Position numbers and translations under genes: made by a program. A stretch of DNA of 64,000 bases, taken from Smithella sp. (lineage in GTDB: Bacteria; Desulfobacterota; Syntrophia; Syntrophales; Smithellaceae). Every line of letters begins with the position of its first letter. Position 1 is the first letter of the stretch. Below are positions 1 through 64,000 of this stretch, piece after piece. The DNA is taken from positions 3,879-67,878 of the forward strand of contig JBDKUX010000093.1 in the NCBI GenBank assembly GCA_039679455.1, in the 5' to 3' direction. The notes under the pieces were generated by a model. It was given only the letters and a program-made list of their open reading frames with translations. It was not told the origin of the DNA and did not search any database.

Positions 1-1410
1 CCGGGGGTCATGCCACTTTACACTGAGATTGCGGTTGCGTATTTGCCGCCGGATAAAGTCCTGTTTCTCATAAGTTTCGGCTGGCGAAATCTGGCGGTGC
101 CATTGAAAAGGAGTGTGCGGTTTGGGAACAAATGTAGAAAGACCGATGGTTACCTGTCCGCGGTGTTTAGCCGTCCGCAGCGCCTGATAGCTCAGATCAA
201 TGATACCCTCCAGATCTTCCTGTGATTCCCCCGGCAGTCCGATCATAAAGTAGAGTTTGACGGACTTCCAGCCGGCGGTAAAAACCTTGTCGATTGTGGC
301 CAGCAGATCAGCAGCCGTGTTTCCTTTATTAATAGTCCGGCGCATTTTGTCCGTTCCCGCCTCCGGAGCCAGTGTAAAGCTGGTTTTGCGGGTGCGTTTG
401 ATTTCGTCGATTAATATTCCGGTCAGTGTCTCCACCCGTAGGGACGGCAGCGCCAGAGCAACACGGTCGGCATGATACCGGTTCATCAGGTCTTTTAATA
501 AAGTTTCTAGACAACTGTAATCTCCGGAGCTCAAAGCTAAAAGCGATATTTCGTCGTATCCCGTTTTGGCGAGCGATTTTGCCGCCATTTCCTGGAGCAG
601 GGACGAGTTTCTTTCCCGGTATGGCCGCCAGAGCATTCCCGCCTGGCAAAAGCGGCAGCCGCGGGTACATCCGCGGGCTATTTCCAGGATAATGCGGTCG
701 TGGATGGTTTGCATTAAAGGGACAACGGGGGCAAGCGGATATGGCCAGAGGTTGAGATCAGCCACGGCTCTTTTTTTAATAATGTTGTTTTTGTTATAGA
801 CGGCGGGAACATAAATACCGGGAATTTGCGCGAGCTGCAAAATGGATTCCTGCCGGGAGAGCCTGTTTTTCTTGCCGGCCCGGATGGCATCGGTAATTTC
901 CGCGACAACTTCTTCACCTTCACCGATGACAAAGGCATCTATAAAATCAACCAATGGCGCCGGATTAAAGCAGCAGGGGCCTCCCGCAATTATCAGCGGA
1001 TCGCCGTCACGGCGCTCAACGCGCTGGAGCGGAACGCCGCCCAAATCCAGCATGGTTAAGACATTGGTGTACGACAATTCATATTGGAGAGAAAATCCGA
1101 CAATGTCAAAATCCTTCAAAGGTTTCAGGGTTTCTAAAGAAGTAAGGGGCAGCCGGGATTGCCGCAGCTGCTTTTCCCGGTCCGGCCAGGGAGCAAAACA
1201 TCTTTGCGCCGCTACGTAGGGAATTCCGTTTAATATTTCATAGAGAATCTTTAAGCCCAAATGCGACATGCCGACTTCATAAGTATCCGGGAAAGCGAGA
1301 AGAAAATTAATTTCGGCATTGTCTTTGTAAACGGAATTGACCTCTGCGCCAATGTAACGGCTGGGTTTGTCGGCGGCAAGCAAAAGTTCGTCGAAGTTAT
1401 ACTTGATCAT
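1..1410 (-). CDS. TIGR03960-like B12-binding radical SAM protein (N-terminal part; runs off the window start)
   Basis: Missing from the ORF track. Read manually from ATG 1410: MIKYNFDELLLAADKPSRYIGAEVNS...LLAFPDTYEVGMSHLGLKILY. CxxxCxxC motif EIARGCTRGCRFCQAG at ~640-690. Start overlaps the upstream stop (ATGA). Confidence 0.85.
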   Translation of the reverse strand, partial: MIKYNFDELLLAADKPSRYIGAEVNSVYKDNAEINFLLAFPDTYEVGMSHLGLKILYEILNGIPYVAAQRCFAPWPDREKQLRQSRLPLTSLETLKPLKDFDIVGFSLQYELSYTNVLTMLDLGGVPLQRVERRDGDPLIIAGGPCCFNPAPLVDFIDAFVIGEGEEVVAEITDAIRAGKKNRLSRQESILQLAQIPGIYVPAVYNKNNIIKKRAVADLNLWPYPLAPVVPLMQTIHDRIILEIARGCTRGCRFCQAGMLWRPYRERNSSLLQEMAAKSLAKTGYDEISLLALSSGDYSCLETLLKDLMNRYHADRVALALPSLRVETLTGILIDEIKRTRKTSFTLAPEAGTDKMRRTINKGNTAADLLATIDKVFTAGWKSVKLYFMIGLPGESQEDLEGIIDLSYQALRTAKHRGQVTIGLSTFVPKPHTPFQWHRQISPAETYEKQDFIRRQIRNRNLSVKWHDPR

Positions 1411-1799
1411 GCTTCATCATCTAATCTGTATTGATACTTATAAGGATTTTTCCTGATGTCCCGAAGCAGTGACAAAGCATATTTGGCGTCAAAATTCTCT
1501 GTTCCGAGGTAATTAAGCAGGTTTTTTTTGAATATGTTGATTAATTCCTCACGGACGGCGTCGCTTCTCTCTTTTTCGACAAAAGTTCTTTCCTCTTTAT
1601 TTTCGAAGACAAGTTTGTCGCCAAAAATTTTTTTTACATCCTGATAATCCTGTGAATTCTGGAAAAAAGACTCTTTTAAGTCGATATCGATTTTAAAGGC
1701 AACCTCAACTTTGACCGTATCCGCGGCAATAGGGCGCGATAAATCGTCAATAATCAACTTCAGTCCGTTGGGCAGAATTATTTCTTCGATCAATTTCAT
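1407..1799 (-). CDS. hypothetical protein, 130 aa
   Basis: Clean ORF with GAGGAG RBS, translationally coupled to the radical SAM gene. Confidence 0.75.
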   Translation of the reverse strand: MKLIEEIILPNGLKLIIDDLSRPIAADTVKVEVAFKIDIDLKESFFQNSQDYQDVKKIFGDKLVFENKEERTFVEKERSDAVREELINIFKKNLLNYLGTENFDAKYALSLLRDIRKNPYKYQYRLDDEA

Positions 1800-1997
1800 T
1801 AATATGCAATCTCCTCTGATCTTTACTTAAAGGCGCAGTCTCTTAACATTTTTAAGCTTGACCTGCAACGCCAATCCTTCTATAAGTTACCCCCATTTGG
1901 GTAATAACTCTATTTATTTTTATTATGAAGAGGCTGTTTCTATGAGTAATGTTAATGTGATCTTGCTTTTATCCTGTGCCGACCGCAAAGGAGATAT

Positions 1998-2810
1998 ATG
2001 AATAATAATTTAGTTGTCCTGTGCCAGCCTGATGAACGCAAGTCATGCGGCGCCTGCTGCGGTCTTTATAATTACGTGGATAGTTCCCGTGAATCGCTGG
2101 AGAAGAGATTGCGCGGCCGCACGAAACGTTTCCGCGAACTGGTGAAGGATCAGTCTGATCTAAAGCGCTACGCCGAGGCCACATTCGCCTGCGAAGATTT
2201 TACACCAAGGTACGAAGTTATATATTGCTGCGAATATCTCGGTTTTCTGGACGCGGCGGAAAAAAAAGTCGGCTGCCTGTTGCATCCGATGCAGAACTCC
2301 GGTGTAGATATGCGTTCCGTTTCTTTTTACGGACAGGAAACCTGCGCGGGGCATATCTGCCCGAGTCATCATTTCATTCCCCGCAATCAGTCGCAGATTC
2401 TGGTTAAGATTATTGATGACTGGTATCTTTTCGGTCTTTGTCTGACGGATATTGATCTGGTAGTTGAGTATTTCAAAATGCTGGCCGATAGGATAGGTGA
2501 GGAAATCAAGCCGGAAGTGTTTGACAATGAAATGTTGAAAAATATTGCCCTGGAGTTTTTTAACTGGAAAATAAACTGGCCTTTCCGCTCGGAAGATACC
2601 AACCGGCTGGGGAAATATTATTTTGACGGTTCGCAGTACATGATCAGTTACATTGACTATGAAAAATTAGGCCGGGAGATCTCGCCCCTGGATAAAATTT
2701 TTATGAGCCTTTCTTCGAACTTTACCGATGCACAGGAACTGGCCGTAGCGGAAAATCTGATTATGGACAATGTCCGCAAATTTATCTCTGCATATCGGGA
2801 GCTTGTTTGA
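1998..2810 (+). CDS. Cys-rich hypothetical protein, possibly metal/Fe-S binding
   Basis: AAGGAG RBS; motifs SCGACCGLYN, CCEYLGF, GCLLHP, CAGHICP. Confidence 0.7.
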   Translation: MNNNLVVLCQPDERKSCGACCGLYNYVDSSRESLEKRLRGRTKRFRELVKDQSDLKRYAEATFACEDFTPRYEVIYCCEYLGFLDAAEKKVGCLLHPMQNSGVDMRSVSFYGQETCAGHICPSHHFIPRNQSQILVKIIDDWYLFGLCLTDIDLVVEYFKMLADRIGEEIKPEVFDNEMLKNIALEFFNWKINWPFRSEDTNRLGKYYFDGSQYMISYIDYEKLGREISPLDKIFMSLSSNFTDAQELAVAENLIMDNVRKFISAYRELV

Positions 2811-2886
2811 TTTCCTATTGACAGGCAACTCATATTTTGTCTAATGTAATCCGTAAATAATCTAATAAACTGAGAGAATTTATTTA

Positions 2887-3414
2887 ATGGATAAAATGCA
2901 CAAAGAAATCCTTTTTTCGCGGGATGAAATTCAAAGGAGGGTAGGGGAGATAGCCTCTCAAATTTCCACCGATTACAAGGGCCGTGAATTAATAGTTATA
3001 GGTGTTCTTAAGGGCGCCTTTATTTTTATGGCTGATTTAATCAGGGCGATGAGCATTCCCTGTAAGGTTGATTTTGTCCGGGTGGCAAGTTACGGTGCGG
3101 GACAGGAAAACGCAGGCAGGTCGGTCCTGACCAAAGACATCGAAACATCAATTAAAGGCCGGGATATTCTGATTGTGGAAGACATAGTTGATACGGGATT
3201 GACATTAACATACCTGGTTAATTGGCTGAAAGAACGAAATCCCGCCTCTCTTAAGGTATGCGCATTTCTGGATAAACGGAGAAGAAGAAAAGTATCCTTT
3301 GAAGCCGATTATGTTGGTTTTACAATAGATGATGGTTTTGTCGTTGGCTATGGACTTGATTTTAACGAGCAGGCAAGGTTTTTGCCGGAAGTTTATATAA
3401 TCAAACAGCAATAA
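2887..3414 (+). CDS. hpt: hypoxanthine phosphoribosyltransferase
   Basis: GVLKGAFIFMADL, PRPP motif LIVEDIVDTGLTL, FVVGYGLDF. Confidence 0.95.
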   Translation: MDKMHKEILFSRDEIQRRVGEIASQISTDYKGRELIVIGVLKGAFIFMADLIRAMSIPCKVDFVRVASYGAGQENAGRSVLTKDIETSIKGRDILIVEDIVDTGLTLTYLVNWLKERNPASLKVCAFLDKRRRRKVSFEADYVGFTIDDGFVVGYGLDFNEQARFLPEVYIIKQQ

Positions 3415-3428
3415 ATTGAGGGAGAAGA

Positions 3429-4385
3429 ATGATAATTCAATGCAGTCAGTGCCGGACTAAATATCGTTTTGCTGATGAGTTGATGGAAGGCGACGGTGTA
3501 TGGATGCGGTGCAGCCGTTGTCAACACGTTTTCTTTCAGGAGAATCCACACATTGTCAAGCCCGGCATTGAGCCGGCAGTGAAGGAAGAGCAGCCTTTAG
3601 AGGAGAAAACAATGTCTCTGAGCAAAGCGCCTGTGTCCGGCGGCGATGAGGGCGCCGAGCTTTTCCTTGACGATGTTATGAGGGCAAAAATTGAAGCGGA
3701 CAGGGAAGAAATGCCCGAAATAGAAAAGACTGTACATGAAGAAAACATTGAAGAAGAAAGTATGCCGGATATTGAGTCGGCGGCGGAAAGAGACAATCAA
3801 AAAGCAGTAAAATCATCCCGTAAAAAGATCTGGAAAATATTGGCGATAGCCATTTGGATCATTGCGGCAATCGTCGTTATTCCGGCAATTATCTATTACT
3901 TTGTTTTCCCGCAAATGGGAGACCGTCTGCTCAAGGTTGTCAATCAATATATTGATATTGGCGTTCGTGAGCCTGCGCGTCCTGAAATTGTTACAGGCCA
4001 GGTAAAGCTGCAGGATATAAGGCAACGGATTTTAAATAACTTTATTTTAGGACCAATCCGTGTTGTAGAAGGCACAGCCGTGAATCAGGCCGATTATCCT
4101 GTCTCCCGGATAATTATTAAAGGTGAAATTGTCGACGCCTATGCCGTAGTATTGGGGGAAAGGGCGGCCTATGCAGGGAATGTTCTAACTGATGAAGAAT
4201 TAACGACATTGCCGGAAGAAGCAATCATCAGCAAACTTTCTCTCCCGGAAGGAGGCAATAATTCCAATGATAAAATTGCGCCGAATGGAATGATTCCTTT
4301 CATGATTGTGTTTGCCCGCGAACCGGCAGGTGTGATTAAAACGACAGTCAAGGTTGCGGGAGCGGAGCGCCTGCTGTCCAATTAA
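3429..4385 (+). CDS. MJ0042-type zinc-ribbon / DUF3426-like membrane protein
   Basis: N-terminal CSQC...CSRC zinc ribbon, acidic linker, single TM helix, C-terminal IPFMIVF domain. Confidence 0.8.
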   Translation: MIIQCSQCRTKYRFADELMEGDGVWMRCSRCQHVFFQENPHIVKPGIEPAVKEEQPLEEKTMSLSKAPVSGGDEGAELFLDDVMRAKIEADREEMPEIEKTVHEENIEEESMPDIESAAERDNQKAVKSSRKKIWKILAIAIWIIAAIVVIPAIIYYFVFPQMGDRLLKVVNQYIDIGVREPARPEIVTGQVKLQDIRQRILNNFILGPIRVVEGTAVNQADYPVSRIIIKGEIVDAYAVVLGERAAYAGNVLTDEELTTLPEEAIISKLSLPEGGNNSNDKIAPNGMIPFMIVFAREPAGVIKTTVKVAGAERLLSN

Positions 4386-4426
4386 CAAATTCTGATTAAC
4401 TTTCCCATCGTTTGATAAATACAGAA

Positions 4427-4452
4427 GAAGGCGCTTTGGCCAACGCGCCTTC
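4427..4452. terminator. hairpin between convergent genes
   Basis: GAAGGCGC...GCGCCTTC 8-bp stem. Confidence 0.5.
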
Positions 4453-4494
4453 CTGGAAGAAAATACAGCGTGCTGCTAAGTTTCCGCAAATCCC

Positions 4495-7488
4495 TTAATG
4501 TGCTATCCCGGAAGCAGTGCCGCTTGTTATCAATGAAGCATTGTAAGTTCCAGCAGCTCCGCCTTCAAATTTGGTGGAACCGTTGAATCCGCCGGTTCCG
4601 TTTTGGATATTTGCCGTCCATCTGTTGCCTGACCACTGTTGTATCAAAAAGTTGGCTGAAAGTCCGCCGCCCGTCAGCGGTACGGTTGTTGTGCCCGGAA
4701 CTACGGCGGGACAATTTCCTGTAACGCTGTTGGACGCCCATATCCGTGGTGCGGCTCCTGACGAATATGCATAGAAATTCACATTGTTGATGCTGATATT
4801 ATTGGAACCGGCGGTCCCGGATAACGTTGCCGTTCCTACTTGTACGTAGGGGACATTCAGAGAGGCCAGCTTTGCTCTGCCTGCATCTGTTGAAGCCAGA
4901 TCTATGAAGGCTGCAGTTTCAATTCTCGAGATGAGGCTCGTTGCATTCCAGGTAGTGGTCGAATCATAGGTTCCTTTAATAGTTCCGCCAAAAACGTAGG
5001 TTGACGCTGATGTCCAGTTCGCGCCGGCGCCGGCGATATTGCCTTGGAAATAACCGCCGGTGCCCGCGGTGTAGGTGGAGTCAAAGTTTTGTACATACAC
5101 ATATTCGATTCCTGCCGAGGCGGCCAGATTATAGCTGAAAGCCGCATTGCCTGTTGGAGTTCCACTGTAATTACCGGACACAATGGTTTTTCCGACGCCA
5201 AAAAACGAATTGGAAAAGCTTAACTCGTTTGTAGTTAAACTGGTCAATAGCAGGTTGGGGCCGCTGCTGATCAAATTGTTGACGGAAGCCCCCATTGTAA
5301 AGGTAGCAGGCGAAAGCGCTGCCAAGATATTTGGTGTTATTGCTGTACCTGCCGCCAGTTGAATACGGCTTAATGCACCCTCAGCCTCGAAACCCGACAT
5401 ATCAGTATAAACAGTGCCGGCAATATTGCCGCGCAGGATGCCAATATTGCCGGAAACGTCTGCGTAAAGCCCCTGAGCATCCGTGCTGAGTATTCCCGTA
5501 CCTGACGGCGGCGCCGTAATCAAAGTATTCGTGTAGCCTTTATAAGCTCCGCCGCTGTCGTTTGTTAAGATTCCACCGCCTGCATAATTTTGACTTTCCC
5601 AACCTCCGGAAATAATATTGTAAACATTGGAAACAGAATATTTGCCGGCCATTGCCACCGGTACGGAGGTATTGGTCCAGAGACTATATATTGATCCCAT
5701 AATGCCGCTTAACGGGGATGACAGTTCATTGGCGAAGGCCATCGGCTGCAACTGGAAAATACCGCTGCTGATGGATGTATAGTTATTCGAGTTGTCATAG
5801 TAGCCGAAATGATTCATGGCTAACTTGCCGTTATAAAGCGTGCTCAGATAAAGAAAATCACCGCTGAGGCTAACGTCCTTTGCTCCCGGATCTACTGCGC
5901 CGGACAGGTCTTTGCTGTAAAGAACTGCTTTTTTAATTGAATCGCAAATAATCACGCGATTATTGCTGAAACTGGTAAAGTTGCCGTCGTTGTAATAAGA
6001 GCCGTTGTAGCTGGAACTGCCCCAAACGCCGATTTTGCCGCCGCCGATATCAATGCCTCTGGCCTCACTTTCGCAGGTTGCACTGCTGCAGCTGAGATTG
6101 GCATATCCTCCGGCGGAGGGAATATAAATATTGCCGAACGCCGGTACACTGACATCGGCGAAAGTGCTCAGGCCGAGTGTTGTTGGGGTGAAGCCGGTTG
6201 CGGCTACCGGCGCATATTTGTAAGCCAGACCGGAGCCGGAAAAGGTGCTGGGGGCAAATGTTGCGGTAAGCGGTCCCAGCAGAAAGCCCGCCTGTCCGTC
6301 GCCATTTACATATATTGTGGAAACAAGCGCTCTGGCGCCGGTTTGGGATGCATTGGGCAATCCCATCATATAGCCGGAGATGCCGGAAATAGTCGATGAA
6401 CCGTTTGTAATGCTGCCGTCAATCAGGCCTGCCCCCGGATAATCGGCGGTGCCATACATTCCTCCCGAGACAGTTAAGGAGAAGGTTGTACCGCCATCGG
6501 TCGTTGTTCCATTGATGGTGCCGCCGCCGTCGATTGTGTGATCAAAAGATGCAGCCGGAGTTATGTTCAGGCTAAGAGTATCAAAACTCTGAAGCGGCTG
6601 AACCGGTGGCGGTATTACCATCGCTGTCGTCAATGAAGAAGTAGTTGGTGAAGGAGGCGGTGTGTCACTGGTGCTGCCGGATGTGTCGGAACTGTTGGAA
6701 CTTCCCGAATCACCCATGCTGTTCGAATCGCCGGCACTGCTTGATGTATCGGAGCCGCCGGAGCCGCCTGTTCCAGCGGAACTGTCAGAAGAACCCGAAC
6801 CGCCTGTAGAACCGGAGTTGGCTGAATCATCACTTCCCGAATCACCCGGATCACCCGATGGCCTGGATATTTCCGTGGCATTTTTCATTTCGTCGAGTTG
6901 TTGATTGGAAATATTCCTCAGTTGCGCTCCCAGAGCAGGGCCGGGGACAAACATGCCTTGACCGGCGGTTATTGTTTTCACATCTTTAGAATTATTTTTG
7001 CTGTAACCGTAGCCGGTGCCTTCCTGAAATATTGATCCCGACGCCCCTGCCAGGTAGAAGTTAAAGAAATGAGTTCCCCGGACGCCGCAGACGGATGTCG
7101 GCGTGTGTACTTCATAGCGGCCGCCGGCAGAGCCGACGGTCTTAACTATATTTTGAATTTTTCCACGAAAAAGATTGAAGACACTGGAATTTTGTTTTTT
7201 ACCGGACATATATTCCGTAATTCCCACCCGGCTGTTTTCAGCCATCCGTAATATATTGCCTTCGTTAAAGGTGATTTCAACTTTGGATTTACTTTTGGTG
7301 CGGATAAAATCGCCGACATTAACAGCTTCGCCCGGAAGAGCATTGCGGGCGGCTTTCCCTGCCACCGTTATGTCTACATTGCCCTGTATATTTGTAATCT
7401 TGCCTACGGGCGCCGTCTGAGCAGCCACAGGAATAAGGAATAATATGGCTGATAAAACTGCGGCCAAGAGATTTTTTTGTTTCGTCAA
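4495..7488 (-). CDS. secreted FecR-domain protein with Ser/Gly/Asp linker and long beta-rich C-terminal region
   Basis: Signal peptide; FecR signature (GDFIRTKSKSKVEITFNEG...EVHTPTSVCGVRGTHF); low-complexity linker; G/S/T/N-rich beta region. Confidence 0.8.
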   Translation of the reverse strand: MTKQKNLLAAVLSAILFLIPVAAQTAPVGKITNIQGNVDITVAGKAARNALPGEAVNVGDFIRTKSKSKVEITFNEGNILRMAENSRVGITEYMSGKKQNSSVFNLFRGKIQNIVKTVGSAGGRYEVHTPTSVCGVRGTHFFNFYLAGASGSIFQEGTGYGYSKNNSKDVKTITAGQGMFVPGPALGAQLRNISNQQLDEMKNATEISRPSGDPGDSGSDDSANSGSTGGSGSSDSSAGTGGSGGSDTSSSAGDSNSMGDSGSSNSSDTSGSTSDTPPPSPTTSSLTTAMVIPPPVQPLQSFDTLSLNITPAASFDHTIDGGGTINGTTTDGGTTFSLTVSGGMYGTADYPGAGLIDGSITNGSSTISGISGYMMGLPNASQTGARALVSTIYVNGDGQAGFLLGPLTATFAPSTFSGSGLAYKYAPVAATGFTPTTLGLSTFADVSVPAFGNIYIPSAGGYANLSCSSATCESEARGIDIGGGKIGVWGSSSYNGSYYNDGNFTSFSNNRVIICDSIKKAVLYSKDLSGAVDPGAKDVSLSGDFLYLSTLYNGKLAMNHFGYYDNSNNYTSISSGIFQLQPMAFANELSSPLSGIMGSIYSLWTNTSVPVAMAGKYSVSNVYNIISGGWESQNYAGGGILTNDSGGAYKGYTNTLITAPPSGTGILSTDAQGLYADVSGNIGILRGNIAGTVYTDMSGFEAEGALSRIQLAAGTAITPNILAALSPATFTMGASVNNLISSGPNLLLTSLTTNELSFSNSFFGVGKTIVSGNYSGTPTGNAAFSYNLAASAGIEYVYVQNFDSTYTAGTGGYFQGNIAGAGANWTSASTYVFGGTIKGTYDSTTTWNATSLISRIETAAFIDLASTDAGRAKLASLNVPYVQVGTATLSGTAGSNNISINNVNFYAYSSGAAPRIWASNSVTGNCPAVVPGTTTVPLTGGGLSANFLIQQWSGNRWTANIQNGTGGFNGSTKFEGGAAGTYNASLITSGTASGIAH

Positions 7489-7560
7489 TGCCCGTCTCCT
7501 CGCACGTTTTTTGGAGAAAAGTTTCTAATTTTATTATGGTTTGTTTTCGTCCGGGCCTGT

Positions 7561-9171
7561 CTAAAACTTAAATTCCAGGCCAATGTTGTATAAATTACGC
7601 GTATATTCATAGACGGGAATATTGGAGTCCGATTTAATATGAGTATATTGCAAAATACAGCTCCAGTTTTTTGTTATATCCCAATTTAATCCGGCGGAAG
7701 CGGTGTAGATGCGATCTTTTCTGCAACCTGATTTTACAGATCTGTCTACCTCCGAGTATGGTTGCGGATAAGAGTAATTTTGCACCGTATAACTGCCCGC
7801 TAACTGCAGGTACATGAAGCCTATTTTCTGGGCCAAATTATCGGATAACATTGGTAAAACCAGATTGGCTGCCCAACGGTTGGTAGTGTTGTCCCAATAA
7901 CTGCCGTCAGCGTTTTCTTCGGCCACTTCGTAACGTAAATTAAGAAAGCCGTTATTCCGGTAAAACCACATCCAGCTCAAATATGCTCTGGGGCCGTCGG
8001 AGTCCCGTATGCTGTCATTGGATGTAATTACCTGGTTGAAATAGTTTTTCTTGTCGTAACCGGCAAAAACTTCAAGAATCTGACTTTCCGTCAGCATTAT
8101 TTTAATTATTGGACCGCCTGTGTAATAATTTTCGTAGCGTTTATATCCGGCATTGCCGTCCGGTGAGACATCGGAATCCGTTCGGAGTAAGTAACCGGTA
8201 TAACTGCCCAGTATGCTTATGGAATAGCGGCCGAAATTGTATCCGGGTATTACGGATAAAGTATTCACCAGGGAATCACGGGAATGAACGTAATTCTGGT
8301 TCAAAGTTGCCGAAGAGGTGTACATGGCGTTGAAAAGCCAGGAACTTTCCAGGCGGGGCACGTATTCGATTCGCAATGACGGTGAAAAGATTCCGGAACC
8401 GGGATCGCCGATTCCACCGGCTAGACTATCATACGGAGGTTTGGAAACGACGTTGGAGTCATAGCCGGCGGAAAGACCCAGGGTGACGCGCAAAGGTCTG
8501 GTATAGAAAAGACTGTTTTCAACTGCTTCTAGGTACTGACGGGCGTAACCGGCCAAATCGGATTTGGGATCATAGGAAGCTGTTGCCTTGAAACGTTCCT
8601 GAGCGTTTTTATATTTTCGGGCGTTCATGTAGCACAAACCAATCTGGTAATCGGCTGTCTGTGCCAAATTTTTATCCAGCAGTTTTGCTTTTTCAAATGC
8701 TTCAATAGCCGCCGTATATTTTCTTTCCTGTGCCAGAATCATTCCTTCCAAAAAGGCAATGTTGGCGGGGGCAATGTTTTGTTCCTGAGCGATCTTGATC
8801 CATTTTTTTGCCTCGGCTAATTTATTTGAATGATAAAGAATATCTACATATTCCACCAGGGCTTCTTTTACTGCCGGCTTCAGTTTTAATGACGCTTCCA
8901 AATTAACGGCAGCCTTATCGTAATTTATTGTCTGTTTATAGGCCATTCCCAGGAAAAAGGCAGCCATCGAAGATTGGGGGTCCTGCGCTCTGGCCTTTTC
9001 CAGAATTTCGATTGCTTCTTCATAATTTTCAGCCTGGTATTGCTTTATACCTTCTTCCAGGAAAGAATTGTTTGTCGGTAAAGGAGGATTGGTTTCCTGG
9101 CAGAGAGGGGCGGAAATAGGAAAGAAAAGAAAAAAGAAAGAAAAAAAGCAAAATGATATTATTTTCTTCAC
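7561..9171 (-). CDS. TPR-containing outer-membrane beta-barrel protein (Slam/DUF560-like)
   Basis: Signal peptide, several TPRs, GYDSNV at barrel start, alternating beta strands, C-terminal LEFKF BAM-type signal. Confidence 0.75.
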   Translation of the reverse strand: MKKIISFCFFSFFFLFFPISAPLCQETNPPLPTNNSFLEEGIKQYQAENYEEAIEILEKARAQDPQSSMAAFFLGMAYKQTINYDKAAVNLEASLKLKPAVKEALVEYVDILYHSNKLAEAKKWIKIAQEQNIAPANIAFLEGMILAQERKYTAAIEAFEKAKLLDKNLAQTADYQIGLCYMNARKYKNAQERFKATASYDPKSDLAGYARQYLEAVENSLFYTRPLRVTLGLSAGYDSNVVSKPPYDSLAGGIGDPGSGIFSPSLRIEYVPRLESSWLFNAMYTSSATLNQNYVHSRDSLVNTLSVIPGYNFGRYSISILGSYTGYLLRTDSDVSPDGNAGYKRYENYYTGGPIIKIMLTESQILEVFAGYDKKNYFNQVITSNDSIRDSDGPRAYLSWMWFYRNNGFLNLRYEVAEENADGSYWDNTTNRWAANLVLPMLSDNLAQKIGFMYLQLAGSYTVQNYSYPQPYSEVDRSVKSGCRKDRIYTASAGLNWDITKNWSCILQYTHIKSDSNIPVYEYTRNLYNIGLEFKF

Positions 9172-9305
9172 GAAGATACTCCAATTTAAAATAAATAATC
9201 AAAAATAACAAATTGATACAAGCTTGTTAGTAATATTCAAACATGATTTATAAATGTTTGGCAGGATTAAAAAATTGATTTTCCTAAGCAATGTTTATAG
9301 AAAAA

Positions 9306-9321
9306 AGCAAAATAGGTGCCA
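9306..9321 (-). promoter_or_regulatory. sigma54 (-24/-12) promoter of the TPR/FecR operon
   Basis: Minus strand TGGCAC-CTATT-TTGCT, exact consensus GG-N10-GC, ~135 bp upstream of the start. Confidence 0.8.
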
Positions 9322-9456
9322 TAATTTACAAGTTTTACCAGCCAGAGAACGTAACTCGTTATAAGAACTGGGAAAATTTTCAGTAGCGCATGTCTTTGGA
9401 TTTGCCGTAAAAAAACCCGGTTATTAGGTTGGAATGGTTGATTCGGTTTAAAGCCG

Positions 9457-10095
9457 CTATTTGATAGCGATGTGATTTTGAATACTTATTCTGCTGATTA
9501 CGCCCTCACGCAGGATTTGCGGAGGGTCGGTTGTGACGTCTATTATTGTGGAGCCCCTGCCGCCCGCCGTTTCACCCAGGTCAATGATAGCGTCAACTTT
9601 CTGTCCGATTTGGCGGGCAACTTCAATTGCGCTGGAACATTCGGGGGCGCCGGATAAATTGGCGCTGGTAGCCGTGAGAGGATGGCCGAGTTTTTGCGCT
9701 AACAACATTGCGCCTCTATGGCTGGAAATTCGTATGCCGATTTTACCGGTTTGCGCCGTCAGGAGAGACGATACTTTGACGGAAGCTTTAAAAACAATGG
9801 TCAGCGGGCCCGGCCAGAATGCCTTCATTAATATTACCGCTGCCGGGGGTACTCCATCGACAAGCGGGTGGAGATTTTCTTCTCTGTCAATGATAACGGA
9901 AATCGGATTGTGAAAATTTCTGCCTTTCAGATCGTAAATTTTCCGGATTGCTTTTTCGTTTGCGGCGTTCGCTCCCAAACCATAAAATGTTTCGGTAGGA
10001 TAGGCGATGATGCCGCCTTTGGCTAAAATTTCGGCTGCGCGGGTTAAAACGCATTCTTCCGATAAGTTTGCCGCGACTTTCAGGATTTCCGGCAT
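9457..10095 (-). CDS. tsaC: L-threonylcarbamoyladenylate synthase (TsaC/YrdC)
   Basis: IAYPTETFYGLG, FWPGPLT, TATSANLSG, STIID. Likely start ATG 10095; the longer ORF runs into the repeat element. Confidence 0.9.
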   Translation of the reverse strand: MPEILKVAANLSEECVLTRAAEILAKGGIIAYPTETFYGLGANAANEKAIRKIYDLKGRNFHNPISVIIDREENLHPLVDGVPPAAVILMKAFWPGPLTIVFKASVKVSSLLTAQTGKIGIRISSHRGAMLLAQKLGHPLTATSANLSGAPECSSAIEVARQIGQKVDAIIDLGETAGGRGSTIIDVTTDPPQILREGVISRISIQNHIAIK

Positions 10096-10123
10096 GAAAT
10101 GTTTACCATGGTTTCTAATCTTA

Positions 10124-10248
10124 GACTGCCTCGTAAATGGGTCGCAGGCAAGGCGCGCAAATCCTGAGGAGTGAGTCGTACTTTTATGTACGTCGCAACG
10201 ACGAGGGACGCAACGCAACGAAGCATCCGGGCCATTTACGAGGCAGTC
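10124..10248. mobile_element. MITE/REP-like 125-bp element with 17-bp terminal inverted repeats
   Basis: GACTGCCTCGTAAATGG (10124-10140) and its perfect reverse complement (10232-10248); internal CGTAC-TTTTAT-GTACG hairpin. Confidence 0.75.
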
Positions 10249-10742
10249 AGGTTGTCCTGCTTCTTTTCCACGTCATCCGCCATTTTCTTAATATAGGCGG
10301 CAAGTTTTGTGCTGATCTTATTTTCTTCGAGAGCCAGAATGCGTACGGCATACAGGGCGGCGTTTTTTGCCCCCGCTTTGCCTATTGCCATCGTGGCCAC
10401 CGGTATGCCGCCGGGCATTTGGACGGTGGAAAGCAGGGCATCGAGACCCTGCAGGGCGGTGGCGTCAATCGGTACGCCGATTACCGGCAGCTGTGTCTGG
10501 GCGGCGATAACACCGGCAAGATGTGCTGCGGCGCCGGCGCCGACGATAATTACCTTTACGCCGCGTTTTGCCGCCTCCTGGGCGAACCTGGTTGTACGCT
10601 CAGGGGTGCGGTGGGCAGAGGTTAAAAAAAGCTCATAGGGGATGTCGAATTCTTCCAGAATTTTCGTTGCTTCAGTCATAACCGGCAAATCGGAATCACT
10701 GCCCATGACCACGCTGACGACTGTATCTGTTTTGTTATTCAT
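10236..10742 (-). CDS. purE: N5-CAIR mutase
   Basis: VMGSDSD, SAHRTP, GAGAAAHLAG, STVQMPGGIPVATMAIG. Confidence 0.95.
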   Translation of the reverse strand: MNNKTDTVVSVVMGSDSDLPVMTEATKILEEFDIPYELFLTSAHRTPERTTRFAQEAAKRGVKVIIVGAGAAAHLAGVIAAQTQLPVIGVPIDATALQGLDALLSTVQMPGGIPVATMAIGKAGAKNAALYAVRILALEENKISTKLAAYIKKMADDVEKKQDNLTAS

Positions 10743-10899
10743 AGCTTCCCTCAATGTCAGATATTAAATAAGTGCGCCTAATAACTTATTGAAAGTTTAA
10801 TTGCAAGCGGCAGTTTTGCGCACGGAAACTTTGTTTTTGCCTTGACATATCAATTCGGAATATCTTAAGTTTTAAACACATCAAAAAAAGGAGAATTTA

Positions 10900-11439
10900 A
10901 TGAAGAATGAACTTACGGCTGTAATTGAGACCGACAAAGGAACAATCCGCTTACGGCTTTTTGCTGATCAAACACCGATTACCGTGGGTAATTTTGTTAA
11001 TCTGGCTCGTCGCGGTTATTACAATAATTTGAAATTTCACCGGGTTATTTCCGATTTCATGATTCAGGGCGGCTGTCCCGAGGGCGATGGCCGCGGGGGA
11101 CCGGGATACAGGTTCCAGGACGAGTTTGTGCCTGAGCTCCGCCACAATAAACCGGGCATTCTTTCCATGGCCAATGCCGGACCGCAAACCAACGGCAGCC
11201 AGTTTTTTATTACGCACGTAAAGACACCGTGGCTCGACGACCATCACACCGTCTTTGGCGAAGTTATAAGCGATGCCGACCAGGATGTTGTCAACCAGAT
11301 AGTTCAGGGTGATAAAATTCGTTCCGTTCTGATTGAAGGTGATGCTTCCGAACTGATGGAAAACATCAAATCTATGGTGGATAAATGGAATGCCGTCCTT
11401 GATGTGAGATTCCCCGAGCTGCCAAAAGCACCAAGATAA
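10900..11439 (+). CDS. cyclophilin-type peptidyl-prolyl isomerase
   Basis: [42 protein letters not shown]. Confidence 0.95.
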
Positions 11440-11454
11440 GGAGATAAGTTAAAA

Positions 11455-12186
11455 ATGAAAGCGAACTTGTACGAATATCTGGCCGGTAATGAGTATCCGG
11501 GTCGGGGCATTTGCATCGGAAAGACTCCAAGTGGAAACAAAACCATTATTGGTTATTTTATCATGGGACGCAGCGTCAACAGCCGTAACCGAGTGTTTGA
11601 CCCTATCGACGGCGGCATCCGCACCATGGCGGCCGACCCTTCCAAAATGACGGACCCGCACTTGATTATTTATAACCCCGTACTGACTTACGAAAACACG
11701 ACAATTGTGACCAACGGCGACCAGACCGACACTATCCGCGATTTTATGGCGCGCAACGATTTCCCGGGTTTTGGCTTTGAAGCCGCACTTATGACCCGTA
11801 CCTTTGAGGATGACAGCCCCAACTGGACGCCCCGCATTTCCGGTGTTGTGGATATGGGCACCGGCGGCTATAAGCTCAGCATTCTGAAGAGCTGCAACGG
11901 CAATGAAAAGAGCGTGCAGCGTTTCACCTTCGATTATTCAGAGCCCGTAGCTGGTGAGGGACACTTTATCAGCACCTACAAGTGCAACGGGACGCCTATC
12001 CCCAGCTTTGCGGGTGAGCCTTTGCACGTTGCCATGGACGAGGAAGATCCCAATGAATTTGCCGGCAAACTGTGGGAAGCTTTGAACGAAGACAATAAGG
12101 TCAGCCTGTTTGTCCGCGCGATTGATTTGACAAATCAGGCCTACGAGGATGTCATCATTAATAAATACAAAACGGTGGAGGAATAA
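11455..12186 (+). CDS. standalone IMP cyclohydrolase (PurO-like)
   Basis: YPGRGI, YFIMGRSVNSRNR, IVTNGDQTDTI, FEDDSPNWTPRISG; directly upstream of the AICAR transformylase. Confidence 0.8.
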   Translation: MKANLYEYLAGNEYPGRGICIGKTPSGNKTIIGYFIMGRSVNSRNRVFDPIDGGIRTMAADPSKMTDPHLIIYNPVLTYENTTIVTNGDQTDTIRDFMARNDFPGFGFEAALMTRTFEDDSPNWTPRISGVVDMGTGGYKLSILKSCNGNEKSVQRFTFDYSEPVAGEGHFISTYKCNGTPIPSFAGEPLHVAMDEEDPNEFAGKLWEALNEDNKVSLFVRAIDLTNQAYEDVIINKYKTVEE

Positions 12187-12191
12187 TATAA

Positions 12192-13370
12192 ATGAACGAA
12201 ATAGCACTTAAATACGGCTGCAACCCCAACCAGAAGCCTGCCCGGATCTTCATGGCGGACGGCAGCAATCTGCCGGTTGTCGTGTTAAACGGCAAGCCTG
12301 GTTACATCAACTTTTTGGATGCGCTTAACAGCTGGCAGCTGGTGAAAGAGCTGAAAGAAAATACCGGCATGGTTGCCGCGGCCTCCTTTAAACATGTCTC
12401 CCCCGCCGGAGCCGCCTTGGGATTTTCCCTGGACGACGTTTTACGCAAAATGTATCACATCGACGCCGCCATGCAGTTATCTCCACTGGCCTGTGCCTAC
12501 GCGCGCGCCCGCGGGGCGGATCGCATGAGCAGCTTCGGCGACTGGATTGCGCTCTCCGACGTATGCGACGTACCCACGGCAAAGATCATCAAGAACGAGG
12601 TTACCGACGGCATCATTGCTCCTGGCTATGAGCCGGAAGCGCTGGAGATTTTAAAATCCAAGAAAAACGGCAATTACAACGTGGTTTCCATCGATCCCAG
12701 CTACGTGCCGGCCTCTATAGAGCACAAACAGGTGTTCGGTATAACCTTCGAACAGGGCCGCAACAGCCTGAAAATCGACGGCGGCATGCTGGAAAACATT
12801 GTCACCGAAAACAAAACCATGACCGATGCGCAGAAACGCGATCTGGTGCTTGCCCTGGTTACGCTGAAGTACACGCAGTCCAACAGTGTGTGCTATGTGC
12901 AGGACGGCCAGGTTATCGGTGTGGGCGCCGGCCAGCAGAGCCGCATCCACTGCACCCGCCTCGCGGGCCAGAAGGCCGACAACTGGCAGCTGCGTCACAT
13001 GCCCAAAGTCCTTAATCTGCCGTTCCGCGACGACGTTTCCAAACCCAACCGTGACAATGCCATCGATGTTTACATCGGCGACACCCCGGAGGATGTCATC
13101 GGCGAAGACGTATGGGCGGAAACCTTCACCAGCCGTCCCGAGCCTTTAACGGCGGCCGAGAAGAAGGAGTGGCTTAGCCGGATTACCGGCGTTTGTCTGG
13201 GCAGCGACGCATTCTTTCCCTTCGGCGACAACATTGAGCGTGCCCGCCGTAGCGGCGTGACAGCCATCGTCGAACCAGGCGGTTCCATCCGCGACCAGCA
13301 GGTTATCGATACCTGCAACAAATACGGCATTGCCATGGCCTTCTGCGGGTTGAGGTTGTTCCACCACTAA
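12192..13370 (+). CDS. AICAR transformylase (PurH transformylase domain only)
   Basis: LKYGCNPNQ, SFKHVSPAG, SSFGD, GAGQQSRIHC, SDAFFPF, PGGSIRD, RLFHH; no N-terminal IMPCH domain. Confidence 0.9.
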   Translation: MNEIALKYGCNPNQKPARIFMADGSNLPVVVLNGKPGYINFLDALNSWQLVKELKENTGMVAAASFKHVSPAGAALGFSLDDVLRKMYHIDAAMQLSPLACAYARARGADRMSSFGDWIALSDVCDVPTAKIIKNEVTDGIIAPGYEPEALEILKSKKNGNYNVVSIDPSYVPASIEHKQVFGITFEQGRNSLKIDGGMLENIVTENKTMTDAQKRDLVLALVTLKYTQSNSVCYVQDGQVIGVGAGQQSRIHCTRLAGQKADNWQLRHMPKVLNLPFRDDVSKPNRDNAIDVYIGDTPEDVIGEDVWAETFTSRPEPLTAAEKKEWLSRITGVCLGSDAFFPFGDNIERARRSGVTAIVEPGGSIRDQQVIDTCNKYGIAMAFCGLRLFHH

Positions 13371-13508
13371 CAGGATAATAGCCTGTTAGGCTGTAGATTG
13401 TTAAGAGATACAAAGACATTTTTTAATGACACATGAGCAGAAGATCGGAAGTGCAATAAAATTTCATCGGGGCTGAACTTATGCCCGATTATACAAGGAG
13501 CTTACATT

Positions 13509-14687
13509 ATGGCAGGTGCAGAGGTATTTGACAGTGAAGAAATAAAGGCGATGGCGGATGTCATCGAAAGAAAAATGATTCATAGGTATGGTTCGCACGC
13601 GATGAGAAACGGACAGTATCGAGTGGATGAATTTGAGGACAAGGTGAAGGCCATTACCGGCGCAAAATTCGCACTCGGCGTTTCCAGCGGCACAGCGGCG
13701 CTAATCGTTGCGCTCAAGGGCATAGGCATTCAGTCTGGCGATGAAGTCATTACAACTCCGTTCACATTCATTGCAACAATAGAAGCCATTGTCGCCTGCG
13801 ATGCGGTTCCGATCCTCGCGGATATTGACGAAACGCTGAGCCTTGACGCGGCTTCCGTCGAAAAACTTATTACGCCGAGAACGAAGGCAATTATGCCCGT
13901 GCACATGTTCGGGGTTGCAGCTGATATGGATAAGTTTATGGCGCTCAGTGAAAAATACAACATACCCATCATTGAAGACGCCTGCGAAGTGGTCGGTGGA
14001 ACTTATAAAGGCCGTTACCTCGGCACGCTGAGCAAATGCGGTACATGGAGCTTTGATCCCAATAAAACCCTTACCGTCGGCGAAGGCGGCATCATTCTCA
14101 CCGACGATGAAGCGGTTTACAGTAAAATGGAATACTACCATGACCACGGACATGTCCACAGTAAGCAGCACGACCGCGGGGCGGATGCAAAATCAGGTCT
14201 GGGCGTCAACTACCGGTTAAGCGAAATACAGGGGGCGCTGGGGCTTGTGGCGATGAATAAAATGCCGACAGCTCTGGGATTGCTGCGGGCAACGAAAAAG
14301 AAAATCCTTGACGCCGTGGCGGATACAGGCATTCGGCCGCGTCCCATGAACGATAGCGAAGGCGACACGGCAACCCATGTCATCTTCCTTCTGCCCACAG
14401 CCGAAGCCGCGAAAAAATTCCAGGCCGCCACTAAAGAAGCCGGCTCCCCTGCTGCGATCATCGCGGAAAACACATGGCATTATGCGAAACACTGGCAGGC
14501 GCTTGAAGATATGGGAAATAAAGATTACTTCGGCACGAAGACTCCTTCTTACGCGCCGCAAACCATGGTCAAAAGCGATGCTATCCTGAGCCGCGCCGTC
14601 ATGTTCGGGCTCAACATTATTATGGATGATGCTTCCGTAAATAAAATTATCTCGGCGATAAAAGCGGGAGCAAAAGCTGTGCTTTAG
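13509..14687 (+). CDS. DegT/DnrJ/EryC1/StrS PLP aminotransferase, KdnA-like
   Basis: SSGTAAL, GDEVITTPFTF, IEDAC, SFDPNKTLTVGEGG, DHGH...DRG. Confidence 0.85.
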   Translation: MAGAEVFDSEEIKAMADVIERKMIHRYGSHAMRNGQYRVDEFEDKVKAITGAKFALGVSSGTAALIVALKGIGIQSGDEVITTPFTFIATIEAIVACDAVPILADIDETLSLDAASVEKLITPRTKAIMPVHMFGVAADMDKFMALSEKYNIPIIEDACEVVGGTYKGRYLGTLSKCGTWSFDPNKTLTVGEGGIILTDDEAVYSKMEYYHDHGHVHSKQHDRGADAKSGLGVNYRLSEIQGALGLVAMNKMPTALGLLRATKKKILDAVADTGIRPRPMNDSEGDTATHVIFLLPTAEAAKKFQAATKEAGSPAAIIAENTWHYAKHWQALEDMGNKDYFGTKTPSYAPQTMVKSDAILSRAVMFGLNIIMDDASVNKIISAIKAGAKAVL

Positions 14688-14710
14688 TAAAAACAAACAA
14701 TATAAACTTG

Positions 14711-14743
14711 AAAAACGGGCGAGTCCAAAAGACTCGCTCGAAT
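14711..14743. repeat. 33-bp terminator-like hairpin, copy 1
   Basis: AAAAACGGGCGAGTCCAAAAGACTCGCTCGAAT, 32/33 identical to 15707-15739. Confidence 0.85.
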
Positions 14744-14769
14744 TATGATTTCAATGTGTGAGGTTTTCA

Positions 14770-15675
14770 ATGTTAACAGATAATATTCTCAATCTGATCG
14801 GCAATACACCGCTTATCCAGCTCAAAAATTCACGTATCTTCGCCAAAGCTGAATTCCTGAATCCCGGAGGGAGCATAAAAGACCGGGTCGCATTATCGAT
14901 GCTGGAAGGAGCTGAGCGGGACGGGAAATTACATCCGGACACTATCATTGTGGAGCCGACCAGCGGGAACACCGGCATCGGCATAGCGCTTGTCGGACGC
15001 CTGAAAGGATACCGTGTCATCATCGTGATGCCCGAAAACATGAGTGATGAACGCAAAAAGCTCATCGGGGCGCTGGGCGCCGAATTGATTTTAACGCCGG
15101 CGGAAGAAAGCATCGGAGGAGCTGTGAAAAAAGTTGCTGAACTGGCGGCGGCGAATCCGAAAGTATTTGTGCCGCAGCAATTCGAAAATCCGGACAATCC
15201 ACGTGTGCACTACGAAGAAACCGCGCGCGAATTATGGCGTCAGATGAATGGTGTAATCGATTGTTTCGTCGCGGGAGTCGGCAGCGGCGGCACCCTCCAG
15301 GGCGTGGGAAAGTTTCTCAAGGAGCATCGGCCCGATGTCCGCATCGTAGCCGTAGAACCCAAAAATGTTTCCGCGCTGCTTGGCCATGAACCGGGTTTGC
15401 ACCAAATACAGGGTATAGGCGACGGTTTCATTCCCGCCGTGCTCGATGTCAAACTCGTCGACGAAGTTATCGAAGTTACCGACGAAGATGCCATCGAAAC
15501 AACACGTGAACTGGGGAGAAGCATGGGACTGCTAGTCGGCATTTCATCCGGAGCAAATGTCTGGGCCGCACGGCAGCTGGAAAAGAAATATCCGGGCAAT
15601 ATTGCCACGGTGCTTCCCGACCGCGCCGAACGGTATTTCAGCACGTCGCTGTTGAAATCCGGCAAGACAGAGTAG
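14770..15675 (+). CDS. cysK: cysteine synthase A
   Basis: KAEFLNPGGSIKDR, EPTSGNTG, GVGSGGT, HQIQGIG, GISSGAN. Confidence 0.92.
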   Translation: MLTDNILNLIGNTPLIQLKNSRIFAKAEFLNPGGSIKDRVALSMLEGAERDGKLHPDTIIVEPTSGNTGIGIALVGRLKGYRVIIVMPENMSDERKKLIGALGAELILTPAEESIGGAVKKVAELAAANPKVFVPQQFENPDNPRVHYEETARELWRQMNGVIDCFVAGVGSGGTLQGVGKFLKEHRPDVRIVAVEPKNVSALLGHEPGLHQIQGIGDGFIPAVLDVKLVDEVIEVTDEDAIETTRELGRSMGLLVGISSGANVWAARQLEKKYPGNIATVLPDRAERYFSTSLLKSGKTE

Positions 15676-15706
15676 CGGTATATAATGCCGGTAAAAATGT
15701 AAAATA

Positions 15707-15739
15707 AAAAACGGGCGAGTCCAAAAGACTCGCCCGAAT
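15707..15739 (-). terminator. intrinsic terminator for cstA; copy 2 of the 33-bp repeat
   Basis: Perfect 10-bp stem CGGGCGAGTC/GACTCGCCCG followed by a U-tract on the minus strand. Confidence 0.8.
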
Positions 15740-15769
15740 AGTACGCATCAGATCAAATTGAAAATATAT

Positions 15770-17527
15770 TTAGATGTTAATTTCTGCCGGTACAACACCT
15801 TTTCTTAATTCCTTCCATTTCCTGTAAGATAAAATTATTACACCTATGGAAAAAGTAATCAGTAATGCATCAACCACCGACAACATGATGTTATTCTTGG
15901 GAATGTATGTGTTAAAAAGTAGAGTCACAAGAGAATATAAAGTAGTCGCCATCATAAACAAAGCAGGCAGCACCGTGAACCAGGCATTCTTGTTTCTTTT
16001 TACCAGCCAAACGGAGACTGCGATTAACGCCAGTGCGGCCAGCAATTGATTGGCGGAGCCGAAGATAGGCCAGATCACCAGAAATGCATTATAGTAGGCA
16101 AGAACAAACATCAGAATTACGCAGAGCAGGGCGTTAAAAAGATAGGATTTCATTATCGCCGGGACTTTCTTGAAAATAACCTGCCACAGTTCTTCAAACA
16201 AGTATCTATTTAACCGAACTGCCGTATCCAGCGTTGTAACAACGAAACCTTCCACCAGCAGAATTCCAAAAATAGTGCCGTAAACCGGAGGTATTCCTAA
16301 TCCCTTATCCAGCAAACCGCCTGCTCCGGCGGCAAAGGCCAGAATGGGATTTGATTTGGTTCCGGCGATTGTCGGGAATACGATGTTGCTGTAATCCGTA
16401 AAGGCAATACCGCATCCGACCGCAACCAGAACACCGATAGCCAGCAAGCCTTCCAACATCATTCCGCCGTACGCAATTTTTTTAATATCCGTCTCTTTGG
16501 ATATCTGCTTCGAGGATGTGCCGCCGGCAACCAGACAATGAAAGCCGGAAATGGCTCCGCAGGCAACCGTGATGAATAAAAACGGCCAGAGCGCGCCTAA
16601 CTTGTTCGTTCCGGCCGCAACATTAAACGCCGGTGCGGAAAAGGTAACCCCTTTAAAGCCGGCGACTATACCGGCTATAAAGAGTGCGGCAATGCCGGCA
16701 TAAAGAAGGAATGAATTGGTAAAGTCACGCGGTTGCAGGATAATCCAAACAGGAATACCCGCCGCCAGCAGAGTATAGAAAGAAAGTATGATCATCCAGG
16801 CGGTTGTGTTTATCGCAATCGGGAAATTCATCCCAAAAATAATAGAACCGATACAGACCAGAATCGCCAATAGAGATGCAAGGTAAACATTGATTTCTTT
16901 TTTATAAACCAGGTAGCCGATAAGAGGCGCAAAGCAGGTTATGAAAATGACGGAAGCCGAGGCGATGCCACCGATCTGCGCTTTGGCAACCCCTTTTACC
17001 ATAACGGTCTTCACTATAGTTTGGGAAGGAGCCAGCTTCAGAATATCCAGGGGCAAGAGAGACGTTAATGCTGTTGCCGTTAAACCCAGAAACGCCGACG
17101 TAACCAGCAAAAGCATAACGGTGGTGAAACTAATAAATAAAAAAAATCCTGTGTTTCCCAGAGTCGCTTTGGCTATTTCCGAAATGGACTTGCCTTTCTC
17201 CCGGACACTGGCGAAAAGCGCCGTCATGTCATGCACTGCGCCGATAAAAATGCTTCCCACAACACACCACAACCATACGGGCATAAATCCAAACAGCAGC
17301 GCCACGGTAGGGCCGATGATCGGGCCGCCACCGGCAATGCTGGCGAAATGATGACCGAATAAAACAATTGGCTTTGTCGGAACGTAATCACAATCATCCT
17401 TCATCGAACACGCCGGTGTTATATTCTTATCGCTTTCATCGAATATCCCGGCAATGTATTTCCCATAAATACGAAAACCTAAATAAAATATGACTGCTGC
17501 TATTATCAATAATACTGCGGCGTTCAT
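15770..17527 (-). CDS. cstA: carbon starvation protein A family transporter
   Basis: DYVPT, LFGHHFASIAGGGPIIGP, LQPRDF, ACGAISGFH, TTLDTAVRL, WPIFGSANQLLA. Confidence 0.92.
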   Translation of the reverse strand: MNAAVLLIIAAVIFYLGFRIYGKYIAGIFDESDKNITPACSMKDDCDYVPTKPIVLFGHHFASIAGGGPIIGPTVALLFGFMPVWLWCVVGSIFIGAVHDMTALFASVREKGKSISEIAKATLGNTGFFLFISFTTVMLLLVTSAFLGLTATALTSLLPLDILKLAPSQTIVKTVMVKGVAKAQIGGIASASVIFITCFAPLIGYLVYKKEINVYLASLLAILVCIGSIIFGMNFPIAINTTAWMIILSFYTLLAAGIPVWIILQPRDFTNSFLLYAGIAALFIAGIVAGFKGVTFSAPAFNVAAGTNKLGALWPFLFITVACGAISGFHCLVAGGTSSKQISKETDIKKIAYGGMMLEGLLAIGVLVAVGCGIAFTDYSNIVFPTIAGTKSNPILAFAAGAGGLLDKGLGIPPVYGTIFGILLVEGFVVTTLDTAVRLNRYLFEELWQVIFKKVPAIMKSYLFNALLCVILMFVLAYYNAFLVIWPIFGSANQLLAALALIAVSVWLVKRNKNAWFTVLPALFMMATTLYSLVTLLFNTYIPKNNIMLSVVDALLITFSIGVIILSYRKWKELRKGVVPAEINI

Positions 17528-17600
17528 GTCCCTCCCCCTCAAATCACCATATTCCGGGAAAAAACCCGGTTTTTGGTAAACCGTGGTTTAACCGGTCGAA

Positions 17601-17629
17601 ACTATAGGGAGCGCACACGTGGATGTCAA
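17601..17629 (-). promoter_or_regulatory. sigma70 promoter of cstA
   Basis: TTGACA-17 nt-TATAGT on the minus strand. Confidence 0.7.
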
Positions 17630-17961
17630 TCAAAAAATGCATGGGAAAAGACACAACAGAAATCAGGAGATAAAAAGATTATTTCCTTGACATTTCCTTG
17701 TTAATTTCGGAACAAAGCTTTGATTTTATTAAATAATTTTCCGTGGAGAGGGAAAATACGTATCCGAGCAAATCACATCTGAATTGTTGAAAGCTGCAGA
17801 ACAAATGGTTAAGTCGGGTACCCTGGTTGAGATTCGCCACTATTTGGCAGCATAGAACAACAATGGAATACGAGAGGTGTGCAATTCTGTTAATGAGTAG
17901 AACCATTCTCATTAATTGCAACAAAGTCCTCTTACAACATTGTAGATTATTCCGACAGAAT

Positions 17962-19635
17962 TTAACTCACATCAAGTTCCAAACTGCCTTTTTTCACAGC
18001 GCGGACTGACTGGATAAACTTTGGCCACTCCAGTGTCCAATCAATATAGGTGCACATATCATCCATCAACTGGTCAACGATCTTGCGAATTGGTTCACGA
18101 AGGTCTGTCAATGTGTCGATTGTCAGCTTACGCTCTTTCAAGAGGCCCCAGCCAAGCCAATTTTCCGCCTCATCTTGAGATTTTAGTCCTGACAGAACTT
18201 CCTTAATATTATCTTTGTCACCACCTACCCAAAGCTCGGCAAAAGATTGACCTTTATTACATTTTAGTGATGACCATAGTTCGATAACCTTGTTGATACG
18301 CTTAATGGCGATTTTTTCTAATTCTTTTTTTAATTCGCCCCGGTCCGATTTTTCAAAGATGCCCCGCTTCAAAGCTTTCTCGAGGGTAGCCACGAAGGGA
18401 CTTTGAACTTTTGGTGCGGGAGGCTCGCCGCGGATCCAAGCATCTACCAGGATACCCCAAAACAGCGTAGGAATATATACACCCAGTGCATAAGGTCGGA
18501 GGTTCCCTTGGCCTGCCAGGATACGATCTTTGAACACTTCGGCGTCGGGATGCCGAGAAGGCTCGACATCTCCATTACGACTATGAATTATACTTCTTAC
18601 TTTCGAGAAATGACCCAACGCGCGATGGAGTTCGTATTTCAAATGATCGTCGATCCACATCACGTTCTGCCGAAAATTACTGAAGGGCGGAAGGTCAAGA
18701 ATTGCACCCTCACTGATTACCAGTCCCGCTCCTGAAACCACTGATAGACGCGGATTACTTCCCAAGCGTTGCAATCCCTTATCAGGATCATCTGGACTAT
18801 CCAGACCGTAGTATTTTATCATCGTGTTGCAATCAAAAAGATTATTTTCATAATCGCTAAGAAGTTTCTCGGTAAGCTCTCCATCTTTTTTCTCTTTGTT
18901 GTTTGCGTTTTCGTTAAGAATTCTGATGGCGTTTTGATTCAGTATCAATGCCGGGAACATGCGGGTCGCGAAAGCAGTATTGAAATCATTGATGTCCCAT
19001 TCGCAGATTGATTTGTCTTTTGGTTGTGTATATGAGCCAGATATCATGTAGGAGTGAATACGGTGATCAACTGATAACTCATTACAGTACTTAGTTATAT
19101 CACGCGTAACCACATCCAATAATCTTTTGTCCAAGGTATTGTCGCTTAGAAGAGCATCCCAGTCCATGCGCAGCACCGGTATCCCGGAACCCAAATGCCG
19201 CACACGAATGATTGCCTCGGCTACCTTCGTCGTATCATATCGAACACCGGGATCATTCCCAACCAAGAAGTTTTTAAGTCGGGTTGCTTCCAACCCTGGC
19301 TTATTTCCGCGCAGGTTGTTGAGGATGGGATTTAGGGTTTTCGCCGTCACCAATCGTAATCGGTCTTTAAGGTCAGTTTTCAGTTTCTTTACCCTTTTCT
19401 CAATCTCGTCAATTCTATAGAATTCCTCGGCCATCTTAACTGGATCAAAGTCGGTGCCGATTGTGTTCAGCAACGAAAGCCAACCGACGTCGAGGAATAC
19501 AACGAGCATTCCTGGGGCTTCTTGTGATTTAAGACATTCAGACAAGCGCGCTGCTTTTGAGTCAAGGAGATCCCAAGCTTTGTTATTGTAAGGTAGATGA
19601 GTAAACAGGATATACTTATACTGAAATTCAGACAT
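17962..19635 (-). CDS. hypothetical protein, 557 aa, putative divergent GT-A glycosyltransferase
   Basis: GAGG RBS; VLRMDWD (DxD after a hydrophobic strand), SGAGLVIS, LPPF...WIDD. Confidence 0.6.
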   Translation of the reverse strand: MSEFQYKYILFTHLPYNNKAWDLLDSKAARLSECLKSQEAPGMLVVFLDVGWLSLLNTIGTDFDPVKMAEEFYRIDEIEKRVKKLKTDLKDRLRLVTAKTLNPILNNLRGNKPGLEATRLKNFLVGNDPGVRYDTTKVAEAIIRVRHLGSGIPVLRMDWDALLSDNTLDKRLLDVVTRDITKYCNELSVDHRIHSYMISGSYTQPKDKSICEWDINDFNTAFATRMFPALILNQNAIRILNENANNKEKKDGELTEKLLSDYENNLFDCNTMIKYYGLDSPDDPDKGLQRLGSNPRLSVVSGAGLVISEGAILDLPPFSNFRQNVMWIDDHLKYELHRALGHFSKVRSIIHSRNGDVEPSRHPDAEVFKDRILAGQGNLRPYALGVYIPTLFWGILVDAWIRGEPPAPKVQSPFVATLEKALKRGIFEKSDRGELKKELEKIAIKRINKVIELWSSLKCNKGQSFAELWVGGDKDNIKEVLSGLKSQDEAENWLGWGLLKERKLTIDTLTDLREPIRKIVDQLMDDMCTYIDWTLEWPKFIQSVRAVKKGSLELDVS

Positions 19636-19842
19636 GCTCTCTTCCTCTTAAATTGGAAAGAAATGCAATCTATTTATGGAGACTCTGGATCATAGTGTAT
19701 TTTTAGGCTATCTTTTTTAATAAGGAATCACCTTCGCTTTTACATGTATGGGATGCGGCATTGTATGTCAAGAGAAACTTAATATATGACAAGCCGTAAA
19801 TTGTTCGGTAAATACTTAAATTATAGCAAATTATTGTGACTT

Positions 19843-21198
19843 TCAGATTCTTGGTCCTTTTGGGACCCAATTAATAGGGAGTACCTCGATTTCTCCGCTT
19901 TCCAGTACGTCAACGGTTTTCTTAATCAGGTTTTTTTCTATCGTACCTCCAACGACTATACTTTCGCTAATAGTAACATTTCTTCGGACTTCGTGTCTGT
20001 CCACTATTTTTCGTTCAGTCGCAGGAATCGTGATTCCTTGGTCATTTGTAAACGAATACCTTTTCCAGAGAACCGAGTTTTTGATGCGTGCACCACGCTC
20101 AATTGTCCATCCATCTCCAATGATGGCATAAGGACCGATTTCGGCATCAGGCTCGACAACACAGTCATTACCTATAACTACCGGCGGTACTATCTTTACT
20201 TTTGAAAAATCAATCGCCACATTTGTCCCAAGGTATCCCCATGGAAATTTTTCATAAGGGATATCAATGGGTATTTCATCGTCGAGGATCGATTTGTTCA
20301 CACTAAGATAGTCCGTCTTTCTACCTACATCGAACCATAATCCATCATATTCTAAACCCCATAAAACGCAATCCCTTGGAATAGATATGTAATCTATTTT
20401 ACCAAGCATGGCGGGGAACACATGTTTACCAAAATCATAAAATGCCCCTTCTATTCCCATTTTGGCTTCTGTTCTCAGTGGATCGATAATTTTTAGCAGG
20501 TCTTTTTCTATTATATACACAGATGCATTATTAAGATTGCTGGGCGAATTAGGATCTTTTTCAAAAAAGTTGGCAATTCTTCCTGATTTTGAGATGAAGC
20601 CATGCAATGTCTCCGGCGCTTCGAGTAGCACGGTGCCGAATTCAGCTCTTCTCTTCAAAGGAACAGGAGTGAGAAGAATTGTTAAAGCGGCACCTTTTTT
20701 TCTATGAATCTCATACATCTCTTCCAACATTGCTGTACTAAAATCGGTGACAATGTCACCGCTTGGGACAATTACTGATGTCCCATTGAATTCAGCGTTA
20801 GTGGTAACCTCTTCAATGTGAGAGACTCTTTTGGCATTTTTCCCGAGGGTCTGTTTACATATTCCACCAAGTGTTCCAGACGGAATCTCTTCCTCGACAT
20901 ATTCAATGTTTACACCGAATCTTGCACCATCTCTGAAGTAGCTCTTGATCGTATCCTTAAGAACAGACAAGTTCATGGAGATTTGGGTAATACCAGCTTC
21001 TACAGACTTTCTTACCCATAATTCCACCATCGGTGTACTTCCACCAAGCGGAAACATGGGCTTGGGAATGTGGTGAACTGTAAGTGGATCCATCCTTGTA
21101 CCTAAACCAGCTGCCAAAATGGCAACTTTAAGTTTCCCATTAACGCCTTTCTTATTAGTCCAACTCTTACTGAGATAATCCTCCAAATCTATAGGCAT
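19843..21198 (-). CDS. NDP-sugar synthase (sugar-1-phosphate nucleotidyltransferase with left-handed beta-helix)
   Basis: ILAAGLGTRMDPLT..IPKPM, GTLGG, SGDIVTD, FFEK, DFGKHVFP, WFDVG, hexapeptide repeats. Confidence 0.88.
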   Translation of the reverse strand: MPIDLEDYLSKSWTNKKGVNGKLKVAILAAGLGTRMDPLTVHHIPKPMFPLGGSTPMVELWVRKSVEAGITQISMNLSVLKDTIKSYFRDGARFGVNIEYVEEEIPSGTLGGICKQTLGKNAKRVSHIEEVTTNAEFNGTSVIVPSGDIVTDFSTAMLEEMYEIHRKKGAALTILLTPVPLKRRAEFGTVLLEAPETLHGFISKSGRIANFFEKDPNSPSNLNNASVYIIEKDLLKIIDPLRTEAKMGIEGAFYDFGKHVFPAMLGKIDYISIPRDCVLWGLEYDGLWFDVGRKTDYLSVNKSILDDEIPIDIPYEKFPWGYLGTNVAIDFSKVKIVPPVVIGNDCVVEPDAEIGPYAIIGDGWTIERGARIKNSVLWKRYSFTNDQGITIPATERKIVDRHEVRRNVTISESIVVGGTIEKNLIKKTVDVLESGEIEVLPINWVPKGPRI

Positions 21199-21260
21199 TT
21201 TCCCTTGAATCCTTCATTTCACTTTTCGATATTGGATTGTCATTATTTTCGCATTCGAAT

Positions 21261-21491
21261 TTATTGGTTAATCTTGATTAAGAGGTTAGATAGCCGGGAA
21301 TACTCTTCTCCGTCACCATTGTAATCGTCACTCCGGCTGGTACCATAGTCACCAGGAAAATTATGGAAGCGCTGATTGTACTCCTCTTCATTTTCCATGA
21401 ATTGACTTTTAATTATTTTACGATAATTGGACAATGTCTCCAAAATAGCGGTTTCAATATCTAGTTGCTTAATATCGTTTCTTTTCTTCAT
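21261..21491 (-). CDS. small hypothetical peptide, ~76 aa
   Basis: ORF co-oriented with and 62 bp upstream of the NDP-sugar synthase, downstream of a good sigma70 promoter; no clear RBS. Confidence 0.45.
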   Translation of the reverse strand: MKKRNDIKQLDIETAILETLSNYRKIIKSQFMENEEEYNQRFHNFPGDYGTSRSDDYNGDGEEYSRLSNLLIKINQ

Positions 21492-21546
21492 AATTTTTTT
21501 CAATCGATCTTAATATTGATAATGACTTGTTTTCTTACTCGTGGAG

Positions 21547-21575
21547 AGGATAGGAGAATCGATTTTGTATGTCAA
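21547..21575 (-). promoter_or_regulatory. sigma70 promoter of the islet cassette
   Basis: TTGACA-17 nt-TATCCT on the minus strand. Confidence 0.55.
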
Positions 21576-22128
21576 GACAATTTATAACAAAAATGCTCAA
21601 TCGAGTGGCATACTTACCAATTTCAATATGAACGTGAAAAGAAGTGACTCTCCCTGACAAGGAAGCTAATCCACAATTCCAGTAAACAAAGAGAGCCAAG
21701 AGGTTCATCCTGCCAAAGTGCTGAACATAAAGCACAGAGAATTTCGCCTGACTGAATGACTTATTCCCAGAAATATTTGTTCCCTGTTTGCCCACAGGAA
21801 AGTGTAAGGCACTTTCCCTATTTTTATCGATTTGATTCGTGTAAAATCCTTCAATTTTTATATTATTATTGTCTCAACCTTCGCAGGAGCGAAATAATTG
21901 TAGCATGTTGTGCTGTAAGTGGGACCAAATAGTCAGAGATTGGAGCCAGGTCTTGATGCGTAGGTATATTACTGAAGCTACGCCGGTTCTGGATTACCCG
22001 GTCGCGAGACTGTGTCGTAATTGTCTTTGCACACAATCTTTGCATGCTCTTTGACAAAAGAATATTAGAAATTGGTTAAGAAATAAAAAAGCCGTATATT
22101 TCTTAAGGCAAAGACATTGTGTTTCAAC

Positions 22129-23460
22129 CTAAATGGATTGTCGTATTGCCTTCATGTGATCAATTCTCTTTTGTATCAGTGCATTGGTGCCGATGTCTTC
22201 GCGGTAGGCGACAGGTCCTTTCACGGCTTTGACGCCTTCTTCGGCGATTTTGCGGGCTTCATCCAGCGTGTCGGCGATGCCGACGATGCCGATGGCGCGC
22301 GAAGAACTCAGATACAGGCCGTCTTCCTTCTTATCCACGGAAGAATAGTAAAGTCTTGCTTTTCCCACGTCACCCACTTCAATCTTTGCTTTGGATGACG
22401 CCGCGTCGGGATGATCGGCGGGGAGCCCATAGCCTTTGGGAACAACATATTTGCAGACGGTTGCTTTGGATTCAAATTCGATTTTCAACTTATCGAGTGT
22501 GCCGTTGATGATGTGTCGGCAGATGCTGACAAAATCAGTTTTCAAAAGCGGCAGGATGTTCATGGCTTCAGGGTCTCCGAAACGCGCGTTGTATTCCAGG
22601 AGCTTCGCGCCGTTTTTCGTGGCGATGAATCCGCCGTACATGACGCCTTTATAGGGGCTGCCGGTTTCTTTTAAAAGCGCCGCTGCGACCTGACGGGTAA
22701 TCTCCAGGCCTTCTTCAATATCCGAAGGCTTCAGAAAGGGCATGGAGTGATCGGACAGGGAATAGGAGCCCATACCGCCCGTGTTGGGACCCTTGTCACC
22801 GTCAAAGCGCCGTTTGTGATCCTGGACCAGCGGCGTGCCGACAACGGTTTTACCGTCGCACAGACACTGCAGCGAAAACTCTTCGCCGTCAAACTTTTCC
22901 TCGACGATGACGGAGGAACTGTCTTGCAGAATCTGGGCGCATAAGTTCATCGCTTCTTCTTTTGTTGTGAAGTGATCACCCTGTACAAGAACGCCTTTGC
23001 CGCCGGTGAGTCCATCCGGTTTCAGCACAATGCCGTCGAGGAAATTCAAAAACGCCTCCACTCCTTCCATGGAGGTAAAGACTTTATACTGTGGATTGCC
23101 GGGAATATTATATTTATTGACCAGATCGCGGGTAAACGATTTGGATGTTTCCAGGCGCGCCAGACTTTTATTGGGGCCGACAGCGGGAATGCCGACTTGT
23201 GCCAGCGCATCCACGACGCCGTTATTCAGCGGATCTTCCGGACCGATAATGGCCAGTTCAATTTTATTTTCCCGGGCAAAAAGGGTAATTGCTGCCAGAT
23301 CGGCGTAGCCGCCGATTTTTGTTTGTTCCGACAGTGATGCGATGCCAGGGTTGTTTGCTTTCATGTAAGAAAATAATAGCGGTTTTTCCGCCGAGCGCAT
23401 AATAGCTTCCGCCATGGCATGCTCGCGGGCGCCGTTGCCGACTAGAAGTATGTTGGGCAT
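22129..23460 (-). CDS. purD: phosphoribosylamine-glycine ligase
   Basis: GNGAREHA, IGPEDPL, LETSKSF, KPDGLTGGKGV, QDHKR, GPNTGGMG, EYNARFGDPE. Confidence 0.95.
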   Translation of the reverse strand: MPNILLVGNGAREHAMAEAIMRSAEKPLLFSYMKANNPGIASLSEQTKIGGYADLAAITLFARENKIELAIIGPEDPLNNGVVDALAQVGIPAVGPNKSLARLETSKSFTRDLVNKYNIPGNPQYKVFTSMEGVEAFLNFLDGIVLKPDGLTGGKGVLVQGDHFTTKEEAMNLCAQILQDSSSVIVEEKFDGEEFSLQCLCDGKTVVGTPLVQDHKRRFDGDKGPNTGGMGSYSLSDHSMPFLKPSDIEEGLEITRQVAAALLKETGSPYKGVMYGGFIATKNGAKLLEYNARFGDPEAMNILPLLKTDFVSICRHIINGTLDKLKIEFESKATVCKYVVPKGYGLPADHPDAASSKAKIEVGDVGKARLYYSSVDKKEDGLYLSSSRAIGIVGIADTLDEARKIAEEGVKAVKGPVAYREDIGTNALIQKRIDHMKAIRQSI

Positions 23461-23598
23461 TTTACAATCTCCAAAATTAGTTGTGCCGGAATGAATAACG
23501 GATATTTACTTTTAAGTCAATTAATAGAAGCCCACATCATTACAAAGTATTTGTCTTTTTTCCCGACATTCTGGTAAATTGCAACATGTAAAAAGAAA

Positions 23599-24879
23599 TT
23601 GAGGATTATTGACGCTTTGGATTTGCCATTACAATTAATAATAATTTTTATACTGTTTTTATTCTCCGGTTTTTTCTCATCGACGGAAGCTGCTTTGTTT
23701 TCTCTGACAGATTTACATCTGCACAAGATGAAATTGGACCGTTATCCGTTTCTGAAATTAGTCCGCAGTCTGCTGGAAAACCGCCGCCGTCTTTTGATTA
23801 CGATAGTTGTCGGCAATGAGGCCGTGAATATCGGCATTTCGATTTTAATGGCGTCTTTTTTCATTGGTCTTTTCGGGGCCAACGGTCAATGGATTGCCAT
23901 TGTTGTATCGAGCGTGTTACTGCTTCTGGCCGGTGAGTCTATTCCCAAGACATTCGGGGTGGTTTACCCCATGCCGATATCCTCCGCCACATCCCCCGTC
24001 CTTACTGCTTTTTCCCGTCTGGCTTATCCCTTTGTTGTGGGGTTGGAAAAAATATCAGACTTCATTGTCAATCGATACACGCGCGGTAAATCCCGGAATG
24101 TCGAGCCGATAACGGAAGATGAGTTTAAAACGCTCATCGATGCAGGAAGCCGCGAAGGTGTTGTGGAGGAATCGCAAAAGGAGCTGATCAATAGAATTTT
24201 TGAATTGGGTGATGAACCGGTAACCGATATTATGGTGCCCCGGGTGGACATGTTTTGTCTTCCGGTGACCATGACGATGAAAGAAGTCGCCGCCAGGGTA
24301 GTCAAGGCGCGGCATGAAAGAGTACCAGTCTATGCCGGTGATCGCGACGACATCATCGGGATTCTTTATGTCCGTGACCTGATTTCCGCTTTGCAGGAAA
24401 ATAAGATGGACAGCATAGAAAAACTGCTCAGAAGGCCGTATTTTGTTCCTGAAGAGAAAACCATCAACGGGCTTTTACATGACTTCCGGGAAAGCCACAT
24501 GCAAATAGCCGTTATAGTTGATGAATATGGAGGCTTGTCCGGTTTGGTTACGTTGGAAGATATTTTGGAGCATTTGTTTGAAGAGGAACTTACAGAGTGC
24601 AGCGATTCCCAGAGCGGTTGCGAAAGGGTAGATGAAAATACCGTTGTTGTGCCCGGCAAACTGCCGTTGGACCAGTTCAATACTTTAATGCAGGCTCAGT
24701 TGCCGGAAGATGAATTCGACACGATTGGCGGGTTTGTCTTGCATTTATTCGGCAATCTGCCCTCGAAAGGTGAAGAGTATGAATACAACGGTTTTACATT
24801 TCATATAGAAAATGTAGGTAAGGCCAGGATATCGAAAATAAAGGTAAAACGAGCAGCGGAGCAAATTAGAAATATATGA
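23599..24879 (+). CDS. CNNM/CBS/CorC hemolysin-family transporter
   Basis: FFSSTEAALFS, GESIPK, IMVPRVDM, VDEYGG, DTIGGF. Confidence 0.9.
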   Translation: MRIIDALDLPLQLIIIFILFLFSGFFSSTEAALFSLTDLHLHKMKLDRYPFLKLVRSLLENRRRLLITIVVGNEAVNIGISILMASFFIGLFGANGQWIAIVVSSVLLLLAGESIPKTFGVVYPMPISSATSPVLTAFSRLAYPFVVGLEKISDFIVNRYTRGKSRNVEPITEDEFKTLIDAGSREGVVEESQKELINRIFELGDEPVTDIMVPRVDMFCLPVTMTMKEVAARVVKARHERVPVYAGDRDDIIGILYVRDLISALQENKMDSIEKLLRRPYFVPEEKTINGLLHDFRESHMQIAVIVDEYGGLSGLVTLEDILEHLFEEELTECSDSQSGCERVDENTVVVPGKLPLDQFNTLMQAQLPEDEFDTIGGFVLHLFGNLPSKGEEYEYNGFTFHIENVGKARISKIKVKRAAEQIRNI

Positions 24880-26180
24880 GCATCTATTTAACGGTAGGGA
24901 TCATTTTTGTCTGTCTCATTTTGGAGGCGCTTTATTCCGGCGGTGAAATAGCTTTAATTTCTTCTGATATCAACAAGATCAGATTTTTCGCCGGGCGTGG
25001 TTCCTTTTCTGCAAGGCAGGCCCTGAAGCTGATGGAGCAGCCGGAATGGTTTATTTCCACAACGATTATCGGCACCAACCTGGCTATCATCACCAGCTCT
25101 ACTTTAGCCACAGGACTTTTTATTTCATTTTTCGGGCCGGTATACGGTGAGCAAATTTCGCTTATCATCCTGTTGCCGACCTTGTTTTTCATGATTATTT
25201 ACCGCAGTATTTTTCAACATTATGCAGAAATAATGGCTGTAAAAATTGCATTTTTTATCCGGATATCCTCTATTATTTTTTATCCGGCAGCCTTTATTAT
25301 TGCCCTGGTCTCCAAATGGACAGTTAGATTTTTAACCGGCCGTAAAGTCAGCAACCCTTCCTATATCACAAAGGAGGGGCTGAAATTTATTCTGGGAGCA
25401 AAAACGCAGGGCAGCGATATTCTGAAAACGGAAAGAGAGATGGTCAACAGAGTATTTGATTTTTCTGAAATTACGGCGGACGATATAATGATTCATTTGT
25501 CGGCAATGACGGCGCTGCCGATTACGACTAAAATTACCGATGCCGCCTGTATTATCGACAGTAAAAAATATTTACGGATACCGGTTTATCAGGATCAGAT
25601 ATTTAATATAGTCGGCATATTGCATTACTTTGATCTATTGAAAGCCTTGTACAAACAGAAAGATAAAAGTTCAACACCTGCGGAAGAGGAAACCATTGAA
25701 TCATTTTTACAGACAGAGGTGCTTTTCGTGCCCCAGACAAAAAAGGCCAAGGATCTCCTGGTGGATATGCAAAAGTGTCATGAACACATGGCCGTCGTTG
25801 TCGATGAATACGGCGGGGCAGTTGGTATTGTAACTATTGAAGATATCGGAGAGGAAATTATCGGCAACATCGATGATGAATACACTGCCGGTGAAAAATT
25901 ATACAATAAAATGGCGCCGAACAGATATCTGGTCAAGGGACGCATGGAAATAGATGATCTGGATCGACTTTTGTCGACGAAATTACCCAAAGGCAATTAT
26001 GAAACTCTGGGCGGCTTCCTGATGAACAGATTAGGAAGAGTTCCTCAAAGAAAAGAAAAGATCGATTATGGCGGAATGAAATTTATCATTGAAAACGCCG
26101 ATCAAAAAAACATCAAGGAAGTGCTGGTGATTCTCCCCGATCAGATGGATTTGGAATCAAAGAAAAAACAGGAAAGGTAA
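24876..26180 (+). CDS. second CNNM/CBS/CorC hemolysin-family protein
   Basis: YSGGEIALIS, VVDEYGGAVGIVTIED, YETLGGF. Confidence 0.88.
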   Translation: MSIYLTVGIIFVCLILEALYSGGEIALISSDINKIRFFAGRGSFSARQALKLMEQPEWFISTTIIGTNLAIITSSTLATGLFISFFGPVYGEQISLIILLPTLFFMIIYRSIFQHYAEIMAVKIAFFIRISSIIFYPAAFIIALVSKWTVRFLTGRKVSNPSYITKEGLKFILGAKTQGSDILKTEREMVNRVFDFSEITADDIMIHLSAMTALPITTKITDAACIIDSKKYLRIPVYQDQIFNIVGILHYFDLLKALYKQKDKSSTPAEEETIESFLQTEVLFVPQTKKAKDLLVDMQKCHEHMAVVVDEYGGAVGIVTIEDIGEEIIGNIDDEYTAGEKLYNKMAPNRYLVKGRMEIDDLDRLLSTKLPKGNYETLGGFLMNRLGRVPQRKEKIDYGGMKFIIENADQKNIKEVLVILPDQMDLESKKKQER

Positions 26181-26190
26181 TTAAGAAAAA

Positions 26191-26952
26191 ATGACGGACA
26201 ATAAATTTTGTGCATTGATTTTAGCTGCGGGCAAAGGCACCCGCATGAAATCGGATTTAGCTAAAGTGCTTCATATCCTGGAAGGAAAACCCCTGCTCGA
26301 TTATTCCCTTGCCGCTGCTAAGCTCGCCGGGGCGGAAAAAATTGTGGTGATTGTAGGCCATCAGGCCGAAGTGGTTAAAAAGGAATTTGCCGGCTCAGGA
26401 GCTGTTTTCGTGGAGCAAAACCCGCAATTGGGTACAGGTCACGCGGTCTTGCAGGCCAAAGATGTACTGGCGGATTACTCCGGTTTGACTGTTATTCTTT
26501 GCGGTGATGTGCCCCTGCTCAAGCCGGCCACTATTTCGGGATTGATTGAAAATCATCGGGCATCCGGAGCGCCGGTTACCGTACTGACAACATGTCCGGC
26601 TGATCCCCGGGGTTATGGACGGATTGTAAAAGATGCTCATGGAAATGTTTCCAAAATTGTTGAGGAACGGGACGCCACTGCTGCGGAAAAAAGCATCGAC
26701 GAGATAAATACCGGAATTTATTGTGTAGATACACCTTTTCTGTTTGCCGCCTTAGGGAAAATAACCAACGATAACAGTCAGCAGGAATACTATTTGACGG
26801 ATATTGTCGAAATTGCCTGCCGTGAGGGATTTACAGTTCGATCACACATTGCCCCGGACTATGTCGAAGTAATGGGCATTAATACACCGGAAGAATTGGC
26901 CAGAGCGGGTCGGCATCTGCAAGATAATCGAAAGAATCCGGTTTTTCTGTGA
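26191..26952 (+). CDS. GlcNAc-1-P uridyltransferase (GlmU N-terminal domain only)
   Basis: LAAGKGTRMKS..KVLH, QLGTGHAV, GDVP, GYGRIV, EINTG, EYYLTD; ends before the acetyltransferase domain. Confidence 0.88.
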   Translation: MTDNKFCALILAAGKGTRMKSDLAKVLHILEGKPLLDYSLAAAKLAGAEKIVVIVGHQAEVVKKEFAGSGAVFVEQNPQLGTGHAVLQAKDVLADYSGLTVILCGDVPLLKPATISGLIENHRASGAPVTVLTTCPADPRGYGRIVKDAHGNVSKIVEERDATAAEKSIDEINTGIYCVDTPFLFAALGKITNDNSQQEYYLTDIVEIACREGFTVRSHIAPDYVEVMGINTPEELARAGRHLQDNRKNPVFL

Positions 26953-27926
26953 TTAGCATAATTCGTTCATTATCGGGCAAAGCACTTTTGGCGCCGCTCG
27001 CAGGTATTACCAACTTGCCTTTTCGTTTGATTACCCGATCTTTCGGTTGTGCGCTGGCCTACACGGAAATGGTCAGTGCCAACGGTCTTACCCGGAATAC
27101 GGAAAAAACCTTTGAATACCTGCAATCCTGTGCTGAAGATAAGCCTCTGAGCATACAGATTTTCGGCGCCGATTCGCAATTAATGGCCCGGGCGGCATGC
27201 ATTGCAGTTGAACATGGCGCCGATTTAATTGACATCAACATGGGATGCCCGGTGAAAAAAGTTGTTAAAACCGGAGCCGGAGCCATGCTGATGAAAGATC
27301 CCGGAGCTGTTGCCCGGATTGTTGCCGCTGTTAAAAAAGCCGTTCCAATCCCTGTCACCGTGAAAATTCGGTCCGGCTGGAATCGCAGCTCAATAAATGC
27401 CGTCGAGATTGCCCGAATTGCCGAAGATTCGGGAGCTGATGCCGTGGCTGTTCATGGAAGGACTGCCGATCAGGGATACGGCGGGACGGCTGACTGGAAA
27501 ATTATCGAGGCAGTCAAGGAAGCCTTGCATATTCCGGTAATCGGCAACGGCGATATCTGGCAGCCGCAGGATGCGATCAGAATGATGACGCGGACATCCT
27601 GTGACGCCGTAATGGTGGGCAGAGGTGTGTTGGGCAATCCCTGGATATTTATGGGGATAAATCAATTGCTGGACGGAAAGCCGGAGGGCTGGATGCCCAG
27701 CTTGATGCAAAGGTATGAAATAATCAAGAAACACTGGTCAATGGAAGCTGAATTATGCGGCTCCCAGGCTGCGGCGAGAAATTTTCGCAAGCACTTGTTG
27801 TGGTACACAAAAGGATTGGAAGGATCCAGCCGGTTTCGTAATCTTGTTTCCGCCCTGCCGGATCGGGAAAGTATGCTGGTTGAACTTGATAAATATTTTC
27901 AATCACTGGCAAATGTTAATCTTTAA
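26949..27926 (+). CDS. dusB: tRNA-dihydrouridine synthase B
   Basis: LAPLAG, TEMVSA, DINMGCP, VKIRSGW, VHGRT, GNGDI. Confidence 0.9.
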   Translation: MISIIRSLSGKALLAPLAGITNLPFRLITRSFGCALAYTEMVSANGLTRNTEKTFEYLQSCAEDKPLSIQIFGADSQLMARAACIAVEHGADLIDINMGCPVKKVVKTGAGAMLMKDPGAVARIVAAVKKAVPIPVTVKIRSGWNRSSINAVEIARIAEDSGADAVAVHGRTADQGYGGTADWKIIEAVKEALHIPVIGNGDIWQPQDAIRMMTRTSCDAVMVGRGVLGNPWIFMGINQLLDGKPEGWMPSLMQRYEIIKKHWSMEAELCGSQAAARNFRKHLLWYTKGLEGSSRFRNLVSALPDRESMLVELDKYFQSLANVNL

Positions 27927-28049
27927 ATAATAACTTGACTTTGAACGGATAAATTGGCATAAATAAAAAGGATTTTATATTTTTTAACAGTTTTTTTTCT
28001 AGTTTTATTATGTACTTATTACATACTAATAGGAAGGACAAAAAATAAA

Positions 28050-28280
28050 GTGGAAATAGGTAAATTTAACGAACTGGAAGATAAAATAAAAGGAATAATC
28101 AGCGAAAAAATATTTTTGAAAAAACAGATACAAACACTGGAGGAAGTGCTTAAAAATAAAGATGCGGAGATAGAAGGTTTAAATAATAAACTAAAGGCAT
28201 TAGACGGGGAAAGGGAAAACGTACGTGCTAGGGTGGATTCGTTACTTGAATTACTTGCGGATATAGAGTTGGCAAAATAA
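28050..28280 (+). CDS. ZapB-like coiled-coil protein
   Basis: Short coiled coil directly upstream of zapA. Confidence 0.7.
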   Translation: MEIGKFNELEDKIKGIISEKIFLKKQIQTLEEVLKNKDAEIEGLNNKLKALDGERENVRARVDSLLELLADIELAK

Positions 28281-28298
28281 GCTTCCAAGGTATGGGTT

Positions 28299-28577
28299 TT
28301 GAAAAAGAGTTATAAAATTAATATCTTGGGTCAAGAGCTTTCGGTTTTAAGTGATGCAGATGATGAACATGTGTTAAATGTTATCCAGTTAATCAATGAA
28401 AAAACAGAAGAGGTATTAAAGTCTGCAAATAATCTCAAAACCTTAGATGTTGCTATTCTGACAGCTTTAAATGTTGCAGAAGAATTGGTAAAATTAAAAA
28501 GAGTAAATAAGGAACTGTGTGATCAATTGGAAAGCAGGTCCGAAAAATTGATTAAACTAATTGAAAACGCAAGTTAA
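28299..28577 (+). CDS. zapA: cell division protein ZapA
   Basis: INILGQE, AILTALNVAEEL; position before 6S RNA. Confidence 0.85.
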   Translation: MKKSYKINILGQELSVLSDADDEHVLNVIQLINEKTEEVLKSANNLKTLDVAILTALNVAEELVKLKRVNKELCDQLESRSEKLIKLIENAS

Positions 28578-28591
28578 TTATTAGGTTGTGT

Positions 28592-28784
28592 ACCCCTGCG
28601 ATGTGCGTGATTAACATTTGTTTCTGAGCCAACATTTTGAACTTGGGGTCTAATCTTGTTTGTGGTGTGCAGGTCAGCCTTTTCCCGCCAGTCGGGGGGG
28701 GCAGAAAGCCTAAAGCAATACAATACCGGACGCCCACTTTGTAAAAAGGTTCAAAAAAACTATTAACACGGCATAGGCGGGGGT
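28592..28784 (+). ncRNA. ssrS: 6S RNA
   Basis: ~190 nt after zapA; ends pair (ACCCCTGCGATGTGCGTG / CACGGCATAGGCGGGGGT); TTTTGAAC/GTTCAAAA inner helix; canonical zapA-ssrS-rny synteny. Confidence 0.82.
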
Positions 28785-29145
28785 TTTTATGCCCTGAGCC
28801 TTAATTATCGACCTTGATCCTGCCTTTAGAAAAAACCAGGTTGCATTCATTTTGATGCCTTTGTTGGTATACTTGCATGTTTTTTTTCAACATGTTAATA
28901 TTATTAGTGTAATAGTTCTGCAATGATTCTTTGTCGTCGCTCTGGTGTCTGTGTGAATCGAGCCCGGAGATTAGAATATGCAGCAATGAATCCTTTGGTC
29001 AAAAGTTTTTTTGCTTCAACCAAAAGGTTTAAATATAGCGCTGTTGGGGGAAATTGCTTAAAGAGATTTGGGTCTTATAGGTAAATATGACGGAAAAATT
29101 TCCCAGAAGCAATTGTTTCCAGCGGGGCACGGGGAGGTATGTTAA

Positions 29146-30711
29146 ATGTTGAATGGAAGTTTATTAATCCTGGTTATAGTAGGTGCAATTGCAGCGGGTA
29201 TCTTCGGCGGTTTCATCTTAAAGCAGATGTCTTCTGCTAAAAAAATCAAATCATCGGAGAGTTTGTCGGCAAGAATTATTGAAGAAGCAAAGAAAGAATC
29301 GGAGACAATCAAAAAGGAGGCGATTCTTCAGGCCAAGGAAAACCTTCTGAAAATGAAGGGCGATTTCGACCGTGAAACCAAGGATAGAAGAAATGAACTG
29401 GATGGATTAGAAAGAAAAATTCGGTCCAAAGAGGAGAACCTGGACAAGCGGATTGATCTGCTGGAGCAAAAAGAAGTAAACATTGAAAGTCGGGAAAAGG
29501 CTATATTGTCCAGAGAGGCGGCAATCGAGGAAAAACACCGCAAGCTGGATACGTTAATGGTAGAACAAAAAGAGAAGCTGGAAAATATTGCCGGAATGTC
29601 TTCCGAAGAAGCCAAAGCATTGTTAATCCAGTCTATCGAGTCTGATGCTAAACGCGATGCGGCGGTCACCGTCCGTAAAATTGAAGAAGAAGCCAAGCTG
29701 ACGGGAGATCGAAAAGCACGGGAAATTATTGCTTATTCTATTCAGCGGTACGCCGGCGACTATGTGGCCGAGCATACTGTTTCCGTCGTTAATCTGCCCA
29801 GTGAAGAAATGAAAGGACGCATAATAGGACGGGAAGGCAGAAATATCCGTGCTATTGAGGCGGCAACCGGCATCGATTTAATTGTCGATGACACTCCGGA
29901 AGCGGTTGTTCTTTCCAGCTTTGATCCGGTAAGGAGAGAAATAGCCAGAATATCGCTGGAAAGATTAATTCAGGACGGCCGGATTCACCCGGGGCGCATC
30001 GAAGAAATTGTCAAAAAAGTTCGTTTGGAAGTGGAACAGATCATCAGGGAAACCGGTGAAAAAGCATCTTTTGATGTCGGCGTCCATGATATTCATCCGG
30101 AAATAATCAATTTGCTGGGGAGTTTGAAATACCGTACAAGCTACTCTCAAAATGTGCTGCAGCATTCCATCGATGTCGCTTATCTTACAGGCTTAATGGC
30201 GTCCGAATTGAAGATGAATGTTAAGGAAGCCAAACGGGCCGGGTTGTTGCATGACATCGGTAAAGCGATTGACCATAAAATAGAAGGACCGCATGCCGTA
30301 ATCGGTGCGGACTTCGCCAAACGTTTTGGGGAACACCCGCGAATTATCCAGGCCATAGCCACCCATCATGATGACGGCCGGAACAATACATTGCTGGGAG
30401 TTCTGGTGCAGGCGGCGGATACACTGTCCGCGGCAAGGCCAGGCGCCCGCCGTGAAATGCTGGAAACATATGTCAAGCGCTTGGAAGAACTGGAAAAAAT
30501 CGCCCATTCCTTCAGCGGCGTTGATAAGTGTTATGCTATCCAGGCCGGTCGTGAAATCCGTATACTGGTGGAAAATGAAAAAATATCGGATAACGATACG
30601 GTAATGTTATGCAATGATATTATTAAGAAAATTGAAAGTGAACTGAGCTATCCGGGGCAGATTAAGGTTACTGTAATTCGAGAAACACGCGTTTCCAATT
30701 TCGCCAAGTAA
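29146..30711 (+). CDS. rny: ribonuclease Y
   Basis: N-terminal TM, coiled coil, KH ([14 protein letters not shown]), HD domain (LLHDIGK). Confidence 0.96.
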
Positions 30712-30736
30712 GCACGGATAGAAAATAAGCAAAAAC

Positions 30737-31543
30737 ATGAAAATTCTTTTTATCGGCGATATCGTGGGTAAACCCGGCAGGCGGGCAGTAAGAGAGCTTC
30801 TTCCTAAATTGGTTGGTGATCGTCAGATTGACCTGGTCATTGCCAACTGTGAAAATGCCGCCGCCGGATTCGGTGTAACCAGAGATATTGTAGAAGAGCT
30901 TTATGACAGCCAGATTGACATCCTTACTTCCGGAAACCATATCTGGGATAAGAAAGAAGTGATGGAGTTCATTAGAGATTACGAGACTCTGTTGCGTCCG
31001 GCCAATTATCCGCCGACAATCCCGGGATCAGGCGCTGTGATTATGCCTACGGCGTCCGGTGAATATGTCGGCGTCCTCAATCTGGCCGGTAGAGTTTTTA
31101 TGCAGCCGCTTGATTGTCCCTTCGCAACGGCGAAAAACGAGTTGGCCGTGCTGCAGAAAAAAACAAAAGTCATTATCGTGGATATTCATGCCGAAGCGAC
31201 TTCCGAAAAAAAGGCGCTGGGCTGGTATCTTGATGGCGAAGTGAGCGCCGTTCTGGGAACCCATACCCACGTGCAGACGGCGGACGAAGAAATTTTACCC
31301 AAGGGAACCGCCTATTTAAGTGACGTCGGGATGACGGGGCCTTTTGATTCCGTTATAGGTGTGAAGAAGGATATTGTAATTAAAAAGTTTTTGACAGGTG
31401 TGCCTAACAGGTTTGAGACGGCTAAAGGTGATGTTCGCCTGCAGGCGGTTTTATTAGATATCGATTCGACAACCGGGAAGGCAAATTCTATCGAGCGGAT
31501 TAGCGTCAAACTAAAAGAAAAAGTGGAGGCAGGCGAGGGATGA
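30737..31543 (+). CDS. ymdB: YmdB/TIGR00282 metallophosphoesterase
   Basis: GDIVGKPGR, NCENAAAGFG, TSGNHIWD, HAEATSEK, GTHTHVQTAD. Confidence 0.9.
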   Translation: MKILFIGDIVGKPGRRAVRELLPKLVGDRQIDLVIANCENAAAGFGVTRDIVEELYDSQIDILTSGNHIWDKKEVMEFIRDYETLLRPANYPPTIPGSGAVIMPTASGEYVGVLNLAGRVFMQPLDCPFATAKNELAVLQKKTKVIIVDIHAEATSEKKALGWYLDGEVSAVLGTHTHVQTADEEILPKGTAYLSDVGMTGPFDSVIGVKKDIVIKKFLTGVPNRFETAKGDVRLQAVLLDIDSTTGKANSIERISVKLKEKVEAGEG

Positions 31544-32826
31544 AAAGCGCTTATGATGTATTAAAGGAAAGAGGCTTTGTCGAGCAGGTGACCGATGAAG
31601 CTTTAATTCGGGAGCTTTTCGACGCCGGACCTGTTACCTGTTACATCGGCTTTGATCCTACGGCTACCAGTCTGCACATCGGCAGCTTGGTACCCATTAT
31701 GTCGCTGGCGCATATGCAGAGAAACGGCAACAAACCGATTTCTCTGGTAGGCGGCGGTACCGGTTTAATCGGCGATCCCAGCGGCAAAACGGAGATGCGC
31801 CAGATTCTTACCCGGGAGCAGATAGACTACAACGCTTCCTGCCTGGGAAAACAACTTTCCCAGTACCTTGATTTTTCTGATGAAAAAGCATTGCTGCTCA
31901 ATAATGCCGACTGGCTGACCAAGATCAATTACATTGAATTTTTACGCGACATTGGCCGGCATTTCAGCGTTAACCGGATGCTGGCGGCGGAAAGTTACAG
32001 AATAAGGATGGAAAAAGGTCTCAACTTCATCGAATTCAATTATATGCTCCTGCAGGCCTATGACTTTCTGTATTTATTCCAGAATCACAGCTGTGCGCTG
32101 CAAATGGGCGGCAATGATCAATGGGGCAATATGCTGGCGGGAACCGAACTAATCAGAAAAATGACGGGCAAAGATTCTCACGCCATCACATTCCCTTTGA
32201 TCACCACTTCACTAGGTCAGAAAATGGGAAAAACGGAAAAGGGCACAATCTGGCTCGATAAAACGCTGACTTCGCCTTATGAATATTATCAGTACTGGGT
32301 AAACAGCGACGATGCCGATCTGGAAAGATTCTTGAAATTATTTACCTTTCTGCCACTCGAAGAAATCAGCATTGTGAAAAATTTGACGGATGCCCGGCTG
32401 AACATGGCCAAAGCTGTTTTGGCTTTTGAAGCAACAAAGGTTACGCACGGAGCAGCCGGGGCGGAAGCGGCCTGGCGGGCTTCCATGGAAGCCTTCCATT
32501 CGCGTCCCGTAGAGGCGGATATGTTCCCCTCCAGCACTATTCCGCGCACTGCTCCGGCAACCGATACCTCCGCCATTCCCCGCTATGCAGTTTCCCGCCG
32601 GGATCTGGAAGCGGGTATATCCATTCTCTCCAGTTGTGCTAAATCAGGATTGACGCAGTCTTCATCCGAAGCCCGGCGTCTTATCGAGCAGGGCGGAATC
32701 TACATCAACGATCGTCAGGTTAAATCAATTGATGAAAAACTGACTGCCGCCGATTTTGCAAGCGACAATGAACTGCGGCTTAGAAAAGGCAAGAAGAAAT
32801 ACCTGATTGTCGAAATAATAAATTAA
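31540..32826 (+). CDS. tyrS: tyrosine-tRNA ligase
   Basis: GFDPTATSLHIGS, GGNDQWGN, KMGKT, C-terminal S4 domain. Confidence 0.96.
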   Translation: MKSAYDVLKERGFVEQVTDEALIRELFDAGPVTCYIGFDPTATSLHIGSLVPIMSLAHMQRNGNKPISLVGGGTGLIGDPSGKTEMRQILTREQIDYNASCLGKQLSQYLDFSDEKALLLNNADWLTKINYIEFLRDIGRHFSVNRMLAAESYRIRMEKGLNFIEFNYMLLQAYDFLYLFQNHSCALQMGGNDQWGNMLAGTELIRKMTGKDSHAITFPLITTSLGQKMGKTEKGTIWLDKTLTSPYEYYQYWVNSDDADLERFLKLFTFLPLEEISIVKNLTDARLNMAKAVLAFEATKVTHGAAGAEAAWRASMEAFHSRPVEADMFPSSTIPRTAPATDTSAIPRYAVSRRDLEAGISILSSCAKSGLTQSSSEARRLIEQGGIYINDRQVKSIDEKLTAADFASDNELRLRKGKKKYLIVEIIN

Positions 32827-32876
32827 ACCATGAGTCGCGATTATAAGTTGCAAAAGATATAGGAAATTGTTAGGGA

Positions 32877-33320
32877 ATGCGTAGAGGTGACTGTTTGCGT
32901 ATTCTTGGTTTGGATTACGGTGAAAAAAGAATTGGCGTTGCCGTTTGTGATGAGTTGGGGATTACTGCTCATGGTCTGCCGACGATCATCAGGAAGACGA
33001 AAAGACATGATTTGGAAGTTTTCGCCAATCTTATAAAAGATTATAATATCGAGAAAATTGTAATCGGTTATCCTGTGCGCATTGACGGTTCCGAGGGTAT
33101 TCAATGTGATAAGGTCAACCGGTTTGCCGCTCTACTGGATAAAACATTTTCCCTGCCCTTAATTAAATGGCCGGAGACGCTTTCTACAAAAGAAGCCGAA
33201 GAAATATTGATTAACTTCGGTGTTTCCTGGAGAAAGAGAAAGAAAGAAGTTGATAAATTAGCCGCCTGCATTATTCTTCAGAGCTACCTGGATTCATCCG
33301 GCAAGGAAACCATTAATTAA
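32877..33320 (+). CDS. ruvX: RuvX/YqgF nuclease
   Basis: ILGLDYGEKRIGVA, VDKLAACIILQSYL; start may be TTG 32895. Confidence 0.9.
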   Translation: MRRGDCLRILGLDYGEKRIGVAVCDELGITAHGLPTIIRKTKRHDLEVFANLIKDYNIEKIVIGYPVRIDGSEGIQCDKVNRFAALLDKTFSLPLIKWPETLSTKEAEEILINFGVSWRKRKKEVDKLAACIILQSYLDSSGKETIN

Positions 33321-33345
33321 TTAATCAGATAAAATTATTAATGAT

Positions 33346-34362
33346 ATGAAGATGAAATCACCTAAAAATGCATACCACCCGGTTTTATTGTTAGCTGCTG
33401 GTATTATTGCATATTTAGCGTTATTGATTAATTATTCCCTGACCCCCATCGACAAGAAAAATACTCCGGTGACTGTTGACATCCCTACCGGTTCCAGCTT
33501 CCTGAAAATCACTAAAATTCTGGAAGATGCAGGGATGGTCAAGAGCCGGATGTTATTTTATGGTCTGGTGAGCACCCGGCAGGCGTTGAAATCCATTCGC
33601 GCCGGAGAGTATGAATTTCACACTTCCATGACGCCTTGGGCTGTTGTCGATAAACTGCTCCGGGGTGAAATCAGATCATATCGTGCGACTATTCCCGAAG
33701 ACTTGTCTGTTAAAGAAATTGTTGCGCGGCTTAAGGAATATAAATTAATTGACGAGAAACATTTTTTTGAATTGGCGGAAGATAAAGAATTTCTGCGGTC
33801 CGTCGGCATTAATGCCTCTTCCGTTGAAGGTTACCTTTTCCCGGAAACATATTACTTTGACCGCTCAATGAGCACGCGCCAGATTATGCGCATTATGGTC
33901 AATCAATTTTGGAAAAAAGTTACCCCGGCGATGCTGGATAGGGCAGACAAACTTGGTCTTAGCGTTCACGAATATGTTACCCTGGCCTCAATCATCGGCA
34001 AGGAATCGGGCAATGATGCTGAGAAACCGCTGATTTCAGCAGTATTCCATAACAGACTGAAAAGAAGAATGCGTCTGCAAAGTGATCCGACTGCCGTCTA
34101 TGATCTGGAAAACTTCAACGGCGCCGTCAAGCGCAGTCATCTGAAGCGCAATTCGCCTTATAATACTTACATTATCAGCGGCTTGCCACCGGGGCCGATT
34201 GGCAATCCCGGGCTTGATTCCCTGAAAGCCGCTCTTTATCCGGCGGGAATTAATTATCTCTATTTTGTTTCTCAGGGCGATGGATCGCACTTCTTTTCTT
34301 CCTCTCTGAAAATGCACAATCAGGCCAGTACCCGTTACTGGGAAAACAAAAGTAAAAAATAG
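33346..34362 (+). CDS. mltG: endolytic transglycosylase MltG
   Basis: EGYLFPETY, ASIIGKE, LQSDPT, SPYNTY..GLPPGPI. Confidence 0.92.
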   Translation: MKMKSPKNAYHPVLLLAAGIIAYLALLINYSLTPIDKKNTPVTVDIPTGSSFLKITKILEDAGMVKSRMLFYGLVSTRQALKSIRAGEYEFHTSMTPWAVVDKLLRGEIRSYRATIPEDLSVKEIVARLKEYKLIDEKHFFELAEDKEFLRSVGINASSVEGYLFPETYYFDRSMSTRQIMRIMVNQFWKKVTPAMLDRADKLGLSVHEYVTLASIIGKESGNDAEKPLISAVFHNRLKRRMRLQSDPTAVYDLENFNGAVKRSHLKRNSPYNTYIISGLPPGPIGNPGLDSLKAALYPAGINYLYFVSQGDGSHFFSSSLKMHNQASTRYWENKSKK

Positions 34363-34555
34363 CGCCTCTATCTATTTCTATATTGCTGTAATTACAGTAT
34401 AAATTTCCCTGACTAATCGATTTGTTCTTCTTGGGTCTTTAAATCAAAGATGTTTTGCAGGCAATTTTATGCCGAAGATTTTACTCTCTCTGTATTTCAC
34501 TGAATTTCTTAGTAATTTTAAGTCAATAAACCCGGAAAAAGTTATAAATTTTTCC

Positions 34556-34625
34556 TTGACAAAGCTATTGACCACCTTTATAGTCGACCATGTGGAGTGA
34601 AGTGGATGATCGTGGAGGGCAGTGG
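34556..34625 (+). promoter_or_regulatory. dcw sigma70 promoter with MraZ boxes
   Basis: TTGACA(34556)-17-TATAGT(34579); GTGG repeated at 34592, 34602, 34612, 34622. Confidence 0.8.
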
Positions 34626-35071
34626 TGTCAAATTTTCGCGGCCAGTACCATCACAGCATTGATGAAAAAGGGAGAATAATCTTTCCAGCCAAATTCCGGG
34701 AGGTTTTTGCCGAGAAGTACGACAACCGGATGGTTATTACCAACTGGGACGGATATTTGATTGTATTCCCTTTTGCCGAATGGCGGCTTATTGAAGAACA
34801 AGTATCACAAAAGCATGTTTTAGACAAAAGATTTCGTGATTTCCAGCGATTCTTCATGTCCGGGGCTGTCGACTGCAATCTGGACGGGCAGGGACGTGTG
34901 CTCATCCCGCCGACTTTGCGTGAATATGCAAAGTTGGAAAAAGATATAGTTCTGGCCGGAATGCTGAAAAATATTGAAATTTGGCCTAAAGACCGTTTTG
35001 AAGAGAAAATGAAACTCTCCAGTGTCGAAATCGATAAAGATAATGAAATCGCCAATGAACTGGGAATTTAA
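34622..35071 (+). CDS. mraZ: transcriptional regulator MraZ
   Basis: IDEKGRIIFP, LDGQGRVLIP, IEIW. Confidence 0.95.
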   Translation: MVSNFRGQYHHSIDEKGRIIFPAKFREVFAEKYDNRMVITNWDGYLIVFPFAEWRLIEEQVSQKHVLDKRFRDFQRFFMSGAVDCNLDGQGRVLIPPTLREYAKLEKDIVLAGMLKNIEIWPKDRFEEKMKLSSVEIDKDNEIANELGI

Positions 35072-35074
35072 TGG

Positions 35075-36010
35075 ATGTGTGCCGACTTTTATCATAAGCC
35101 GGTAATGCTGGAAGAAATTCTGAAGTGGTTGTGTGTTAAGAAAAATGGAATTTATGTGGACGGCACTGTAGGAGGCGCCGGCCATGCCTATGCAATACTC
35201 AAAGCGACCGATGGTTTTTTAGTCGGTATTGACTGTGACAACGATGCCCTGCTGGCGGCGGAGAAGCGGTTGGCAGAATTCGGTGCTCGTAAGGTTCTGG
35301 TAAAAGCTAATTTTGCCGAGCTTGGCTCGGTGCTGAATAATTTGCAGATAAAAAAGGTTGACGGCGTTCTCCTGGACCTGGGCGTTTCATCACATCAACT
35401 GGATCAAGCCGAAAGAGGATTTAGTTTTAATCAACCGGCGCCGCTCGACATGAGGATGGATCGCAGTTTAAAGCTTAGTGCTTACGATATTGTCAACAGC
35501 TTTGCCCGGGAAGACTTAGAGAAAATTATTCGTGATTTTGGGGAAGAAAAGATGGCCGGTAGGATTGCAAGGGCAATATCGCAGAAAAGACGGTTGTTTC
35601 CGCTTTCGACGACTGTGGAGTTGGCCGGTGTCATCGCTTCTGCCATTCCGGCTAAATTGCGCCGGCAAAAAATTCATCCCGCCACCAGAACGTTTCAGGC
35701 AATTCGAATTGCCGTAAATAGTGAACTCGACAGTATTAAGCCGGCAATTGATTCCGCTGTAAGTGTATTAAACCATGGCGGTCGTCTTTGTATCATTTCA
35801 TTTCATTCACTGGAAGACAGGATTGTTAAAAATGAATTTCGAGCCCTCACGGGGGTCTGCATCTGTCCAAAGGATATACCGATTTGTGTTTGCCGTCGAG
35901 AAGCACAACTTAAAGTTCTGACGAAAAAGGCCGTGACCCCTACGGCAGCCGAAATAGAAGAAAATCCACGCTCCCGCAGTGCTAAACTGCGTGTGGCCGA
36001 GAGGGTTTAA
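35075..36010 (+). CDS. rsmH: 16S rRNA m4C1402 methyltransferase
   Basis: HKPVML, DLGVSSHQLD, HPATRTFQAIRI, ISFHSLEDR, NPRSRSAKLR. Confidence 0.96.
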   Translation: MCADFYHKPVMLEEILKWLCVKKNGIYVDGTVGGAGHAYAILKATDGFLVGIDCDNDALLAAEKRLAEFGARKVLVKANFAELGSVLNNLQIKKVDGVLLDLGVSSHQLDQAERGFSFNQPAPLDMRMDRSLKLSAYDIVNSFAREDLEKIIRDFGEEKMAGRIARAISQKRRLFPLSTTVELAGVIASAIPAKLRRQKIHPATRTFQAIRIAVNSELDSIKPAIDSAVSVLNHGGRLCIISFHSLEDRIVKNEFRALTGVCICPKDIPICVCRREAQLKVLTKKAVTPTAAEIEENPRSRSAKLRVAERV

Positions 36011-36349
36011 ATGGAACAGGCAGCTAATCTTGAAGCTATACCGCATGTTCAGGAGAAGATGAGGATATCTTCCGGGATTAAATATCCAACTTTTATCGTA
36101 ATGGCCATAGTTTTGATGTTTGTCGCCCTGATCTATGTTGGTTCGCACATTCATTTGAGGGAGTTGGAATATGAATATGCCGCGCAGTTGAATGCTCAAC
36201 AACAAATGCTGGAAGAGCAAAAAAAACTGAAGCTGGAGTATGCGATGCTCAAGTCACCGCAACGAATAGAGGGCATAGCAAGAGACAGATTACAAATGTC
36301 CTATCCTGAACAAGATCAAATAATTGTTTTGAAAAATTCGGGAGAATGA
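36011..36349 (+). CDS. ftsL: cell division protein FtsL
   Basis: TM plus coiled coil, SPQRIEGIA; position between rsmH and ftsI. Confidence 0.85.
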   Translation: MEQAANLEAIPHVQEKMRISSGIKYPTFIVMAIVLMFVALIYVGSHIHLRELEYEYAAQLNAQQQMLEEQKKLKLEYAMLKSPQRIEGIARDRLQMSYPEQDQIIVLKNSGE

Positions 36350-36350
36350 T

Positions 36351-38327
36351 ATGACGGGCGAAACGAAAAACTGGCTCAAATTCCGGATAGTAAGTATCCT
36401 GTTGTTTTTCCTGGTATTATTTATTGCATTACTTTCCCGCGCCTTTCAATTGCAGATATTGTCCGGACAAAAACTTAAATCTCTGGCCCAAAGACAGCAA
36501 ACTACCACGTTGCAGGTTCAGCCGGAAAGAGGAGTGATCTACGACCGCAACGGTGAAAAACTGGCGGCATCGGTCATGGCGGATTCCGTGTGTGCCGATC
36601 CGTCGAAAATTGCCGATCCCGTACGGACAGCCCGACAAATATCGAATATTCTTCATATGGATAAAAATGCAGTCTTAGCAAAAATATCGGAGCCGAAAAA
36701 CTTTTGCTGGCTGGCCAGAAGAATCTCTCCGGCGCAGGCGGCCGCAGTGGATAATGTGAATATTGAGGGGATTTTTTTAGTTAAAGAGCCCAAGCGTTTC
36801 TATCCGAACGGCGAATTGGCGGCGCATATGCTTGGTTTTGTCGGCCTCGATTCCACCGGCTTGGAGGGGCTGGAAAAAAAGTATAACGAAATTCTCAAGG
36901 GCAAGCCGGAAAAGTTGGCCTGGGCGCGTGACGCCAAAGGGAAAAAATTGTTTTTGCGGGTTGAAAAGAGTGAAATAAGAAAGGATGAAAACCTTAATCT
37001 CGTTTTGACAATTGACAGCCGTATTCAATACCTGGCGGAAACTCATTTGAAAGAAGCTGTACTGAGCAAAGGAGCAAAAGGCGGGCTGGCTATAGTCATG
37101 GATCCTAAAACAGGCGAGATTCTGGCGTTGGCCAATGAGGGAAGATTCAATCCGAATAACATTGATGGATTGGTTCCCGAAAAATGGCGCAACCGTGCCA
37201 TTACCGATTGTTTTGATCCGGGCTCCACCTTTAAGCCATTCCTGGTGGCTGCCGCATTGGAAGCAAAAGCCGTTAAAGCAACAGACCGATTTTTTTGTGA
37301 AAACGGATCTTATCGCATAGCTAACCGGACAATTCACGAAGCTAATCATGGACATCACGGGGTGCTGGCAGTTCCGGAAATATTAAAATACTCCAGCAAT
37401 ATCGGTTCGGTAAAGATTTCCCAGCGGCTGGGAAAGGAAAAGTTCCATGACTACATTGAGCGATTCGGTTTTGGAGCCAAAACGGGAATAGATCTGCCGG
37501 GCGAATCGACGGGATTACTGAGGCCTGTGCAAAAATGGACGAATGTTGATGCGGCGACAATTGCATTTGGTCAGGGAATCTCGGTCACTGCGATTCAGCT
37601 GATCTCCGCCATGTCGGCCATTGCCAATAACGGAGTTTTAATGAAACCTTACATTGTGCGGGGAGTCACCGATAAAAATGATCGTCTGATCAGGGCATAT
37701 ACACCGACGGCTGTACGGACGGTTGTTTCCCCCGGCGTTGCCAAACGGGTAACCGCCATGCTGACGGATGTTGTCGGCGCCACCGACGGTACGGGTAAAA
37801 ATGCACGCATAGTCAATGTCGCCGTAGCCGGTAAAACGGGAACCGCCCAGAAATTTGATTTTTCCCGGGGTGTTTATTCTTCAGAAAGAGTCCGGACATC
37901 CTTTATTGGATTTTTCCCGGCTGATAATCCCCAGGTAACCATTTTAGTAATTCTGGATGAACCGCAGCGGGATAAGTGGGGTGGTGTGGCTTCGGCTCCG
38001 GTCTTTAAGAACATCGGAGAGCAGATTCTGAATTGCTTTAAAACTAATATCCGGGAAACCCCGGTCTTTGACCAGGAAAAAACAAATAAGGTACAACTGG
38101 TTTCCGCTCAGCGGACTTTGGCCCCGACTAACATTGCTCCGGATGACGAATCATTAATGCCCGATTTTTCCAATATGACAATCAGAGAAGTAATGAAGAA
38201 AGCCCGGGAACGATCAATAGAAGTGAAAATATCCGGCAACGGCTGGGCGAAAAGCCAGTATCCGCTGGCCGGCACACAACTGGGTGAAGAGCGTATCTGC
38301 AGCGTTACATTCGCATTGAACAACTGA
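36351..38327 (+). CDS. ftsI: PBP3 transpeptidase with PASTA domain
   Basis: RGVIYDRNG, PGSTFK, SSN, KTGT. Confidence 0.93.
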   Translation: MTGETKNWLKFRIVSILLFFLVLFIALLSRAFQLQILSGQKLKSLAQRQQTTTLQVQPERGVIYDRNGEKLAASVMADSVCADPSKIADPVRTARQISNILHMDKNAVLAKISEPKNFCWLARRISPAQAAAVDNVNIEGIFLVKEPKRFYPNGELAAHMLGFVGLDSTGLEGLEKKYNEILKGKPEKLAWARDAKGKKLFLRVEKSEIRKDENLNLVLTIDSRIQYLAETHLKEAVLSKGAKGGLAIVMDPKTGEILALANEGRFNPNNIDGLVPEKWRNRAITDCFDPGSTFKPFLVAAALEAKAVKATDRFFCENGSYRIANRTIHEANHGHHGVLAVPEILKYSSNIGSVKISQRLGKEKFHDYIERFGFGAKTGIDLPGESTGLLRPVQKWTNVDAATIAFGQGISVTAIQLISAMSAIANNGVLMKPYIVRGVTDKNDRLIRAYTPTAVRTVVSPGVAKRVTAMLTDVVGATDGTGKNARIVNVAVAGKTGTAQKFDFSRGVYSSERVRTSFIGFFPADNPQVTILVILDEPQRDKWGGVASAPVFKNIGEQILNCFKTNIRETPVFDQEKTNKVQLVSAQRTLAPTNIAPDDESLMPDFSNMTIREVMKKARERSIEVKISGNGWAKSQYPLAGTQLGEERICSVTFALNN

Positions 38328-38328
38328 G

Positions 38329-39858
38329 GTGGCCATGAAACTGGAGCAACTGCTCACAGGGATAGATGATATTGTCAATTTTTCCGGAAATTCAAGGGGG
38401 GAAGTATCCTCTGTCTGTTATTCGGCATCTGAATGCGGGGAAGGTTCTGTCTTTGTGGCCATTCCCGGCTTGAAGCATGACGGCCATGATTTTATCGGAA
38501 ATGCAATTGCGCGCGGTGCAAAGTACATCGTCCATGAAAAAGATCTGCAGTTTCCTCCGTCTGTAACGTCAATTAAGGTGACCGGCAGCAGGCGGGCTTT
38601 GGGAATTCTGGCTAAAAACTATTTTGGCAATCCTTCGGCTGCTCTCGTGATGATTGCCGTTATCGGGACAAACGGCAAGACAACAATCACATACCTTCTC
38701 GAATCAATTTTGAAGGCGGCCGGTTTTAAGTGCGGTGTTTTAGGAACGGTCAATTACCGCTTCAATGATCAAGTATATCCTGCGCCAAATACTACTCCTG
38801 AATCTTATGAGATGCAGAAAATTCTTCGCCAAATGGTCGATGACGGCGTAACGCATGTAGTTGCTGAAGTATCGTCTCATGCCATTGATTTAAAAAGGGT
38901 CGACGACTGCGACTTCGATCTGGGCATTTTTACCAATCTGACCCGCGATCATCTTGATTACCACCAGACAATGGAAAATTATTTTCAGGCTAAAAAAAGA
39001 TTCTTTTCCGAAGTGTTGCCGCAAAGCAGGAAGGTTCACAGCCGGAAAATGGTAATTAATAATGATGATCCGTGGGGGCAAAGAATTTTAACGGAAGCGC
39101 CTCTGGCGGCATTAACATACGGTATCGAAGGCGACTGCAGCATTAAAGCAGCTGATTATGAACTTTCTCTTTCCGGGATTTCGGCCGGAATAAATGCTTC
39201 GGGAAAATTATTTTCCGTTAGTTCTCCGCTGATTGGCAAATTCAATCTTTACAATATTCTGGCGGCTGTTTCCACTGCGTCCATTCTGAATATTCCGCAG
39301 CCCGTAATAGAGTCGGGTATTAAAAATATGTCCTGTGTGCCCGGGAGGTTGGAAAGCGTTCCGTCCCAATCAGGCCTGCATGTTTTTGTTGATTACGCGC
39401 ACACGGACGATGCTTTAAGGCGGGTGCTGCAAAATTTAACCGCGCTGAAGGAAAAACGGATCATTACCGTGTTCGGCTGCGGCGGTAATCGTGACCGGGG
39501 CAAACGGCCTCTGATGGGTGAAGCTGCGGTAAGTTACAGTGACCTGACGATTGTGACCTCGGACAATCCCCGCCTGGAAGATCCCCTGGAGATCATCAGA
39601 GAGATAGAAACGGGAATTGATCAGCAGAAAATTAAAAAGATAGATATTGGTAATCCTGATACAACAAGTGATGTTCAATCTTATACTGTAATTCCCGAGC
39701 GGGAAAAAGCGATCGAAGCGGCAATCGGCATAGCTTCGGTAGGGGACATTGTTTTAATTGCGGGAAAGGGGCATGAGGATTATCAGATCATCGGGACAAC
39801 AAAAATACCTTTTGATGATCGTAAAATAGCTGCCCATGCTTTGCAAATGAAGGGTTAA
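38329..39858 (+). CDS. murE: MurE ligase
   Basis: GTNGKTT, EVSSH, DYAHT, DNPR (mDAP-type), GKGHE. Confidence 0.95.
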   Translation: MAMKLEQLLTGIDDIVNFSGNSRGEVSSVCYSASECGEGSVFVAIPGLKHDGHDFIGNAIARGAKYIVHEKDLQFPPSVTSIKVTGSRRALGILAKNYFGNPSAALVMIAVIGTNGKTTITYLLESILKAAGFKCGVLGTVNYRFNDQVYPAPNTTPESYEMQKILRQMVDDGVTHVVAEVSSHAIDLKRVDDCDFDLGIFTNLTRDHLDYHQTMENYFQAKKRFFSEVLPQSRKVHSRKMVINNDDPWGQRILTEAPLAALTYGIEGDCSIKAADYELSLSGISAGINASGKLFSVSSPLIGKFNLYNILAAVSTASILNIPQPVIESGIKNMSCVPGRLESVPSQSGLHVFVDYAHTDDALRRVLQNLTALKEKRIITVFGCGGNRDRGKRPLMGEAAVSYSDLTIVTSDNPRLEDPLEIIREIETGIDQQKIKKIDIGNPDTTSDVQSYTVIPEREKAIEAAIGIASVGDIVLIAGKGHEDYQIIGTTKIPFDDRKIAAHALQMKG

Positions 39859-39859
39859 A

Positions 39860-41338
39860 ATGATTATGGAAAGCAGCTTACCGACATTTACCGTCGAACA
39901 GGTATTGCAGGCAACAGGCGGTGTTTTGCTTTCCGGATGTACGGAAAATACGTTTTACGGAGTTACGACCGACTCCCGTCAGGTAATAGAGGGGAATTTG
40001 TTTGTTGCCTTGCAGGGTGAAAAATACGACGGCCATGATTTTGTAGGACTGGCAATAAAGCAGGGCGCCGCGGGTTGCGTGGTGCACAGTGAAGAGAAGC
40101 TTAATCTGACCGCTGCTGAGAAAAAAGTGGCCGTAATCAAGGTTGCCGATACATTGCAGGCGCTGGGTGATTTGGCGCACGTTTACCGCCGACGCTTTCC
40201 CATTCCGGTTATCGGTTTAACCGGTTCTTCGGGAAAGACAACGACAAAAGAAATGCTGGCGGCAATTCTTTCCAGAAAGAAAAAAACTTTAACAACAGAA
40301 GGTAATTTAAATAATCTGATCGGATTACCGCAGACAATCTTCCGGCTGACGAAGGATCACGAAATAGCCATCCTGGAAATGGGAACGAATATCCGCGGCG
40401 AGATTAAAAAGCTGGCCCAAATCGCCGTTCCGGATATCGGTTTAATTACCAATATAGGCCCTGCCCATCTGGCCGGTTTCGGTACGGTGGATATTGTCGC
40501 CGAGGAAAAAGGTGATTTGTTTCTTAATATGGCGCCGTCAGGAACGGCCATAGTTAATGTTGATGATGAAGCCATACAAATCATCGCCGAGAAGTGGCCG
40601 GGAAAGCGCATTACTTTCGGCATGAGTTCCGATGCCGATATTACGGCGCAGGACATAGTAAAAAACGGTTCCCGCGGTATCAGCTTCCAATTGATGGTCG
40701 GCCGTAGTGTCAGCCAGGTGGAAATGAAAATCGTCGGCATCCATCATGTCTATAACGCTCTGGCCGCAGCAGCAGCAGCCTGGGCGGCGGGGATTGACTG
40801 CAAGTCCATCGTGGAGGGGCTGGCTTCTTTTCAGCCGGTTTCCGGGCGGATGCAAATCATCAAACTGCAAAACCGGGCCTTTGTGATCGACGATACTTAT
40901 AATGCCAATCCGGCCTCGGTGCGCGAAGCATTGATGACATTGAAAGATTTGAAGAGCAACCATAACGGTTATGTGTTTTTGGGCGATATGCTGGAACTGG
41001 GTGCTGCGGCTGAGGAAATGCACCGGAAGATCGGTGTTTTGATGGCAACTATCGGCGTAAATGCCGTTTTTCTGCGCGGTGATTTTTCTAAGATTACGGC
41101 AGCCGGGGCCATCGACGGTGGTATGAGGCCGCAAAATATTTTCTTTTTATCCCCGGATGAAGACGGCATGCCATTTTTGAAAAAAAACTTGAAGGACGGC
41201 GATTGGGTTCTGGTGAAAGGGTCACGCCGCATGAAAATGGAAAAAATTGTTGCTCAAATATGCGATCTTTTCGGCAGAGATGAATCCGGCGAAAAGGCTG
41301 ACAAGGGTGGTCAAAAATCGGGAGTGAATGAACATTGA
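39860..41338 (+). CDS. murF: MurF ligase
   Basis: [30 protein letters not shown]. Confidence 0.95.
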
Positions 41339-42414
41339 TTTACCACTTATTATACCCCTTACATACAACTTTTTCATCGTTTAACGTATTTCGTTACATC
41401 ACCTTCCGGACGATCTACGCCAGCATTACTGCGCTGATAATTTGCTTCGTTGTCGGCCCCTGGCTTATACGGAAACTGCAGAGTATGCAAATCGGTCAGC
41501 AGGTCAGGGACGATGGTCCGCAGACCCATCTGGTTAAAAAAGGAACACCCACGATGGGTGGGGTATTGATAATCTTCGCCGTTGTTATTTCCACATTGCT
41601 CTGGGCGAATCTGGCTATTAATTATGTCTGGCTGGTGCTGCTGGTGACGATCGGCTACGGTTTGATCGGTTTTATTGATGATTATAGTAAATTTTCCGGT
41701 AAAAGTTCCAAAGGCTTGTCCGGTAAAACAAGACTGACGGCAGAGATAGTAATCGCCCTTTTTGCCAGTATCGTTCTTTACCTGAAACCGGGTTTCAATT
41801 CCCAGGTTTCAATCCCGTTTTTTAAGACTGTTTTGCCCAATCTCGGGTGGGGTTATATTGTACTTTCGACTTTTATCATTGTGGGCGCGGCCAATGCGGT
41901 GAATCTTACCGACGGATTGGACGGGCTGGCCATTGGTCCGGCAGCCATTTGTTTTGCCACTTACATGATGTTTGCCTATTTTGCCGGAAATGTGAAGGTG
42001 GCAACGTATCTGCAAATTCCCTACGTTGCCGGCGCCGGAGAACTGGCGGTTTTTTGCGGTGCTCTGGTCGGCGCCTCTTTGGGTTTTCTCTGGTTTAATT
42101 CCTATCCCGCAGAAGTATTTATGGGAGATGTCGGCTCGCTGTCATTGGGGGGTGCTTTAGGAATGACGGCGGTTATAACCAAACAGGAAATTTTGCTGGT
42201 GATTGTCGGCGGAATTTTTGTGATCGAAACTTTCTCCGTCATTTTTCAGGTCGGCTATTTCAAGCTGACGAAGGGGAAGCGAATTTTCCGGATGGCGCCG
42301 CTGCATCATCATTTTGAATTAAAAGGCTGGGCGGAGCCGAAGGTAATCGTTCGTTTCTGGGTAATCTCCATACTGCTGGCCTTAATGGCGATAAGTACAT
42401 TGAAATTGCGTTAG
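41335..42414 (+). CDS. mraY: phospho-MurNAc-pentapeptide translocase
   Basis: [33 protein letters not shown]. Confidence 0.96.
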
Positions 42415-42472
42415 GCGCCGTTACGATTTTGCGATGGGACAGTTATTGTTGATGTAACGGCTTAGAGGGAAC

Positions 42473-43822
42473 ATGGATTTAAAAGGTAAAAAAGTAATTG
42501 TTGTCGGTATGGGCAAAACAGGGGTTGCCGCTGCCGCATTTTTAGGTTCCAGGGGCTGCAAAGTTGTGGCTACCGATGAGAAACCAAGCAAGATGTGGGA
42601 TACGCAGTATGATCGTATTGCCGGCGAAAAGTGGCTGGAAACCGGGATATACAATGAAGGTATTTTGAGCGGGGCGGATATGGTTATTCCATCGCCGGGG
42701 ATTCCTCCTTATAACGATATTCTTACGGCGGCGGTCCGGGAAAAAATTCCGGTGGTCAGTGAAATTGAACTGGCCTACCGCTTTATGGAAAAACCGCTGG
42801 TTGCCGTTACCGGGACCAACGGTAAAACGACGACGACAACCCTCCTGGGGGAGATTTTCAGGCGGGCCGGCAAAAAAGTGTTTGTCGGCGGCAACATCGG
42901 CAATCCATTGATAGAATACGCCGGCACACCACAGCAGGAAGATTTTGTCGTTGCGGAAATCAGCAGTTTTCAATTGCAATGGGTGGAGAAGTTCAGGCCT
43001 TTTGTTTCCATATTATTAAATGTTACTTGTGATCATATTAATTATCACGGCTCTTTTGATGAATACCGCCGGATTAAAGCCAGAATTTTTGCCAATCAAA
43101 CTGCAGCTGATTTTGCCGTGCTTAATGCCGAAGATCCGGCGCAAAAGTCGATGGGTGCCGGCCTGGCGGCAAAGGTGGCGCAGTTCAGCTCAGCTAAAGA
43201 AATTTCTTACGGCATGTATTTAAAGAATGATGCCCTTGTTTTTAATATGTTTGACGGCAGTAAGGAACAATATCCGTTGAGCATGATTAAAATTCCCGGC
43301 CTGCATAATGTGGAAAATGTAATGGCCACTGTAATGGCCGCGCGCTTTTGCGGATGCAGCAGGGAGAGCATTATAGCTGCTGTCGGCGATTTCCGGGGAT
43401 TGCCGCACCGGATTGAATTCGCCGGTGAGAAAAAGAATGTCAAATTTTACGATGATTCCAAAGGAACAAATGTCGGTTCCGTGATCAGGGCGCTCGATAC
43501 GTTTTCCGATCCGGTTATCCTGCTTTTAGGCGGACGGGATAAAGACGGCGATTTTGATACCCTCAAACCACTGCTTACGAAAAAGGCTAAAAGAATAATA
43601 TTGTTTGGCGAAGCGCGAGACCGCATCGGATCCCTGATCGGCGACGGTGACGGTGTGCCTGTGCAGAAAAATCCTACTTTGCGGGGAGCAATCGAGAGCG
43701 CTTATGAGAACGCCAAAGCGGGAGATGTAATATTGCTTTCTCCCGGCTGCGCCAGTTTTGATGAATTCAAAAATTATAAAGAACGGGGTAATTTTTTCAA
43801 AGAAGTGGTGAGGTCTCTGTAA
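42473..43822 (+). CDS. murD: MurD ligase
   Basis: GTNGKTTTT, EISSFQL, DDSKGTN, SPGCASFD. Confidence 0.95.
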   Translation: MDLKGKKVIVVGMGKTGVAAAAFLGSRGCKVVATDEKPSKMWDTQYDRIAGEKWLETGIYNEGILSGADMVIPSPGIPPYNDILTAAVREKIPVVSEIELAYRFMEKPLVAVTGTNGKTTTTTLLGEIFRRAGKKVFVGGNIGNPLIEYAGTPQQEDFVVAEISSFQLQWVEKFRPFVSILLNVTCDHINYHGSFDEYRRIKARIFANQTAADFAVLNAEDPAQKSMGAGLAAKVAQFSSAKEISYGMYLKNDALVFNMFDGSKEQYPLSMIKIPGLHNVENVMATVMAARFCGCSRESIIAAVGDFRGLPHRIEFAGEKKNVKFYDDSKGTNVGSVIRALDTFSDPVILLLGGRDKDGDFDTLKPLLTKKAKRIILFGEARDRIGSLIGDGDGVPVQKNPTLRGAIESAYENAKAGDVILLSPGCASFDEFKNYKERGNFFKEVVRSL

Positions 43823-44932
43823 ATGGAAGATGCTTTGAAAAAAGAGGACAAAGCGCCCGACATCATTCTACTCGTGGTCACTTTACTTTTAGCGACTGTC
43901 GGCACGACGATGATTTATTCGTCCAGTTCTATTATTGCGTTAGAGCGTTTCAATGACGGTCAGTATTTTTTAAAGAAACAATTAGTTTTTGTTTTTGTAG
44001 GCCTTGTTTCCATGTTGGTAATGACCAGGGTTCCTTATGCTTCGTTAAGGAAGCTGGCTTATCCGGGGATAGCTGTTTCGCTGATTTTACTTGTTCTGCT
44101 TCTGATCCCGCACGTCGGTCTCAGGCGCGGAGGAGCAACGCGCTGGCTAAACATGGGATTTTTTTCTTTCCAGGTCACGGAAATGGTTAAAATTGCGATG
44201 GTAATATTTTTTGCTCATTTATTGACGCGCAAATTTCATTTGTTGCAGAATTTTACCCGCGGTGTTTTAGTACCCTTATCCGTAACGGCGGTGATCATTT
44301 TACTTATATTATTGGAGCCGGACTTCGGTACGGCGGTAATTATCATGGCCATCATGCTCTTAATGATGTGCCTGGCCGGTACAAAAATCAAACATTTATT
44401 AATTTTGGGGGCGGCTTTTATTCCCGTCGGCGCATTTCTGATCTGGCATAAGGGATATCGAATGGCGCGATTAACCGCATTTTTGGATCCCTGGAAAGAT
44501 GCCGATAATACGGGCTTTCAAATTATCCAGTCTTTGTTGTCTTTTGGCTCAGGCGGCACATTTGGCGTAGGTATCGGCGACGGTATGCAGAAGCTGTTTT
44601 ACCTGCCGGAACCGCATACCGACTTTATTTTATCCATCATCGCGGAAGAGAGTGGATTTGTCGGCGTAACAATAGTGATCATCATGTTTATGCTTTTTGT
44701 CTTACGCGGCTTCATGATCTCACTTAAGGCACCCGACCTTTTTGGTACACTTCTGGCGGCTGGTTTAACAATGGTGATTGCGTTGGAAGCATTTATAAAT
44801 ATTGCGGGAGTGATGGGGATTATTCCGCTTAAAGGACTTGCTCTTCCTTTTTTAAGCTACGGCGGAACATCATTCATCATGAGTATGACGGCGGTTGGAA
44901 TTTTATTGAATATATCGACGCAAAAGACATGA
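43823..44932 (+). CDS. ftsW: SEDS polymerase FtsW
   Basis: GATRWL, EPDFGT, YLPEPHTDF, SYGGTS. Confidence 0.95.
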   Translation: MEDALKKEDKAPDIILLVVTLLLATVGTTMIYSSSSIIALERFNDGQYFLKKQLVFVFVGLVSMLVMTRVPYASLRKLAYPGIAVSLILLVLLLIPHVGLRRGGATRWLNMGFFSFQVTEMVKIAMVIFFAHLLTRKFHLLQNFTRGVLVPLSVTAVIILLILLEPDFGTAVIIMAIMLLMMCLAGTKIKHLLILGAAFIPVGAFLIWHKGYRMARLTAFLDPWKDADNTGFQIIQSLLSFGSGGTFGVGIGDGMQKLFYLPEPHTDFILSIIAEESGFVGVTIVIIMFMLFVLRGFMISLKAPDLFGTLLAAGLTMVIALEAFINIAGVMGIIPLKGLALPFLSYGGTSFIMSMTAVGILLNISTQKT

Positions 44933-44937
44933 AAGTG

Positions 44938-45009
44938 AACGAGGTCGTAAAAAGTCCATATGCTGTTTATCACCTTCAGGTGACGTTGCGCTGCATCCTT
45001 CGTCACTGC
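44938..45009. repeat. degenerate partial copy of the 10124-10248 element, inverted
   Basis: TCGTAAA...ATGC and CGTTGCGCTGCATCCTTCGTCACTGC align to the reverse complement of the first copy (CGTTGCGTTGCGTCCCTCGTCGTTGC). Confidence 0.6.
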
Positions 45010-45023
45010 ACGGGGAGAATTAC

Positions 45024-46109
45024 ATGCGTGTTGTAATTGCCGGAGGAGGAACGGGCGGACATTTGTTTCCCGGCATTGCGATAGCTGAGGAATTTATTAG
45101 AAGGGACAAGAAGGCGGAAGTACTTTTTATCGGAACGCACAGGGGTATTGAAAGTAAACTGCTGGGTCCTGCCGGATATAAGCTCAGCACCATTGACGTC
45201 GAAGGCATTAAAGGACGGGGCATAAAAGCGCTGATGAAAGGTTTTTACCAGATTCCGCAAAGCATGTGGCAATCGGGGCGGATTCTGAAAAAGTTTCGAC
45301 CCGGGATGGTTATTGGTGTCGGCGGCTATGCTTCCGGACCAGCGGTGCTGGCCGCTCATTTTATGGGACTGCCGACGGCAATTGCCGAGCAAAATGCCGT
45401 ACCCGGCATTACCAACAGAATCCTGGGAAAGTTTGTGGATAAAATATTTGTGACTTACGCCGGAACCGCAGATTTATTTCCCGCTTCCAGAGTATTGGTC
45501 AGCGGCAACCCGGTGCGTGCGGCATTTACCGGTGTGCGCAATTTGCAAAAAGCGACAAAAGATTTTCATCAGCTTTTGATTTTCGGCGGTTCGCAGGGAG
45601 CCCAGGCGATTAATAAAAGCATCGTCGAAATGCTGCCGCAGCTGCAGAAAATAAAAAATAAAGTCCGCATCCTGCACCAGACCGGAGCGCGGGATGTGGA
45701 GTCGGTTCAAGATGCCTACGCCCGTTATGGAATTCGGGCCGATGTTACGGCCTTTATCGTCGGCATGGCTGACGCCTACAGGCAGGCGGATTTGATTATC
45801 TGCCGGGCGGGGGCAACATCGCTGGCGGAAATTACAACGGCGGGGAAAGCATCGATATTAATTCCGTTCCCCTGGGCAACGAATGATCATCAGACAAAAA
45901 ATGCCGAGGCGATGGCTGATAAAGGCGCGGCAATTATGATTAAAGAGAAAGATCTCAGCGGAGAAAAGTTGTTTGAGGTGGTGGAAGAATTACTCGGTGA
46001 CCCCGGGAAATTGCGGCTGATGGAGGAAAACTCGGCAAAGCTAGGTAATATCAACGCCGCCGCAACAATAGTCGACGCCTGCTTTGCACTGACAGCGAAA
46101 AAGAATTAG
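45024..46109 (+). CDS. murG: MurG glycosyltransferase
   Basis: GGGTGGHLFP, EQNAVPG, GGSQGA, CRAGA, HQTKNA. Confidence 0.96.
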   Translation: MRVVIAGGGTGGHLFPGIAIAEEFIRRDKKAEVLFIGTHRGIESKLLGPAGYKLSTIDVEGIKGRGIKALMKGFYQIPQSMWQSGRILKKFRPGMVIGVGGYASGPAVLAAHFMGLPTAIAEQNAVPGITNRILGKFVDKIFVTYAGTADLFPASRVLVSGNPVRAAFTGVRNLQKATKDFHQLLIFGGSQGAQAINKSIVEMLPQLQKIKNKVRILHQTGARDVESVQDAYARYGIRADVTAFIVGMADAYRQADLIICRAGATSLAEITTAGKASILIPFPWATNDHQTKNAEAMADKGAAIMIKEKDLSGEKLFEVVEELLGDPGKLRLMEENSAKLGNINAAATIVDACFALTAKKN

Positions 46110-46150
46110 GGAATCAATACGGATAAACGTGAAAGAGGAATATCGGATAA

Positions 46151-47560
46151 ATGGGAACAGATAAAGAAACCGGCTTAATGCAGCGTAAAATAAAATGTAT
46201 TCATTTTGTAGGCATCGGCGGCATCGGTATGAGCGGTATTGCCGAAGTGCTTCTCAATCTCGGCTATAAAATCAGCGGCTCCGATGCTCAGCAGTCGGAT
46301 ACAACACTGCGTTTGCAGAAGCTGGGGGCTGTGGTTGCCGTCGGTCACAATGCCCAAAATGTCGGCAATGCCGATGTCGTGGTGACTTCTACCGCAGTGA
46401 GAGCCTCAAATCCGGAAGTTGTGGAAGCACACCGGCGGAATATTCCGGTGATTCCACGGGCGGAAATGCTGGCCGAGCTTTTGAAAATGAAATTTTCGGT
46501 CGCCGTTTCGGGCAGCCACGGCAAAACAACAACAACGTCCATGGTGTCTACAATCCTGGCGGAAGGCGGACTGGATCCTACCATGGTCATCGGAGGAAAA
46601 CTGGCCAGCATCGGCAGCAATGCCCGCCTGGGTGACGGTGAAATAATAGTTGCCGAAGCGGACGAAAGCGACGGCTCCTTTCTGAAATTGTCGCCGACAA
46701 TTGCCGTAATTACCAACATCGATCGGGAACATCTGGATTACTATCCGGGAATCACTGAAATCAAAGCGGCATTTCTTAAGTTCGCCAATATCGTTCCTTT
46801 CTATGGCTGCACCGTCATGTGCAATGATAACGAGTATGTAAGAGAAATTACCCCGGAAATTAAACGCCGTACCATCACATATGGTATCGAACACACGGCG
46901 GATTACCGGGCGGAAAAAATTGAATTTAAGGGCAGCAAAACAAACTATCAACTTTCTTACAAGGGAGAAGTGTTGGGTGAAATTGAACTTAACGTTCCCG
47001 GCATGTTTAATGTTTATAATTCACTCGCGGCTGTGGCCGTCGGCCGTGAGCTGGAACTGGAACTTCCGGTAATTCGAAAAGGGCTGGCGAGCTTTTATGG
47101 CGTGCATCGTCGGCTGGAGATTAAAGGCAAGGTCGGAAGTATTACCGTTGTCGATGATTACGGTCATCATCCCACGGAAGTTCGGGAAACCCTGGCGGCG
47201 GCAAGTCATGTGTGGAAGGGAAGGCGCATCGTCGTTTTTCAGCCGCATCGCTATACCCGGACAAAGGCGCTTTTTGATGAATTCACCAGGGCTTTTACCG
47301 ATGCAGACGTCCTGATTCTAAATGATATTTATCCGGCCAGCGAAGAGCCTATTGCCGGAGTAAATTCGGCATCGCTGTGTGCGGCGATCAAGGCGGCTGG
47401 TCATCCTCATGTGGAATATGTGGCGAATGCGGAGGAGACGATCGAATATCTGTTGAAAATTGTCCGGCCTGACGATGCTGTATTTACCCTGGGTGCCGGC
47501 AGCGTTTATAAAATAGGCGAAGCTTTTTTGAAACAGCTGGCGGCGCGGGAAGAGAAATAA
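46151..47560 (+). CDS. murC: MurC ligase
   Basis: GIGGIGMSG, GSHGKTTTT, EADESD, DDYGHHPTE, FQPHRYTRT. Confidence 0.96.
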   Translation: MGTDKETGLMQRKIKCIHFVGIGGIGMSGIAEVLLNLGYKISGSDAQQSDTTLRLQKLGAVVAVGHNAQNVGNADVVVTSTAVRASNPEVVEAHRRNIPVIPRAEMLAELLKMKFSVAVSGSHGKTTTTSMVSTILAEGGLDPTMVIGGKLASIGSNARLGDGEIIVAEADESDGSFLKLSPTIAVITNIDREHLDYYPGITEIKAAFLKFANIVPFYGCTVMCNDNEYVREITPEIKRRTITYGIEHTADYRAEKIEFKGSKTNYQLSYKGEVLGEIELNVPGMFNVYNSLAAVAVGRELELELPVIRKGLASFYGVHRRLEIKGKVGSITVVDDYGHHPTEVRETLAAASHVWKGRRIVVFQPHRYTRTKALFDEFTRAFTDADVLILNDIYPASEEPIAGVNSASLCAAIKAAGHPHVEYVANAEETIEYLLKIVRPDDAVFTLGAGSVYKIGEAFLKQLAAREEK

Positions 47561-47561
47561 A

Positions 47562-48482
47562 ATGGCCGGTGCAAGGGACATTGCAGATGTGCTGGGTGAT
47601 ATCGAAGGTAAAAAATTTTACAATGAACCGATGTCGCGCCATACATCTCTTAAAATAGGCGGCAATGCCGATGCCCTGATTGTTGTTGAAAGTGAAGATC
47701 AATTGCTGCAAATTGTGGGGAAGTTGAATGCGGCAAAAATTAATTATCTGCCGGTGGGAAATTTAACAAATATTATTATACGGGACGGCGGCTACCGCGG
47801 AGCAATTTTACTCATGAGCGAACTTAAAGATATCAGTTATCAGCATACGCCGGCAGACGATCATTTTATCAGCGCTCAGGCCGGTGCTACGCTGGCTCGT
47901 GTGGTTGCAATGTCTGTTGCACATGAATTGACGGGGCTTGAGTTTTGCGCGGGTATTCCCGGCAGTGTCGGCGGCGCCGTATGGATGAATGCCGGTGCTT
48001 TCGGCTCGGAAATGAAGGATGTTGTAACAGATGTATCTTTGCTGGATGTCAGCGGCCAAATAAGAACATTGAACAGAGAAGAAATAACATTTGGCTACCG
48101 CAAAACGGTTTTACCGGAAAAAGCTATAATTATTGGTTCCCGCTTAAAATTGGAAAAAGGCGGCCGGGAGCAAATCCAGCAGAAGATAAAAGATATCATC
48201 CAGTCTCGTCAGGAAAAGCATCCATTGGAATATCCCAGTGCGGGATCTGTTTTTAAGAATTTGCCGGGTATGCCTGCGGGGCGGATCATTGAAGAAACAG
48301 GGCTCAAAGGATATCATTGTGGAGATGCGGAAGTTTCACTAAAGCATGCCAACTTTATTGTAAACAAAGGCAATGCTACCGCAACGGATGTTCTTGCATT
48401 GATTGATTTCATCACTCGGAAGGCTAAGAAAGAAAAGGGCATTGATCTGGAGACGGAAGTAATTATTATTGGAGAAAATTAA
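47562..48482 (+). CDS. murB: UDP-MurNAc dehydrogenase
   Basis: GIPGSVGGAVWMNAGA, SAGSVFKN, KHANF. Confidence 0.95.
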   Translation: MAGARDIADVLGDIEGKKFYNEPMSRHTSLKIGGNADALIVVESEDQLLQIVGKLNAAKINYLPVGNLTNIIIRDGGYRGAILLMSELKDISYQHTPADDHFISAQAGATLARVVAMSVAHELTGLEFCAGIPGSVGGAVWMNAGAFGSEMKDVVTDVSLLDVSGQIRTLNREEITFGYRKTVLPEKAIIIGSRLKLEKGGREQIQQKIKDIIQSRQEKHPLEYPSAGSVFKNLPGMPAGRIIEETGLKGYHCGDAEVSLKHANFIVNKGNATATDVLALIDFITRKAKKEKGIDLETEVIIIGEN

Positions 48483-49327
48483 TGCCGAGAAAATTTAGAA
48501 CAAGCATGACAGCAAAAAAGAACCGCCTGCGCCGGCGTCTGGCAGACGGTATTCGTGAATTTGTGTGTGCAATAGGTATATTGTTTTCTGTTGCCGTGCT
48601 TTGCCTTTTGTTTGTATATGCTTACAGCTACTTATTGAGTATGCCCTATTTTGAAATTAAGGAAATATCGATACGCGGTTTAAAGGAATTAACGGAGCAG
48701 GATGTTTTAACGCAAGCCTCGCTTACACCCCGGCAAAATCTGCTGTCCGTTAATATTGGGGCTTTGGAAAAAAGAATTTCCTCTAATCCCTGGGTCAAAA
48801 ATATTTATGTGGGCAGGGAACTGCCCGACAGGTTGATCATGGAAGTAAAGGAGCGTAACGCCGTTGCTATGGTCAAGCAATCCAACGAACTTTATCTCAT
48901 GGATAATGAAGGATTTATTTTTAAAAAGCTGGGGAAAAACGATGAAGTGGATTTACCGATTCTTACCGGATTAGACGGCAAGGAACAGGATAAATCCAAA
49001 CTTTTATTAAGCACGCTCAATCTGCTGAAAAACATGTCCGCTTCCAACAGGTATAATTACCTGGGAGCGATATCGGAAGTGAATGTTGATGATATTTTCG
49101 GCATTTCTCTTCTAACCGATAACGGCCTTTACCTGAAACTGGGTAAGGATAATTATGAAAAGAAACTAAACCAATTAAGCACGGTTATGGCGGATATGGA
49201 GAAGCGGGGCTTGAGAAAGGGTTGCATCTTTGTAGATATATGCGATATCACGAAGATTACCATTCAATATAAAAATATTTCAGAGCGGCCGGAGCAGGGG
49301 AAAAAGGGCAAAGAATACCGGACGTAA
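48482..49327 (+). CDS. ftsQ: FtsQ/DivIB
   Basis: TM plus POTRA domain (PWVKNIYVGRELPD); position before ftsA. Confidence 0.85.
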   Translation: MPRKFRTSMTAKKNRLRRRLADGIREFVCAIGILFSVAVLCLLFVYAYSYLLSMPYFEIKEISIRGLKELTEQDVLTQASLTPRQNLLSVNIGALEKRISSNPWVKNIYVGRELPDRLIMEVKERNAVAMVKQSNELYLMDNEGFIFKKLGKNDEVDLPILTGLDGKEQDKSKLLLSTLNLLKNMSASNRYNYLGAISEVNVDDIFGISLLTDNGLYLKLGKDNYEKKLNQLSTVMADMEKRGLRKGCIFVDICDITKITIQYKNISERPEQGKKGKEYRT

Positions 49328-49372
49328 AATGTAGCCGGTGTGCCGCTATTAAAAAAGGTGGAGAAGAAGCTG

Positions 49373-50599
49373 ATGGGCAGAAGAAGCAATGTTCTGGTAG
49401 GGATCGATATTGGAACAACAAAGACGACAGCCATTGTTGGTGAAGTTACCGATACCGGCATTGATATAATCGGAATCGGCACGTCACCGGCCAAGGAATT
49501 AAGAAAAGGTGTTGTTGTCAATATTGAAAGTACCGTAGAGGCTATTAAAAAAGCTATCGATGACGCTGAACATATGTCGGGATGCCGTATTGATTCGGCT
49601 TATGTCGGCATAGCCGGGAGTCATATCAGAGGACAGAATTCACTGGGTATCGTCGCCGTGAAAGGCCGGGAAGTCGGTGAAGAGGATGTACAAAGGGCCA
49701 TCGAGGCTTCCAAAGCCGTTGCCATTCCCGTGGACAGGGAAATTCTGCATACTCTGCCGCAAAATTACGTCGTCGACGGACAGGATGGAGTAAGGGATCC
49801 GGTGGGAATGTCCGGCGTCCGTTTGGAGGCGAAAGTCCATATTGTAACGGGGGCGGTGGCTTCCATTCAGAACATTGTAAAGTCTGTAAATCGTGTCGGT
49901 CTGGATATTGACGATCTGGTTTTGGAGCAATTGGCGGCCGGTGAAGCGGTGCTTAGTTCCGATGAAAAAGATTTGGGAGTGGTGCTGATTGATATTGGCG
50001 GTTCCCATACCGGTATCGCCATTTTTTCCGAAGGGAGTATCAAACATACGGCGATACTGCCGGTTGGCGGCAACTACCTGACGTCGGATATTGCCACCGG
50101 TTTGCGTACCCCGTTTAATGAGGCGGAAAAAATAAAACTTAATTACGGTTGCGCCTTAACATCAATGATTCCTAAAGAAGAAACGATAGAGGTGCCCAGC
50201 GTTGGAGGCAGGGAGGCCCGTGAGGTGTCCCGCCAGATATTAGGCAGAATTATTGAGCCTCGAATGGAAGAAATACTGAACATGGTTTCCAAAGAAATTG
50301 TCCGTTCCGGATTTGAAGAATTGCTCGCGGCGGGTGTTGTTTTAACTGGCGGTACATCACTTTTGCCCGGTATCAATGAATTGGCAGAACACATATTTGA
50401 GATGCCGGTCCGCAGAGGAATCCCGTCCGGTGTGGGAGGACTTTCCGATGTTGTTAATTCTCCTGCCTACGCCACCGGAGTCGGATTAATCATTTACGGC
50501 AACAAACAGACGTCCAGTGAATCTGTCTACAAGAAAACCGGAAATATATTCGAAAATGTGATCAAAACAATAAAAAAATGGTTTTTAGAATTTTTTTGA
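49373..50599 (+). CDS. ftsA: cell division protein FtsA
   Basis: GIDIGTTK, DIGG, AEKIK, LTGG, YATGVGL, amphipathic C-terminus; GTG 49340 is an alternative start. Confidence 0.95.
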   Translation: MGRRSNVLVGIDIGTTKTTAIVGEVTDTGIDIIGIGTSPAKELRKGVVVNIESTVEAIKKAIDDAEHMSGCRIDSAYVGIAGSHIRGQNSLGIVAVKGREVGEEDVQRAIEASKAVAIPVDREILHTLPQNYVVDGQDGVRDPVGMSGVRLEAKVHIVTGAVASIQNIVKSVNRVGLDIDDLVLEQLAAGEAVLSSDEKDLGVVLIDIGGSHTGIAIFSEGSIKHTAILPVGGNYLTSDIATGLRTPFNEAEKIKLNYGCALTSMIPKEETIEVPSVGGREAREVSRQILGRIIEPRMEEILNMVSKEIVRSGFEELLAAGVVLTGGTSLLPGINELAEHIFEMPVRRGIPSGVGGLSDVVNSPAYATGVGLIIYGNKQTSSESVYKKTGNIFENVIKTIKKWFLEFF

Positions 50600-50608
50600 A
50601 AGGAAGGG

Positions 50609-51766
50609 ATGCCCATGTTTGAACTGACTGAAGTGTGTAATGAAAATTCGGCGAAAATCAAGGTGATTGGAGTAGGGGGAGGCGGCAGCAATGCCGTTAA
50701 TACAATGATTTCATACTCGCTGCGCGGCGTGGACTTTATTGTTGCCAATACGGATGTGCAGGCGTTGGGAGCATCGGCTTCCTCCGTCAAAGTTCAGATT
50801 GGTGCGGAAACAACAAAAGGCCTGGGTGCAGGTTCCAATCCGGAAATCGGCAAAAAATCAGCATTGGAGTCCCGTGATCAGTTGAGAGAATATCTGGAAG
50901 GCGCGGACATGATTTTTGTGACTGCCGGATTGGGCGGCGGCACGGGAACAGGGGCGGCGCCGGTTATCGCGGAAATTGCCCGCGAATGTAATGCATTGAC
51001 GGTCGCCGTAGTTACGAAACCTTTCCAGTTTGAAGGCAAAAAGCGCAATATGCAGGCGGAAGAAGGAATTGCTCTTTTACGCGATACGGTGGATACATTA
51101 ATTGTTGTTCCCAATCAGCGCCTGCTTTCCCTGGGCGGCCGCAACCTGTCTCTTTTAGAAGCATTCAAGAAAGCGGACGACATCCTTTATCAGGCGGTCA
51201 AGGGTATTTCCGATTTAATTATTATTCCGGGACTTATTAATCTTGATTTTGCCGATGTGAAAAATGTTATGAGCAATATGGGCATGGCGCTGATGGGCAC
51301 AGGTATTGCGTCCGGCGAAAATCGTGCCGTAGAAGCGGCGCAGAGGGCTATTTCTTCTCCGCTTCTGGAAGACAATACAATTCAAGGTGCGCACGGTATC
51401 CTGCTTAACATTACCGGCGGGCCGGATATTAGTCTTTATGAAATTAATGAAGCATCGTCGTTGATTCAGGCGGAAGCTCATGAAGACGCCAATATCATTT
51501 TTGGTACGGTTATTGATGAAGATATGAGTGATGAAATTCGCATCACTGTTATTGCCACCGGCTTTGATGATACCATGAGCGGTAAGCAGGGTGTGGACAA
51601 TATTTCACACCTGGGCGGTTTCCGGCGGGAAGATTTATCCACACCGACTTTTATGCGCAGGGAAAGATCCCACGACAGCGCCAATGTTGTCACCCTGGGC
51701 GTTAACGATGAGGTCGAGGATATTGACCTCGAAATTCCCACATTTTTACGCAGACAGGCCGATTAA
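50609..51766 (+). CDS. ftsZ: cell division protein FtsZ
   Basis: GGGTGTG, NLDFAD, C-terminal [10 protein letters not shown]. Confidence 0.98.
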
Positions 51767-51848
51767 GAGGCATTGTTGTTGTATTCATGGCAATTTCGAT
51801 CTGCGGCTTTTGTTTTAAAAATGGCCGGGAAAATGCTATGATAATTTA

Positions 51849-53543
51849 ATGAATTGGAAACTGAAAAGAAAATATACAACCCTTCTGGAACAGGAAAAGG
51901 GTTATGTAAAAAAAATTTGGGGCAAGGATAATACGATTTGTCTGGCCTATCCTCATTATTACAGGACGGGCATGTCGAATCTGGGCTTTCAGACAGTTTA
52001 TAAAATATTTAACGAACAACCTTCCTTCCTTTGTGAGAGAGTATTTCTTCCCGACGCCGGTGGCGAGGCCGAATTCGCCGCCGGCAGGGCGGATTTTTTC
52101 AGCATCGAGAATCAGAAACCAATTGCCGAATTTGACATATTGGCTTTTTCTTTATCTTTCGAAAACGATTATCCCAATATTTTGACAATGCTGGCGCTCG
52201 CGGGCATCCCGCTTACGGCCAAAGAGCGTTCCGAAGATCATCCGCTGGTAATCGGCGGCGGTATTGCCGCAACATTAAATCCGGAGCCGATCGCCGTTTT
52301 TTTTGATTTATTCATCCTGGGTGAGGCGGAAGGATCTCTGCCTGTATTCACCCGCATTTTCGAAGAAGCGCGAAGCAGTGGGCTCAGCCGCGCCGATATG
52401 CTGATCAGGATGCAAAAAAATCTGCCGCAGGCCTATGTGCCCGGTCTTTATGACGTCCAATACTTCCCGGACAGCAGGATCAAGGCAATCGGGCCGATTG
52501 TATCCGGCCTGCCGGAAAGAATCAAGATATCTCCCATAAAGGATATAAACTCTTTCTGTACGAATGAAGTTATCAGCGCTCCGCGAACGGAAATGGAAGA
52601 TATGTATCTTACCGAAGTCAACAGGGGGTGCGCCCGCAGCTGCCGGTTTTGCGCTGCCAGTTTTATTTACCGTCCGGTGCGTTTTCGCAGCTATGAGAAG
52701 ATTATCGCTTCCATAGACCGGGGGCTCACGGAAAAAAAGAAAATCGGCCTGGTGGGTACGGCTGTTTCCGATCATCCTGAACTTTCCCGAATCTGTGAAT
52801 ATATTTTAGCAAAAAACGGCCGGGCCGGAATCGGATCATTGAGAGTTGACCAAATTAACGAAACAATCGTCGGGCTCTTTAAGGCACATGGCATTGAGAC
52901 GATAGCGCTGGCTCCGGAGGCCGGCAGCCAGAGGCTGCGCGATTTGCTGCGCAAAGGAATCACCGAGGAAGACATCATGCGGTGTGCGGAGCTTCTGATA
53001 GAAAATGAAATAACTAATCTGCGATTATACTTTATGATCGGTCTCCCTTCGGAGACCGAAAAAGATATTGATGCGATTATTGATCTGGTAAAAAAAATTC
53101 AGCATCACGCTTTACAGCAGACCCGCGGTAAAAGAATCTTCCGGAGTATTACTCTTAGCATCAATCAGTTTATTCCCAAACCGACAACGCCCCTGCAATG
53201 GTGTGCGCTGGCTGATGTAAATTCCGCAGGGAAAAAAATCAGAAAGATAGTCAGCGCTTTTGGGAGAAATAAGCAGATCAGGGTTATTCATGACGTGCCA
53301 AAATGGAATTATGTTCAGGCCCTGCTTTCGCTGGGTGATCGTAAGACAGGCGATATTTTAATTGCCGTTCATCGCCTGCACGGTAATTGGGCGCAGGCGC
53401 TCAAGGAAGTGAATGTAAATGCGGACTTCTATGTATATCGCCCAAAGCAGTTTGATGAAATCCTGCCGTGGGATATTATTGATTCAGGTACGTCCAGGAA
53501 AGCGCTGATCAGCGAGTACAAAAAGGCGATGGAAAATGAATAG
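51849..53543 (+). CDS. B12-binding radical SAM protein
   Basis: YRTGMSNLGFQ, EVNRGCARSCRFC, APEAGSQRLR, YFMIGLP. Confidence 0.85.
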   Translation: MNWKLKRKYTTLLEQEKGYVKKIWGKDNTICLAYPHYYRTGMSNLGFQTVYKIFNEQPSFLCERVFLPDAGGEAEFAAGRADFFSIENQKPIAEFDILAFSLSFENDYPNILTMLALAGIPLTAKERSEDHPLVIGGGIAATLNPEPIAVFFDLFILGEAEGSLPVFTRIFEEARSSGLSRADMLIRMQKNLPQAYVPGLYDVQYFPDSRIKAIGPIVSGLPERIKISPIKDINSFCTNEVISAPRTEMEDMYLTEVNRGCARSCRFCAASFIYRPVRFRSYEKIIASIDRGLTEKKKIGLVGTAVSDHPELSRICEYILAKNGRAGIGSLRVDQINETIVGLFKAHGIETIALAPEAGSQRLRDLLRKGITEEDIMRCAELLIENEITNLRLYFMIGLPSETEKDIDAIIDLVKKIQHHALQQTRGKRIFRSITLSINQFIPKPTTPLQWCALADVNSAGKKIRKIVSAFGRNKQIRVIHDVPKWNYVQALLSLGDRKTGDILIAVHRLHGNWAQALKEVNVNADFYVYRPKQFDEILPWDIIDSGTSRKALISEYKKAMENE

Positions 53544-53548
53544 AATCT

Positions 53549-54922
53549 TTATTTGGATTCTTTGCGCAGATTATATTTAATCATCTTCAACTGCAATCCT
53601 TTGCGGCTCAGGCCCATTTGCTTGGCGGCCTTTGTTACATTGCCGCCTGATTCTTCCAGGCACTTGATGATCATTTGCTTCTCTACGTTTTCCACATGGT
53701 CACGCATGAAATCTTTGAAGGGTTTTTTTTCATCGTCTGTTAGCGCAGGCGGCAATTCTTCCAGACCGGCCTTGAATTCATCGGGCAGCTCATTGACGGT
53801 AATCAGATTGTCTTTGGCCAGGAGCATCATTCTTTCAATCAGATTTTCCAGTTCACGAATATTGCCCGGCCAGTCGTAGCGTAAAAGCTTATCTTTTACT
53901 TCACTGTCAATCGCGACGGAAAGCTCCAGCTTTCTATTAAATTTATCAATGAAATAATCAACCAGCGGTAAAATATCTTCTTTTCGTTCCCTCAGCGGCG
54001 GCACCACAATGGGAAAGACGTTGAGCCGGTAATACAGGTCTTCGCGGAAATTTCCGGACTGGACATCCTGCAGTAAATTTTTATTCGTAGCCGCAATGAT
54101 GCGCACGTCGACTTTAATTGTCCGCAGTCCGCCGACGCGTTCAAACTCCTGCTCCTGGATGACGCGCAGCAGTTTAACCTGCATGTCCCGGGGAATTTCT
54201 CCAACTTCATCCAGAAACAGCGTCCCCTTATGGGCAAGCTCAATTTTCCCCGGTTTGGTGATGGTTGCTCCGGTGAAAGCGCCTTTTTCATGGCCGAAAA
54301 GTTCGCTTTCCATCAGTGTCTCGGAAATGGCAGCGCAATTGATTTTGATGAGCGGATTGTTTTTCCGGGGAGAATTTTGATGGATAGCATCGGCCACCAG
54401 TTCCTTGCCGGTGCCCGTTTCCCCGGTGATGAGAACGGTGGTTGTTGTCGGCGCTACTCTTTTGATGGCGTCGAATATCTCCAGCGAGCGTTTGCTCGTG
54501 CCGATAATGCCGGTTCGTTCTATTTCTTCCGGCGGCACGAACAATTCGTTCTCGTTTAGAGTACGGGTTTTGATCGCTTTAGAAATGACGTTTTTCAGGT
54601 CATCGAGCTCAAAAGGTTTGGTTATGTAATCGAGGGCGCCTTTTTTGAGGGCTTCCACGGCGGTGGCGACAGTTCCATGCGCCGTAATCATGATTACAGG
54701 TATTTCCGGATATTGTTCGGTAATGCAATGCAGCAGTTCCATCCCGTCAATATGGGGCATTTTTAAATCGGTAACAACTACATCCATCCTGCTCGATTTT
54801 AAAATCTGCAGGGCTTCCCTGCCGTCGGCTGCCGATGTGACGGCATATCCTTCTTTTTTCAGCATGGCGGCCAGAACCAGCCGCATGTTTATTTCGTCGT
54901 CAACTATCAGAACTTTATTCAT
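53549..54922 (-). CDS. NtrC-family sigma54-dependent response regulator
   Basis: Receiver (DLKMP), GETGTGKE, ESELFGHEKGAFTGA, WPGNIRELEN, Fis HTH. Confidence 0.95.
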   Translation of the reverse strand: MNKVLIVDDEINMRLVLAAMLKKEGYAVTSAADGREALQILKSSRMDVVVTDLKMPHIDGMELLHCITEQYPEIPVIMITAHGTVATAVEALKKGALDYITKPFELDDLKNVISKAIKTRTLNENELFVPPEEIERTGIIGTSKRSLEIFDAIKRVAPTTTTVLITGETGTGKELVADAIHQNSPRKNNPLIKINCAAISETLMESELFGHEKGAFTGATITKPGKIELAHKGTLFLDEVGEIPRDMQVKLLRVIQEQEFERVGGLRTIKVDVRIIAATNKNLLQDVQSGNFREDLYYRLNVFPIVVPPLRERKEDILPLVDYFIDKFNRKLELSVAIDSEVKDKLLRYDWPGNIRELENLIERMMLLAKDNLITVNELPDEFKAGLEELPPALTDDEKKPFKDFMRDHVENVEKQMIIKCLEESGGNVTKAAKQMGLSRKGLQLKMIKYNLRKESK

Positions 54923-54977
54923 AGGTGGCTAATTATTACGGGTTGGATTTTAAATCAAGCCGGAATGTCTGTTAAAT

Positions 54978-56501
54978 TCAGCCTGCGGCGTTAAGCCGGA
55001 GAAAAAATATGGTTTCTTTTCCCGGAATCGATTTTACACTGACCAGGCCCCCATGCTCTTTGATTATTTTCCGGCAGATCGCCAGGCCGAGACCAGCGCC
55101 TCTTTCCTTGGTTGTGTAAAAAGGTTTGAAGATATTTTTCAGAGATTCTTTGCTGATGCCGCAGCCGGTATCGCGGATCGTCAGACCGACGGCATTACCG
55201 GCGCTTGTTTTAATTTTAAATGTGCGGAAAGTTAAGGTGCCTCCCTCGGGCATTGCTTCGATGGCGTTGAGGGCAATGTTTAAGATCACCTGCATCAATT
55301 GCTGTTCATCTACTTCCACATCCGGCAAAGTATCATCCAGTTCCGTGACAATGGATATTTTACTGGCCAACTCGTTGGCAGCGATTATGGAGTTGGCTTT
55401 GGAAATAAGCGTATTGATATTCTGCTTTTTCAGCTTGAGCGTATAGGGACGGGCATAATCGAGAAACTGGCTGATGACGGCATTCAGTCTGTTTACTTCC
55501 TCTATGATGACATCGAACAGTTTATGCTGTTCTTCCGTGACGGCTTCCGTTTTCAGATATTGAGCGGCACCCTTGATCGAACCCAGCGGGTTGCGGATTT
55601 CATGGGCAAAAACCGGCGCCATTTCCGCCAGCATCATTGATTTTTCCCTTTCCAGTTTATTGTCGAATTCATAGATCGATGTAAAAACGTTTTTGCTTTC
55701 CGGATAAAAGTAGCTGAATATTATTTTTAATATTATGCGGATCGGAGAAAGAGAAATTACGATTAAAAACGAAGCCATAAGGATACTGGTAAAAGACGGC
55801 AATTGACTGTCGCTGAAGAAGCCCGCCGTAAAGTAAAAGATGACCATGCTGCATATGGTGCTGACAAAAATAACCAGTGTACGTGCAAAGAAGTCATGCA
55901 GTTCATGCAGCTGCGGGTAAGCGATAATCAGCAGGGTGAAGTAAAGCAGGGCTGATATGATAATTCCTGATAAAGGCGGAAAATTAAAGCCGAAATATAT
56001 AAGCAAATCAATGCTGCTCAGAATTAATGCAATAGGACAGGCAAAAAGCAGATAGCGCAGCCGTTTTTTTTCGACACTGGGAAATAATTTATTAACGTAG
56101 CGGACAAGGGCGATGTAGCATAGTCCCAAAGTGGCAAAAGTGTAAGATAGTAACAAAGGATGGAAATGCGACCATCGGGAAACGGGGGTAAAAAGGAAAA
56201 GGGCTCCCAGCGAACTTGCTACAATGGAAAAGACAATAAATCCCCTGGTCAAAATAGATTTGTTGTGAGTCAGCTGGTGGAAAAACCAGAAAGCACAGGG
56301 GGCGGTTGTCAGTATACCCAGATATTGAACTTTCCTCCAGAAAGGAGACAGAAAAACATCACTGGAAAAAGCGCCGATCTGGGAAACAAAAACAGCAAAG
56401 CAAAGGCAGATAAAAGATGCTTGCAACTTGTCTTTCCTGCCGGTTATAATGAGAGAAACGGCAATGATAAAACTTGTGGCGGCAAGAGTAAATGTATCCA
56501 T
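54978..56501 (-). CDS. multi-TM sensor histidine kinase
   Basis: ~8 TM segments, AHEIRNPL, NAIEAM, DTGCG, FYTTKERGAGLGL; TTG 56522 is an alternative start. Confidence 0.92.
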   Translation of the reverse strand: MDTFTLAATSFIIAVSLIITGRKDKLQASFICLCFAVFVSQIGAFSSDVFLSPFWRKVQYLGILTTAPCAFWFFHQLTHNKSILTRGFIVFSIVASSLGALFLFTPVSRWSHFHPLLLSYTFATLGLCYIALVRYVNKLFPSVEKKRLRYLLFACPIALILSSIDLLIYFGFNFPPLSGIIISALLYFTLLIIAYPQLHELHDFFARTLVIFVSTICSMVIFYFTAGFFSDSQLPSFTSILMASFLIVISLSPIRIILKIIFSYFYPESKNVFTSIYEFDNKLEREKSMMLAEMAPVFAHEIRNPLGSIKGAAQYLKTEAVTEEQHKLFDVIIEEVNRLNAVISQFLDYARPYTLKLKKQNINTLISKANSIIAANELASKISIVTELDDTLPDVEVDEQQLMQVILNIALNAIEAMPEGGTLTFRTFKIKTSAGNAVGLTIRDTGCGISKESLKNIFKPFYTTKERGAGLGLAICRKIIKEHGGLVSVKSIPGKETIFFLRLNAAG

Positions 56502-56568
56502 AATTTTGTTAATATAGTCCAAAACGTTAAAAAAGCTAATTAAAATTAATATTGGGATTGATTACATC

Positions 56569-56898
56569 ATGATGCAATACCTGTTAAAAGTAAAAAATGG
56601 AATGGCAAATATTATTAACATCACATTATTACTTGTTATTTGCCTGGCTATTCCCTCTGCGGCCTTTGCAGAGGAGAGGATTGTCCAATTAAATTTGTCC
56701 GGTTGTGCTGATTGTAATGCAACTGTCCGGATCGAAAAAATTTTGAAGAAAACCAGGGGTGTCAAGAAACATATAAATAAAGGGCACGGCTTGTTGGTCA
56801 TCACCTTCGATGATGAAATTACTACCCTTAATATTATTGTTAATGAACTCAAAAGAGGAAAGTTGTTTGTTGAAGGCGAAGCAATTTTTTTGAAATGA
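56569..56898 (+). CDS. exported heavy-metal-associated (HMA-like) protein
   Basis: Signal peptide (ATG 56602 likely start), GCADC motif, IEKILKKTRGV. Confidence 0.65.
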   Translation: MMQYLLKVKNGMANIINITLLLVICLAIPSAAFAEERIVQLNLSGCADCNATVRIEKILKKTRGVKKHINKGHGLLVITFDDEITTLNIIVNELKRGKLFVEGEAIFLK

Positions 56899-56985
56899 AG
56901 GCGATAAAAATATCAGGAATTTGTTCATCAGTCTGTTGCTGATGATTCCCTATGGCTGAAAATAATTTCCCGTGTGTGAAGTACT

Positions 56986-57122
56986 CTACGCAGCTGCAAA
57001 TTTAACTACGCAGCTATTTTCCCCGGAAAGCTTTTTTGTTCTACCCTGTCATGATATATATTCAATAACTTCTATCATTTACTGCTTTATAAGATAATTG
57101 TGTCCATGGCATAATAACTGCA
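56986..57122 (+). promoter_or_regulatory. sigma54 promoter with tandem UAS-like repeats and IHF-like site for the FAS cluster
   Basis: CTACGCAGCT at 56986 and 57006; TATTCAATAACTT at ~57059; TGGCAT-AATAA-CTGCA at 57107-57122 (GG-N10-GC). Confidence 0.65.
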
Positions 57123-57201
57123 TGGATTGCGGAAGTTATTTGTTATTATTCATAAAAAATTTTTTATTCGAAATTTAGTAGATATTGCAGGGAGGTTTTC
57201 A

Positions 57202-58152
57202 ATGAGCGAAAGTAAATGTGTAGCAGTTGTCTTTCCGGGACAGGGTTCGCAACGGCCGGGGATGGGGAAAGATTTTTATGATCAAATTCCCGTCAGCCGC
57301 GAAACATTTCAGGAGGCTTCTGACACATTAGGTTGGGATGTTGCCGCCATGTGTTTTGGCGAGGATGAAAGACTCAATCTTACCCAATATACTCAACCAT
57401 GTATTTTAACGACAGAAATAGCTATGTATCGTGCTTTGGTTGATCGTTATGGTTTTTCGGCCCAGTGCTTCGGAGGTCATTCCCTGGGTGAGTTCACCGC
57501 GCTCGAAGCCGCTGGAGTCATGCCGCTGGCCCAGTTGCTTCAGATAGTTCAAACCCGCGGCAAGTTAATGCAGCAGGCCGTTCCTGTAGGAGTCGGGGGC
57601 ATGGCGGCCGTCATATCGGAAGGTCTTGATGCTGAGCGCCTGAAGGAATCATTGAAAGATTTGCCCCTTGATCTTGCCAACATAAATTCGGCCAACCAGA
57701 TCGTCATCAGTGGTCAGGCCTCGGCAATACCGGATGCGGAAAAAATATTGTCGGAAGCTCTGGCAGGAGAAAAACCATTCAGATACGTTAAGTTGAATGT
57801 CAGCGCACCCTTCCATAGCCGCTTTATGAAACCGATCGCGGAGCCTTTTTTGCAGACTTTAAAGGAGGTTGGTACGGGATTGACTCCGGAGAATGCTTCC
57901 AAAGTGACTTCAAATTTTACCGGTGGATTCCATAAGGATTCGGCCGCCGAAATAATCAGCAATCTGGTTAACCAGCTCAGCAATGCCGTGAGGTGGCGCG
58001 ACAATATGCAGGCATTGGCCTCCCGGGCCACCGAAGTTTATGAAATCGGTCCAGGTCGACCCTTGCGGGAGTTTTTCAAAACAATTGATGTTGCCTGTCA
58101 GTCGATTACGGGATTGGCAGCGGCGGAAAAAGTTTTTGGCGGCGCCAAGTAA
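57202..58152 (+). CDS. fabD: malonyl-CoA:ACP transacylase
   Basis: GGAGG RBS; FPGQGSQ, GHSLGE, VSAPFHS, EIGPG. Confidence 0.93.
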   Translation: MSESKCVAVVFPGQGSQRPGMGKDFYDQIPVSRETFQEASDTLGWDVAAMCFGEDERLNLTQYTQPCILTTEIAMYRALVDRYGFSAQCFGGHSLGEFTALEAAGVMPLAQLLQIVQTRGKLMQQAVPVGVGGMAAVISEGLDAERLKESLKDLPLDLANINSANQIVISGQASAIPDAEKILSEALAGEKPFRYVKLNVSAPFHSRFMKPIAEPFLQTLKEVGTGLTPENASKVTSNFTGGFHKDSAAEIISNLVNQLSNAVRWRDNMQALASRATEVYEIGPGRPLREFFKTIDVACQSITGLAAAEKVFGGAK

Positions 58153-58256
58153 TATTTAGAAATAACGACTTGGCGAGTGAAGGGCCAAAACTACAATAAT
58201 ATAAGTGATTTTAAACAATTTAGAGAGTCAGCCACAAGAGGAAAGGTTTTTATAAA

Positions 58257-59456
58257 ATGGATTTTAACTTAAATGATAATCAGTTGATGTATGTGGAATC
58301 GGTACGAAAACTGGTAAAAAATGAGATCACACCTCACATTCTGGAGATGGAAAAGGCCCACAGGTTTCCCTGGCCGGTAATTTGTAAAGCGTGGGAAATG
58401 GGTATCATTAATCTGTGCATCCCGGAATCGGTGAAAGGTTTTGATATCGACGTTATTTCATCGGCGATGATTATCGCAGAACTTTCCTATGGTGATACGG
58501 GAATTTCCACTTCGGCGATGTGCAATGATCTGGCCAATGTCGTTATTTCCCGGCATGGTACGAAAGAACAGCAGGAAAGATTTCTGCGGCCTTTTGTCGA
58601 AAAGCCTCTTTTGGCTGCGTTTTGTCTGACGGAACCGGGGGCGGGTTCGGATAATTCCATGATGACGTCTTTCATTGCGAAGAGGGATGACGGCTCTTAT
58701 GTGTTAAACGGCTCCAAGTGTTTTATTACCAATGCTTCCTATGCTTCACAATACACCGTTCTGTGCAAGGTTGGAAAACCGACCGGCAACTTTATGGCCT
58801 GTGTTGTTATTCCGGTGGATGAGGTTACAGCGGAAGTGATACCGGATATCGCCAACAATACACGGGAAATAGATTTACCAACAGGCGGTAAGATTATTAT
58901 CGGCAAACCTGAAGACAAACTGGGGCAACGTCTGTCCAATACGGCCAGTGTGACGTTTGAGGATGTTGTCATCGGGACGGATCAGATTATCGGAGACAGA
59001 AGATTCGGCTTTAAATACATAGTTGATGTTCTGGATTATGCCCGGCCGATGGTGGCGGCGATCGGTTTGGGATTGGCCAAAAGAGCGCTGGCGGTCACTC
59101 TTGATTATACCCGGGAGCGCAAGCAGTTCGGTCAGCGGATTTGTGATCTGCCCGTAGCCAGAGAAACCATCACGGCTATGTGGAAAAAAGTGGAACTGGC
59201 GGAACTGGCTCTTTTAAAAGCAGCCTGTAAGATCCAGGAGAAGGCTGCTGATGCCGGAATTTATGCATCATTGGCGAAGAATACCGCAGCGGAGGCGGCT
59301 ATTTTCTGCTCGGCGGAAGGGTTGCATCTGCATGGCGGCTACGGTTTTACGACAGAATACGAAATATCCAAGCTGGCCAGAGATGCCCATATTGTTGATA
59401 TTTACGAGGGCGTCAGAGAAGTGCAGAATATGATTATTGGCCGGGAGATTGTATAA
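58257..59456 (+). CDS. acyl-CoA/acyl-ACP dehydrogenase family flavoprotein
   Basis: FCLTEPGAGSD, NGSKCFITN, KLGQR, RKQFG, HGGYGF, IYEG. Confidence 0.9.
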   Translation: MDFNLNDNQLMYVESVRKLVKNEITPHILEMEKAHRFPWPVICKAWEMGIINLCIPESVKGFDIDVISSAMIIAELSYGDTGISTSAMCNDLANVVISRHGTKEQQERFLRPFVEKPLLAAFCLTEPGAGSDNSMMTSFIAKRDDGSYVLNGSKCFITNASYASQYTVLCKVGKPTGNFMACVVIPVDEVTAEVIPDIANNTREIDLPTGGKIIIGKPEDKLGQRLSNTASVTFEDVVIGTDQIIGDRRFGFKYIVDVLDYARPMVAAIGLGLAKRALAVTLDYTRERKQFGQRICDLPVARETITAMWKKVELAELALLKAACKIQEKAADAGIYASLAKNTAAEAAIFCSAEGLHLHGGYGFTTEYEISKLARDAHIVDIYEGVREVQNMIIGREIV

Positions 59457-59458
59457 GG

Positions 59459-60451
59459 ATGCTTTATATTCACTCCATGGGACATTTTCATCCGGAAAAT
59501 ATTATCTCTAATAAATTTTTAGAAGATTTGGATATAGGGACTACCAGTGAATGGATTATGGAAAGGGTGGGGATTGAGAACCGCCGTACCGTTCTGCCTT
59601 TGGATTATATCCGACAAACAAAGAATGCCAATAAATTGGAATCTTTTGCCGTCAGGCAATATACCAATGCTCAAATGGGGGCCAGTGCCGCCCGCATGGC
59701 GATACAGCGCGCCGGCATAAAGCTTGAAGATATCGGCCTTCTTGTTTCCGGTACTTCCACCCCTGATAATCTTGCTCCGGCGGAAGCCTCGGCGATTGCT
59801 GCAGAATTGGGTATTGAAGTGCCCTGTTTCGATTTAAATTCCGCCTGCTCTACTTTTGGGATGCAGATGAATTTTCTTTTTCGGATGCAACCGGAAGCAA
59901 TGCCACCCTATGTGTTAGTTGTTAATCCGGAAACGATGACAAAGTCGATCGATTACACTGATCGTAATAATGCTGTGCTTTTCGGTGATGGAGCCTCCGC
60001 TACGATAATTTCTTCAACTATTCCGGGGCGCACCGTTATTTCGAATTGCGGCTTCGATTCCCGGCCGTCCGATTGGAGAAAAGTCGGTATTGACTGGGAT
60101 TGGAATTTTCACCAGGACGGCAGCGCCGTTCAGGGCTTCGCCATTCGGACGACGACGGAATATCTTAAACATCTTAAGAATGTTGCCGGCTCCGAAGCCG
60201 GACGGTTTATTTTTATCGGTCATCAGGCTAATTTAATGATGCTGAAAACAGTATGTGAGCGCGTGAAAATTGCCGCGGAAAACCATTGGTATAACGTTGA
60301 TCAATTTGGCAATAAGGCCAGTTGCGGCGCCCCCACGGTTTTAAGTATGCGGTGGGATGATCTGAAACCGGGAGATAATCTTGCCGTCGTCATCGTTGGT
60401 GCGGGGCTTACCTGGGCATACATGCTGTTGCAAGTGAAGGAGGATAAATGA
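59459..60451 (+). CDS. FabH-like ketoacyl-ACP synthase III
   Basis: NSACS, LFGDGA, GHQAN, FGN catalytic triad. Confidence 0.85.
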   Translation: MLYIHSMGHFHPENIISNKFLEDLDIGTTSEWIMERVGIENRRTVLPLDYIRQTKNANKLESFAVRQYTNAQMGASAARMAIQRAGIKLEDIGLLVSGTSTPDNLAPAEASAIAAELGIEVPCFDLNSACSTFGMQMNFLFRMQPEAMPPYVLVVNPETMTKSIDYTDRNNAVLFGDGASATIISSTIPGRTVISNCGFDSRPSDWRKVGIDWDWNFHQDGSAVQGFAIRTTTEYLKHLKNVAGSEAGRFIFIGHQANLMMLKTVCERVKIAAENHWYNVDQFGNKASCGAPTVLSMRWDDLKPGDNLAVVIVGAGLTWAYMLLQVKEDK

Positions 60452-61176
60452 TGGAAAAACCGGTTGCACTTGTTACGGGAGGTGCCATAGGTATTGGTGC
60501 TGCGTGTTGCCGTGCCTTATCGGCCGAAGGTTTTCGTGTCGGCATCCATTATCGCAAGAGTGGTGAGCAGGCGCAAAAAGTTCTTGCTGAAATAAAAGAT
60601 GGTTTTCTAATTCAAGCTGATCTCGCCAATATAGAAGACGTAGAGGCCATGGTTGTCAACTTAAAAGAACATACGAAGCGTGTTGATGTTCTGGTTAACA
60701 ATGCCGGTCAATCGATTAACGCTGATATATTTTCCATGAAGATCGAGCAGTTTGACGAACAAAGGGCGCTGACGCGTGGCGTCTGGTATATGACCAAAAG
60801 AATCCTGCGGCAATTCATGCTGCGCAGTCCGGCCGGCCGCATTATAAATATTTCCAGTGTTGTCGGTCATTTGGGTAACGCCGGGCAAATTCCGTACACA
60901 ATGGAAAAAGCGGCCCTGGATGCCTTTACTAAATCTCTGGCCCAGGAACTGCGCGGGCGCAACATCCTGGTGAATTCCGTTGCCCCCGGTTTTATTGAGA
61001 CGGAGATGACCCAGGAATTGCCGGAGGAGATAAAGAGTAAAATTCTGGCGGGGATTATCTTGAACCGCATCGGCCTTCCGGAGGAAGTTGCGGAAGTAGT
61101 CGCTTTCCTGGCGAAAAAGGGAAGCTACATAACTGGCAGTGTGATCCATGTTAACGGGGGGCTTTATGGTGGCTGA
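60448..61176 (+). CDS. fabG: FabG-like 3-oxoacyl-ACP reductase
   Basis: TGGAIGIG, NNAG, ISSVVG, YTMEK, VAPGFIETEM. Confidence 0.85.
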   Translation: MMEKPVALVTGGAIGIGAACCRALSAEGFRVGIHYRKSGEQAQKVLAEIKDGFLIQADLANIEDVEAMVVNLKEHTKRVDVLVNNAGQSINADIFSMKIEQFDEQRALTRGVWYMTKRILRQFMLRSPAGRIINISSVVGHLGNAGQIPYTMEKAALDAFTKSLAQELRGRNILVNSVAPGFIETEMTQELPEEIKSKILAGIILNRIGLPEEVAEVVAFLAKKGSYITGSVIHVNGGLYGG

Positions 61177-61636
61177 TGCCGACATAGTCCGGGAGGTTTT
61201 AGAGCTTGTGCCGCAGCAGGAGCCTTTTCGCTTTATTGACGAAATCATCGCTCTTGATGAAGACGAGATAGTCGGGACTTACCGTTTCCGTGAAAATGAA
61301 TTTTTCTACCATGGTCATTTCCCCGGCAGGCCTATTACGCCGGGAGTAATTCTGGTGGAAACGATGGCGCAGATAGGCGTGGTTGCTTTCGGCATGTATC
61401 TTCTGGCTTGTCAAAAAAATGTCAGACCGAGCCAGATGAAAAGTCCCTTAAGTCTCTTTTCTTTTATGGACAATGTGGAATTTAAGGGAATTGTAGTACC
61501 CGGAGAAAGGGTGATTGTAAAAGGCAAAAAAATTTATTTTCGTAAAGGGGCTATGAAGGTGGACATAGTTATGGAGAGAGAAAACGGTGAAGTTATCTGT
61601 TTGGGAAAATTAGCCGGAATGGGAGTAGAAAAATGA
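61166..61636 (+). CDS. fabZ: FabZ-like 3-hydroxyacyl-ACP dehydratase
   Basis: PFRFIDEI, GHFPGRPITPGVILVETMAQ. Confidence 0.85.
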   Translation: MVADADIVREVLELVPQQEPFRFIDEIIALDEDEIVGTYRFRENEFFYHGHFPGRPITPGVILVETMAQIGVVAFGMYLLACQKNVRPSQMKSPLSLFSFMDNVEFKGIVVPGERVIVKGKKIYFRKGAMKVDIVMERENGEVICLGKLAGMGVEK

Positions 61637-62913
61637 GAACGAGAGTGGTGGTAACAGGAATGGGTGTCGTTGCCCCCAATGCGCATGGTTTGAATAACTT
61701 TGAACAGGCACTGCGGGAAGGCCGCTCCGGCATACGTTTTATTCCCCTGTTGGAGCAATTGAAATTCAGCTGCCAGATTGGCGGAGTGCCGGAAAATTTT
61801 GATGAGATTCGTGAAAAATATTTTGATCATGACAGACTGCAATCCATGAATGAAAATATCGGTTACGCTTCAGTTTCAGCGGTTGATGCCTGGGTTGATG
61901 CCGGTTTTAAAGTTCCAGAAAGCGACAATGATACGGTGGATTGGGATACAGGTGTCATATCCGGGTCAGGAATAGGAGGAATGGATACAATTGCCAACAC
62001 GCTTGTGCCGATGGTCAATGAAGGCAAAGTGCGGCGTATGGGCAGCAGGATTGTTGAACAGGTCATGAACAGCGCAACCAGCGGGAGTATCGGTGGTTTG
62101 ATCGGCGCCGGCAACCAGGTTACCTCGAACTCTTCAGCCTGCAGCACCGGCAATGAAGCGATCATCGAAGGACTTTGGCGAATAAGAATGGGATTGGCCA
62201 AACGTATGGTGGTCGGCGGTTCGGAAGCCGCTTCTCCTTATATCTGGGGCGGATTTGACGCGATGAAGGTCATCTGCCGTAAATTCAATGATAACCCGGC
62301 GGCTGGTTCCCGGCCGATGAGTGCCTCCGCCTGCGGTTTTGTTCCGGGTTCGGGCGGAGCAATGCTTGTTTTAGAGGATCTGGAAACAGCGCTCTTGCGG
62401 GGCGCCAGAATTTATGCGGAAGTAATCGGCGGTTGCGTAAATAGCGGTGGGCAGCGAATGGGTGGTTCCATGACTGCTCCCAATCCCGAAGGAGTGAGAC
62501 GATGTATCCGGACTGCGGTTGCCGATGCCGGTATTGATGCTGCTCAAATTGATGCGATCAACGGCCATCTGACGGCGACATTTGCCGATCCTTACGAGGT
62601 TAAAAATTGGGCTGCAGCATTAGAGCGCACGCCGGATAATTTCCCGTTTATCAATGCCACGAAGTCGATGGTCGGACATTGTCTGGGGGCAGCCGGGTCA
62701 ATCGAATGTGTGGCCACAATACTGCAACTTAATAAAGGATTTTTACATCCGTCAATTAACAGTGAAGATGTCCATCCTGAAATTGAGCAATTTGCCGCAA
62801 AGATTCCGCAAAAATGCATGGAGTATCCGCAGCTGCGGATTTTTGCCAAAGCCGGTTTTGGTTTCGGCGATGTCAACAGTTGTCTAATATTTAAAAAATG
62901 GGAAGAAAAATAA
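61633..62913 (+). CDS. fabF: FabF-like beta-ketoacyl-ACP synthase
   Basis: VVVTGMG, SSACSTG, NGHLTAT, KSMVGHCLG, GFGFG. Confidence 0.88.
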   Translation: MRTRVVVTGMGVVAPNAHGLNNFEQALREGRSGIRFIPLLEQLKFSCQIGGVPENFDEIREKYFDHDRLQSMNENIGYASVSAVDAWVDAGFKVPESDNDTVDWDTGVISGSGIGGMDTIANTLVPMVNEGKVRRMGSRIVEQVMNSATSGSIGGLIGAGNQVTSNSSACSTGNEAIIEGLWRIRMGLAKRMVVGGSEAASPYIWGGFDAMKVICRKFNDNPAAGSRPMSASACGFVPGSGGAMLVLEDLETALLRGARIYAEVIGGCVNSGGQRMGGSMTAPNPEGVRRCIRTAVADAGIDAAQIDAINGHLTATFADPYEVKNWAAALERTPDNFPFINATKSMVGHCLGAAGSIECVATILQLNKGFLHPSINSEDVHPEIEQFAAKIPQKCMEYPQLRIFAKAGFGFGDVNSCLIFKKWEEK

Positions 62914-62936
62914 TTATATCAAAAGGAGAATAGTAA

Positions 62937-63185
62937 ATGGACGAGAAAAAAATATTTGAGGAAATGGTTAATATTTTAAAGGCGTATACAAAGGATGTTA
63001 CGCTTTTGGAAAAAGCGGATATGAAAACGCACATTTTAAATGATTTAAAAGTCAATTCCGCCCGCCTGGTTGATGTTATCATCAAGTGTGAAGATGTTTA
63101 CGGAATCAGCATCGATGATGACGAAGCGGATAAAATTCGGACAATCGGCGACGCCGTTACGGTAATCAAACAAAAACTTGGGTAA
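62937..63185 (+). CDS. acyl carrier protein with atypical NSA motif
   Basis: AGGAG RBS; DLKVNSARLVDVII, I.DDEA..I.TIGDAV. Confidence 0.88.
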   Translation: MDEKKIFEEMVNILKAYTKDVTLLEKADMKTHILNDLKVNSARLVDVIIKCEDVYGISIDDDEADKIRTIGDAVTVIKQKLG

Positions 63186-63189
63186 AATA

Positions 63190-64000
63190 ATGGATAGAAA
63201 ATCCGAATTGTTTCTTCAGGTGCAATACTATGTGGGGCGAATTGCCGTTTTCTTTATTGCGCCCCTGTATTTTTTTATTGCCCGGCTGTTGTTTTACCGG
63301 GTTCATAATTTGAAAGAAATACGCCGTCAATGTGCCGTGGAGTTGTCCCGGCACAAAGGCCCCTGGATTGTTTGCGCCAATCATCTCACGATGATTGATT
63401 CCTTTCTTTTGACTTATGCGATCTTCAGCTTTGGCGCATATCTGAAGGATTACAAGAAAATACCGTGGAACCTGCCGGAAAGAAGCAATTTCCAGAAAAA
63501 TATTGTTCTGGCCGTGTTATGTTATCTTTCCAAATGCATCCCGGTCGACCGCGGCGGTCCCCGGGAAAAGACAAAAAAAATGCTGGAGAAATGCATGTAT
63601 CTGATGCACAGCGGTCAAAATATCATGATTTTTCCGGAAGGCGGGCGTTCCCGCACCGGGCGGATTGATAAAGAAGGCTTCTCGTACGGTGTTGGACGTT
63701 TTGTTCAGGATGTGGAAGACTGTAAGATTATGTGCGTTTATATGCGGGGCGACAAACAGGCTACTTATGGTTTCATACCGGCGTGGGGAGAAAAATTTTA
63801 TGCCCGGATGGAGGTGTTTACACCTGTACGCGCCGCCGCCGGCGGACTGCGCGCCCAGCGTGAATATGCGGCACAGATAATTGAAAAGTTGGCGCAAATG
63901 GAGGATAAGTATTTTGTCTTGCATCGGGAACGATGTTGTGGATTGGGAACATCCGGCAAACTTGAACAGAAGCAGGGATTTCCGGTATCAGAAGAAAATC
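63190..64000 (+). CDS. PlsC-like lysophospholipid acyltransferase (runs off the window end)
   Basis: Missing from the ORF track. Read from ATG 63190: ...WIVCANHLTMIDS...IPVDR...IFPEGGRS. Confidence 0.85.
   Translation, partial: MDRKSELFLQVQYYVGRIAVFFIAPLYFFIARLLFYRVHNLKEIRRQCAVELSRHKGPWIVCANHLTMIDSFLLTYAIFSFGAYLKDYKKIPWNLPERSNFQKNIVLAVLCYLSKCIPVDRGGPREKTKKMLEKCMYLMHSGQNIMIFPEGGRSRTGRIDKEGFSYGVGRFVQDVEDCKIMCVYMRGDKQATYGFIPAWGEKFYARMEVFTPVRAAAGGLRAQREYAAQIIEKLAQMEDKYFVLHRERCCGLGTSGKLEQKQGFPVSEEN

Follow-up and report, generated by a model that had tools for sequence, protein, structure and literature searches.

Phage T4 alpha- and beta-glucosyltransferases, together with host GalU, and the GT-A-fold glucosylating toxins of bacteria carry out UDP-glucose-dependent modification of DNA or protein in biological conflict. 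Kaur et al. (2021, PMC8195603) predict GT4 glycosyltransferase domains to be conflict-system effectors, sometimes together with TIR domains. The GT75 NDP-pyranose mutases or reversibly glycosylated polypeptides, represented by MtdL (7xpu) and rice UAM2 (8cid), are also among the known systems closest to the Smithella sp. locus described here. We tentatively read this locus, as the best account of it, as an acquired module that makes an NDP-hexose and transfers it in biological conflict.

The window, by which we mean the whole 64,000-nucleotide stretch of DNA analysed, encodes three co-oriented minus-strand ORFs between cstA and purD, as the initial annotation had noted and as ORF calling and the domain matches of the flanking genes bear out (Table 1). 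We refer to the products of the two large genes as X557 and NT451; the 76 aa first given for the small ORF agree with a count from its ATG. The cassette sits where it was first outlined, and the variable region that holds it proves wider, extending from purH to purD. A gene for a DegT-family sugar aminotransferase shares this region with the cassette. The description of the block as compositionally foreign holds weakly, since its GC content of 40.8%, against 45.6% for the genome, is a mild deviation (7.5th percentile of 5485 genome segments of the same length); the high GC content of purD and purH (52-57%) makes the contrast look sharper. Rfam models searched over 15000-24000 gave a single sub-threshold match to L20_leader (E 0.52), which we take as chance, and no tRNA was found in the whole window.

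Table 1. Features of the cassette and its surroundings; positions are counted from the first nucleotide of the window.
Feature	Position	Strand	Remarks
X557	17962-19635	-	557 aa ORF
NT451	19843-21198	-	451 aa ORF
Small ORF	21261-21503	-	80 aa from TTG; 76 aa from ATG at 21491
cstA (flank)	15770-17542	-	PF02554, E 5e-145
purD (flank)	22129-23460	-	GARS domains
Cassette as insertion/deletion unit	17854-22151		X557, NT451, small ORF and 0.6 kb AT-rich upstream spacer
DegT-family sugar aminotransferase (degT)	13509-14687		within purH-purD variable region
purH-purD variable region (hot spot)	13371-22128		contains degT, cysK, cstA and the cassette
Promoter-like site (TTGACA, 17 nt, TATCCT)	21547-21575	-	upstream of small ORF and NT451; consensus scan 10/12
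Second copy of -35-box motif, 15/16 nt	19761-19776	-	in the 207-nt NT451-X557 spacer

Each large gene was detected in one of the 41 genomes compared: X557 was found in G000 only, NT451 (at E<=1e-20) likewise in a single genome, and none of the 40 relatives carries either gene. One contig from a DNA run of another study's metagenome (X7; side 38, depth 10.4) joins position 17853 to 22152, skipping 4298 nt, and this junction looks like an empty site. Together, the absence from relatives and this contig show the accessory status of the cassette better than its composition does. The ends at 17853/22152 show no terminal repeats, direct or inverted. The purH end and the purD end of the variable region are separated by 0.44-4.3 kb in all seven same-genus genomes compared, against 8.75 kb here. 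PADLOC-recognised genes lie at this spot in three of the seven: homologues of AriA (E 2e-32) and AriB (E 1e-11) in G002, and PDC-S01 (E 2e-52) in G004 and G010. Searches for accessory or defence genes in this genus can make use of the purH-purD hot spot. Searches for the cassette in viral_contigs, in BFVD (E<=0.001) and, by blastn and tblastn, in plasmid and phage collections returned no relative or copy. We regard the cassette as a candidate horizontally acquired two-gene module, a reading that, taken whole with its conflict role, is possible rather than probable.

X557 matches no model in Pfam, NCBIfam or PADLOC. Its predicted structure (pLDDT 88) has the GT-A glycosyltransferase fold, with a Rossmann-like alpha/beta/alpha nucleotide-binding core, and it is this structure, not the sequence, that bears out the GT-A-like character initially assigned to the protein. 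The invariant RxDxD motif (R156/D158/D160) sets D158 and D160 after the fourth core strand (154-157), at the DxD position as in GT-A enzymes. These two aspartates are invariant across 45 of 45 sequences and across all 10 of a set that includes the fusions; further motifs are PPFSN (316-320) and WIDDHLK (327-333). On the structural model, X557 is a putative soluble glycosyltransferase of GT-A fold belonging to an uncharacterised family. This X family comprises 392 representative clusters from at least ten phyla, and none of 45 members matches a glycosyltransferase Pfam model at E<=1. Profile A1 gave two chance matches only against PDB sequences. An Atlas search for relatives pointed to DUF6271 and GT2; no paper on DUF6271 was found in the literature, and PF19787 matched nothing in G000 or in 14 control genomes, an absence that is uninformative because the controls share it.

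The initial identification of the 451-aa protein as a sugar-1-phosphate nucleotidyltransferase is upheld by its match to PF00483 (E 3.4e-25; 89.5 bits against a Pfam cut-off of 21.2). Matches to LbH and Hexapep fall below their cut-offs. Judged from its sequence, a left-handed beta-helix forms the C-terminal part of the enzyme. Residues 28-35 (AAGLGTRM) contain GxGTR, which we take to be the nucleotidyltransferase signature, and the nearest solved structure is a UTP-glucose-1-phosphate uridylyltransferase (8x7s, E 1.2e-35). None of the NCBIfam equivalogs (GalU, RmlA, GlmU, GlgC, ManC) reaches its cut-off, the best scores being 116 bits against 292 for Arch_glmU and 106 against 440 for man1P_GTase, so that homology does not assign a substrate; the product is probably an NDP-hexose. 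With 513 proteins at E<=1e-40, the NT451 family exceeds the X family in size. The nearest relatives of NT451 are 96, 88 and 86% identical to it, whereas those of X557 are much more diverged (61%). In the sole genome found from NT451 (G499), the NT451-type gene lies between two UDP-glucose/GDP-mannose dehydrogenase genes; X was not found there, and positive controls were detected.

The promoter-like site is weak evidence of a promoter because 16 such sites occur in the region against 11.3 expected. Direct-repeat family D13 links its -35 end (21565-21580) with a copy, 94% identical, at 19761-19776, and the latter could serve as a promoter or operator inside the cassette. The X557 gene comes with a Shine-Dalgarno sequence of its own and may have a separate promoter as well. 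Contigs from RNA libraries of the probable source study lie on both NT451 and X557 with 0-1 differences (six pieces on NT451, with 0 differences), although these contigs may be DNA-derived. No RNA contig lies on the small ORF, and most of X557 is uncovered in DNA runs X5 and X7; in both cases absent cover is uninformative.

We surveyed the neighbourhoods of 98 X-family loci and scanned 117 immediate neighbours. Hexose-1-phosphate nucleotidyltransferase is the only recurrent neighbour and is scattered over the tree; a sugar-1-phosphate nucleotidyltransferase directly adjoins X in 16 of the 98 loci (PF00483 in 15, PF01704 in 1) and lies within two genes in 18. The neighbouring synthases are of GalU, CDP-glucose, UDPGP and 451-aa type; among eight neighbour proteins compared with NCBIfam, three exceed the GalU cut-off and one that of glucose-1-phosphate cytidylyltransferase. 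On a 95-row tree, a minimum of 6 changes accounts for adjacency to the 451-aa type and 6-7 for that to the other types, so that the pairing of X with a synthase arose or was lost many times. It is also facultative, as most occurrences of the 451-aa family lack X. Thus the proposed module that makes a nucleotide sugar and then transfers it stands as an accessory pair of a synthase and a GT-A-fold protein, whose homologues do co-occur, as the adjacencies on the tree indicate, but not as an obligate linkage. We consider it probable that the pair consists of an NDP-hexose synthase and a GT-A enzyme that uses the NDP-hexose.

The X gene usually stands alone in varied contexts, and many neighbours are housekeeping genes (dapF, ilvD, murF, glnS, dnaE). 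Beside the NT451 orthologue in G043 it is broken into pieces; another NT451-adjacent locus (L007, genome G042) comes from an unpublished genome. A HAD-IIB/phosphomannomutase-like gene lies between X and GalU or beside X in six loci. The 558-aa gene beside X in six loci, considered as an X paralogue, was rejected (hhalign probability 0.1), and an Atlas structure search identified it as HAD-IIB/PMM-like. The genes upstream of X at L101 and L116, considered as a glycan cluster, encode aldehyde-oxidoreductase subunits and a di-haem peroxidase and reflect plain synteny of two close genomes.

Profile searches among 38 long or distant X-family members identified N-terminal TIR domains in two, HNH in two and Trans_reg_C (the winged-helix fusion) in one, and all of these keep the X invariants. 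A hexokinase domain is joined to one member, and the closest homologue of X557 (65% identity) is an HNH fusion. A word-index search for longer fused forms found none, which is weak evidence. When the fusion proteins were compared with PADLOC, only their TIR parts matched. The linker that joins HNH or TIR to the X domain may resemble an effector-associated adaptor domain.

Given these features, we propose the following scheme. From an NTP and a hexose-1-phosphate, the latter most likely being glucose-1-phosphate, NT451 would make an NDP-hexose by condensation. A divalent metal bound at the invariant D158-x-D160 would let X557 bind this donor, and the enzyme would then pass the hexose on to an acceptor in the cytoplasm. 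That acceptor would be a macromolecule, DNA or protein, of the invader or the infected cell. The module would act in anti-phage defence, with NT451 securing the donor supply. Donor identity, catalysis, acceptor and defence role are all inferred here. Of the targets initially suggested, the hot spot and the fusions to TIR and HNH lend some weight to the conflict option, whereas PADLOC contains no match to the cassette proteins. The remark that the arrangement is not a named system agrees with PADLOC-DB v2.0.0, which gave 0 matches for X557, NT451 and the small ORF (E<=0.1), and literature searches listed no described defence system that pairs a glycosyltransferase with a UDP-glucose synthase. 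BapA was rejected as a relative; the BapA/Brig3 preprint describes it as an ASCH-fold hydrolase, and it is unrelated to X557.

Other observations weigh against a conflict role. The TIR and HNH fusions amount to four proteins among 392 clusters, of which 38 chosen ones were scanned. Strong PADLOC neighbours lie within two genes of X in only five of 77 loci, a raw count (LmuB; PDC-S41; MTase_I with PDC-M34B; a phospholipase effector; PDC-M60C), next to the many housekeeping genes. The lack of a phage, plasmid or viral copy, the mild GC deviation, the occurrence of the NT451 family mostly without X, and the broken X gene of G043 point the same way.

A broader proposal, which we consider doubtful, is that the X family is a widespread single-protein anti-phage family whose GT-A enzyme uses NDP-glucose to glucosylate either the DNA of an invader or a key protein. 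A donor supply chain (hexokinase, phosphohexomutase-like HAD, glucose-1-phosphate nucleotidyltransferase) would have been added in some lineages; in others the enzyme would be joined to effectors of the HNH or TIR kind or to a winged helix that binds DNA. The forms with HNH or a winged helix would hint that DNA is marked or restricted by way of glycosylation.

The main rival is synthesis of a small-molecule glucoside of the compatible-solute kind, in which NT451 makes an NDP-hexose and X557 glycosylates a small acceptor, for example glycerate or 3-phosphoglycerate. A single step could suffice, as with mannosylglycerate synthase, or a HAD phosphatase from another locus could complete the route, and the cassette would be an accessory trait for adaptation to stress. 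The fusion to hexokinase, the neighbours of HAD-IIB type, an S6PP-like HAD (L117) and an FGGY kinase (L088) beside X fit such a metabolic pathway as well as they fit a donor supply. The mannosyl- and glucosyl-3-phosphoglycerate synthases and mannosylglycerate synthase (GT55, GT81, GT78), also among the closest known systems, show no sequence similarity to X557; their two-step route has a partner HAD phosphatase, and no phosphatase lies in this cassette. X557, for its part, has relatives with TIR and HNH fusions. We judge the glucoside route unlikely. Even if metabolic, X557 would found a glycosyltransferase family that has no curated model, can be tested in vitro and comes with a donor hint, NDP-glucose.

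Two further alternatives are improbable. X557 might act as a GT75-like enzyme of the MtdL or plant UAM type, self-glycosylating on arginine and converting the NDP-sugar from NT451 between its pyranose and furanose forms. The combination of conserved DDD motif, autoglycosylated arginine and sequence similarity that marks GT75 is not found in X557. We hold it equally improbable that X557 is an ordinary envelope or storage glycan enzyme that extends a lipid-linked or polymeric glycan by a hexose and was captured by chance with a spare nucleotidyltransferase. The 117 immediate neighbours, one PMT_2 protein apart, include no flippase, polymerase, export or lipid-carrier gene and do not resemble ordinary LPS/EPS loci; X557 has no membrane segment, and X, usually alone in varied contexts, was not found in the 40 relatives. 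The cassette itself, as initially stated, has no polysaccharide export or polymerase genes. RiPP-like glycosylation of a peptide from the small ORF, the neighbouring target first suggested, is rejected as highly improbable: the ORF is co-oriented with both large genes behind the promoter-like site, but it matches no family in Pfam, NCBIfam or PADLOC, has no homologue in any of the 98 X-family loci, NT451-orthologue loci included (best tblastn E 0.29), and locus clustering shows no conserved small ORF, so no conserved precursor lies beside the transferase. The small ORF, lacking homologues there, is therefore probably not a conserved part of the system and is doubtful as a gene.

If the proposed conflict role is true, we would have here the first defence family to rely on a GT-A glycosyltransferase with its own nucleotide-sugar supply, and sugar transfer would join cleavage, NAD depletion, ADP-ribosylation and base excision among bacterial immune chemistries.

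Among known systems, PARIS (AriA/AriB) and PDC-S01 occupy the same purH-purD insertion site in sister species; their proteins are unrelated to the cassette and tell only what the site tends to hold. The GT4 conflict systems, as described by Kaur et al. (PMC8195603), combine a glycosyltransferase with TIR or other effector domains in mobile counter-invader loci, with glycosylation of invader or host molecules proposed. They have a GT-B fold and are usually fused to STAND NTPases, whereas X557 is predicted to have a GT-A fold, is mostly standalone and appears to recruit donor-supply genes. GT4 conflict effectors and X557 are alike known as predictions. The phage T4 glucosyltransferases and the GT-A toxins depend on a supply of UDP-glucose, as we propose X557 would.

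The three minus-strand ORFs that the initial annotation had placed between cstA and purD are present in one orientation (see table); its count of 76 residues for the small ORF corresponds to an ATG start. Eight nucleotides upstream of X557, a putative GT-A-fold glycosyltransferase, lies a good Shine-Dalgarno sequence (GAGGAAG), and a 207-nt spacer separates X557 from the nucleotidyltransferase NT451. The small ORF is preceded by a promoter-like site (TTGACA, 17 nt, TATCCT). At 16 against an expected 11.3, sites of this kind are hardly overrepresented in the region, and a 16-nt motif around the -35 box reappears in the spacer between NT451 and X557. An Rfam scan gave no family above threshold and a tRNA search found none. 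Two ORFs in the cassette spacers, of 81 and 86 residues, are likely spurious. Two RNA libraries of what is probably the source study yielded contigs that match X557 (19372-19568 and 19009-19158, 0-1 differences), NT451 (0 differences in six pieces within 19933-21137), cstA and purD; these contigs may stem from DNA carry-over.

Locations of the cassette genes and of related features (coordinates without a prefix are window positions; L numbers are loci, G numbers compared genomes)
Feature	Location	Strand	Remark
X557	17962-19635	-	ORF, 557 aa
NT451	19843-21198	-	ORF, 451 aa
Small ORF	21261-21503	-	80 aa from TTG, 76 aa from ATG
cstA	15770-17542		flanking gene
purD	22129-23460		flanking gene
Spacer ORF	17679-17924	-	81 aa
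Spacer ORF	21535-21795	-	86 aa
DegT-family gene	13509-14687	+	
NTP_transferase/IspD-like gene, then dihydrouridine synthase	26191-27926	+	253 aa (first gene)
451-type neighbour of X	L006, L007, L013, L014, L072, L102, L115		45-61% identical to NT451
GalU neighbour of X	L019, L054, L080		above NCBIfam cut-off
Glucose-1-phosphate cytidylyltransferase neighbour of X	L025		above cut-off
500-560-aa protein adjoining X	L019:8845-10521, L074, L075, L076, L080, L085		one subclade
X-family fragment with flanking transposase genes	L002:190-3158		Chloroflexota contig
Broken X gene	L013 / G043:C5:629498-631640		beside 451-type gene
NT451 orthologue with flanking dehydrogenase genes	L126:6979-11215		G499
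purD in pieces	L037/L038, G012:C11:167217-168541		G012
TIR_2 fusion P0188	L020:7407-9614		
PARIS-like AriA/AriB pair	L042:8573-10766		G002, chromosomal spot matching cassette site
PDC-S01-matching proteins	L046:2405-3553 and L047:1344-2570		G004 and G010
PADLOC match near X	L006		LmuB
PADLOC match near X	L012		PDC-S41
PADLOC match near X	L066		type I methyltransferase fragment and PDC-M34B/HEPN
PADLOC match near X	L079		patatin-type effector
PADLOC match near X	L119		PDC-M60C

NT451 matches PF00483 at 89.5 bits (cut-off 21.2); its left-handed beta-helix tail falls below model cut-offs. No NCBIfam equivalog exceeded its cut-off, and the nearest solved chain, 8x7s (E 1.2e-35), was deposited as a UTP-glucose-1-phosphate uridylyltransferase. 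From these matches we classify NT451 as a predicted hexose-1-phosphate nucleotidyltransferase with no specificity assigned. Its family (513 proteins at E<=1e-40, of which over 100 reach at least 58% identity; best relatives at 96, 88 and 86%) exceeds that of X557 in size and conservation. Three of five X-bearing genomes carry a 451-type gene, in single copy and always adjoining X (one of these genomes, G042, is unpublished). Searches starting from NT451 matched 1 of 301 genomes in one phylum sample, the centre genome itself, and 2 of 401 in another, the centre genome and G499. The G499 orthologue is 61% identical and has UDP-glucose/GDP-mannose dehydrogenase paralogues on both sides; the X-family profile found no X gene in G499 in a run that did match the source genome, G041 and G043. 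In G043, the X gene beside the 451-type gene occupies two adjoining frames, with a duplicate of part of its C-terminus after them, and is probably a decaying copy.

X557 matched no Pfam, NCBIfam or PADLOC model, and no glycosyltransferase Pfam model matched any of 45 family members. The family comprises hypothetical proteins of roughly 600 aa: 175 proteins in a word-index search and 392 representative clusters among 1.84 billion, both at E<=1e-3. Named records come from Acidobacteriota, Chlorobiota, Chloroflexota, Nitrospirota, Omnitrophota, Armatimonadota, Gemmatimonadota, Bdellovibrionota, Cyanobacteriota, Ignavibacteriota, Pseudomonadota and others. BLASTP puts the best relative of X557 at 61% identity, and the tree alignment at 65%. 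Residues R156, D158, D160, P316-P317, S319-N320, W327, D329-D330 and K333 are invariant among 45 aligned sequences. The DxD motif directly follows strand 154-157, the metal-holding place in GT-A enzymes, an arrangement also described in the MtdL paper. We detected no membrane segment in X557. The GT-A-like fold is borne out by structure, with a second look in agreement. The top structure matches were tied, so the fold alone names no family. A 200-aa family fragment, 54% identical to X557, lies on a Chloroflexota contig with a DDE_3 transposase gene on each side.

Of the 98 X-family loci that we compared, 25 come from genomes and the other 73 from metagenomes. A flank of 1.5 kb or longer is present on one side or more in 73 loci and on both sides in 42; seven groups share identical X proteins, leaving about 89 distinct loci. 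Nucleotidyltransferases are the only recurrent neighbour class among all clustered ORFs. A Pfam scan of 117 of the 124 immediate neighbours (seven omitted as duplicates of identical loci) placed PF00483 beside X in 15 loci and, in one other locus, PF01704 (UDPGP). Three further loci, of which two are identical, have a synthase two genes away, and partial matches at the contig ends of L058 and L096 could add two. Judged by sequence, the feature these synthases share is glucose-1-phosphate activation. The scan returned one PMT_2 protein; flippases, polymerases and export genes were lacking among these neighbours. No locus among the 98 encodes a homologue of the small ORF, and on sequence grounds we would drop this ORF from the system, which disfavours the proposed RiPP-like peptide target.

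On a FastTree phylogeny of 95 rows (X ORFs below 450 aa excluded), adjacency to a 451-type gene requires at least six changes and to other synthase types 6-7, and the labels show no more clustering than shuffled ones, since 75 and 104 out of 500 shuffles gave values as low. This scatter indicates that the pairing was gained or lost repeatedly, which argues for a functional link between X and synthase through the donor. The link is facultative, as most X genes have no synthase alongside and 451-type genes mostly occur without X. In one subclade X adjoins a 500-560-aa protein without a Pfam match, with GalU on the far side of that protein wherever the flank extends so far. In an Atlas structure search this protein resembles HAD-IIB/phosphomannomutase models (TM 0.77-0.87, normalised by the matched model), and it may be a phosphohexomutase supplying the donor or a phosphatase in two-step glycoside synthesis. 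One X-family member carries a C-terminal hexokinase domain.

The cassette had been called compositionally foreign. The GC content of the block (40.8%) is below that of the genome (45.6%), but the shift is mild, at the 7.5th percentile of 5485 equal-sized windows, and is exaggerated by the GC-rich neighbours purD and purH. More telling for accessory status is the genome comparison: X557 and NT451 (E<=1e-20) each occur in 1 of 41 genomes, the source genome, and went undetected in 12 same-genus, 12 further same-family and 16 same-order genomes, so the block does not appear to be conserved throughout its relatives. We found no terminal repeats at the cassette ends and no copies in the plasmid, phage and viral collections searched. 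The 3' ends of purH (about 13370) and purD (about 22120-22150) lie 8.75 kb apart here and 0.44-4.3 kb apart in all seven same-genus genomes examined, none of which has cstA at this spot. On these grounds the variable region is 13371-22128, which exceeds the block first delimited and also contains degT, cysK and cstA. A single contig from a DNA sequencing run of another study joins 17853 straight to 22152, skipping 4298 nt (n=1, minimum likeness 88%, side 38), and suggests, as a hint rather than proof, that some relatives carry cstA beside purD without the cassette.

PADLOC-recognised genes occupy the spot in three of the seven neighbour genomes. G002 has cysK, an AAA_15/AAA_21 ATPase matching AriA (E 2.3e-32) and a DUF4435 protein matching AriB (E 1e-11). 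In G004 and G010 the match is to the PDC-S01 candidate system (E 2.2e-52), by an AAA_14/DUF4143 protein that shares the spot with an aldo-keto reductase, an EamA transporter and a PNPOx-like protein. The DegT/DnrJ/EryC1-family sugar aminotransferase gene in the variable region (E 6e-80) is missing in G002, the closest relative, where the purH-cysK gap is 75 bp; it may represent another accessory nucleotide-sugar gene, independent of the cassette. The purD of G012, from the same genus, matches as three consecutive pieces in different frames, reflecting either frameshifts or assembly errors. The NTP_transferase/IspD-like gene elsewhere in the window, with two CNNM/CorC genes upstream, is probably core and not linked to the cassette.

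Among 38 X-family members picked for length or distance, a domain scan identified N-terminal TIR_2 in P0181 (E 6.5e-19) and P0188 (E 1.5e-16), N-terminal HNH in P0002 and P0230, and a Trans_reg_C winged helix in P0165. All retain the full X domain and its invariant residues, and P0002 is the closest relative of X557. The two HNH fusions have homologous linkers (E 2.5e-8), and the linker of P0181 shows a faint likeness at best (E 0.11); the P0181 linker may resemble adaptor domains found in conflict systems. In L002 and L008, transposases lie next to X. A PADLOC scan of 150 neighbours within two genes of X gave strong matches in 5 of 77 loci, which taken alone say little about the suggested defence-island enrichment.

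We consider it very probable that NT451 would supply an NDP-hexose, likely NDP-glucose, which X557 would use as a metal-dependent GT-A enzyme; the proposal of making a nucleotide sugar and then transferring it thus stands in its core, as a facultative pairing. The hot spot, the patchy, horizontally scattered distribution, the faster divergence of X than of NT451 and the TIR, HNH and winged-helix fusions favour a conflict role among the targets first proposed, and we advance the whole statement, core and role together, only tentatively. Synthesis of a small glucoside by the two enzymes, to which the HAD-IIB, hexokinase and kinase associations and a fold likeness to glycosylglycerate synthases point, is the main rival, at a lower probability. 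Less likely still are a GT75-like mutase, a glycan enzyme of the ordinary sort, and a RiPP system acting on the product of the unconserved small ORF.

There is nothing unusual in a nucleotidyltransferase gene standing next to a glycosyltransferase gene. The novelty lies in the transferase family, with no curated model, no PADLOC match, recurrent recruitment of donor-supply genes and immune-type fusions; the literature searched held no description of it, consistent with the early view that this arrangement is not a named system. A conflict role for the family, advanced here tentatively, would if true be much more novel than a plain synthase and transferase pair. Kaur et al. 2021 (PMC8195603) predicted GT4 glycosyltransferase domains as conflict-system effectors, sometimes with TIR, a computational precedent for the conflict idea though not for the X family itself: those GT4 domains have the GT-B fold, whereas X557 is predicted to have the GT-A fold.

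Follow-up and report, generated by a model that had tools for sequence, protein, structure and literature searches.

Which enzyme carries out the last step of each elongation round in a type II fatty-acid synthase (FAS-II) operon that holds a flavoprotein of the acyl-CoA dehydrogenase (ACAD) family and no enoyl-ACP reductase (ENR)? The question is raised by positions 57202-64000 of the window, by which we mean the whole 64,000-nucleotide stretch of Smithella sp. DNA analysed here. ACADs normally oxidise CoA esters. In the order of syntrophic anaerobes to which the window genome belongs, the main fatty-acid operon places this beta-oxidation-type flavoprotein at the very position that the usual last-step reductase has in related operons, and, if the reading given here is true, the protein may represent a novel enzyme type for the last step of fatty-acid synthesis. 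No published description of such an operon or of such an ACAD replacement was found in the literature. With slightly better than even confidence, we favour an in-place displacement of an ENR by the ACAD, which would reduce enoyl thioesters and probably draw its electrons from ETF.

The operon and its upstream region

The operon encodes, on the + strand and in this order, FabD, a malonyl-CoA:ACP transacylase (57202..58152; PF00698; TIGR00128 at 256 bits against a cut-off of 260.9); an ACAD-family flavoprotein of 399 aa with three ACAD Pfam domains, the candidate enoyl-thioester reductase (58257..59456); KSIII, a FabH-like condensing enzyme (59459..60451; PF08541 and PF08545; NF006829, 190.8 bits against 249); KR, a FabG-like SDR ketoacyl reductase (60448..61176; TIGR01830, 233 bits against 297.75; Tyr-x3-Lys in alignments); DH, a FabZ-like 3-hydroxyacyl dehydratase (61148..61636; PF07977 at 61 bits; NF000582, 84.7 bits against 113); KS', an elongating FabF/FabB-like ketosynthase (61633..62913; TIGR03150, 299 bits against 493.75); ACP', a private acyl carrier protein of 82 aa (62937..63185; PF00550 at 21.2 bits); and a PlsC-type acyltransferase of 278 aa with an H-x4-D motif in its translation (63178..64000, ending 14 bases past the window; PF01553; full ORF L001:7057-7893). 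A 4'-phosphopantetheinyl transferase (PPTase) of 231 aa starts at 63881..64000 (+ strand; PF01648 at 33.9 bits; ORF L001:7760-8455) and lies mostly beyond the window end, followed by dnaX at the end of the contig. Pfam families were assigned to all eight operon genes, and all eight fall under NCBIfam equivalog cut-offs (among them the DH with 81 bits against 155 and ACP' with 36.5 against 70). The gene coordinates agree with the tight packing originally noted, including the 2 bp between the ACAD stop and the KSIII start; KSIII and KR overlap by 4 bp, as do DH and KS'. The fabD ATG is preceded by a GGGAGG ribosome-binding site, and a longer ORF begins at a TTG at 57127.

The operon is not merely accessory but core FAS, because the only FabD of the genome (sole match by tblastn and PF00698) and its only FabZ-type dehydratase are located there. 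The two other FabA-domain matches in the genome, FabA and an ApeI-like protein, are both on contig C64, and the canonical FabF (624 bits) and acpP are on C97, apart from KS' and ACP'. The ACP' motif DLKVNSARLVD is invariant or nearly so in 17 orthologues, its serine being invariant. The operon PPTase is one of three in the genome, where a separate AcpS-type gene is also present. ACAD carriers have the gene order yceD-acpP-fabF, and ACAD-less members of the order have yceD-fabD-fabG-acpP-fabF (G044) or fabD-acpP-fabF (G100). The operon would thus be the order's reorganised core FAS-II locus, fused with a private carrier module of KS', ACP', acyltransferase and PPTase.

Divergent from the operon are genes for a putative sigma-54-dependent response regulator of 457 aa (53549..54922, - strand) and its partner, a putative membrane histidine kinase of 514 aa with a hydrophobic N-terminal half (54978..56522, - strand). 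These assignments come from the ORFs and from the domains of their G074 counterparts (Response_reg, Sigma54_activat and HTH_8 in the regulator, HisKA and HATPase_c in the kinase). A sigma-54-type promoter-like element, TGGCATAATAACTGC (GG-N10-GC; 57107..57121, + strand), is found some 80 nt before the fabD start codon. Since the loose GG-N10-GC pattern is no commoner window-wide than chance (50 found, 62 expected), the element carries weight only by where it lies and by being conserved; genomes G074, G041 and G024 also have a GG-N10-GC element and, by ORF size and position, a kinase/regulator pair upstream of fabD. Transcription appears to be driven from a sigma-54 promoter controlled by the adjacent sensor kinase and activator.

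The ACAD protein and its distribution

The ACAD keeps the predicted catalytic glutamate of its IYEG motif; this residue, Glu384, falls opposite MCAD's catalytic Glu376 in the alignment. It reaches no NCBIfam equivalog, the top model being AcrC (248 bits against 640), and the RedW, PigA and MbtN models, which describe ACP/PCP-dependent ACADs, match weakly (42-164 bits), far under their cut-offs. The nearest solved structure is MCAD (237 bits); other solved relatives are Bcd 5ol2 (194 bits, with Bcd matches spanning 194-203 bits), CarC 6fah (169 bits) and the prolyl-ACP dehydrogenase 4irn (122 bits). An acidic insertion of about 20 aa had been noted from the sequence: the insertion DEVTAEVIPDIANNTREIDLPTGG is real, and one of such length occurs in 38/38 orthologues, but neither sequence nor acidity is conserved among them, making it a variable loop. 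Mean column identity in the orthologue alignment is 82%. In a set of 1.84 billion representatives the protein forms one isolated 50%-identity cluster, and full-length relatives at 39%-72% identity were not found. Judged from these sequences, the ACAD clade is isolated and under strong constraint.

The sample comprised 121 genomes of the window genome's order and 291 other genomes of the phylum, related organisms whose counts are not independent observations. An ACAD orthologue is present in 108 of the 121 and in none of the 291, at 67-86% identity (paralogues at most 37%). Synteny is conserved, with the ACAD adjoining fabD, KSIII or KR in 29/29 loci checked, and KSIII lying next to it in 25 of them. 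The operon of G074, G041 and G024 reads FabD-ACAD-KSIII-FabA-KR-DH-KS-ACP-AT-PPT. G069 and G098 lack KSIII at this point and have KR-DH-KS directly after the ACAD. Genus g3 keeps fabD-ACAD alone (ACAD at 79% identity); KS', ACP' and the acyltransferase were not found near this pair, and no KS' orthologue was found in the genome.

Candidates for the enoyl reduction step

No ENR was found in the operon, just downstream of it or anywhere on the contig. The absence first read from the window therefore stands for window and contig and falls for the genome, which encodes a FabI (C45:23037-23813; NF005717, 435.6 bits against a cut-off of 337) and a FabK-like NMO protein (C104; TIGR03151, 255 bits against 453) whose gene adjoins hbd, not fab genes. 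The FabV N-terminal domain PF12242 was not found in the genome, by a search that rose above cut-off in no control genome either. With FabI and the FabK-like protein present, the ACAD would here be one of several ENRs.

Across the order, FabI-like and FabK-like genes were scored as present at E<=1e-30. NMO/FabK-like proteins occur in 96 of the 121 genomes, none of them reaching the FabK cut-off (top score 345 bits against 453). As 11 of the 13 genomes without the ACAD hold one, NMO proteins can probably act as ENR in the order. Among the 108 ACAD carriers a FabK-like NMO is found in 85, a FabI-like gene in 10 and either in 88, so the ACAD is not needed as ENR in most carriers. Neither gene was found in 22 of the 121 genomes; 20 of these carry the ACAD, and the remaining two are 77% and 80% complete. 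An ENR in every carrier, which had been named as evidence against the original prediction, is thus not what was found (20/108 without FabI-like and FabK-like genes). The 20 include the closed genomes G041, G059 and G074, in which NMO matches are partial only (at most 32 bits) and no FabV catalytic-domain match was found in a search run without a positive control. For both G041 and G074, what the FabI profile matches best is the KR of the operon itself, and 3/3 SDRs of G074 have Y-x3-K.

KS' orthologues mark the homologous operons, both within the order and beyond it, and by this marker six genomes outside the order have such an operon. That of G350 reads FabD-SDR313-KSIII-FabA-KR-DH-KS-ACP-AT-PPT, colinear with the operon of G074, G041 and G024, and has an SDR in the ACAD's slot. 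Full-length orthologues of this SDR are present in 6/6 KS' carriers outside the order, adjoining KS' by coordinates in each, and were found in 0/121 genomes of the order. All four slot SDRs examined have Tyr-x6-Lys, as does the window genome's FabI, unlike the KRs and a FabG, which carry Tyr-x3-Lys. A section of PMC9260719 gives the rule that tells ENRs (Tyr-x6-Lys) from KRs (Tyr-x3-Lys). The top named NCBIfam family of the slot SDRs is FabL in three of the four, and FabL ranks second in the fourth (106-121 bits against 328); they match PF13561, and PF12241 weakly, and lie far under every ENR family cut-off. At three of these four sister loci the queries used found no SDR in the operon other than the slot SDR, which could therefore be a ketoreductase there despite the motif. 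The positional replacement and the complementary distribution favour the reading that the ACAD displaced an SDR-type ENR in place.

The sequences show the gene content, the synteny, the phyletic pattern, the replacement by position and the absence of known ENRs from some carriers; the reductase activity, ACP substrate and electron donor described next, like the sigma-54 control above, are what we infer. The ACAD-family flavoprotein would have taken the slot held by an SDR-type ENR in the sister operons and would run reductively: at its FAD, trans-2-enoyl thioesters, enoyl-ACP most likely, would become acyl thioesters, and Glu384 would transfer the proton. Reduced ETF or another low-potential carrier would supply the electrons, not NAD(P)H directly. 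Of the ETF-linked ENR first proposed, the ENR part is favoured by the comparative evidence and the ETF link is presumed; the only etfAB pair in the genome lies on another contig, unlinked to the operon, and its type (bifurcating or otherwise) is ambiguous.

The best-surviving alternative, which we nonetheless regard as unlikely, makes the ACAD a tailoring acyl-ACP' dehydrogenase (2,3- or other desaturation), with the PlsC-type acyltransferase installing the special chain and FabI, FabK-like or other proteins supplying the ENR step in trans. There are known ACADs that depend on ACP or PCP, and MbtN, TcsD, FkbI and FabX oxidise in their own pathways. The private ACP', a PPTase of the operon's own in addition to the separate AcpS-type gene, KS' and the acyltransferase would suit such a role, as would the weak RedW, PigA and MbtN matches, the relative 4irn and the 88 carriers with a gene able to supply the ENR step. 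FabX (PMC8626469) is a flavoenzyme precedent for an ENR step run backwards. Every ACP-dependent ACAD model, however, is far under its cut-off, 20 carriers are without FabI-like and FabK-like genes for the ENR step, and the sister operons' gene in this slot has the ENR motif. The classical anaerobic route to unsaturated chains has its FabA, within the operon elsewhere and on C64 here, which weakens the desaturation or starter step first considered; the retention of fabD-ACAD in g3 without KS', ACP' and acyltransferase genes nearby likewise weakens the idea that the acyltransferase installs a special chain.

A somewhat more doubtful possibility is that the ACAD acts on CoA esters outside the elongation cycle, making or trimming the KSIII primer (for example crotonyl-CoA to a saturated acyl-CoA). 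The adjacency of ACAD and KSIII speaks for it, as do the top family and structure matches (AcrC, MCAD, Bcd), all of them CoA-dependent ACADs. This role does not fit G069 and G098, where KSIII is missing after the ACAD, or g3, where fabD is the only partner; it leaves unexplained why the ACAD stands precisely in place of a Y-x6-K SDR and why 20 carriers have no known ENR, and does not easily explain 67-86% identity across the order against at most 37% to every paralogue.

It is improbable that another protein performs the ENR step in all carriers, the ACAD being otherwise employed and the slot swap coincidental: FabK-like NMO proteins are widespread, also without the ACAD, and the MDR-type dehydrogenases (four in each of the five genomes checked that have no known ENR) could include an ENR that has escaped recognition, but no NMO reaches the FabK cut-off, the window genome's NMO gene is apart from fab genes, no MDR gene adjoins fab genes in those five genomes, and the slot exchange with its strictly complementary distribution (6/6 against 0/121) is left unexplained.

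Comparison with known systems

The favoured enoyl-reductase role would give the ACAD the same reaction as FabI and FabL, the Tyr-x6-Lys SDR ENRs, and its slot between fabD and KSIII is that of the Y-x6-K SDR in the sister operons. FabI and FabL are Rossmann-fold SDRs using NAD(P)H, whereas the ACAD has the ACAD fold and FAD, is not a member of those families and must differ in electron donor. Bcd/EtfAB, CarC and AcrC share family and catalytic Glu position with the ACAD and are precedents for ETF-driven reduction of enoyl thioesters. Such reductive ACAD-ETF systems are encoded next to their own etf genes and act on CoA esters, whereas here etfAB is on another contig, the context is FAS-II and all equivalog cut-offs are missed by far. 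The closest solved structure, MCAD (3mdd, 1udy), belongs to an oxidative beta-oxidation enzyme, whereas the window ACAD sits in a biosynthetic operon and has a middle beta-domain loop about 15-20 residues longer. The Thr of its F-I-T-N stretch aligns with an MCAD residue that we take to be Thr168.

Helicobacter pylori FabX reportedly shares the fold of NMO/FabK, contains FMN and a [4Fe-4S] cluster, and works oxidatively for unsaturated fatty acids. As described in a portion of PMC8626469, it is a flavoenzyme at the enoyl/acyl-ACP redox step of FAS-II that is itself no classical ENR. The window operon differs in its ACAD fold and in that FabA is already present for the unsaturated branch. In Enterococcus faecalis, fabI-fabN-fabO, as given in an excerpt of PMC9671860, joins an ENR gene with an extra FabZ-type dehydratase and FabF-type ketosynthase. 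The window operon likewise groups the ACAD with DH and KS'; the ENR of fabI-fabN-fabO is an ordinary FabI, whereas the window operon adds FabD, KSIII, KR, ACP, acyltransferase and PPTase.

Gene content of the operon and its place in the core synthase

The genome of this Smithella sp. is 3.40 Mb in size and 99.87% complete, and the window corresponds to positions 3879-67878 of its contig C93. Positions 57202-64000 of the window hold eight tightly packed genes, all on the + strand. They encode FabD (57202-58152), a 399-aa flavoprotein of the acyl-CoA dehydrogenase family (ACAD; 58257-59456), a FabH-like ketosynthase (KSIII; 59459-60451, starting 2 bp past the ACAD stop), an SDR ketoreductase (KR; 60448-61176, 4-bp overlap), a FabZ-like dehydratase (DH; 61148-61636), a FabF-like ketosynthase (KS'; 61633-62913, 4-bp overlap), an 82-aa carrier protein (ACP'; 62937-63185) and a PlsC-type acyltransferase, which starts at 63178, extends past the window end and is 278 aa in full. 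All eight were assigned by Pfam and all fall under the NCBIfam equivalog cut-offs, FabD narrowly (256 vs 260.9). FabD, KSIII, KR, DH, an elongating ketosynthase and ACP are thus encoded together, as in a type II fatty-acid synthase locus. The contig continues for 1.5 kb past the window with the end of the acyltransferase gene, a gene for a 231-aa PPTase and finally dnaX at its end, so that no enoyl-ACP reductase (ENR) lies in the operon or downstream of it up to that point. Gene content and spacing agree with the original prediction of a tightly packed fabD-to-plsC-like cluster without an ENR in the window, and the search of the following sequence, which that prediction had proposed, gave none either.

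The operon belongs to the core synthase and is not merely accessory. No second FabD is encoded in the genome (tblastn and PF00698). FabA-domain matches were found in three proteins, the operon DH, a FabA on contig C64 (NF003509, 195 bits, cut-off 124) and an ApeI-like protein, which leaves the operon DH as the only FabZ-type dehydratase. A canonical acpP-fabF pair (FabF 624 bits) follows yceD on C97, without fabD or fabG, and a second FabH is encoded on C112. Two genomes of the order Syntrophales that lack the ACAD have a canonical locus with fabD, arranged as yceD-fabD-fabG-acpP-fabF-rpiB (G044) or fabD-acpP-fabF-rpiB (G100). The genome encodes three PPTases, among them that of the operon and an AcpS-sized one on C150. 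The operon thus seems to combine core functions with a private carrier module made up of KS', ACP', the acyltransferase and the PPTase.

A GG-N10-GC element is located at 57107-57121, some 80 nt before the start codon (ATG) of fabD. Comparable elements precede fabD in three other genomes of the order (G074, G041, G024), near a conserved sigma-54 activator. A loose GG-N10-GC pattern showed no enrichment across the whole window, so sigma-54 control of the operon is put forward as putative. RNA-library contigs from four libraries of three studies span pieces of fabD, ACAD, KSIII, KR, DH, KS', ACP' and the acyltransferase gene, and one of 2696 nt, from a relative at about 91% identity, bridges fabD-ACAD-KSIII. 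Contigs do not prove transcription, strand or level, and libraries of this kind may contain DNA; they are a weak hint at most, and uncovered parts carry no meaning. A 109-aa ORF with a C-x-x-C motif (56569-56898, +) lies between a histidine kinase gene and fabD, and an RNA-library contig of run X3 spans 56565-56994.

Further lipid-type clusters were noted. A second one, on C64 (L012:1201-10861), encodes a B12-binding radical-SAM protein, a polysaccharide deacetylase, an ApeI/FabA-like dehydratase, two radical-SAM-like proteins, two ketosynthases, a PS-DH-like protein and PlsY; its reading as an anammox-type ladderane cluster was dropped given the Smithellaceae affiliation. A third, on C6 (L010:2579-10805), comprises an AMP-ligase, an SDR, a LolA-like protein, an amine-oxidase/desaturase-like flavoprotein, a ketosynthase and an acyltransferase. 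Another ACAD beside ketosynthases occurs on the same contig, in a KS-KS-ACAD run broken by the contig end (L010:19275 to L011:3097). On C1 of the closed genome G074, a third ketosynthase with a nitroreductase-family protein and class-III and class-I/II aminotransferases (L094:13515-19352) may belong to a biotin-type (pimeloyl) cluster, and a FabG-grade SDR (NF004200, 310 bits, cut-off 273) followed by a 389-aa ACAD (L098:3455-5728) lies beside nifU and nifS.

The ACAD protein and its conservation in the order

The three-domain ACAD architecture (N-terminal alpha, middle beta, C-terminal alpha) is present, with all domains over cut-off (PF02771 84.7, PF02770 66.3 and PF00441 119 bits). The protein was said to retain the catalytic Glu of its IYEG motif; this residue, Glu384, aligned with E376 of MCAD and was invariant in 32/32 orthologues. 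The apparent acidic insertion of about 20 aa is real and its length is kept clade-wide (38/38 orthologues), but its sequence is variable, so it is a loop, at about residues 187-207, and was ruled out as a functional acidic motif. No cut-off was reached against the named NCBIfam equivalogs (AcrC, cyclohexanecarboxyl-CoA DH, glutaryl-CoA DH, FadE, RedW/PigA and MbtN). AcrC scored best (248 vs 640 bits), compared with 164.5 vs 650 for RedW and 42 vs 700 for MbtN. Nor did the ACAD match any known ENR class in Pfam or NCBIfam, that is, SDRs with Y-x6-K or Y-x7-K, NMO TIM-barrels with FMN, or the FabV domains. The operon context argues against oxidation of acyl-CoA thioesters by this protein. A complex prediction for the ACAD dimer with ACP' (score 0.05, mark 0.32) counts neither for nor against carrier-protein binding.

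Relatives at 97-98% identity belong to Smithellaceae, Smithella and Syntrophaceae MAGs. Of 121 sampled genomes of the order, 108 encode an orthologue (about 600-790 bits at 67-86% identity; two cut at contig ends), and paralogues did not exceed 37% identity and 218 bits. Among the 13 genomes without a match, G051 and G086 have a contig end at the orthologous fabD, which makes an assembly gap likely; eight have only a different FabD (34-41% identity), and the remaining three (G087, G101, G105) are 72-80% complete. No orthologue was found at E<=1e-90 in the 291 genomes sampled elsewhere in the phylum. Among 1.84 billion representatives clustered at 50% identity, the clade consists of one full-length cluster (72% identity) and fragments, beyond which no full-length protein exceeds 39% identity. 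An 851-aa open frame in G045 was rejected as an ACAD fusion, as FabD and ACAD lie in different frames.

Syntenic conservation, which the original prediction required, is borne out: the gene adjoins fabD, KSIII or KR in 29/29 loci. G074, G041 and G024 have the full operon with a divergent kinase/sigma-54 activator pair, and a FabA (NF003509, 200.6 bits) is encoded between KSIII and KR. In genus g3 (G054 and G084) fabD and the ACAD gene (79% identity) form a two-gene unit, with no other operon gene nearby and no KS' orthologue genome-wide. The constant partner of the ACAD is FabD, not the private module.

Slot exchange and ENR genes across the order

KS' orthologues at 62-67% identity occur outside the order in six genomes (G350, G262, G164, G234, G408 and G160), and the loci of four of these (G350, G160, G262 and G164) were inspected. 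The G350 operon, FabD-SDR313-KSIII-FabA-KR-DH-KS-ACP-AT-PPT, is colinear with that of G074 except that a 313-aa SDR replaces the ACAD in the slot between fabD and KSIII. The same SDR (311-349 aa) lies just upstream of the homologous genes in G160, G262 and G164, whose operons are reduced. Full-length orthologues of this slot SDR were detected in all six KS' carriers outside the order, the positive control for the query, and in 0/121 genomes of the order. The slot SDRs have matches of 132-146 bits to PF13561 and weak ones to the FabV/TER catalytic domain. FabL is the top named NCBIfam family for three of the four and the second for the fourth, all far under cut-off, and the nearest solved proteins, which include 2,4-dienoyl-CoA reductase and B. 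subtilis FabL, are weak matches (about 65 bits). Their Tyr-x6-Lys aligned with that of the FabI of the Smithella sp. genome; Tyr-x3-Lys is found in the operon KRs, canonical FabG and all three G074 SDRs. According to a 2022 ENR review, SDR-type ENRs are marked by Yx6K, whereas the signature common among SDRs is Tyr-x3-Lys (PMC9260719). By these features the slot SDRs appear ENR-like only. In the G164 operon a KR C-terminus remnant is joined to DH in one 244-aa ORF (L116:10590-11324). In G160 the PPTase domain forms the N-terminus of a 663-aa ORF (L117:11094-13085), and an acyltransferase match was not found in that operon.

The Smithella sp. genome encodes a canonical FabI beside ackA (C45:23037-23813; L052:1453-2229; NF005717, 435.6 bits, cut-off 337) and, on C104, a FabK-like NMO protein beside a 3-hydroxybutyryl-CoA dehydrogenase gene (TIGR03151, 255 bits, cut-off 453). 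The supposed lack of an ENR hence holds for the locus and not for the genome. The FabV N-terminal domain (PF12242) was not found in it, with a search that rose above cut-off in no control genome and so does not establish absence.

FabI-like proteins (E<=1e-30) were found in 10/121 genomes of the order, four over cut-off, and FabK-like proteins in 96/121, none over cut-off (best 345 bits; five genomes missing from the FabK-like listing were obtained by subtraction). Neither type occurs in 22/121. The profiling proposed earlier, of the ACAD clade against ENR absence, came out in its favour, as 20 of these 22 genomes carry the ACAD; the two that lack all three are 77% and 80% complete. Both known types are absent throughout families f21 (seven genomes) and f24 (five genomes). 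In the closed genomes G041, G059 and G074 no ENR of a known class was found with the searches run: NMO matches are partial only (<=32 bits), and the top FabI-profile match in G041 and G074 is the KR of the operon itself (54-60 bits). The FabV catalytic domain (PF12241) gave no match in five genomes including these three, in a search positive in no control genome, which leaves absence unestablished. All three possess canonical FabF.

FabI of equal score (433-435 bits) occurs in only 4/121 genomes, across three families, a patchiness that suggests lateral gain or repeated loss. NMO/FabK-like genes are heavily multiplied in some genomes of the order (up to 17 matches in G002).

Candidate roles and the putative ETF partner

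We lean towards the simplest account, namely that at the base of the order the ACAD, though not orthologous to it, displaced an SDR-type ENR in its slot. The ACAD would then have stayed under strong constraint. Slot replacement and phyletic pattern suggest that it would reduce trans-2-enoyl-ACP; ACP use, reductive direction and electron donor are putative. Against an ENR role stand the NMO proteins in 85 of the 108 ACAD carriers, the FabI of the Smithella sp. genome and the merely ENR-like nature of the slot SDRs. In genomes without the ACAD, NMO proteins probably serve as ENR.

A tailoring acyl-ACP dehydrogenase is an unlikely reading, favoured by the dedicated carrier protein and acyltransferase of the operon and opposed by g3, which keeps the gene with fabD alone. 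Primer supply for KSIII, the gene immediately downstream, is quite unlikely, and KSIII is likewise missing beside the g3 pair. Least probable is an unrelated role with another protein as ENR, for which four MDR-type dehydrogenases in each of five inspected genomes without a known ENR are the remaining candidates and against which stands the slot exchange; if the ACAD is no ENR, another protein would have to act as ENR in the closed genomes.

The ENR step is the best-known case of one essential reaction carried out by non-homologous enzymes (FabI, FabL, FabK and FabV), and a major antibacterial target. If displacement by the ACAD is true, this ACAD-type ENR, independent of NAD(P)H and different in mechanism, would add a class to those known, couple the lipid synthesis of strictly anaerobic syntrophs to their ETF and ferredoxin pool, and account for the absence of every known ENR in closed genomes of the order. 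The classes named in the 2022 review are FabI, FabL, FabL2, FabI2, FabMG, FabK and FabV, and its accessible text contains neither 'acyl-CoA dehydrogenase' nor 'electron transfer' (PMC9260719). Neither an ACAD-type ENR nor fatty-acid synthesis in these syntrophs was found in the full-text literature outside subscription-only papers and supplements.

That the ACAD founds a flavin- and ETF-dependent ENR class with an electron-bifurcating ETF, each NADH-driven enoyl reduction yielding reduced ferredoxin, is very unlikely. If true, fatty-acid synthesis would itself conserve energy in bacteria living at the thermodynamic limit, which would explain the order-wide swap of an NAD(P)H-dependent SDR.

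Bifurcating-type ETFs carry a second FAD on the beta subunit. The sole ETF pair of the genome lies at C27:5097-6351, beside an acetate-CoA ligase gene. Its EtfB is nearest to the ETFs of Paracoccus (1efp, 180 bits) and human (1efv, 174 bits), with 151 bits to the Bcd- and CarC-complex ETFs, and its EtfA to CarE (272 bits) and 5ol2_A (247 bits). Family and PDB matches are ambiguous as to ETF type. Complexes of the Bcd/EtfAB type have etfA and etfB next to the ACAD gene; in the Smithella sp. genome neither adjoins the operon ACAD gene. Bcd, CarC and AcrC, established reductive ACADs fed by ETF, are among the relatives of the operon ACAD.
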